In this document: positions 1-40,825 of the stretch, piece after piece | Layout of the letters: every line of letters begins with the position of its first letter | Position numbering within the stretch: the stretch's first letter is position 1 | Assembly (NCBI GenBank): GCA_002256025.1 | Contig: NKIB01014752.1 | Span: forward strand, 1 to 40,825 | Direction: 5' to 3' | DNA: 40,825 bases | From: Asterionella formosa | Lineage: Eukaryota | The notes under the pieces: model-generated | Told to the model about the DNA's origin: nothing | Seen by the model: the letters and a program-made list of their open reading frames with translations, nothing else | Databases searched by the model: none | Translations under genes and position numbers: made by a program

Positions 1-870
1 CGTACAGTGTATATTCCTACGATGATCGTGCGTACAGTTATGGTTTAATTAAACCAAAAAATTAAACCCCCAGTTAAACCGGGTTTAATTTTTCTACTGG
101 CAAATACTGTTGTAACACGGTGCTTCCACTAGTATTTTCAGATCAATACCGTGCCAGTATTAAAATGACCCAGTAGACACATAGCAGAGGCCTACGGGAA
201 AATACAACTTGGGTTTAATTTTACCAATTACGGTACGGTACATTGAACCGCTTTTTCGATGTCGTTCTACAGGTACGTAGCTCGACTTCTGCTGTAATAG
301 CACCAAATAAATAGTTCGACGACAAACAAATGTGCGGGTAATAACAGTCGAACTGGTACCTGGTACCAGGAACCTGGTAGTCATGGATGATACGCGCATT
401 GCATAATAGTGTACCGGTAGTAGCGCTTACACGAAACATTTCGTAAGTTATTTCAATAGAGGTACCTGGTACCAGCTAGCTACATACCACTGGTATGCAT
501 TCATCCATTTTACCGGTATTCCCGCATCATGTGGCTGAATAAGGTATACGCACATTACCAGCGTGTCTGGTACATGGTACATGGTGCCGGTAAATATGAT
601 TAGTAGTTGTTTCGTCTATGTATGTACCACCTACGGTAGACCCGATAGTACTCTGGTATGTCATAAAACAGGCAGCAACAAAAATTCCTCATTTCAGAAT
701 CTCCGCGTTGCCGAGCAACTCTCCCTTTCCTCCTTCCATTTTCATCTTTCTTCTCAGACTGCTTTACAGCAGCATTTTCTATACATTCAGAACTATATAA
801 ATACCAAGAAGGAACGCAGGGATCAGCTAAGAACAGTAACAACAATCCTGCTGCTTCCACGAGAACAAAA

Positions 871-1374
871 ATGTCGTACACTGTCGATGCTTGGGACAAT
901 GAATACGCCCGCTTGAATCGTGCTGCTGCACAGCTTCGTACCACTGGTCATTCCTCCACCATGTCCGATCATCGAGCCCTTTCCACTGGATTGCAGCGAT
1001 TGGACCGTGATTTGAATGGGCTAGGGCTGCCGCAATCGGAAATTCAACGTCGGCGTCGATTGGTTCTGCAAATGCAACCATCCGCCGGTACTAACAATAG
1101 CGCGTTGACACAGCAAGATGAGATGATTGACGAGTTGGCAGTAGGAGTGGGACGATTGAAGCAGCAAACCATGCTAATTGGAGAAGAAGCAAAGTTGCAT
1201 TTAGGATTGCTGGGGGAAATGGAAACAAATGTGGACGCAGCACGACTCGGGTTGGAAGGAGAAACGCGGCGGGCGGAGCAATTGACTCAAGACAAGTCAG
1301 TTTGGAAACTACAATTGATCATTGCTGGGTTGTCTGTGCTGTTGGTTTTGTTGATTATCACGGGATTGACCTAA
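871..1374 (+). CDS. Qc-type t-SNARE (syntaxin-8/SYP5/syntaxin-6-like), tail-anchored
   Basis: 167-aa ORF with ATG in an 'aaaaATG' context. SNARE heptad motif 'QQDEMIDELAVGVGRLKQQTMLIGEEAKLHLGLLGEMETNVD', followed by a single C-terminal TM helix 'LIIAGLSVLLVLLIITGLT'. Confidence 0.85.
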   Translation: MSYTVDAWDNEYARLNRAAAQLRTTGHSSTMSDHRALSTGLQRLDRDLNGLGLPQSEIQRRRRLVLQMQPSAGTNNSALTQQDEMIDELAVGVGRLKQQTMLIGEEAKLHLGLLGEMETNVDAARLGLEGETRRAEQLTQDKSVWKLQLIIAGLSVLLVLLIITGLT

Positions 1375-2208
1375 TGGAACGACATTGTTGTGATGCGTGC
1401 GTGCCTGGCCAAGGCAGTTGGAAGAACGCAAAATCAGAATGGAATTCCGCGCCGGGCACAAGTTTAGATCTAGTCTCTCTCTATTTATAGTATGTATACC
1501 TTATTTTTAAATCTTAGATACGTGCAATTTCCAACTGTTGGCAATGATTGTCAATCTCATGAGATTGACAAATTCTAATTACTGGTATTATTCATCAAAT
1601 GGCTGCTAGGCCTCGAATGTGGCTGTGTCAGGGCGACTTGTTTTGCCCATTTCAATTTGCCGTCTTGCGAGCCGAGCGAATGCGAAGAAGGTTACTACCT
1701 GGTACCGGTACCACCGGTATGTGTACTCATATGTACATATCCATATGCACTTCAGTAAAACAATAATAATAACGGTAATCATTCTGAATACATATTTATC
1801 ATTGCTTTATTAATTTATGAATATAATACTATTGCAAAGAACGATTGTCCCTATGTATTAGCTAGCCCTTCACTAACAAACCCTCCTTGTCGTTGAAAGG
1901 CAGGTTGTACGAGCAGATAGCGGTAATACGATACCGGTAGCCAACTGCAAGACAGGGCAGCTGTTGCTGTTCTTTGTTTAAGAATGAAACGTGTTCAAAC
2001 GACATGCCGCACTGGTCCATCACGAGACGGGACGAAAGAATGGTAGATTCGTCCGATGTTTGCTAGTACATATTATGTGTACATGATGTTCGCTCTCATC
2101 AAAATAGCGGAGCACAACATATTTAACTTCCTTCACTTTGTTGCTGGCCATTAAATTCGTCAGTGCAGGCCTTTCACATTCAAGCCCACAGGCATAAAAC
2201 TATAGACC

Positions 2209-3537
2209 ATGAAGCTCTCTATCGCCCTGCTCCTCATCAGTCCCTCAGCTGCCTTTGTCGCCACTATGCGGCAGCATCAGCATCAGCAAAGAGCGCCTCT
2301 CTTTCTGACACCGGAAGAACGGATCAAATCGGTCGGCGCAGGCATCGCCTTGGTTCCGCCGGGAGGGAACTCGTTGTTTGACCCCGGTCAGGAAGGAAAG
2401 CTGGGAGGGACACAGGACCTAACCTTGCGACTCTCCCGGGGGGCGGCATATCTTTCCGCCGTCGCTGCGGCGGCACAGCCAACAGGGACTCTGGAGGCTC
2501 AACATTGGCTGGAGGACATTGGCATTCCTGCCAATTTCGCAAAGCCCACGGCCCCCGTCGCAGCAACAGTTCTCGGGCGCATGTCTCTGATTGATCCAGA
2601 TGCTCCTGGGGATATTCAACATGTATTGCTGAAACTACCTCCTGGCTTTCATTATGTGGAAGGACAGTCCCTCTATGTCATTCCACCTGGCCTGACTGAA
2701 CAGGGCAAGACAGAAAAGCCTCGATTGTACAGTATTGCCAGCACACGATATGGGGATTTGTTGGATGGATCTACAGTATCCTTATGCGTTCGACGCGCGG
2801 AGTATTATGATCCAGTGACTGGGATGCCGGACCCGGCCAAGGCAGGAGTTTGCTCCAACTTTTTGTGTGACATTTTGCCAGACCAAATGGTACAAGTGGC
2901 AGGACCAGTGGGAAAAACCATGTTACTACCAGAAGACCCATCGACGGATATCATCATGGTGGCAACAGGGACAGGAATTGCTCCGTTTCGATCCTTTCTG
3001 CATAGACTCTTTATGGAAACAACTGTAGCAAGGCATATGTATACAGGACGGGCATGGTTGATTTTGGGTGTCCCCACGACAGGGGGGTTGTTGTATGATG
3101 ATGAACTACAAGCAATGAAGCAGAATGCAGGTATGTGATATTATTATATATCATGAAACACTGACTATAGTTCTGCGTGATGAACCTTTTTTTTTCGCTA
3201 ATTATAACTAACCCATCATGTGTCATTCATCCACCAAACAATATACATTTTATCCGAAGCATTACCGAATCAACTTCAGATTGACTATGCAATTTCACGT
3301 GAAATGACCAATGAGAATGGTGGCAAGTTTTATGTCCAGGACGCCTTGGCCCAAGAAGCTGATCAATTGTTGGAGCGATTGCAGGGAGGTGCCAATATTT
3401 ACTTTTGTGGTCTAAAAGGGATGATGCCTGGGATTTTAGAAGCTCTGGAGGATGTTTGTGAGGAAAAGGGATTGAACTTTGCTGACAAACTCAAGGAGTG
3501 GCAAGGAAATCATCAATGGCATGTGGAAGTCTATTAA
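2209..3537 (+). CDS. petH: Plastid-targeted plant-type ferredoxin--NADP+ reductase; exons 2209-3130 and 3260-3537
   Basis: Motifs 'YVEGQS', 'PRLYSIAS', 'GVCSNFLCD', 'MVATGTGIAPFRSF', 'YFCGLKGM' and C-terminal 'WHVEVY'. Intron 3131-3259 (GTATGT...AAG, phase 1) restores the frame (G+CA = Ala). N-terminal signal peptide ends in 'SAA|FV', a diatom ASAF-type plastid motif. Confidence 0.93.
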
Positions 3538-4273
3538 GAAAACGACATCTTAGCATTATTATTATCGTTATTGTTATTATGTCGCTATCAATGCGGAAAA
3601 CCTAACCACACGCATTTGGTTCTCTAACCATTTCAAGTCGTTTGCATCCACTTGTTCCAATCTATACTTTGTGCTTTTTGCGAATGGTTTGATGCAATCT
3701 TGTCACTGCTATAACAATCAGAAACTCGAAAGTGTTCCACATGGTGTATTCTTATGAATGCGTTAATTATTTCCATCGACACTGATACCTAAGAAGTGGC
3801 ACGAAAATTCCCTGCATGCACTTTGAACGTTCCGAATATGTACAATTCGACCGTCGATTCCTAATTATTATAATCGACATGAAACGGCTGATTGATGATA
3901 CTGGAACCACTTGATGGTCTGTCTCATTTATTCCCGTGGGAGTCGTTGACGATATTGGTACTCTGCGTTGGTTCTCTTTCGTCAAAAGTAGGATTAGTGG
4001 CAAAAAACCTACTCAATGACAACACGACAACACAGCTTTGCTACATCATTCACCACACACACAATCCCCTATCTCGTCCTCACTCTCAAGGAATTGTGTT
4101 TATGAGCTACGAATAGGGTATTCTGCGTATACAGTAGCCATCAGTTACATCACCACCCCCCGCCCTATAATTTTTATTCCTCACTTATTCTCAAGTTCTG
4201 CATCACTTATTCTGAAGTCCTGTGTATACATCCGGTACATTCATATACTACAATCAAAATAATAATCGAATAA

Positions 4274-4777
4274 ATGATGGAAGCATCGTCCACCAGTACT
4301 GCTACTCCAGCATCATCTGAAAGTGAAATATTATTTGGTCGTCAATTCTACCCTGTTGATGATGATTTGTTATCTGACCCAGAAGCAGATCCATTTGACA
4401 AACCTAAGAAGGATGTACGTAAACCAGCATCACATATTTTTTCTTCGCCTTACTACCCTCCATCACCAGCACGACCTTTGGCAATGCATCATTATGGGTA
4501 TTATCATCATAATCCCTATTCGTATCATCATTCCACTTACGGAGAAGCAGCAGCAGTTGTTGTTGCTCCACCTTCCTTGTATCAGCAGGTACAGCAACAG
4601 AAGAAATCGAAGTATACTACAAGTACTATGGAAGTACCTCAACAAGAGCCTACTACTAATATTGCAAGAAAACAAAATTGCAATACAATACGTACAAGAG
4701 TAAAGACAATTCATCGTCATGATACAGCAAGCTCTGGCGAACATCAAGAAGTGTTGTCAAGTTCATCCTTCCATTAG
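4274..4777 (+). CDS. Hypothetical low-complexity (Ser/Pro/His/Tyr/Gln-rich) protein, possibly a truncated gene or first exon
   Basis: 167-aa ORF with 'aaATGATG' start and a HHYGYYHHNPYSYHH / PYYPPSP composition like disordered regulatory N-termini. No recognisable domain; degenerate sequence follows. Confidence 0.3.
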   Translation: MMEASSTSTATPASSESEILFGRQFYPVDDDLLSDPEADPFDKPKKDVRKPASHIFSSPYYPPSPARPLAMHHYGYYHHNPYSYHHSTYGEAAAVVVAPPSLYQQVQQQKKSKYTTSTMEVPQQEPTTNIARKQNCNTIRTRVKTIHRHDTASSGEHQEVLSSSSFH

Positions 4778-7302
4778 TCTGTGAAATCACTGTCACACTG
4801 TCTCTGCATATTTGAAATAAAATGGATGTCATCGTTCTTAATGATGGTTGCTGTATAATAAATTGTTTACATCTATATATATATATGTATATATATATAC
4901 CCGGTTCAGGTGGTCTTTGGTTGGTCGTGGAATGAATCTCGATGCAAAGATGTGTTGATGTATCTGTTGATACACATCCAGCAAATCACAATACCATCAT
5001 CGTGGTTATATATTTCTTTGCAAGTATCAACAAACATTGAATTCTCGAGTGGTGTCCTGGTACTACTACTGGTAGTCTGATGATGATACAGGTACAGCTC
5101 AGCGTCATGCTTCTTGACAAAGCAACAATCCCGAGCATTTTATTGCCATTCCTAATATGTTTTGAATAAGATAGATTGTCAGTATGGATCTTACATTATT
5201 TTCATTTCGGGTCTTGTCTTATTGATGAGTGTGGGTCTGGTAGACATTATCCTGAGGGCACAAGTACCATTCCATGTTTCCCCTCTCCTCTTGCTCTCAA
5301 TCTTGTCTCGAATAGTCTTGTAATGCCCCATTGATAAATGCCAATGTTCTGGAGAATCAATGTTAGAATTTGGTAATCAGTACACTCGTCTTGGTACAGA
5401 TATGAAGCTTATAATTTCTTGTAAAAGTTGATTGATATCTATCTATGCAAAGTTGTGACCAAACCGCTTGCAGTACACTCTACCTTTCTTTCTTCAGATG
5501 GATAATGGGTAATACTTTTTATTTGAACAAGGCTCTTGCTCCCTTTGCTCTTGCATGGAAGAGGAATATCAGAAATTAAAAATAATGTGCACATTGGTTC
5601 CAAACCTATGTAAAACTTTGTTGCCTCGAGAACCAATATACTTTACTTCTGGATCATCCCCCCTATGCATGGTTGCTGGAACCCCAACAACCTACACATT
5701 TTTAACCAAACATAGATAATGTAACATGCTATAATTCTTTTGGTCCTCGTAGGCACTAGTGTATAAATATTTATCTATCATGTTGCGATTCTTTTGTGCC
5801 TATGAAACACTAGAGAAGGTACTTTCATCATGTTGTTGCAACCTGCCTTGTTGACCATGACGAAAATACGAAAAAGTATCTCCACGAAAATTGCGAATGA
5901 CTCTTTGCTAGTACCATCTACATGTTTCAAGGACGACATGTAAAATAAATTTGTAAAAGGAGTAAAGTAATAACACTGATAATGACAAAAGAAAATTGAG
6001 ATTGCCCATAACAACCACATCAAATCGCGTTTTTCTTGCAAGGTGAAGAACTCTCGCATTTTTCACACCACAAAAATAGTTGTCATATTAAGAACACATC
6101 TTAGAAAAATGTGCGCTATCCTGTAGAACTAAAGAAAATTTTCTTAGTTCTAGTATTGGGGAAATTTCTTCATTGTATAGTGTACTATGGGGGGTCCAGG
6201 ACAATGTAGTATATGGTATACCTGATGGTACCTTGTAGACTACCAGTATATACCCAGTCCTCAAAATGTTAATTCTTTTGTTAGATACTAATATTAACGG
6301 TCATAGAATCATAATTTCAACATGCAACAATGCCCGTAGTCAAGATTTTCCAGTTTTCCGTGTTCATTGTTTAAACTACAACTTGCTTTGCTAGTTTCCT
6401 CGAGTTTTTGATGAGGCTTGCTTGTGAATATAAACCTATAGTGCTCTTTAGGACTATGGGGATAAATAACTTTTATTTGTTAAATCTTACATCGAATCGC
6501 ACTTGTGCCTTGATAGACACGAAAGAGAAAAGGAGGAGGAGAAATGCTTAGGCGGTTCTAAATCTTGTCCTTGGTCGTTGTCCTTCCAGAATTTTGATCT
6601 GATGTTCGAGTCAGAGACAGGCTCCTTCGCCTAGAGTGATTCCACCATCCCTGTACCAAGCCTGAATAGATATGTGGGCTGTTTTGATCCATAGTGCGCG
6701 CTTGTTGGTTATTGTGGGCGTTTGTGTTATGTGAAAACAGTCTTGTTCTTGATTTTGTAGATGTCATTGCTGTTGCGGCGCTCATTATGCTTTACATCAT
6801 TTGAGTAACTTCATTGCTTGCATGCTTGTTTGTTGTTGCTTGTTGTGGGCGCTTGTTGTGCATCACTTGTGTGTACTGAAAAGAGTCTTCTTGTTCTTGA
6901 TGTTGTGGATGCCTTTCATTGCTGTTGTGGCGCTTGTGATAGTATCCATTGCGTCCCTTGTCGGTTGCTGGATGAAGAGGGTGCATGCTTGCATCAACCT
7001 GTTGATTGTCGTTTCCACCAACTGCATTCAAATACAGACAACTCTTCGATTTATTTCTATAAAATGGTAGGGCTCATGTATGGCACAATGTTAGTGTACT
7101 TCGAGGTTAACAGAACTGCAGAAAAGAAGAGCAAAATATCCAAGTTAGCAGTAGAGTTTTTGTTGCATCAATCAAGCTCATCATTGTGATGAAACCACTC
7201 CTACATGATGTTTCTACATCGAAACATGCATACCAGCAGCACTAAAACTCCGAAAATTTTAAATTATTCTTGTTACTTGGCAATTTTCAACTTCCTTATC
7301 TT

Positions 7303-7387
7303 TCAGCCAAGCTTGGCCACATTTCAGACTTAAGCTCGCCATGTATGAATTAGCTTAAAAGTCTAAGATGTGGCCAAGATTGGCTGA
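7303..7387. repeat. Imperfect inverted repeat (~34-36 bp arms, ~15 nt loop), MITE-like hairpin
   Basis: tcagccaagcttggccacatttcagacttaagct ... agcttaaaagtctaagatgtggccaagattggctga. Confidence 0.75.
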
Positions 7388-7705
7388 CAAATGAAAGCAA
7401 TCGTTTTCGATTGACCCCTCATTTCCTTTTTTTTGATTGCAGCGACGAAACGAATTTAATTTAGCTTTCAACAATGCGAAGAAGTTAAAATTCTTTTTAC
7501 CCCTAGAATTAATTGCCCTTTTCCACTAAGATTAATTGCCCTTTTAATCGCATGTAGTTTGACGCACAACATGTTGCAATGTGTCATGATGAAAACAAAA
7601 CATAAACTGCTGCCGACAACGTCGTCGTCCTGATGATCGACAAGCGATGCTTCAACCGCTACGAATGTTGTTAATGTTGTTGTTGCTGCTGCTGTGACTA
7701 CAAGA

Positions 7706-10700
7706 ATGTCCTCTTGTTCTTATACTTGGTTTCTTCAGCCTCACCGCCGTGCTCCCGAGATTTGTCATATCAGTAATGTGACGGGTATTCCACTCATGGA
7801 AGGCATTCCTATTGGACGTCACGAATTACTTACTAGTCACTGGAAAGCATGCGGATGCAAACGAAACAGTTGCAGTATTTGTCAAACGATTAAGAAGGAA
7901 TTCAAGCTCATTTCGAGGACATTAATGATCCTGAAACAAACGAATCGATTGGTGGTCCTTGCTCGTGCTCCTACTGCTGATACCCCTGCTGCTACAAACA
8001 CGAATAAAATCGTATTTTGTGATTTTAAACTGGTGGAACCTTCGGGGGTTGAGCTACAAGAGGGGATGAGTATCTTGCTGAGACGAATCCATTCAGATGG
8101 GTCGGAAGCAATCCTTGACTTTGTTGTTCATCGTTGCAATAATGACGACGAACAGGAGTCCACCATGCGGCTCTTGACACAACGAGACGACTACGACATG
8201 GTTCCTCCTATGAGTCATGACGTTTCAGAACTGACGGATACAGGCATTCACCAAAATATATCAAGTTTGAGAAAAAAAGCCAAATCATCATTCGATTTTC
8301 CTAGGCAGATCTGCGTCGAAACGCAAGTAGAGCTCTCGGAACTGTCGGATCATGCAAAGCTATTACCAGCAACTTGTGGAAATGAGGAAAGCGACCCACC
8401 AGTATTAGGCTTGGAAAAACAACAGCTGGTACTCGAAGGACCATCAAGAATTCGAAAACAACAGCCGCCAGATACACTCGACGATTCACACGAACTCAGA
8501 CTGTTCACTCAGCAAAAGGCTCACAATGGAGCTAGTAATGATGACAAATGTACGTCGTCACTTGGCCGAAATTTAGGTAACGCGACTCTGTCACAACCTA
8601 GTCCAGACCAAAGCAAAGAACGTTTAACTAATTACACAAGTCTGCTACTTTGTAATGGCGAGAAAAACATTTCTGAACAAACATGTGTCGTCCCTCCTAC
8701 ATCAAGTGATGCAGAAAAGCGTGGCAAAAACTGCACTCAACACGATACCAGAAATTGGTGCGAAAGCCAATGTGACGATTCTATAACGCTTTTTTCTAAA
8801 CAGCACTTGAGTTTTCCTAACTGCCCGGATTCCGCCCCGTCAACACCAGCTCGTGTGAACTCATCATCTATAAAGAACACACCAGAATTCTTTCAGAGGA
8901 TGGAAGCTAAGTTGGATAAACTTGAAAGTAATGATGATGCATCGAAAGGGGAATCGTCAACTTGTCATGATTGGTTATCGCCGTGCTCGAAAGCTCAGGT
9001 AGATTGCAAAATGGAACATGTGCCAGTGCAAATTAATAGCAAAGCGGAGAAGGTCCAGGCCTTGGAACATCAGCATATCACAAACTCTGATACAAACACT
9101 GTTTTACTGTTTGACAACCCATCATTAATGCCTCTTCTTGATATTGCAGAGCACAGTCCTTGTGAATTAAGTAGCCAATCTGTCATTTTAGAGAAAGTAT
9201 CACCAGATCGACAATGCCTTGAATTGAGAAACGAATCGACGACTGTGGATAATCCAAAGGTGGTACTCCTTTTTCTTCAACTTGGCAGAAACATGATAGC
9301 TGAGCGAATCCGAATTTTGTCTCGCGTCGCTCGCGAAAAAGGCGCCGAGATAGTGGACGACTTTAGGGGGATACCAAAACCGACTCACCTGGTGATTGAC
9401 GCAAATGTCAAATCTACGAGTGTTGCAGAACTATTGGGCGTTCGTAATCCCGCACTTTTGGCGAAGGAATTGGAAGAACGGGGCATTGAGACCGTCAAAC
9501 CAGAATGGATAGGCCGACCCGGGAGCACGTGGAGCAACCCGACAATATTACAGCTCTGGAATGGATTGGTGAACTTTCAAGTCAAGTCACTAAAAGCTTC
9601 ACCCCTGGTTGATCGGAAACGACCGAGATCGCTTATTTCTGCTGGCATTGATTTTTCTCCAAATTCTGGATTTGATACGACTCCTAACAACCCGTGCTGT
9701 CCACGAAATCAAGCTCTTTCTGGAATCTTTCTTAATCTTTCTAGGGCGACAAAGAATTGTCCCCTTGATCCACTTGACGAAATGAAGTCAATGATGTTCA
9801 ACATGGTGGCGGGGAGACTGATGGAACTTGATTTCGAGGTTTTGGACCGTCCTGATTCCCTTGCGAGACTCAAAGCTATCAAGGGCCTTGGACCGACGTC
9901 ATTCAATATCGCAGTAGAATTTCTTCGGGAAGGCAGATGCCGTCGTCTTGAGTCATATGCTACTGATCCCTCTAAAGTCTCGATGACTACATTTATGGGA
10001 ATTTGGGGCGTTGGTAGAGCCATGGCCATGAATCTGCGAAACAATGGGTATGAGACACTAGATGATATTCGAGCTGCTGTTCAGGAGGGAAAATTGACTC
10101 TTGACCCCAGAGCTCGAATTGGGCTGGACTGTTATGATGACTTCAATGAAAAGATGACTCGGGAGGAAGTGGAAATGATTGGCGATATAGTTACGAAAGC
10201 CATTCGAGAAACACTACCCAATGCTGAAATTAGCATAATGGGCTCATACCGTCGAGGAAAGACAGGACTTGGTGACATCGATATACTCATAGTGGACTCA
10301 GAGTGGGTCAAAGATACCCCATGCGAATGGCTTGGTGCCCTAGTAACGAAACTTCACCTCTTGGGCCATATGGTTTACCATTTGACAAATATTGCTGGCA
10401 TTAGCTACGATAGTGCAAACAGCCAAACATCGTTGGAGTACCGACCGTCAAAGAAGAAAGGACATAAATCAAGAAAAACATCAACAAGTCAAAGCTATAT
10501 GGGAGTGTTTAATTCTCCAACAAACCCTGGTCGAAGGCGTCGTATTGACATAAAGTTTTATCCTTATCGGGAGAAAGCCTTCGCCCAACTATATTTCACT
10601 GGCAGTGGTTTCTTCAATCGCTCGATGCGTCTTTGGGCTCATCGATGCAAGGGAATGGTTCTCAATGACCATGGCCTCTTTCGCCCATTAGACAAAACTT

Positions 10701-10912
10701 TCAAGAGTTTGGAAAACGATCGACTTCCGATTGAATGCGCTACCGAACAAGAAGTTTTTGACGTGCTTGGGTTGGTGTACAAGGAGCCCCAGGAAAGAAT
10801 ATTCTATGATGCGGTGCTACCAAAAACCCAAGTTCAGCATGTCAATGTGGAGATAGACATAAAAGAAGAGGCAAATTACGAGCTTGGCCAGGGCTACGCG
10901 TGGATTGATTAA
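7706..10912 (+). CDS. Family X DNA polymerase (Pol lambda-like) with BRCT domain and long N-terminal extension
   Basis: Single ORF of ~1068 aa from the first ATG at 7706. BRCT-like 'LSRVAREKGAEIV...PTHLVID...VKPEWI'; HhH motifs 'IKGLGPT' and 'IWGVGRAMA'; nucleotidyltransferase 'MGSYRRGK..GDIDILI'; third Asp in 'RRIDIKFY'; 'LYFTGSGFFNRSMR'; 'LNDHGL'; 'TEQEVFDVLGLVYKEPQER'. Confidence 0.92.
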   Translation: MSSCSYTWFLQPHRRAPEICHISNVTGIPLMEGIPIGRHELLTSHWKACGCKRNSCSICQTIKKEFKLISRTLMILKQTNRLVVLARAPTADTPAATNTNKIVFCDFKLVEPSGVELQEGMSILLRRIHSDGSEAILDFVVHRCNNDDEQESTMRLLTQRDDYDMVPPMSHDVSELTDTGIHQNISSLRKKAKSSFDFPRQICVETQVELSELSDHAKLLPATCGNEESDPPVLGLEKQQLVLEGPSRIRKQQPPDTLDDSHELRLFTQQKAHNGASNDDKCTSSLGRNLGNATLSQPSPDQSKERLTNYTSLLLCNGEKNISEQTCVVPPTSSDAEKRGKNCTQHDTRNWCESQCDDSITLFSKQHLSFPNCPDSAPSTPARVNSSSIKNTPEFFQRMEAKLDKLESNDDASKGESSTCHDWLSPCSKAQVDCKMEHVPVQINSKAEKVQALEHQHITNSDTNTVLLFDNPSLMPLLDIAEHSPCELSSQSVILEKVSPDRQCLELRNESTTVDNPKVVLLFLQLGRNMIAERIRILSRVAREKGAEIVDDFRGIPKPTHLVIDANVKSTSVAELLGVRNPALLAKELEERGIETVKPEWIGRPGSTWSNPTILQLWNGLVNFQVKSLKASPLVDRKRPRSLISAGIDFSPNSGFDTTPNNPCCPRNQALSGIFLNLSRATKNCPLDPLDEMKSMMFNMVAGRLMELDFEVLDRPDSLARLKAIKGLGPTSFNIAVEFLREGRCRRLESYATDPSKVSMTTFMGIWGVGRAMAMNLRNNGYETLDDIRAAVQEGKLTLDPRARIGLDCYDDFNEKMTREEVEMIGDIVTKAIRETLPNAEISIMGSYRRGKTGLGDIDILIVDSEWVKDTPCEWLGALVTKLHLLGHMVYHLTNIAGISYDSANSQTSLEYRPSKKKGHKSRKTSTSQSYMGVFNSPTNPGRRRRIDIKFYPYREKAFAQLYFTGSGFFNRSMRLWAHRCKGMVLNDHGLFRPLDKTFKSLENDRLPIECATEQEVFDVLGLVYKEPQERIFYDAVLPKTQVQHVNVEIDIKEEANYELGQGYAWID

Positions 10913-11001
10913 GAGAATTGCACCGGAAAAGAATATTCATGTTCTAGCTTCTTATCGTAAAATTGGACCGATTCTCGGAAGGGTCTAACAGCGTAAAAGA
11001 A

Positions 11002-13350
11002 CTATATGAAGAGTGATATGAGCATATCGGCCATGGAAAATACAATGAAGAAGGCTAGCACAGGAATGAACAGCACCATCATGATGAATACATTTTGGCT
11101 TAGCCACCATTTGCTGATCTTGTGCGGAATATCGATCCAAGTCGATATGCCTTCGGCTGTGTATGTTTCGCCAATTAATGCAGGGAATAGCCGAGTCAAT
11201 ATTCGGTGAGGCGATTGGGATGCATGTGCAAGCCATTGGAATGTGAATGGAGTCTTCCAGTTCCCTAAAACGAGTCGATGTGAATCTTGAAAGGCAATAT
11301 AGTTTGAGGCCATGACGTCACTCACGACAATTGTCCCGGAGAAGGTGAAAGGTGCATATACTCCGTTACGAGTGACTGTGTTGATGTGTGTTACAGTGAC
11401 AAGGTCGCCTGTACCTAGCTGAAGCCGGTCTCCGACTTTAATCGATGATGCTGGAACACTGTATCCACCTTCAACCACGACCATGTGGTCATTGGTGATC
11501 TCAAGTCCTGATGGAAGAAGCTGAAGAAACTTAGTGGTGATAGATGTGTGACGATGCCCAAAGCTATAGACTTTGTCGTAAGTGTTTTTTGCAACCAAGA
11601 TCTCATCGCCAATCTTGAGGTCTTGCATCAGGATGGTACCATTATCTTTGATTTGAATCTTATTCTGTCCAGAAAAGCAAGATTGATCGACACCAGGGGC
11701 TTGAGAGATTACTGGAAGGTTAGTACCTACGCAGTTTCTTGATTGGCCGGAGCTGGAATCATAGATACTAATATCCATCTTGTCGACAAGGCCAGAGACG
11801 TATTGTCTACACACCTCGACAACATATGTCTTGCCGCCGATCGTATGGGTGAACTTTGAGTTGGACGAATCAAGTTCTGCTTGGAGGTAGGTGCCGGCAG
11901 CATGTTTCAGGACAATAACAAGCTTGTTAGAACCTGTTTCGGTACCAACGTTAAACGATATGGCTTTGTTGTACTGCATGTAGAGATTGTGCAACTTGAC
12001 TATAGCATACCCACCCCCTGTTTCAGCGAATGAAGAAACGGTGCCTTCCCAAGCGCCTGTGGACGAGGGGTTTATGTCGATTCTCCTGTTCATATACCAC
12101 CCAAGGGTCCAATCTGGTGACATGTAGATCTAGTTAGTCAACAAGGACTTGGATAAACGGTAGAGTGTCACGGCAATTCACACCCAATACTTACGATTCT
12201 CGGCATTGAAGCATTTCGCTGGGAAACGTTGTTTGAACGTTCCAACGCCCATGTATCCTGAATTATCTCCGTCTGAACGAGTCAGCGTGCGTACCAAGGA
12301 CGAATATGATGAGTCCCATGCATCCAACATGTTCTAAGGATTTGCAGCACATTCCTTCGAAAAACTTACATTCATCATCATATGTACTGCTATGAAGGAG
12401 TCCGAAGTTATGACCCAGTTCGTGAACAGCCAATGATACTCTCTCACAAATCTGGTCTGAATACCAAGAGATAGCACCGCCGACGTAAGCGGCACTGACA
12501 AAACCGGTAATGGTTAGCTTAGGAAAGCAGATCATAAGGTGGTCAATGTCCCCTGCATTTCCTGTTCCAAAGCTACCATATAAGGCTTTGAATTGAAAGG
12601 GTTGGTTGGAATTTTGGAAATCAAATTTTTCGTCTTTCATGTTACATGTGAACAACAGTTCTTACCTTCTGCCTTGGTAACGATCTTGTCTAAGAATGCA
12701 TCACGAGAGTATGCATTGAGATCGAAAGCAACAGTCATCCTGGCAACTCCTCCAACTACTCCTTGTGCAGTGGCTGGCAAAATAGCCTTTACTCCCTTTG
12801 AGCAATCGCGAAAAACAGTAGCGACGGTCGGAGATTCAGTCCCAAAAATGTAGTTTGACACGTCCGAAGGAGTGGACGACTGAGGGTTGCTAGGAGAGTC
12901 AATGAGCAACACCAAGACTGTTGAGGCTCCAGTGGTCTTGAGTGCCATACGGCGACGACGGTGAAAGTCAGAGGATTCGACAATTGAGAGCGTAGCACCT
13001 TGAGGGATCACAATTTGATTTCCCATGTATTCGTCCTCAATAGTTGTGGCTCCAGGAATATGTATGCACGTTTGGCCTTGAACAAGGTGGACCTTGTTGT
13101 CGGTTAAAAAGTCAGCAGGTAACTCGATTTTGTACATGTTTCCAGTAACACCACTTGGGTCACTGGTTGGATCGGTTTCGCATGATATGGTTCGCTTACC
13201 GCGAAGGGCACCTGTCGTCGCATTTTGATAAATACTCTCAGCAACTCGGAGACAACAGGAAATGCCATCAACGCTCTCCAATCCTCGAAGCCCGCCTGCA
13301 GATACTGCTGCCAATAGGCACAGTGAGGTAGCAATACTTAATTGAAGCAT
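11002..13350 (-). CDS. Secreted M11 (gametolysin-like) metzincin fused to a Hedgehog-type Hint domain and C-terminal hydrophobic/TM segment; exons 13350-12666, 12585-12370, 12272-12195, 12113-11002 (~696 aa)
   Basis: Three GTAAG...AG phase-1 introns give one continuous frame: signal peptide + 'GLRG', 'HRRRR' propeptide end, zinc motif 'HELGHNFGLLHS', Met-turn region 'EYGDNSGYMG', 'CFNAENHWTLGW', then 'QS|CFSG...MQDLKIGDEILV...ITNDH...GVYAPFTFSGTIVVSDVMASNY' and a hydrophobic tail. Confidence 0.88.
11299..11679 (-). other. Hint (Hedgehog/intein) autoprocessing domain within the 11002-13350 gene
   Basis: N-terminal nucleophile Cys ('CFSG', codon 11679-11677), block-B 'TNDH', 'PASSIKVGD', and Hog-type C-terminal strands 'GVYAPFTFSGTIVVSDVMAS'. 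Confidence 0.88.
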
Positions 13351-14604
13351 ACTTAAGATTTCAATTACCTTTCGATTGTCTCTTTTGATTCGAATAATCG
13401 TTTTTGTGAGATGATCCGTAAAGGTATGTGCTGCAAAAGATTTGATGAGGTAATATTGCCGCGAATGTGCAGCAGTGTGACATGATATACCGGTCTGCTC
13501 GAGTTACATACCGTTATCCTCTCTGTATAGTTTTGGATATATCGTAATGAGACTCCATGTATTTTTGTCAACTCCCACTAATGTCACCCTAAATATTTTT
13601 ATCGACTCCTATTTTATTTAAATGTAATTAGTTGACCATGACCGCATTGGTGTTTACCGGTATGCACTGCATATTTGTATACATAGTAATATCATGTATA
13701 TACACAATTCTGAATTAATCAAGGTAGATGAGCCATAGAAGGGTACCTGGTACCAGGTACCATGTACCACACCGTGGTATCTTTTCTATCGACATGGTTG
13801 TTCTACCTGGTACCTTGTACCTCAAATATTCTAATCATATCGGGTTGGCATTTGTTCTCGTCCCGCGTATTTATGAAGATTTTACCGTTGTAGGTTTACA
13901 CATTTGTTGATAACATACAAATACGCTTATATGCATTTGTCTATGTATCTCAATCATGCAAGCGTACCGGTACTTGCTGGATGCGACAAGGGCGGCAAGC
14001 GACATAATTTCTTCATATTACGTAGAATCATTCTTGACTAGATACCAATCGACTCCGAAAATATTCGTTCAAGATATCATCCTTTGTTGTATTTATGTCT
14101 CTATGTAAAACAGACCGAAACCATCACTTCTTACATTCAAATCCGATCATCCAGTCCATGATCCCGCTCCTCCAAATGAAAGGACGAAGTGAATCGGAGT
14201 TGGCTTTTTCAGCACAAGCCCCCTCGTTGGACGATGCATGTGTGTTTGTGTCACGTGATGATAGCATTATATTGTTTCCTTTCATTAAGAAGTTAGGCAT
14301 CCAGGATTGTGCTAGTACCAGGTACCCAAATTAGGACGAGCCCTCACGTTGTGATAGCGCCTTGCTTTGTACTCGAGCTGTCGAATCACCCGCAGAAGAA
14401 AACTATTATATTGATGCTTTATTACTCTTGTCTTCGTGAATTAGAAAATCTGGTATCCGCGGAAACGTTTCATGGGAGAGTTAGTAAACGATTGCACGCA
14501 CAATAAAGAGACTACTGATATAGCAAGGAAATCGACGAGTGGGTTACTTCTCGTTAATACTAATATTAACTAGAAGAGACATAGAAAGACTGGAGGCGAG
14601 TAGG

Positions 14605-16683
14605 CTACTTGAGATCATGTTTTCCTCGGTGGTCACGTCTAAATCTCCCAATCATTAGCCTACACAAATGGCCACAATGGTCATGGTGAGTGGCGAAGAA
14701 CATTGCACAACCTTTTCTACCTCGATCAGTCCTACCGTGAACGAATCGCCTGTCCTCGCGACGATGATTGTAATAGTGAATTACGGGATCAGAGAATTTC
14801 AAAATGTTCTCTTTCTCGTCAAATATTCCCTGCAAGTCGCATACGAGGCGCTTCCTTCCTGTTACAAAATAGGTGAAGTGCGAGAAAGCCTGTGCAACTT
14901 CTGATGGCGTGAAAACAATCGGATGTTCGACATTTCTTTCGTCATCTTCTTCGTCCTCATCCTCGCTTCCTTCTTCAATGTCATTGAGGTCTGACGAATT
15001 GAGATTGGCCATGGCATCGCGCATCGCCTCGTTGGAAAACGTTGGCGAGGCCTTCATTCCCTCAACATACCCATTGTTCATGTTCCACTTGTGCCATTTG
15101 TGATAGTCTAGACGTTCCTCAACTAGAACACTCAAAATCCCCAAATTATTATCGTTGAGTTGATAAACAGAGCAATCAAGAAAAGTCACTTGCGGTGTCG
15201 CTCTGTCGATACGGCGCCTTGTTGACATCTTCTTATTGAATTTAGCTGCAAGGCTGCGTGCGATTTGCTGTGCCTCGCAAAATTGCATCGAGAACTTTTT
15301 TCTTGAATTTTCACCCATGCCCTCCTCGAGGATGAGCCTACTCTCTTTTGCCACCAACGGGGCTCCGACAATTGTTCGACCATCCCTTGCAAGCTCGAAA
15401 AATCGATAGGCGAACCGTTCCGCTCCTTCACCAAAAGCTTCTTTGTGCATCGCAACAAATTTCGCGCCGCAATGCTGAAGGCTTGCTGCCACAAGTGCCT
15501 TGTTGCGTCTACCATCGTGAAACGACTCTTCGTAAACAAATCGCCTCACATTATCCAATTTATAAATCCAGAACTGGTCAGAACAAACAAAGCTAATTTC
15601 TTCGCTTGCTTTTTTTCGTGACTCCCTCAACACATTCCTTACACATTGCTGCTGGAGGGTAGCAACATCCGTCATTTCCGATTTCGTCGTAGTAACAGAC
15701 GTTGCCACTGAGGAGAAGGCGTCGCCTATTGATGAACATGTCAAGGAAGGTAATCGAAAGATTCCCACTGCACCGAAATCGGATGCAATATCTACCATTG
15801 CTCGTAATGTGTCAAAGTCATGAGAGTTCCCAATACCAATCGTGGCAAACGTGAGTCGCCGACCAAACTTCTTTGCCAAGTCCCCCACAACTTCAGTAAT
15901 TCTCGCATTCATTTCTTCTCTCGAGAAAGCCTTTGTCCCCATTAAGTCAGATGGTCTACCATCCGACAGAAAGCAAATAGCTAATGCACACTTGGTGTTT
16001 GAATTCCGAGTCAGTAGGTCTTCTGCCACTAGCAAGCTTGGAATATATGGTCCATGACCTCGAGCAGGAAAGCTTTTCTCCTTGTATATGTGAAGGATAC
16101 GATTGTAGAGTATCCAAGAAGCAGGTTGCTCATGGATTAGAACTTCAACATGGTCCGAAAACGACACCACGGAAATAACGTCTTGCGAGCATAGTTCTCC
16201 AGTTTCAAGTCGATGGGCAAGGAAATCCAAAGCAACGGCAACCCAAACGGCATCTAGCCGCGATCGTGTTCCCCATACATCGCCACACCTCATGCTTCCA
16301 CTCCTATCAACAACCAGGACAGTGTTGGACAGCCACGAGTTCATATCCGACCTGATCGTTCTGAGGGCTTGGTCATGCTCTCGTTGTAACGCGTCGTTGA
16401 TCGGTACGTACTCAAGTTCCAATGGAACAGAGTAGGATGTGACCTCCTCGCCAGTGATATCGTTGGTGATGTATACAATATCCTTGTAGGTGTAAATGGA
16501 TGTTGGATCTCCATTCGGTCTTGGGTGAGTTGACCTCGTTGAACCATACTTTTTTGCTGCTTGAAGATCTTTCTTGTCGATCCCCCTTTGTTGTCGTCTC
16601 AATCTTCCGTGTTCTGTTTCCACAAAGCTTATTGCAGAGGTCGGGACTTGATCTAGATTCCTCCTCATCCTTGTTGCCTCCAT
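14605..16683 (-). CDS. Alpha-kinase (eEF2K/MHCK family) with vWA domain and N-terminal DUF4258-like module
   Basis: 692-aa intronless ORF. vWA MIDAS 'VVDRSGSM' and 'FLSDGRP'. Alpha-kinase motifs 'FGEGAERFAY', 'VAKES', 'VEERL', 'KWNMNNGYV', 'AQAFSHFTY', 'VCDLQG', 'SDPVIH', 'GRTDRGRKG', Zn ligands 'HHDHCGHLC'. N-terminal 'TEHGRLRRQQRGIDKKDLQAAKKYG'. Confidence 0.9.
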   Translation of the reverse strand: MEATRMRRNLDQVPTSAISFVETEHGRLRRQQRGIDKKDLQAAKKYGSTRSTHPRPNGDPTSIYTYKDIVYITNDITGEEVTSYSVPLELEYVPINDALQREHDQALRTIRSDMNSWLSNTVLVVDRSGSMRCGDVWGTRSRLDAVWVAVALDFLAHRLETGELCSQDVISVVSFSDHVEVLIHEQPASWILYNRILHIYKEKSFPARGHGPYIPSLLVAEDLLTRNSNTKCALAICFLSDGRPSDLMGTKAFSREEMNARITEVVGDLAKKFGRRLTFATIGIGNSHDFDTLRAMVDIASDFGAVGIFRLPSLTCSSIGDAFSSVATSVTTTKSEMTDVATLQQQCVRNVLRESRKKASEEISFVCSDQFWIYKLDNVRRFVYEESFHDGRRNKALVAASLQHCGAKFVAMHKEAFGEGAERFAYRFFELARDGRTIVGAPLVAKESRLILEEGMGENSRKKFSMQFCEAQQIARSLAAKFNKKMSTRRRIDRATPQVTFLDCSVYQLNDNNLGILSVLVEERLDYHKWHKWNMNNGYVEGMKASPTFSNEAMRDAMANLNSSDLNDIEEGSEDEDEEDDERNVEHPIVFTPSEVAQAFSHFTYFVTGRKRLVCDLQGIFDEKENILKFSDPVIHYYNHRREDRRFVHGRTDRGRKGCAMFFATHHDHCGHLCRLMIGRFRRDHRGKHDLK

Positions 16684-16927
16684 ATGATTTTGTTGTTTTG
16701 TTTGGTTGCTGATGCTTGGCTCAGTGTGATGGATGAATGAATGAAAAATTAAGGCCTTCTAGTATATACTATTACCGGTAAATAGACCACTGGGATTACT
16801 TTCAGTGTGGTTGACAATTTTGTAATGTAGTAAGAAGATTTTCTGACTTGTGAGAAAAGCAAGAACTCTCATCACCACATCAGCCTCACAATGACGATGT
16901 ACGCTTTGATTAAAAAATGAGATATAG

Positions 16928-17084
16928 TTTCATGGATGATGCAGGAAATGAAATATTCAATGTTACATACATGCAGTATTAGTAAGTATACTATGATACT
17001 GTACCGTTTCATGTATGATGCAGGAAATGAAATATTCAATGTTACATAGATGCAGGGTTAGTAAGTATACTATGATACTGTACC
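16928..17084. repeat. Tandem duplication, 2 x 79 bp
   Basis: 'tttcatg(g/t)atgatgcaggaaatgaaatattcaatgttacata(c/g)atgcag..ttagtaagtatactatgatactgtacc' starts at 16928 and again at 17007. Confidence 0.9.
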
Positions 17085-17097
17085 AGATACCGAGTAA

Positions 17098-17200
17098 CAG
17101 CAAGTTGCGGTATTTGTGATGAAAATAAAAATTGAGCTATCTTTATCTGATATTTGTTAAGAAATGTCTTTTACGCTAAGCAAATGACCGCAACTTGCAG
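17098..17200. mobile_element. Short TIR-bounded element (MITE-like); a further copy of the same terminus occurs at ~18361-18387
   Basis: 'gcaagttgcggtatttg' (~17100) and 'gcaaatgaccgcaacttgc' (~17180) are inverted; 'cagggagcaagttgcggtcattttgc' occurs at 18361. Confidence 0.45.
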
Positions 17201-18550
17201 GACCTGGACTATACCGGTATATCATTGACGTATACCGGTATTTGATATGTATTGAGATTTTATTAGTTACAACATACTACCAGTGAATCGGTTGGGACGG
17301 AAGTTAAGGTAAACAAGATATTTAGCTTTGTTTTCCTCATAGTATAAAAAGGTTTCGAACGTCAGTACCGGTATATAATTAAAATGATAGACTTTGTGTC
17401 TCCTTTTATATCATACATATATACCTTGTTAGTATCTTGTTCCTAGAGTTTCCTAGAGTTGAATACCAATTAAGATGTGTCCAGAAATCTACTGGTAGTT
17501 CATTCGTGATTTCTCAGTCAATGGTCAATGTTTCCATTGTGGTTGCTTATGGAAATTGCAAATATATGACATATTCTCTATTTCAAGAAGTTATTGAGTC
17601 CAAACCTTCCAACATGCTATTCCTATCTCAACTAGCTAACCTTCATGTTGTTGCTTTCATTTGTATTTGGTTTCAACTTTTACCTTGTTCCTTTTCAAAT
17701 TAATTTACTATTTTTCCATTTCTTTGATTTTTCTTCTGTCATGATGACTACCAATTTGTACACTTCAATCACCTGCTAGCTAGGTGCTGGTTACCTGGTG
17801 GTGCCCTGAACAAAATTTCTTTCCTGATTGTAATGCCCAGAAGAACATGATATTGTTGATATTTAAATCCAGATTTTTTGCTGCCTGCAGTTTGCTTTGT
17901 TAACTGAAAAGAGGATCCACACCTTTGGCAAGGAATACAAACTTTTAGCAAGGTTTGAGTTGAATTTGAGGCCTAATCAGCAAAATGAAAAGTGAGGACA
18001 AACAATCATGATGGGAGCTGAGAAAACATCATGTCAGTGAGCATGGGTGCCAATTTTTGTAAGTCAAGTTGCCACAACATGGCACCTTTGGTATTTTGTT
18101 TCATATTTGGCATCCTCAATGCCAATCAATTATCATTAATAGAAAATGAGATGCAATGTGAGCAATAAGTACCTTGTACCATGCTTCTGCAGTCGGATCC
18201 TGAAACGATTCTTTTCTGAACAAATTCAATAGAAAAAGAATGGATACTGGTATGTAGCTATTGTGCTACCAAAACGCTCATACTCTGTCCGAGCACATGG
18301 TGCTAGTACCGTATACACATTTTAGCACCAGGGCGGTATAATATCATACCGGTAGACTAACAGGGAGCAAGTTGCGGTCATTTTGCTGAAATGGAAAATG
18401 TGACACAGGACAAGAATTCAAAATGACCAAATAGCGAATGTCATCAACTCTCGTCTTCGAGTCGACAGTATCACAACTTATTATTGACTTAATAATTATT
18501 TCGTCTAAACACAGAAACGTCAAAACGAGGCAAGTGGTTGAAAAAAGAAA

Positions 18551-19476
18551 ATGATCATGCAGGCTGCATTACAATTCTTCAAGCACAAGTTGGTTGAGAA
18601 TTTTACTCTCATAGGTTTGGAAAAAAGCAAAGTGGATCCCTGTGCGTTTTTCAAGAAGAAACAGGGTGAGATGATACTGATCATTGGCACCACTCATAAT
18701 GATGATTGTCCCAATATTCAGTGGCTCAAATATTTGATCAAGAAATATTTTACCATCAAGGAACTCTGCATTCTACATAAACACTTAGATGTGTGGTACG
18801 AGTGGGGTGAAGACACAAACGGTCAATATTTAGAAGTGAGCATGGAAGATTTTGTGACAGCTATGATTAAAGACTTCAAAACATTGTTTAAGAAACTACC
18901 ACCACGCACAGCAATGATCCCGGCTCTTCCAGATAAAATCTTTAGAAAGAATGATGGGAATAGTATTCTAGCTAAACAAAGAATATAGTTCCATGGTTGG
19001 GAGGCTGCTATATTTTGTGAAGAAGGTTGGTCCACCAGTACGTTCCAATGCATGTCAAGAACTATGTCAAGAACTATCTCAATACTTGGAAAATCCGGGG
19101 AGAAGCGCAATGGAACGCTGTGGAAAGGTTGCTTATATTTATGGATATATGTAATTGCAAATTAAAAATGAGACCACCTCGAGCAATGAGAGGCAGTTCA
19201 AGACTTTGTGGATTGTTTATTTGGTGACAACCCTGATACTCGGAAGTCAACAATTGCCTACATGGGAAAAATTGGCGGTTTGCCTCTGCTTTGATTAATT
19301 GGATTTCAAAAGGTCAACCAATTGTGACAGTATCAAGCACTGAAGCTAAATATGTGGCTTTATCTGATGGATCTAAAGAGACAATGTTTATTACAAATCT
19401 ACTTGCTGAGGTGACCAATGTGATAATGCCAAGTCTCCTGTCTGAAAATAACACTGGTGCAATTTTCTATGAATGA
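18551..19476 (+). pseudogene. Degenerate Ty1/copia (CoDi-like) reverse transcriptase-RNase H fragment
   Basis: 'KSKVDPCAF', decayed YVDD ('THNDDC'), 'FTIKEL', 'VGRLLY', 'GDNPDTRKST', 'INWISKGQPIVTVSSTEAKYVALS', 'ENNTGAIF', spread over several frames with stops and frameshifts. No LTRs or gag seen. Confidence 0.88.
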
Positions 19477-19607
19477 AAAATAAGGCCTAATAGTTTATAC
19501 TACTGGTAAATAGACCACAGGGATTACTGCCAGACAGATCCGTTAAAACACGGTTCATGATTCAGCTAAATATCTCGATATCTGGACCTTGCCTGGGTAG
19601 ACTCTCA

Positions 19608-19830
19608 GGTACCTGTTACCAGGTACCAGGTACCGTACAAACAAATATTTTATGGTTACCGGTATTATACTACCGGTACTCTGTACCAGGTACCTTGTAG
19701 CATGTATTGCATCGCCTATTCATATGCGTGGTGCATAATGAAATATACACCCAGTACATACCGTCGACGGTACCAGGTACCTGGTACTTTGTACCCTGGT
19801 ACAAAAACAGGTACCTGGTACCGTACAGTA
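19608..19830. repeat. (GGTACCW)n / TACCGGTA palindromic low-complexity array; similar clusters at ~353-475, ~1697-1720, ~13741-13820, ~14314-14326, ~30415-30530, ~30708-30723
   Basis: For example ggtacctgttaccaggtaccaggtacc, ggtaccaggtacctggtac and aggtacctggtacc. Confidence 0.85.
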
Positions 19831-20138
19831 CCAGTAGCACCATCAACGAATCATTCCGACTTCAACTTGTTAGTATTGTTGCTACAAAGGAATAAGTATG
19901 TAGGTTTAGTGCTAGTACTATTTCCTCGTTGCTACGTGTCACTTCCTAAGAGCAAGGAGCTAACCACACTATGCTACCTGGTACCTAGTATGTACTACTG
20001 GAAAATATGAAAATTCCTATTTATGGTGTACGGTAGTTCATAAATTGCGATAACTCCCATTACTTTCGTACCCGTCGACAGTTCCTGGTTATATACAGCG
20101 AACTTGAGCGTGAGGCACACCAACTCTTCTTCTCTACA

Positions 20139-20611
20139 ATGTCAATGAACAATATGATGCTCGCTCAATTGATGCAGGTACGATCATTGCTACAAGAGTG
20201 CTGAGCTAATTCCGATTCTTGAACAATTGAACTTTTCGAGAATAATCGCATCTCACTTTTCACTTGCCATACTTTTTTCAGGACATGCAAGATCCTGAAC
20301 TCATGAGAGAAGCTCAAAAGATGATGCAATCGCCTGAGTTTCAGGCACACATGAAGAAGATGCAACAGAACCCTCAATTCCAACAATCCATCAAGCAAAC
20401 CAAAACCTTGATGAAGGATCCGAAAAAAGTCAAGGAAATGGAGGAACAAATGAAAAAGGCTGTCGAAGTGGGAGCGAAACAGCTCGAAGAAGCCAAGAGG
20501 CAAGCAGCAGCAACAACGGATGGGAAATTGGAAGGAGGAAATGATAAAAAAGAAGCTGTTGTTGACGAGGACGATGATGATTTGAAGGTCCCTGATATCA
20601 ACCTCTGTTAA
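20139..20611 (+). CDS. Small STI1/DP-repeat (Met/Gln-rich helical co-chaperone-like) protein; exons 20139-20177 and 20282-20611 (~122 aa)
   Basis: 'acaATG TCA ATG AAC...ATG CAG|gtacg...ttttttcag|GAC ATG CAA GAT CCT' (phase-0 intron 20178-20281). Repeats 'MQDPELM', 'MMQSPEF', 'MQQNPQF', 'LMKDPKK'; acidic tail. Confidence 0.75.
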
Positions 20612-21292
20612 ACGCAAAGTGCTGTAAATACTCATATTCGTTTTGTGCCTCGCCGGCTTTTTGAAGAAAGAATAACTTCGAGATATTTCCCTTGAATTTA
20701 TATTGTAGGTTTGAAACAAGAGAATTGAGAGTATTTATTGTCTATAGATAGAAACTCAAGGCAACAGCCCATCTGCAATGACAATTTATGGCTTTATTGT
20801 CGCAATTACAGTAGACTTTGTTCAGTTCTTGGTGGGGAAATATCCCGATTCGGTCAAAGATAAGGATTGTTGTAAATTGTCCTTAGCATATTGTGCGCAA
20901 GGTTAAGGCATAATTAGAGGTGGCGCGAGTTATATGTATCCTTAAAGTGGCGGATCTCGTATTGATATTTATTGCGCATGGCTACCGGTACTCCGTTTCA
21001 AATCTACAAGTGACAAGTATGCAGAGAAGCAAGGAAATGCTGATGTCGATTCATGAATGGCCTTTTTACCAGCTTAAATAGATTCTTAAGTTGTTCATGG
21101 CGAGTTTAACAGCAATTCTTGTCTAACTGCTGGCCAACTGCTATCGGCCCCTTGTATTCTACACTCACAGCGTTTCCAGTTCTTCACGAAACCTATTATG
21201 CGTTATGTATGTGCTTGGAACACGATGACAAGCCAGAAAACCCATTGCTAATGAAAAGTTATTGAACTGTACTAAATGATACAAGTGTTTGA

Positions 21293-22720
21293 TTAACGAT
21301 CATTCAACCTATCTAGTCGCCCGAACAATCGTTTGACCCGACGACGCTCATGGCATGTTCCAATGGCAGACATGTTTGTATGTGTGCGCATGTGCATTTG
21401 CGATGATTTTGCACTGTAGTAGCTCTCCTTTCCAAATCGAAAGGTAGAACATCGTTTGTTGGTATGGTCATTGCAGGAGATGAGAAAGGTATACTTGTCT
21501 TGCAACTGGCGAAGTTTGGCCTTGCAACCCCATTCGTCACAGTGTGCATGACTTCTTCGTAAATAGTCTTCGGCATAGTCTGTATCGCCCATTTCTAGGA
21601 AGAACAAAAGCGCACCTTTCTTCGGCCAGTGCGGCATTCTGGAGAAATCCACTTCGAAAAGCCGATGTGATGGCTTGGTCATAAGCATTCTTCACATCAA
21701 CTAATTTTCCCTTGTTCAAGGCAGCTTCCTCCGCAAGGAGGAGTATCAGATACATATGGTAGACATTAGGTTCCCCTTGCTTGGTCCATTGATGCAATCG
21801 TTCAATGCTCTTCCGATTGATCTTTCGACTTCTTTGTCTGTGCTGCCAATTGCCAGGGACACGTCGCATCCCCAAGGCCGACAAGCCGAGAACAAAGTAC
21901 GTAAAGCCCACCCTGTCCCCATCTACTTTCTAGTTTCCATATTCGTTCGGCCATTTCACCTGCCAACTTATAGTCACAAAAATAATTGGCAAGAATAGCT
22001 TTTTACAGATAAATGTTGTGAGCAACAATCGAGCTATTGTTGTCCGTGGCGTCGTGCAAAATAATTTCCTCGTCAATAGCTGTCCCTGTGATTTTCAAAG
22101 GATTGCCAACGTTTCCTCCATCAGTGAGGTTGAGGAGGGTTTGATATGCAATAGAAGTCAACAGGTACATCAAATCTTGGGAGTGGTCACTCAGTTCAAT
22201 GCGGAATTGTTTTGTATCTTGGACAATGGGTCCCAGCGGCAACAACCTGCACGCAAGATAGCAAACTATGTAAGAAGAGAAGGATAAGGCAGCGTTGCGA
22301 ATGTCTCGAATCTCGATTGAGAATCGGTAAGCCATCAACAATGGTTCAATACTTTCATGAGCTGCTTTTCTGAGGTGCCACAGAAAGAAGTGAACAGCAA
22401 GTAGCGATCTAGGAGTATGATACCATGAAGGAAATTTCGCCGCTATTGTTGAAGCAAGGTTACCGTATCGAAATGCTAGCTGAAAGTCACCCATCTGGCC
22501 ACCTAGAATCCCAGAAGTCGCAAATGTTTCTGCCAAATATTTGCTCAACCAGGATCGAAAAATCATTTTCATTTCCCGTAGACCTAGCATGGCGATAAAG
22601 CGAGGTTGACTTGCAGTGTAGGCATAGCCTCCGAGTAAACTCATAATCTTTAATGCAATGAGTTTCCGCCCATTGATTAACTCAGGCGAAGCCAACATGT
22701 CGTCATCGGATTCGCTCTGG
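21293..22720 (-). pseudogene. Frameshifted C-terminal helical region of a STAND/AAA-ATPase sensor protein (COG3899-like)
   Basis: Consecutive fragments in different frames: 'AFRYGNLA', 'ESIEPLLMAYRFSIEIRD', 'GEPNVYHMYLILLLAEEAAL', 'YDQAITSAFRSGFLQNAALAEER', 'DYAEDYLRRSHAHCDEWGCKAKLRQL'. No N-terminal ATPase part; TE-like DNA begins ~22730. Confidence 0.7.
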
Positions 22721-22729
22721 AGCTACCGT

Positions 22730-23730
22730 TTTGTTCTCTTATACTCGAATAGAACATGATGGACTTTTGGCCTTTCGGGAACAGACATGCCTAACCTCAA
22801 AGTTACAATTCCAACCTTTACTCCTCATTTGGATGGTTCAGTTAGAGTTGCTCTTGCCAAACAGATTCTATGTTGCCATGCCAGCAGAGCTGTTGCTCAA
22901 TTGTTATCTGGGAATGCTTTGTAGTTGTCTTCTGTGCAGAAACTGTTCAACCTCTATGATTCAAATCAGGGAACTTGCCAGCTCAGATTAGAAAGTCCAA
23001 GTTACTCTCAGTTTGCTTACATTTTTAACATCCGGTAAAATCCATAACTAAAAGAACCATCTCCTTCCTTGTCATCCCAATATTGTTTTTGTCCCTTAAG
23101 CAAGCTATACCTTGAAGCTCATCTCTTTCCGAGGGGTTAAAGATTTGGATGAAGGACAAGTTGGGCGCAGCAATTCTATGGTTGCAATTCCAACCAAATT
23201 CTTATTGTTGGGATTGGCAACCTGCAGTTGTTTCCCTGCATCATCGTACAATGTTGATCTTGGAACTCTGTGAGATCGCACAATATTTGCCTCATTCCCC
23301 CCTCCCATGATGTTCAATTCTTCCAACTGTTCTTTAATGTTACCAGACAAGTTCCAGTTCTTGTATCGACTGCAATGATTATTCTTCGAAACCAGAAATT
23401 GACTCACTAAATTTTCATCGTCATTCATTTCTTTTGTAATCACTGAATGACTGCGCTTCTTGGCCTTGTTTGCCTTCATTGTTGTAGTTGTTGCTTTTGC
23501 TATTACTGTCACTGGTTTCTGGTGAGATAAATCAGACTGATCCTTTGGAGGTCGTCCGCGCCATAAAGGATTCCATCTAACAGAACAAGTAAACAATAAA
23601 ATGGCTGAGCACATTGCAATAACTCTGGATGTCCATTATTTCTGGCATTTTTACTCACCCTTGTATGTCACCAGACCCTTTCAGCCTTACCGGTTCTTGC
23701 CCAGGGTTTGGCCTCCTCCCAGACATGGTT
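22730..23730 (-). mobile_element. Degenerate DNA-transposon-like (pogo/Tc1-mariner-type) 5' region
   Basis: Short exon MSGRRPNPGQEPVRLKGSGDIQG ending in GTGAG, then AT-hook-like 'RGRPPK' and HTH-psq-like 'SHRVPRSTLYD', followed by stops. No DDE domain recognised. Confidence 0.4.
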
Positions 23731-24349
23731 TGATTGTTGCAATTGAATGTGCAGTTAGCGAGAAGAGTAATTGACGCAAATTAATGAAGATGATAAACAT
23801 TCATCCACCAGTGCGCAAAAATACTGAGTTTGTGATGTACATAAAAATTGTAATACTGCTATTGCGTACCTTTTACGACGAATTCGGGTAGCATGCGCCA
23901 GCGGCATTCGAAATCATTTATAATAATGAAAAATATCCATAATTTAATGAACTAAAAATAATACAAGATCCTACTGAAGTTCTACGGGGGCTGTACCACA
24001 AGGTCAAATCCAAAATTGATCGGCAGGTCAACTCAAATCGGAAAGTAAGATCAGCCCGAAAATGGTAAAAAAATTATACCATTGGGCCGGCATTTCCCGG
24101 AAAAACACAAATACATTTGTGAATAGCTAGAAAACTTAATCAATATCTAATATATATTTAGTTGTGTTTAACCGCCATGGACCATGTACCATAGTAGCAA
24201 TAATTTAATCAATTAGTCACTCTTAGTAAATGGATGCAATATTTCTTGAAGGCCGAAAAATGGAGCCATATTATTGTGTCAGAGACCATAATTCACCGTA
24301 AAAATTGCTTCTGACACACCTCAAAGTGAAGCAAATCGCTGTCATCTCA

Positions 24350-25930
24350 TGAACAAGCAACAATGAAACCTAAAGCAAGAAAACAGCCTCAACCATCAAA
24401 AAAGTACAAGGTGATACCAAATTCTTTGGATAAGACTGTAGGTTCACTTATTTAAAACCATATAGTTATGGACTTAAAAATTTTGAAAAGCAAATGACAA
24501 TGGCAAACTACTAAATGATGCAATATTGAATATTGTTGCATCAAAGGCGGCTACACTGGCTTGACAAAAACAAAACCTATGGTCCAGTACCATTTGCAGA
24601 CGCTAAATCAGGCGGAAAAGGCAACTAAATCACTAGTACAATTGCCTGCTACTATGAAAATAAATGATTCAAAGCTGTTCTTGGTAGGACATACCTCATA
24701 AATTTCTACCCTGATGAAAAATTCAATTTTGAATATCCAACTCAAAAAATGCAAGAGAGGCTTACTCACCCAAAAGGAAAGGCGCCGTGCTGCATTTGCT
24801 GTTGAAAAGGATGGCATTGTTGATCTGATGTCGAAAGCTTGGGCTGAAAGGAAGAGGCATGCAGAAGAAGTGCAGAGTGAGTGAGAGAATAAGAAAATAG
24901 ATGCACAAATGGCGCTTGCAAACAAGGTTCATGCTATCAGAATTTTAAACAAACAGCCCACAGTGGTGCGCGTGGACAGCGCCACAAACGAAAAAAATGG
25001 CAACATGGTAGAAGTGAGCAGGCGATCTTCCTTAACAACAACAAAGCAATTTCTACTTAGCATTTATCATGATGGGTGGCGACACTACAGTACCAGTTGC
25101 AACTGCACCCCTTGGTCACTCCTATTACATGACAAGATCTAAGAACAAGCGACGCAATGACTACTGCAAAAAAATGTGAGGAGCCTTTGATGGAACCGAC
25201 AAGATAAAATGGGAAAACCACCAGTTTGAGAATGATGCAATTACTGCGAAAAAATGCAAACGATATAATGTTTTCTAACCGTCGCCAATAGAAATAACTA
25301 CATGTATGGTAAAATTTTAATCAATGGCTTTGAGCAACTTCGACCAGTTTGTTCACTTTTAAAATGGATAATACCTCAGTTAATAGATGTTCAAGTAAGA
25401 AATGATCAAATTCTCTTGTAGCTTAATGAACTAACTAATATCGTGCCAAAGGGCGAAAGAGGGGATGGATTTCGCATAACTCTAGAATTTATTCGGAAAA
25501 CGATATAATATGATGCCTCAAAGCCATTTATAGCTGGTACTCCTAGTTACTAAGTGCATAATACCTACTACCTAATACATTAGATAAAATACGGCTGGTT
25601 GCATCAAAATAATAATTATGGTAGCCCACGTAGAACTGGTACATCAACATCGCCGCTGATTCTTATGCAAAAGTGATTCCCCGAAGGCTTTTAGATTCGT
25701 TCGTCTAGTCATGAGTGGATTTCTTTTGGGGAATCACTTTTCGCAAGATATTTTTTTAAAATTATAGAAATGCTGTCAGTTATGGCCACCATCAGCAACC
25801 CTGCCATTCATGGTGTTTGGTTGCCGGTCAATCAATTCAGGGAATATCTTAATGAAAAGTTCTCTATTGGCGATAGCTTACAATATGATAATAGTAGATT
25901 GATAAGGATTCTCAATAAGGTGTTTACAAT
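24350..25930 (+). mobile_element. Probable decayed TE-derived coding remnants
   Basis: Lys/Glu-rich interrupted reading frames (24360-25250). A short segment at 25770-25925 resembles the TE relic at ~35870-35720. Confidence 0.3.
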
Positions 25931-26027
25931 CTATCTTTGGAAGCATCTTTATTATGCTACCGGTAACGCTATCAACTCGACTATCACCGGTAGAACTCTG
26001 CTTGTCCATTCCAGTCTATTCACTCAG

Positions 26028-29000
26028 TCACTTCGCTCCATAACCACCGCCTCCTGGTGTTTCAATGAGCATACTCTCTCCAACATCGATTTCGGTACTA
26101 CACCTGCCTCCCATATTCACTATGCGGCCTCCTTTCTTAACAAGCAAGTTGAGACCACATGCCCCGTCCCCACCCCCGTTCATACCATAAGGGTGCAAGG
26201 TACGACGCTCGCTCAAAATGGACATGGTTAGTGGACGAAGGGGCTCAATCTCACGAATGACCCCTTCACCACCTGGATGTGCTCCTATGCCACCAGAGCC
26301 CTTGCGCAATCCAAACTGCCGAAGAATAACAGGATAACGACGTTCAAGGATCTCGGGATCGGTAATTCGAGTGTTGGTACAATGAGTGTGCACTCCATTG
26401 CATCCATCCCAAGTTGGACCAGCACCAGCTCCTCCAGCGATAGTTTCGTAGTATCCAAACTTATCATCACCAAATGTCAAGTTGTTCATACATCCTTGAC
26501 TCGCAGCGCAGGCCTTGAAAGCTTTGAGGACAACATCAACGACACGTTGAGACGTCAACACATTGCCTCCAACAACACCAGCATCCGAAGATGGGTTCAA
26601 TAGAGTGTACTCTGGAATGATGAATTCAATAGGAGCCAAACAGCCTTGGTTGAGAGGAATATCGTCAGCCACAAGCGATCGAAGTGAATAAATGACAGCT
26701 GAATATGTTACAGCGGGAGGAGCATTATGGTTCCCAAGAACCTGCGGTCCAGTGCCGGTGAAATCAAACACAGCGTCACCAGTTGCCTCATCGATCTTTA
26801 TATTTAGCTCAATAGGAGTGCCGTCGTCCATGAAATCAATGGCATGAGCTGTGTTTCCATTTTTGGCAGCAAAGTCTTGAAGCATTTTACGAACAGAAAT
26901 TTCAGCATTTTTCTGAATGAAGCGCATATAGGCATCAACAGTATTGAGACCATACTCTCCGACAAGTTCTTGTAGTAAACGAATTCCAGAATTGTTGGCA
27001 GCGACCTGAGCACGCAAATCGCTGAGGTTGTCCCGGAGGTTACGGGTACCAGAGTTACCCTTGAGCTTCCCAGGTGCCATCAGAATTTCGGTGATACCCT
27101 CCTCTTGGAACTTGCTGTCCTTGACGAGCTTGAAGGCTACAATCATGGCTCCTTCATCTTCCAATCGCTGCGAATGAGGTGGCATGGACCCAGGTGCGAT
27201 TCCTCCAATATCAGCATGATGTCCACGGCTGGCGACAAAGAAAATGATTTCTCCCTTGTGAAAGACAGGAGTGATGACAGTAATGTCAGGAAGATGGGAA
27301 CCACCAGCCAGCTGAGGATGATTGGATACCAAGACGTCTCCATCTTTGATGCCCTCGCGGCCTTCAGAATTCCAGTACTTGACTTGAAAGGTAACAGCAG
27401 CCTGCATGGCACCCAGGTGAACTGGAATGTGAGGAGCATTGGCCACCAAACCACCGTCAGCAGTAAATAGCGCACATGAAAAGTCCAAACGTTCCTTCAT
27501 ATTGACGGAAATGGCAGTCCGCTGCAATGTTCGTCCCATCTGTTCCGCAATGCCCATGAAGCGATGCGAAAAGATGGAGAGCTGAACGGGATCTTCCTTT
27601 ACTTCTTCTTCATTGTCAGGGTCCTTGTCGTGTGTGGATTCAAGTGAAATATCCAAATCACCATGGGCAGTGACAATAGCCTTGCAACCAATCTCCAAAA
27701 TAATTGTACTAATTGCCTGCACAATGATACAAGGTCCTTCCACCTGGTGCCCAGGACTCAAATCCTCCATTTTGTAGACATTAACATCTTCCCATCCATG
27801 TTCGAAAAACGCACGAGTCTGATATCTCGGTTCGGGAGCTCCCAGCAATGGAACTTCCGGTTGTGGGGGTGGCGTTGGACCAGGAACCACCGCTCTAACA
27901 CGATAGTCATCAATTAGCATACCGCGTCCTTGTAAATTAAAACCAAATTCTCTCATGTACTGCGCGCGAAAGGTTTCACCGTATCCTTGGTGGCTCATTT
28001 CTGGGATCATAATTGCGTTGTCTGTACCTTCATAGCGAATATTAAGAAATTTCTCAATGAGAATATCATCTGCATCATACCCTTGATCCACTAGTGCTTG
28101 TTTGGCCTTATTAGCCAATTCCTGAATACGTGCATCTCTCATGGTCGTATCGGTATTGATCTCACCATTGGCTGTCTCGTACACTTCCGCTGCTGGTTCT
28201 TGTTGCTCTTGGACCGCATCCGCCATACTCAATCCATAGGCACTCAATACTCCACCATACCTATGCACAAAGACTCGTGACATGCCCAAGGCCTTGGCCA
28301 TAGCACACGCATGTTGAGGTCCAGCTCCACCAAAACATGCCAAGGTATGCGTAGTCAAATCAAAGCCTCTCATTTGAGTTAAATTTCGAATGGGACGACA
28401 CATGGCTTCATTGGCCACTTGCAAAAATCCAAATGCCAATTGTTCCACCGTCTTGCCTGCTGCTTCCGGACGCGAGGCCAATTCTTCAAATGCATGAACC
28501 GCCCCATCAACATCGAGGGGTTCATCTTCTCCTGGTCCGAAAATAAATGGAAATTCTTGAGGTAGAATTCGACCCAAAACCAAATTAGCATCCGTGACAG
28601 CAAGGTATCCATTCTTACGATAACAGACAGGCCCAGGATGAGCTCTCGACGACTCGGGACCTACAATAAACATGCCTCGTTTTAAAAACAACCGCGAGCC
28701 ACCCCCTGCCGCAACAGTATGGATGTCAAGTTGTGGTGCTTGGATGGCCACTCCACTAATGGTGGTTTCCAATACATGATCATAGGTTCCATCATATCTG
28801 GATACATCCGTGGACGTGCCCCCCATATCAAATCCAATGACTGGTAGAGTTGGTGTGGTCTTGGCGTATCCCACGACCCCACCTGCAGGTCCTGATAGAA
28901 TGGCTTGATGTCCACCAAATGCATTGTAGGGTGCCAAGCCCCCATCTGATTTAATAAACGTGACAGGTACATTTGTCGTCAAGTCCTTGTCAAAGCCTCT

Positions 29001-30104
29001 GATAAATCCATCAAGGTACGCCGTGATTTTGGGTGTCAAATAGGCAGCAGCGCAAGCTGTGTGGGCACTAATGTTTATTGTGAGTGAAAGAAAGAAAGAA
29101 AGAGTGAGAGTGAGCAAAGTGAGTCATCAAAAACATTAGAGTATAAATACCGGTAAAAGTGACTTTTCAACATACCGACTGACAATTTTGACCATGGGCA
29201 TGACTTGACTACTCAAAGAAATCTGTTCAAATCCCACTTCCTTGGCCACTTGTCCTACCAATAGTTCATGATCATTGTACACGTATGAATGCATAAAACA
29301 AATGGCCAAAGCAGTAATTCCACTTTCCTTCAAAGCCATGAGTTGTTCTTTCACTTCAGTTACATTTGGTACTTGTACCACGCGCACTTTTTCTCCAGTA
29401 ATGCCCACCTTGATTGTGGTAGCATCATTATCATTCTCATTGTCAGTTCCATCAGGTGAAGTTTTATGTGTCCAAAATTCGTCCAAAATCAAGCGTTCCT
29501 TCACTTCCACCACTTGCTCATACAAGACAGATGGCTTTTTGCAAGAAAGGTCAAAGATATCAGGTCTTGCTTGATTCCCAATTTCCAACAGGTCCTTGAA
29601 TCCTTTCGTAATGACAAGTGCCATACGTGATCCATCCCGTTCTAGCAATGCATTGGTGGCTACTGTCGTTCCCATTCGAATGGATCCGATTTCATGGGTT
29701 GGGACTGGAGTTCCATTGCGAGCATACTTGTGGGAAGTAGCAGTAGCAGTAGCAGTTGTAGTAGCTGTTGTTTCAGTATCCGAAGTATCTGACGTGGATG
29801 TATCAAACTCGGCCAGGATCCGACGAATTCCTTCCGTGGGAGCATCTGGATAATGCATTGGATCTTCTGACAATAACTTTCGTACAATAGAGGTGACTCC
29901 ATCGGGTAAGATACAATGGACATCCGTAAAGGTCCCACCCCGATCGATGCAAAAGTGGAACTTTCCAGTCGTTGCCATTTTGCTTCTGGTAGTAGTTGAA
30001 GTATTGATTGTGAGTGCGGTAGCAATGGTGGTGGAGGTGGTGATGGTGATTGACAATGGAGGAGAAGCAAAAGCGACAAGATGCACCAAAGAAGAATAGC
30101 GCAT
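26028..30104 (-). CDS. OXP1: 5-oxoprolinase (ATP-hydrolysing; hydantoinase A+B fusion); exons 30104 (or 29978)-29176 and 29067-26028
   Basis: 'IDRGGTFTD', 'KLLSEDP', 'IRMGTTVATNALLER', 'LSGPAGG', 'FDMGGTSTDVSRY', 'VAAGGGS', 'FGGAGPQHAC', 'ERLDFSCALF', 'NAPHIPVHLG', 'GGSHLPDIT', 'YYETIAGG', 'ETPGGGGYG'. Phase-2 intron 29175-29068 (GTATG...TAG) gives 'VSRAHTAC'. Confidence 0.96.
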
Positions 30105-32269
30105 ACACGAAAGCAGAAGCGGAAAGCGGAAAGCGGAAAGCGGAAAATCAGACACTGGTTGTGGCTGCTTCAATTCAATTCAATTCAATTGCTAGCTTGC
30201 TTTTATTGAAGTGATTGGTGTGAGGAGCCGAACAAATCAATCGACCGATCAATGGGATTTATGTTAGTTACACTTTGCAGCGGAACAAAAGCAAAAGCAA
30301 CCGAGTTCGATCTTTGGGACCTCTTTGTTCCTCTCTTTGCTTTCCTTTTATATTTTTATACCGGTATCATGTGAGCATCATCTCACCATATCATTGCGTA
30401 CAGAACCTGTCTATACCAGGTACCGGTACGTGGTACCAGTACCAGCATCTAATGGTGCTTCCTTGCCTCACCCCCCCCTGGTACCAGGGTACTGGAACCA
30501 GGGACGTGGTATATACCTGGTACCAGGTACAGGTTGAGAGGTCGAATTTATCGCTAAATTATTCTACCAACGACAATAACGGTAGATTACGTACAAAACA
30601 TACATGTATTATCGGTATGTAACTTCAAATTGGAACGCGCGCAAGCCACAGGATAATCCATCATCCTGTTCATGCCTGGTTTACCAGGATATACCAGGTG
30701 AACTCACCTGGTACCTGGTACCAGAAACTGCCTTTACATATGCATGAAATAAGCAAGTGGCTGTGATGACCACGCGATGCGCTCGAGCGTTTCCATACGT
30801 CCGGGTTATACCAGTAGTATGGATGATCATGAAGCAGATAAACGTGAAATAAACGTCAAATTTACCGTCAACGTAAAGATTATTATGTGTACCGGTACTA
30901 CCGTAGAGTGAATGAATTATAATTATGTATGAAAGTAATGTTTTGTGATGATATCCATCATGCTAGGCTCTAATTTCTTCCTTTGTTGCATCAACTGCAA
31001 GCACTGTATCCTACCAGGCTGGCATGCATTGATATCCATACAATAGAATTGACAAAGTCTCTCATCCTTGACAAATACACATCATTGTGCTGCAAGTAGG
31101 GGACATTCTTGGGTTTTTTCTGGAGACGAGTAAGCATTTCCCACTGCATTCGTACATTTCATTTGCATGGCCACAAGTCAGCTGCTGCCAACAATAACTA
31201 GAACAAACTGAGGTTGATTCCCTGTTCCACTAGAATGAGTTGTCAGGGGTCCTTGATTTGATCATGTTCTCTCCTCCCAGCAGAAGATGAAAGGCCAATG
31301 ACTTGATTTGGCATAGTAGTAGTTTGACTAGCAGATTTCAGAAAGGAAGAGTTGTCTCATCAGATAGTATTGACTGGAAATCGAACCCATGATATGTCGC
31401 TGCCACTTTGTGAGGACTTCTAGGAGCTCTGAAATAACAATAAATGCAGAATGAATCAAATCCTTTTGCTATTATCCATTCACGGCCGCTGATAAAGGTG
31501 TCTTATTTTTGTCACGGATTGATTCATTGTGCTTTCTTCTCCGATTTAGGTAGATAGGCAGCCAGGGGCAACGATGAACTTCATTGATCATGATTTATAT
31601 TATATATTCTTGTCATCTCGTTAACACAACTGACCTTCCATGCTGTTTGACACACCTACACGCAGATTGTATCTAATGACGAACGCTTCCAATGCAATGC
31701 TGCTCATTTATTTATTGAGATTTTGTGATGCTATCATCAATACAACATCACTTCGTGGTAATATGCGTTGTGATATCATGCGTCTCCCACATGATGAGTT
31801 GGTTTCTGGAAAGGAAGCAATCCAATGAAAATGTCGATGGGCTTGTTGTAGCTAGATGATGAAAAGCTACCATTCTGATCCTAGTATGTCGTCAACTGGT
31901 TCTTTAGTTTTGAACTCGATACATTCAACTAGGTCGTCCATGTTCCACTATGGTAGAATCGTCTCTACATCCTCACGAGATTTGTTAGCTATGAACTTTG
32001 ATTCCACTTACTCATCTCCCAAGTACCATGATCCTGCTCATGCTCTGGAACCTGGAGGATCCTCCAAGAATGGTTCAGCTATGATGAATTCTAGTGGTAC
32101 TGGAATTGGATATTCTACCATGCATGGCAAGGGAATCGGTTCCCATTAGCGGGAAATGAAATCCGAGCGTTTCGATTAGTAATAATTCTCGCCAAGCAAG
32201 GGTTGAATTGATGGAAATACAATGCTCCCAAACAAATCTTCTATGCAATATCAAGTTGTTTATCATTTC

Positions 32270-32920
32270 AACATATTTTTGATGCACTCCGCAGGCTTGA
32301 AATACTACAATGAAAGGGGTTATAGGTACAAGGGATCGAAAAGCTCGAATTCCAAGAACCCGAAAAACTCGAAAAAGTCTCCTTTGCTCCCTATGAATGA
32401 TACCTACTTTTTCTTCACGATATTCGGACTGCGATTTTCATCATGTTCAAGCAGACCCATTTCCCCAACCTAACGTTCACAGTCGCCTATCACATCCCCA
32501 GTCCAGCTTGACTTTGCTCCTTCACATCAGCCGATGCAAGAACCTCAAATTTCAAATGGGGCTATTTTATCCCAATCAGCCACCCAGCCAGACTCCTAGC
32601 CAAATTCCTGCTTCACATTCATCTCGTAGTAAATCTCCCAGTGAGACGCCAAATTTCAAATGGGGCTATTTTATCCCAATCACCCGGCCAGAATCCTAGC
32701 CAAATTCCTGCTTCACATTCATCTCCTGGTAAAACTCCCAGTGAGACCACGCCAAGTGTTTCTCTGGCTCCTCACTTAAATCTTACTGAAAGTTTGTCTC
32801 CTTACTCTCCTAGAATGTCAACCACCAGTCTGTCCCAAACACCGAGCCAGGTGCGTAGCAGTACGCCTTCCAGTAAATCTCCCAGTCAAAACCAAGTATT
32901 GCTCCATCTGATCTGTTGAA
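32270..32920 (+). pseudogene. Disrupted Lys/Ser- and Ser/Pro-repeat coding fragment with a ~104-bp tandem duplication
   Basis: 'KGSKSSNSKNPKNSKKS', then 'PSQTPSQIPASHSS..KSPSET' repeats in shifting frames. The unit 'caaatttcaaatggggctattttatcccaatca...cctagccaaattcctgcttcacattcatctc' occurs at ~32546 and ~32650. Confidence 0.4.
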
Positions 32921-32964
32921 CTTTCCGGGTTACTATCCACATTCTCTTTAATTTTCTAGTACTA

Positions 32965-33620
32965 AGCCTATGTTGGCAGTCTGTAGCACTGCTGCTGACA
33001 CCCTCCTCATTCACCATGTCCTCTTTGGACACTGCCGCTCCCTTCGCTTACTCCTCCTCCACTTTTCTTCATGCTCAACTTGCTCTGTTAGACCTGCCGG
33101 TCACTCCACAGCAAAAATCAATAAAATCCGCCCATTCCATCCTGAGGAAACGAATTTCGCCTACTTTGCACACCTCTCACAGCGATTTCTTCACGCAAAT
33201 GCTTATTCTTCCACCCATGAACTTCCTGTATCTCTCTACCACTTCCAACTCTCTCATATTCACCTGGAAGACCCTCAGTTGGCCCTCCGGAAATCCCAAG
33301 GAACTGCTATCCATCATTCTGCCGCCACCCACACTTTCTGCCATCGCTCAGCAGGCACCAAAGGCAGCAGGAACAATAACAATTTTTACTCTGATCTCTC
33401 TACTGCATTGGCAATCTATACTCCTAATATACCATCAGATCCATCATTCCGTCAAGTATTTCAAATTTACTTATTGTCTAAGTCTGTCCCCACTCCAATT
33501 TCAGTCGATTACACCTCAGAACAAGTCGATGCCAACATTATCAAGACCTCTTGCTCTTCAAGCAATAATATACATCCAGCTCTGCATTTCTTCTATCCTT
33601 TTTATTTCAAAAAAAAAGGA
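32965..33620 (+). mobile_element. Probable degenerate 3' end of a non-LTR retrotransposon (LINE) ORF2
   Basis: Decayed CCHC-like 'VCSTAADTLLIHHVLFGHC', then 'QQKSIKSAHSILRKRISP' and 'FTWKTL', resembling post-RT motifs of LINEs. C/T-rich sense strand; A-run at ~33609-33617. Confidence 0.35.
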
Positions 33621-34299
33621 TACTGCCTTGCACAAGCTTCAAATTTTCCTTTCGCTTTCAATCCATTTTTACTGCAGCATTTTATTTATCTGAATTTTGA
33701 TACCTTCATATCAATTTACCATCCACAGCTTCCACGCTATTCTTTCATCATCTCTCTCTCTCTTCCTTCTGACACCACCACGCATCAAATATCTATTCAA
33801 GTTTTCTCAAACCCTGCTTCAAAGCTGTTTGTCAGCTTCTGTTGTCCATTCTATCACCTACTTGCTATACTTATTTTCTCCCTCACTCTTTGCCAGATAC
33901 TATCTCACTTATATCCATAATACTCTAAGAGTCACTTGGGGTTCCTCGCCTGACTCTCCCCTATTTACATTCTTAAAAATATCTCCTCAATCCTCTAAGA
34001 GCCGCATGGTCTCCTTGCCTGGCTTCAATGTCCTACATCTACAACCTGGCCCTCTGGGCCACAGTGCAACCCAACAAACTCCACAATAGTTGAGGCTCTA
34101 TCACGTGTACTTAAATATTTTCTTAGCAACTATAGTATACTTGACAACAACATAGGTGCTAGGCAGTGGACTGTGGGATCACAGTGGATTTAGTAGACTG
34201 GCGGTAGATAGATACAACTCTTGTTAGTTTCCAAAAAAGTGAGCATATAGAAGAACTAACTTTACTTACCCAACAAAAAAAAATATATGAGTAAAGATT

Positions 34300-35000
34300 G
34301 ACTCATGCTCAAAACTAGACTCAAAGGATCATGACTTGCCTGATTTGGGCGATAAAAAAATTCTTTTTCCCAGACATACTCAATGCCCTTGCCAGCACTT
34401 TGGCTTCAAGACAACCTTGACCCCGGTTTTTTTCGCATGCTCCATCATACCTTCTTGATTAATGAATTTGAGACATATTGATATCAGGTGGCGTAGGGGG
34501 GTTGTAGATAGATCATTTGTATTCCTTGCTTTTTCTGGTAAGTTTATGTTTGTCAACATTATTGGGGTTGATCCATCCTTGTTCCCACAAAACCTGCAAT
34601 AATCCCTTCGCTTTTCCCTCCCAACCTCCCTTTTTCTTTTGAAATTGTCTTGTTGCTTGTATTTGTTTATTTTTCAGAGAATTATTAGTTCCCCTTTTGT
34701 TTTTTCCTTGGTTGTTGACACCCCCCACCCCCCTCCTGGCATCGATTTCTGGAGGTTTTGGTTGGCAGCATAGTCCAATCAAAAATCAACCAATCATGGC
34801 GGCTGTTTTCCGTTTTCATTTGTGACATCCAGAAGGTTACGCGATCGCTGGGAAGAAAAATTTGGCTCTGTGTTTGCCACTTTTCAAGAATACATCCGAA
34901 TGGCCCAAGATAGCCATTGGATTGTTCAAAAATCAACATATCTCTGATTGGTGGTGCTTTCCCTGTATAGCTTTTGTTCATGCAGGCGTCACTCAATCCA
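34300..35000 (-). mobile_element. Degenerate DDE transposase (IS630-Tc1-mariner-like) fragment
   Basis: 'GWEGKAKGLLQVLWEQGWINP' and downstream 'VKVVLKPKC...AGKGIEYVWE' (~34420-34365) match the KGxxQVLxERG and PKxHxELAGEGIEYxW pattern; stops and frameshifts throughout. Confidence 0.65.
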
Positions 35001-35289
35001 TCCGGTCTTTGATTTTAATGGCCAGTCGAGTTATCAAAGATTAAAACGAAATGGCATGTAGAATGCATAACTTTCAGAACATCAATTGCATCTTCAAACT
35101 GCTTTAGAACCATGTGGCTATGAATTGGTTCTGTAGCCTTCGTTGTTCTCTCCATACTCAAAGTACGCTAAGAAGAAGGGACTTGTAGTAAATGGACTTT
35201 TATAAATAGAATCATAGAGTTCCATAGAAGCATCGTTATCAGCATAACTTGAACCTAGTTTTAGAGTTTTTACTGCTAATAAGATAATT

Positions 35290-35940
35290 TCGTCAATTTG
35301 TTTGACATTGCTCGTCTAGAAATGATCCCATTTTTTTGACCGGAGCAAACAGCTTCCTTGCATCACCTGAACTCCAATAATCTGCAGCTAAAATATCAAA
35401 TGGGGCGGTTGGTTGTAAATTTTGAACTTGTGCTGCATCATTTTGTCGTTCCGCTTGATATTCATCTGAAATTCCAACTGGCGCCAATTTCCGTTTATCT
35501 GTTCCTGAAATTTTGATGTCACAAGTTTCATTGCCTCTCCTGCCCCCTATTCTCTGCACTCAGAAAGAATCTTCCCAATCTTTTGAAAAACGTTGGTTCT
35601 ATTCCTCCTTGCTTAGAAAAATAAATAAAGTGCCGGCAAGGACTTTTCACATGATGACCATGATGGAACAGGTTGATTGTTTCTCCTGTCTTGAGGGCAA
35701 TGCTGTTTGCCATTCTCCCAGTTTTGGGATAGCTCTTGTCGATAACTTTGTTTAGAAAACCTTCGCTGAAACCAATGTCATCTTGAACATTGAAAATTAA
35801 TCGCACATGTGCGCACAATAGCTCGATGGGTAGTCACCGATCATGAAGGGAGGTATTTGTGCCGACCAACATGAAAAATGTCCGAATAAGCGATTTTGGT
35901 TGGGACTGCTGCTTATCTTTGACGTTTCCACTCATCATAT
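35290..35940 (-). mobile_element. Decayed TE-like coding region, possibly the N-terminal part of the adjacent transposase
   Basis: Interrupted frames 'NTSLHDR*LPIELLCAHVRLIFNVQDDIGFSEGFLNKVIDKSY' and 'YWSSGDARKLFAP', co-oriented with and upstream of the 34300-35000 relic. Confidence 0.4.
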
Positions 35941-36923
35941 GAATAATAAGAATTTTGGCAGTCGAAGAAGCAGATGAACGCGACGACAACAAGAGAAAAG
36001 CAAGAATGAATGAGCGCCATCGTGGTGATCGGCATTTAGCAAGGCAAATATCGCGCAAAAAGAAAATAGCTAATATCATAGGGTTATCGTTGATGAACAT
36101 AATATTATAGGCAGTAGGCCTGTTATTAACACAGGGCATGGTAATATGCATACCTCGGGTTTTTTTACGATGCATTATTATTACCCAACACCCCATAAAG
36201 CAAGAATAAAACATATATTTATACCTTCATACCGATAAACACACGTGGCTGTCCATGGGAATACCGGCATTCCATAATGTGTACTTTCTGTTCTTGTGCT
36301 TGTGAGCGAAAATAAAAGTTTCACCATGTGCGTCAAAATGGGTAAATATTGTAAACCATCAGCTGCGAGGTGTGCGTGGTAGTGGTGAGTTCGCAACAAA
36401 ATTGATGCTAATAATGTATAATTTCTACCATTATACATGGTTCCCCATGGGGATAAATTATTTGTGAATCTTTGACGTGAAGCAAGCTATAGGAATAGTC
36501 CATATTATGTACTTAGTGTTCTCGTCCTTGTGAAAATATAAGTTTCAAGTGCGTCAAAATGTGCAAATATTGTGAACTAGCTACCGGTAGGTGCGTGGTG
36601 CCGACTTGGCAACAAAATTGATGCCAAAAAAATCTACCATTATACATGGTTCCCCCTTGCGGATAAAATATTAGTGACTCATTGATGTGAGGAAATAACA
36701 AAAAGTAACAGCGAACAAATTTCCACAATTTTCTCACAATATCATCGATATCAAATTTGATAACATTCAAATTTGGGTTCTAGCTTTTGACTTCCGCAGT
36801 GCAGTTTTTCGAGGTACGAGTCAGGCAGAAGCAACAATCAACTTGTGTGTTATAACATTTTCCTCCATTGAGCGTCACTAACAATTTATAATTAAAGCTG
36901 GGAAACACCGCAGCAAGTATCTC

Positions 36924-38122
36924 ATGACGAGAATCTTACAGGCCATCCTCCTCCTCTGTTGCATGGGATCATGTAACGCGATCCATAGCTCGCTTCGTGG
37001 AACTACCCTCCACCCAAAATCAGCTGCATTGAAATCAATGCATTCTGGAAAATCTTCCGAAAATGCCATTGGCTATTTCATGATGAAATCCAGCAGTCCT
37101 CCCAAGTCCACCGGTAAAGTTGCCGTGCATCCTATCACTATCATCAAAAAACCAATCACTCCAAGTTCATCCAGTTCTAATAATCAAAAAGATTTGGCAG
37201 ATTGGTCACTCACTCCCAGCAGCACTCCTAGCGTGGACCGTAATGCTAGCAAAGGATTCATCGATTTGATTCCAAGCTCATCTCCTTCTAATATTCCTAG
37301 CGGCGACCCTAGTATGTCACAACATGTTGCCAAAGGATTCATTGATGTGACTCCAAGCTCATCTCCTTCAAATGTTCCTAGCACTGCACCAACAAATACC
37401 AATTCTCTTCAGATGCGCCTAGCACATTACCAAGTATGTCACAAGCCCCTAGCACAACACCCATGAATAGTCAAACGGATTTGACACCGAGTTCATCTCC
37501 ATCTGTGGCTCCCGACAAGGCGCATAAGAATGGGCCTGAGCGGTCGAAATCTCCAAATGGAATTCCTAGCGCGGTTCCAAATGTTGCCAAAGGATTCATT
37601 GATGTGACTCCAAGTACATCTCCTTCGATCCCTTCCTGCAAAGAACCAACTACCAGCAAGGCGCATAAGAATGGAGCTGAATGGTCGAGATCTCCAAGTG
37701 GAAATCCTAGTGAGGTTCCAAATGTTGCCAAAACATTCATTGATGAGACTCCAAGCTCATCTCCTTCAAATGTTCCTAGCACTGCACCAACAAAATACCA
37801 ATTCTCTTCAGATGCGCCTAGCACATTACCAAGTATGTCACAAGCCCCTAGCACAACACCCACGAATAGTCAAACGTACTTGCCACCTAGTTCATCGCCT
37901 TCTGTTGCTCCCAGCAAGGCGCTTAAGAACTGGGCTGAGCGGTCGAGATCTCCAAGTGGAAATCCTAGCGTGGTTCCAAATGTTGCCAAAGGATTCATTG
38001 ATGTGACTCCAAGTTCACCTCCTTCTCATGTTTCAAGGAATGAACGCAGTAGATCCCATGCACCTAGTACGACGCCTAAGAAGAGTTCCACGGATAGGAC
38101 TTCAAGTTCTTTTCCGTTCTAA
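36924..38122 (+). CDS. Secreted Ser/Pro/Thr-rich modular repeat (mucin-like) protein, copy 1; contains a 1-nt frameshift at ~37394
   Basis: Signal peptide 'MTRILQAILLLCCMGSCNA' + 'SLRG'; repeats 'VAKGFIDVTPSSSPS'. 'ccaacaaatacc' at ~37390 versus 'ccaacaaaatacc' in the repeat at ~37788: adding one A joins ORFs 36924-37466 and 37436-38122 into ~399 aa. Confidence 0.75.
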
Positions 38123-39942
38123 GCACCAAATAAGGCTCCCAGTGATATTCGCCCGTTTGCATGAGACAATATTTCAATCGCATTTTCGTGAAATTACAAA
38201 TTGAAGCCATCATTTACATGTATTGTGTCTCCATCATTTACATGTATTGTGACTCCGGTGTTACTTTCATCGTTTGAAACCTTTAGCAACCAACATAGTT
38301 CCCTTATCCTTAAATATTCTAAAATAATTTTCTTTCTAGCTTCTTTTCGAGAGTTAGTTGATTGAAATTATTTTGTGACATTTCCTTCGTTCAATGGAAG
38401 TTGAATAAAGCTTTGTACCTGCTGTGACAAGCATATCAATCACGGTGTACATCCAGCGTATATTTTGAGAATTTCTCTAAAAACTGTCTTCGACGGTGAA
38501 GATTTCGGGAAAATTGGTCATACTTTTTGTAGCATGAGAATGAAAAATTTTTAAGTCATCCCCATCGCCGGGAATTATGTACGTCGTCCATGAGTGCGCG
38601 AGGTTTTCGGAATACCCGAAAGCATCCGATGCCATTGCTACTGAAACATTACGCGGTACTTGATTGGCACCACTGACACGGGAATCATCCTTGATGTATC
38701 GGCTCAGTGCTTTGTGGCTTAGGCCGATGTCGATTGTTGTGGGCTATGTGGGCCTAATGAGACGCTTGTTAGCGGCAATTTGACAGCCAAGTCGCGATCA
38801 GGATATTCAATCACTTATGCTTCATGCGTTGTGTAATGGGCTTTGCTAAGCTCCGAACCGATGTGCTGTTGTCCAAAATTTAGACTGAATATTGTTTGCT
38901 TGGAGTAAATCTCTAAAGGAGATAACATCTACCTTTTGATGCGACTTTCTGGGACGTGAAAGCTACTTACCGGTATTCGATTTTATCAATGAAAGTTCGG
39001 TAACCATCAGCGAATTGCGCGCAGTTCACACATCGCGAGGTCTGTTTTTTTTTCAATATAATTTTATGATGAGTTGCATTTCAGTTTTACCGGACACACA
39101 TGGACAATAACGTTGGTCAGATAATGATATGTAAACATACATACTTCTGGTATTTTTACAATGCATTATTATTATTCAACACCCTATATAGCCATAATCG
39201 CCATAATCATGTATGCACACCGGCATACCGTTAATCACATGTGGCTATATACATATAGGAATACCGGTGTCAACCCTGGATTCCATAGTGAGTACTTTCT
39301 GTTCTTGTGCTTGTGAGCGAAAATAAAAGTTTCACCATGTGCGTCAAAATGGGTAAATATTGTAAACCATCAGCTGCTAGGTGTTCGTGGTGGTGGTGAG
39401 TTCGCAACAAAATCGATGCTAATAATGTATAATTTCTACGAGTATACATGGTTCTCCATGGGGATAAATTATTTGTGAATCTTTGACGTGAAGCAAGCTA
39501 TAGGAACAGTCCATAATATGTACCAAGTCTTCTCGTCCTTGTGAAAATATAAGTTTCATGTGCGAAAATGTGCAAATATTGCGAACCAGCTACCGGTAGG
39601 TAAGTGGTGCCGACTTGGCAACAAAATTGATGAAAATAAAAAAAAAATTCTCCCATTATACCACATGGTTCCCCCTTGCGGATAAAATATTTGTGAATCA
39701 TTGATGTGAGGAAATAACAAAAAGTAACAGCGAACAAATTTCCACAATTTTCTCACAATATCATCGATATCAAATTTGATAACATTCAAATTTGGGTTCT
39801 AGCTTTTGACTTCCGCAGTGCAGTTTTTCGAGGTACGAGTCAGGCAGAAGCAGCACTCAACTTGTGTGTTGTATCACTTTCCTCGCTTGAACGACACTAA
39901 CAATTCATATTTGTAGCTGGGAAACACCGCAGCAAATATCTC

Positions 39943-40825
39943 ATGACGAGAATCTTACAGGCCATCTTCCTCCTATGTTACATTGGATCATGTAACGCGA
40001 TCAATAGCTCGCTTCGTGGAACTACCCTCCACCCAAAATCAGCTGCATTGAAATCAATGCATTCTGGAAAATCTTCCAAAAATGCCATTGGCCATTCTAT
40101 GATGAACTCCAAGAGTTCTCCCACGTCCAACGACAAAGTTGCCATGCATTCTAACACTAACATCAAAAAACCAGTCTCTCCAAGTACATCCAGTTCTAAT
40201 GATCATAAAAATTTGGCAGATTGGTCACTCACTCCCAACAGCACTCATAGCGAGGACCCAAATGATAACAAAGAATTCATCGATGTGGTTCCAAGCTCAT
40301 CTCCTTCTAACATTCCTAGCGGTGACCCTAGTATGTCACAACATGTTGCCAAAGGGTTCATTGATGTGACTCCAAGTTCATCTCCTTCTGCTGCTCCCAG
40401 CAAGGCGCACAGGAATGGGCATGATGAGTGGTCGAGATATCCAAGTGGCACTCCTAGCGAGAATCCAAACGTTGCTAAAGGGTTCATTGATGTGACTCCA
40501 AGTTCATCTCCTTCTGCTGCTCCCAACAATGCACCATCGAAATGCCAATTCTCTTCAGATGCGCCTAGCACATTACCCAATATGTGGCCAGCCCATAGCA
40601 CAACACCCACGAATAGTCAACCGGACTTGACACCGAGTTCATCTCCTTCTGCTGCTCCCAGCAAGGCGCACAGGAATGGGCATGATGAGTGGTCGAGATA
40701 TCCAAGTGGCACTCCTAGCGAGAATCCAAACGTTGCTAAAGGGTTCATTGATGTGACTCCAAGTTCATCTCCTTCTGCTGCTCCCAGCAAGGCGCACAGG
40801 AATGGGCATGATGAGTGGTCGAGAT
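39943..40825 (+). CDS. Secreted Ser/Pro/Thr-rich modular repeat protein, copy 2 (open to window end)
   Basis: ATG at 39943 (MTRILQAIFLLCYIGSCNAINSSLRG...), no stop to 40825. 42-aa unit GFIDVTPSSSPSAAPSKAHRNGHDEWSRYPSGTPSENPNVAK. Absent from the ORF track because it has no stop in the window. Confidence 0.8.
   Translation, partial: MTRILQAIFLLCYIGSCNAINSSLRGTTLHPKSAALKSMHSGKSSKNAIGHSMMNSKSSPTSNDKVAMHSNTNIKKPVSPSTSSSNDHKNLADWSLTPNSTHSEDPNDNKEFIDVVPSSSPSNIPSGDPSMSQHVAKGFIDVTPSSSPSAAPSKAHRNGHDEWSRYPSGTPSENPNVAKGFIDVTPSSSPSAAPNNAPSKCQFSSDAPSTLPNMWPAHSTTPTNSQPDLTPSSSPSAAPSKAHRNGHDEWSRYPSGTPSENPNVAKGFIDVTPSSSPSAAPSKAHRNGHDEWSR

Follow-up and report, generated by a model that had tools for sequence, protein, structure and literature searches.

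An M11-type metzincin joined to a Hog domain and a membrane helix in Asterionella formosa: a candidate self-cleaving precursor

The gene described here lies on the minus strand (13350..11002, with its stop codon at 11002-11004) of Asterionella formosa contig NKIB01014752.1, in a window of 40,825 nt, the whole stretch of DNA that was analyzed. Its features are collected in Table 1. Open reading frame lists split the locus into pieces, which the initial annotation had claimed are joined by three introns into one protein of ~696 aa, and RNA contigs, an open frame, and the alignment of a natural homologue all confirm this. The RNA contigs come from four runs (X1-X4, from three studies) with labels that refer to algae or lake-water samples, and in them all three introns, which read CT..AC on the plus strand and hence GT..AG in the sense of the gene, are seen spliced. 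At intron 2, run X2 shows only loose ends at both borders, the end at 12272 seeming to repeat the start of exon 2. X4 record 23 links exon 4 (from 11210) with exon 3 and exon 2 (to 12425), and X1 record 3 links exons 3, 2, and 1 (to 13288). The listed contigs overlap and none covers the gene from end to end, and because together they cross all of the junctions we infer that the protease and Hint exons belong to a single transcript.

Table 1. Coordinates of the gene and of the observed and predicted features of its product (window positions)
Feature	Position	Strand	Description and basis
Whole coding region	11002..13350	(-)	Four exons, 696 aa plus stop
Exon 1	12666..13350	(-)	Residues 1-228 and first base of codon 229; signal peptide, prodomain, first half of protease domain
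Intron 1	12586..12665	(-)	80 nt, GT..AG; joint 12585>12666 in 4/4 RNA runs
Exon 2	12370..12585	(-)	Carries zinc-binding motif
Intron 2	12273..12369	(-)	97 nt, GT..AG; joint 12272>12370 in 3/4 RNA runs
Exon 3	12195..12272	(-)	Carries Met-turn
Intron 3	12114..12194	(-)	81 nt, GT..AG; joint 12113>12195 in 4/4 RNA runs
Exon 4	11002..12113	(-)	End of catalytic domain, beta-sandwich domain, linker, Hog domain, transmembrane helix, stop
Predicted signal peptide, ~residues 1-19	13294..13350	(-)	19-residue hydropathy window at residue 1 >1.6; sequence reading
Putative prodomain, ~residues 20-134	12949..13293	(-)	Ends HRRRR (130-134; 12949-12963)
M11-type metzincin region, ~residues 135-466	11695..12948 (introns within span)	(-)	Catalytic domain and C-terminal beta-sandwich
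Zinc site HELGHNFGLLH (H283, E284, H287, H293)	12392..12424	(-)	HELGHNFGLLHS at residues 283-294
Met-turn YGDNSGYMG, residues 301-309	GDNSGYMG at 12247..12270	(-)	Across exon 2/3 junction; M308 at 12250-12252
Disordered linker before cleavage site, residues 457-468 (12 residues)	11689..11724	(-)	pLDDT <50, P0001 residues 136-147
Predicted scissile bond Ser471|Cys472 (S471|C472-F-S)	11677..11682	(-)	Cys codon 11677-11679
Hint fold, residues 472-617	11242..11679	(-)	Profile match, model, alignment
His513 (Hedgehog Asp46 position)	11554-11556	(-)	Alignment to 6tyy/1at0
TNDH (TxxH motif), residues 533-536 (Thr533, His536)	11485-11496	(-)	Alignment
Asn597 (Hedgehog Cys143 position)	within 11242..11679	(-)	Alignment
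SRR/ARR-like region, residues 618-667, three predicted helices	11092..11241	(-)	Profile to 210/213, conservation, model
C-terminal transmembrane helix and very short tail, residues 668-696	11005..11091	(-)	Hydropathy; helix 347-374 of P0001

Some RNA contigs at the locus are unspliced, and these, with the fragmented ORF lists, are what would lend substance to the notion that neighboring protease and Hint genes have been misread as one. We give that notion a negligible probability and regard it as ruled out: the RNA contigs cross all three junctions and connect the Hint exon with the zinc-site exon, so the two parts are not separate genes; the exons joined by coordinates give 2091 nt that encode 696 aa with no internal stop; and P0003, a natural homologue of 711 aa, aligns colinearly over residues 49-691 (38% identity, E=2e-141), free of gaps at all three exon junctions. 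Moreover, P0003, P0080, and P0196 each hold the same M11 and Hog domains in one protein. A tblastn search found no second Hint gene within the window.

The N-terminal part of the protein is best assigned, with support from sequence comparison, to the M11-type metzincins that carry a beta-sandwich domain of their own. The HRRRR, HELGHNFGLLHS, and YGDNSGYMG motifs that had been reported earlier all occur in the 696-aa translation of this gene, and the zinc site, the Met-turn, and homology to proteins above the Pfam M11 cut-off agree with the M11 assignment made at that time. In an alignment of M11-type relatives, the zinc-site columns (HEXXHXXGXXH) are invariant in 22/22, as are the Y, D, M, and G columns of the Met-turn. 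Residues 1-470 match 20/20 M11-type proteins (E 1e-56 to 1e-12), and the Pfam M11 cut-off of 21 bits is passed by eight of the nine relatives that were rescanned, including seven of those 20, with scores of 48.9 for P0003, 70.3 for P0015, 43.6 for P0024, and 42.3 for P0080. For the gene itself the Pfam M11 scan was of single exons only, exon 2 scoring 12.3 bits (E=0.085, cut-off 21) and exon 1 giving no match, and a search of the protein collection for the spliced fragment returned only exon-1-type ORFs of relatives (P0219, 73%; P0220, 63%; P0221, 97% over half). The AF2 model of P0003 shows the protease (~150-465) at pLDDT roughly 80-95, with the prodomain-equivalent region at moderate confidence and the Hog part poor because the alignment is shallow there. 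The catalytic fold resembles adamalysin/ADAMTS domains (structure search, E 3e-4 to 5e-3), and what the initial annotation had taken for a beta-rich linker is in fact a conserved beta-sandwich domain, common to M11-type proteases that have no Hint domain, so that the true linker is reduced to ~12 disordered residues. The basic HRRRR site of the putative prodomain is not conserved in P0003. As to substrates, our guess by analogy with the M11 family is that these might be extracellular or cell-wall proteins.

The C-terminal part of the protein is a Hog domain. The Hint profile PF01079 matches far above chance (E=1.2e-22, 81 bits against a cut-off of 29.7) over profile positions 10-210 of 213, and the AF2 model that includes the Hog part (P0001, pLDDT 85) finds its best solved matches in the Hedgehog structures 6tyy (E=3.2e-10, TM 0.78) and 1at0 (TM 0.78-0.79 and 29-31% identity for the two), followed by inteins and BIL domains, including BIL2 (PDB 6y75/6tmm). 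Sequence alignment to 6tyy/1at0 places Cys1, the TxxH motif, and a His at the position of Asp46, the general base of Hedgehog, which is itself absent. Cys143 of the Hedgehog SCYA motif is likewise missing, its position being taken by Asn, and the residue before the predicted cut is Ser, compared with Gly in Hedgehog. The S|CFS, TxxH, and hydrophobic tail (~668-695) recognized previously are all present, and hydropathy and the model (helix 347-374) agree in making the tail a transmembrane helix. The segment of ~50 aa that had been noted after the Hint domain also exists, and can now be described more closely: it corresponds to the portion of the Pfam Hedgehog profile that covers sterol recognition, up to position 210/213, and is modeled as three helices (297-304, 306-314, and 330-343 of P0001). 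Profile scans and alignments gave no match to the Hedge signaling domain anywhere in the protein, the N-terminal part of which is the metzincin.

Two other identities of the C-terminal part were considered and rejected. An intein is incompatible with a Hint fold that ends ...A-S-N-Y, with neither His-Asn nor a +1 Cys/Ser/Thr, and that is followed by the SRR-like region and the helix; Hedgehog structures also match better than inteins do. A GPI signal does not fit the 6-41 residues (median 29) that follow the best hydrophobic window in relatives, and a conserved Pro and acidic residue in the tail (128/159 for Pro, 128/159 for Glu/Asp) also speak against it.

The M11-Hog fusion belongs to a very large family whose members join the same Hog-anchor cassette to many unrelated secreted domains. 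At E<=1e-30 there are 506 cluster representatives of the Hog-plus-helix cassette. In all of the 150 best relatives the cassette is C-terminal, and in 42 of these the N-terminal side contains a recognizable domain, with cargo types that include trypsin, subtilase, M43, M11, sulfatase, copper oxidases, chitinase, and LRR, among others. Among the 19 hits of one search, only P0003 itself has both domains of the fusion. Because it serves many other secreted proteins, the cassette is best seen as a deployment module of general use, with no special tie to the protease. In a tree of 159 cassettes (FastTree, midpoint root) the present cassette pairs with P0031 (support 1.0), and one has to go out to a clade of 19 leaves (support 0.67) to include P0003 as well, the cargo types in that clade being trypsin, M43, copper-oxidase, and AA12. 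The few family members with an Atlas record are mostly from Haptophyta, with Rotifera in two rows.

Across the same 159 aligned cassettes, Cys1 is found in 156 (the remaining three are gaps), His at position 46 in 159, the Ser/Thr of TxxH (position 69) in 158, and His72 in 159. The SRR-like region is conserved as strongly as the Hint core (W, H, P-H-R, E-x-Y, and G-x-S-x-W), and a C-terminal hydrophobic stretch is seen by hydropathy in 156 of 158 relatives. The position of Cys143 is variable (S62/N58/T32/C4/A3), and the residue before the cleavage site is mostly Phe/Ile/Leu. Variants among the RNA contigs, which are environmental, number 22 synonymous and 11 non-synonymous over the whole coding sequence, and eight synonymous and one non-synonymous in the part that encodes the Hog domain and helix. 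We take the near-total conservation of Cys1, His46, Ser/Thr69, and His72, together with the 8:1 ratio of synonymous variants, to indicate selection on catalysis and not on the fold alone. These same data bear on the idea that the Hog domain no longer cleaves and is merely a stalk, making the protein a permanent membrane-anchored ectoprotease like the membrane-type MMPs or ADAMs. The idea gains from the Asn at the Cys143 position, as Cys143 is required in sonic hedgehog, where a recent report calls it indispensable and describes C143A and C143D as abolishing autoprocessing (PMC12054796), and from the Ser in place of Gly before the predicted cut. However, a mere stalk would hardly keep its catalytic residues in 156-159 of 159 cassettes with so few non-synonymous variants, and protist Hog domains without the motif cysteine are already the rule according to an earlier survey of the family (PMC2362128). 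We therefore give the stalk only a small chance.

The reading that we favor, and toward which we lean as a whole, is that the gene product is made as a membrane precursor of type I with a self-cutting Hog tail and that the protease is released from the anchored stub. The signal peptide would bring the precursor into the ER, with the protease, its prodomain, and the beta-sandwich facing the lumen or the outside, the short flexible linker joining the protease to the Hog domain, and the single C-terminal helix holding the Hog domain at the membrane. Cys472 would then attack the carbonyl of Ser471 in an N-to-S acyl shift aided by Thr533 and His536, and the thioester would be resolved by a hydroxyl nucleophile activated by His513, thereby severing the protease from the membrane-bound Hog stub. 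With a sterol-like acceptor, the protease would be lipid-anchored on the cell surface, as in Hedgehog. We consider self-cleavage at the predicted Ser471|Cys472 bond probable. Formation of a lipid adduct is the weakest part of the proposal and is put forward tentatively, with somewhat less than even confidence, although we think that a membrane sterol-like lipid is a more likely acceptor than water. In Hedgehog the sterol step depends on the general base, and an Asp-to-His change in Drosophila Hedgehog keeps activity and widens sterol tolerance (PMC9163320); because this engineered protein stays active, the function of Asp46 may be kept with His. The observations that run against our proposal include Asn in place of Cys143, Ser and not Gly at the cut, a Pfam M11 score for exon 2 that is under the cut-off, and a basic prodomain site that is not conserved in P0003.

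What would resolve the thioester can be argued in other ways. If water did so, the protease would leave as a soluble enzyme, and the SRR-like region and the helix would serve to hold the precursor at the ER/Golgi, so that retention at the membrane until processing amounts to timing or quality control. Such a scheme draws on the same conserved residues as our main reading, the loss of Cys143 could mean a simplified reaction, and the first SRR helix of sonic hedgehog is also described as a Golgi localization signal (PMC9163320). It has difficulty, however, in explaining why, if there is no specific acceptor, the His at the general-base position should be invariant (159/159) and the SRR-like region should match the catalytic core in conservation, and on these grounds we judge hydrolysis alone to be unlikely. 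A further point against it is that, in Hedgehog, Hall and colleagues are said to have found in 1997 that thioester formation and thiol-induced cleavage require no more than the Hint part. Alternatively, the thioester might be passed to an acceptor other than a lipid, for instance the hydroxyl or amine groups of a cell-wall or matrix polymer or of another protein, which would make the cassette a covalent attachment device for extracellular enzymes. The cargo does consist mostly of extracellular enzymes and binding domains, and among the fold matches is the ciliate BIL2 (PDB 6y75/6tmm), a Hint-type domain of the kind that ligates cargo to proteins. Nevertheless, it is to the sterol-recognition part of the Hedgehog profile that the SRR-like region corresponds, and retention of the domain at a membrane by the helix suits a lipid acceptor; we regard a non-lipid acceptor as very improbable.

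Extending the sterol-ligating version of our proposal to the family, one can conceive of the cassette as a general device with which algae and other protists lipidate proteins in the manner of Hedgehog. Secreted enzymes numbering in the dozens to hundreds per genome (proteases, sulfatases, oxidases, and glycosidases, with adhesion domains) would begin as membrane precursors and be moved by their own tails onto a membrane sterol, and the invariant His general base would give tolerance of the varied sterols of these organisms. We hold this broader view to be doubtful. If true, sterol anchoring would be an old and widespread way of building the cell surface, and animal Hedgehog a late specialization of it. 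According to Burglin 2008 (PMC2362128), only GmGIN1 and Hoglet have recognizable other domains, and the ancestor proposed there is a secreted protein able to modify itself with a sterol or a similar group; the terms Thalassiosira, stramenopile, heterokont, protease, peptidase, and diatom have zero occurrences in a term search of that source. Literature searches found no description of an M11-Hint fusion, in keeping with the earlier claim that the architecture is uncharacterized, and no bench test of any non-animal Hog domain. Expansions of Hint domains have been reported in two pennate diatoms, and, as leads only, an 'autolysin' is up-regulated at an early stage of sexual reproduction in Pseudo-nitzschia (PMC8769554) and Hint-domain transcripts occur in Seminavis sexual stages, as cited in PMC3879662. 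A link of the present gene to sex or EPS remodeling has no support.

We rate the gene as a variant of the known protist Hog proteins in which the combination of M11, Hog, and helix seems to be undescribed. Together with its family it makes the question of the pre-animal role of Hog domains testable, as the enzymatic cargo is easily assayed and the predicted cleavage site is clear, and it offers a natural His general base, the same change as in the engineered Drosophila Hedgehog, in a domain from which Cys143 is naturally missing. Should the cassette lipidate or release its cargo, this would account for the deployment of many algal surface enzymes and would provide protein engineers with natural self-cleaving, possibly sterol-ligating, tags of broad cargo tolerance. 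Should it not cleave, it would be informative on which residues of Hedgehog are essential.

Compared with known systems, the closest likeness is to the Hog domain of Hedgehog (PF01079, 1at0, 6tyy), with which the cassette shares the Hint fold, a Cys1 directly after the cargo, TxxH, a sterol-recognition-like region, and secreted cargo on the N-terminal side. It differs in that the cargo is an enzyme and not the Hedge signaling domain, in having Asn for Cys143 and Ser for Gly before the cut, in ending with a transmembrane helix that Hedgehog lacks, and in having His for Asp46. This last substitution is the one that was engineered in the D46H/D303H variant and here occurs naturally, and it is the crystal structure of that variant that best matches the model. 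Protist and nematode Hog proteins (warthog, groundhog, Hoglet, and GmGIN1) resemble it in their secreted N-terminal part of varying nature followed by Hog and, for the protist members (PMC2362128), in the replacement of the motif J cysteine, whereas here the cargo comprises proteases, sulfatase, oxidases, chitinase, LRR, and others, and a membrane helix ends the cassette. Gametolysin (peptidase M11, PF05548), the G-lysin of Chlamydomonas, has the HEXXHXXGXXH motif and the Met-turn in common with the N-terminal part, which is homologous to proteins above the M11 cut-off but is fused here to the Hog domain and helix that most relatives lack. Lastly, the membrane-anchored metzincins (MT-MMPs and ADAMs) are also zinc metzincins with a C-terminal helix that keeps them at the cell surface; these are shed by other proteases or stay anchored, whereas in the protein described here a domain predicted to cut itself lies between the enzyme and its anchor.

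The ORF listing splits this minus-strand gene (13350..11002) into pieces, and by sequence reading every piece stops at a GTAAG donor that is followed by an AG acceptor. Four RNA-type runs (X1 to X4), drawn from three studies, supplied transcript contigs that were mapped onto window 10950-13420; joints 12585>12666 and 12113>12195 are present in all four runs and joint 12272>12370 in three, X2 having only loose ends at the 12272/12370 borders, of which the one at 12272 is read as a repeat of exon 2's beginning. On the plus strand each of the three introns has CT..AC borders, and hence GT..AG for the protease-Hog gene, where Hog denotes a Hint fold with a region resembling Hedgehog's sterol-recognition region (SRR). 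Record 23 of X4 (1039 nt) begins in the Hint part (11210), crosses exon 3 and reaches the zinc-site exon (12425), and record 3 of X1 (917 nt) links exons 3, 2 and 1; no contig listed for the four runs covers the whole gene, and we infer a single transcript from their overlap. Joined by coordinates, the exons give 2091 nt and 696 aa with no internal stops, and the product is colinear with P0003, a natural 711-aa homologue containing both protease and Hog, over residues 49-691 (38% identity, E=2e-141), ungapped at every exon junction. Because RNA joints, open frame and colinearity coincide, the three introns and single ~696-aa protein of the initial annotation are confirmed, and the same three lines refute the alternative of two genes misread as one.

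Short unspliced contigs covering introns also occur (X1 record 2, X3 records 17 and 19; window 12084-12224, 12248-12399 and 12521-12672), which may reflect intron retention, pre-mRNA or DNA carry-over in the libraries; retention of intron 3 would end the frame just past the catalytic domain. An X3 contig (depth 5, side 28) omits 77 nt within exon 4 (11716-11794), and the gap is GT..AG on the plus strand and so antisense to the gene; the contig may derive from a different organism or an antisense transcript. The neighbouring family X polymerase ORF is convergent with the gene, its frame ending 89 nt from the latter's stop codon (10912-11002), and X1 record 1 (2387 nt) spans both 3' ends. The two adjoining ORFs at 26028-30179 are probably a single intron-split 5-oxoprolinase gene.

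Features of the protein, its Hog active site and the surrounding window. P0001 is the exon-4 protein, numbered on its own scale; cassette denotes the Hog-helix part, and counts are over 159 aligned cassettes (the query and 158 relatives).
Feature	Position or extent	Evidence or conservation
Signal peptide	N-terminus	Hydrophobic start, read as signal peptide
Putative prodomain	~115 residues, end HRRRR	Assigned from position alone
Metzincin catalytic domain	HELGHNFGLLHS + Met-turn	Motif residues present
Beta-sandwich domain	P0001 residues 16-124	AF2, block pLDDT 62-92
Linker	12 disordered residues between beta-sandwich and Hog	AF2, pLDDT <50
Hog domain	Start at Ser471/Cys472	Pfam Hint 81 bits, cut-off 29.7, E=1.2e-22, profile positions 10-210 of 213
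Hedgehog Cys1 equivalent	Cys472	Cys 156, gaps 3
Hedgehog Asp46 equivalent	His513	His 159
Hedgehog Thr69 equivalent	Thr533	Ser 129, Thr 29, Lys 1
Hedgehog His72 equivalent	His536	His 159
Hedgehog Cys143 equivalent	Asn597	Ser 62, Asn 58, Thr 32, Cys 4, Ala 3
Transmembrane helix	P0001 residues 347-374	Long terminal helix, hydropathy + AF2
Pro in mid-helix	Residue 677	Kept in 128/159
Glu/Asp directly after helix	Residue 689	Kept in 128/159
Family X polymerase ORF	7637-10912 (+)	DNA polymerase beta/lambda palm, thumb, fingers
GGTACC / GTACC repeat cluster	13740-13825	ggtacctggtaccaggtacc ... ctacctggtaccttgtacc, ~400 nt upstream of start codon
Alpha-kinase ORF	14605-16758 (-)	Alpha-kinase domain (E=8.7e-31) + VWA domain
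Two adjoining ORFs	26028-30179 (-)	Hydantoinase/oxoprolinase N, A, A_C, B domains

The zinc-motif and Met-turn residues sit in columns invariant in 22 of 22 M11-type relatives, and the HRRRR site is not kept in the aligned P0003. As single-exon queries, exon 1 has no Pfam match and exon 2 gives 12.3 bits against M11, below the cut-off, with M10, reprolysin and astacin profiles scoring about the same. Residues 1-470 match 20 of 20 M11-type proteins (E 1e-56 to 1e-12), and the curated M11 cut-off is passed by eight of nine relatives rescanned (P0003, P0014, P0015, P0018, P0024, P0027, P0080 and P0196), seven of them among the 20; through these relatives there is a strong, though indirect, case that the protease is of M11 type. 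The AF2 model of P0003, unreliable in its Hog part, is confident across the protease (about 150-465); its top solved match is the InhA2 (M6) zymogen (E=1.2e-4, poor superposition), adamalysin/ADAMTS-type catalytic domains also match (E 3e-4 to 5e-3), and no solved M11 structure is among its structural matches. What had been called a beta-rich linker is instead a folded beta-sandwich that, judged from the AF2 model and its alignment to Hint-less M11-type proteases (e.g. residues 57-444, 132-466, 70-466), is part of the protease. The Hint assignment itself holds on the Pfam match; the ~50-aa stretch first described as post-Hint exists, and a profile match reaching 210 of 213 makes it equivalent to Hedgehog's sterol-recognition region, with three helices predicted in the P0001 model.

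With the 236-aa cassette as query against 1.84 billion representatives, 4782 proteins match at E<=1e-3; of these, 2339 reach E<=1e-10 and 506 reach E<=1e-30. Among the best 150 listed, the match is always C-terminal (150/150), Pfam finds Hint in all 150 and a further domain in 42, and the N-terminal cargo comprises trypsin (9), LRR (7), M43 (3), subtilase, Kazal and copper monooxygenase (2 each) and single cases of M11 (P0080), multicopper oxidase, AA12-like, sulfatase, fasciclin, plastocyanin-like, DUF305, beta-lactamase-type, GH19 chitinase, pectate-lyase-like beta-helix, rhodanese, PBP-like, glucose/sorbosone dehydrogenase, VWA, spherulin-4, DUF7467 and cytochrome b5; a 'longer' word search added M14, VIT/VWA and more sulfatases and oxidases. 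A hydrophobic stretch lies within the last 60 residues of 156 of 158 relatives, and P0058 (798 aa) has two Hint stretches (178.8 bits in total), a tandem Hog arrangement. The M11-Hog pairing is rare: both domains occur together in just one of 19 matches to P0003, namely P0003 itself, and P0080 and P0196 constitute a second case. Close relatives of the window gene are exon-type ORFs (P0031, 79% identity; P0219, 73%; P0220, 63%). Its cassette shares 50-56% identity with those whose cargo is trypsin, copper oxidase, AA12, M43 or subtilase, a likeness equal to that with P0003's (52%) and greater than that with P0080's (44%). Because this likeness crosses cargo types, and a quick tree gave no separate clade of M11-bearing cassettes, the cassette behaves as a module.

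Protist Hog proteins with secreted N-termini were already known (PMC2362128), GmGIN1 and Hoglet being the only ones there with recognisable other N-terminal domains, and the words Thalassiosira, stramenopile, heterokont, protease, peptidase and diatom do not occur in that text. A 2025 genome paper counts >290 genes with Hint domains for Pleurosigma pacificum and 112 for Seminavis robusta, with no architectures described alongside these counts (PMC12803021), and a 2018 survey describes most Hint-containing proteins as of unknown function (PMC5784728). In a literature search covering main texts, few of them from subscription journals, we found no description of the M11-Hog fusion, in line with the initial annotation, nor of the enzyme cargo, membrane helix or invariant His. 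In our view, the Hog-helix family is of more interest than the single window gene.

The best-supported reading, we propose, is that the precursor would be a type I membrane protein whose Hog domain would form a thioester at Ser471-Cys472 and hand the protease to a hydroxyl acceptor, severing it from the anchored stub. We lean towards self-cleavage by the Hog domain, and put forward a lipid adduct on the protease only tentatively, as somewhat improbable. The thioester could instead simply be hydrolysed; an invariant His as general base, conservation of the SRR-like region and a helix that holds the domain at the membrane point away from this and suggest that an acceptor is recognised, which in a competing version would belong to the wall or matrix. 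A part for the protease in mating or EPS remodelling, as raised in the initial annotation, would be speculative. Across the 159 cassettes, conservation of the SRR-like region equals that of the Hint core. Variants in environmental RNA contigs of at least 90% likeness comprise 22 synonymous and 11 non-synonymous changes over the CDS, and 8 and 1 in the Hog-helix part, a ratio that fits purifying selection on the cassette. The conserved Pro and Glu/Asp hint that the membrane helix has a role beyond anchoring.

The fold search placed the Drosophila Hedgehog-C structures 6tyy (E=3.2e-10, TM 0.78) and 1at0 first and second, followed by inteins and BIL domains, and this search and alignment to both structures located the equivalents of the Hedgehog active site, which comprises Cys1, Asp46, Thr69, His72 and Cys143 (PMC12054796, PMC9163320). 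Cys143 is replaced here, and since C143A and C143D abolish sonic hedgehog processing in cells (PMC12054796), its absence counts against a strict Hedgehog mechanism, although Burglin had already remarked on its replacement in protist Hogs (PMC2362128); Asn597 also favours a competing reading, a dead Hog domain serving as a stalk. The His of the cassette at position 46 is the natural counterpart of the change in engineered Drosophila Hedgehog D46H (D303H), a variant that keeps structure and activity with wider sterol acceptance (PMC9163320) and whose crystal structure matches the Hog model best.
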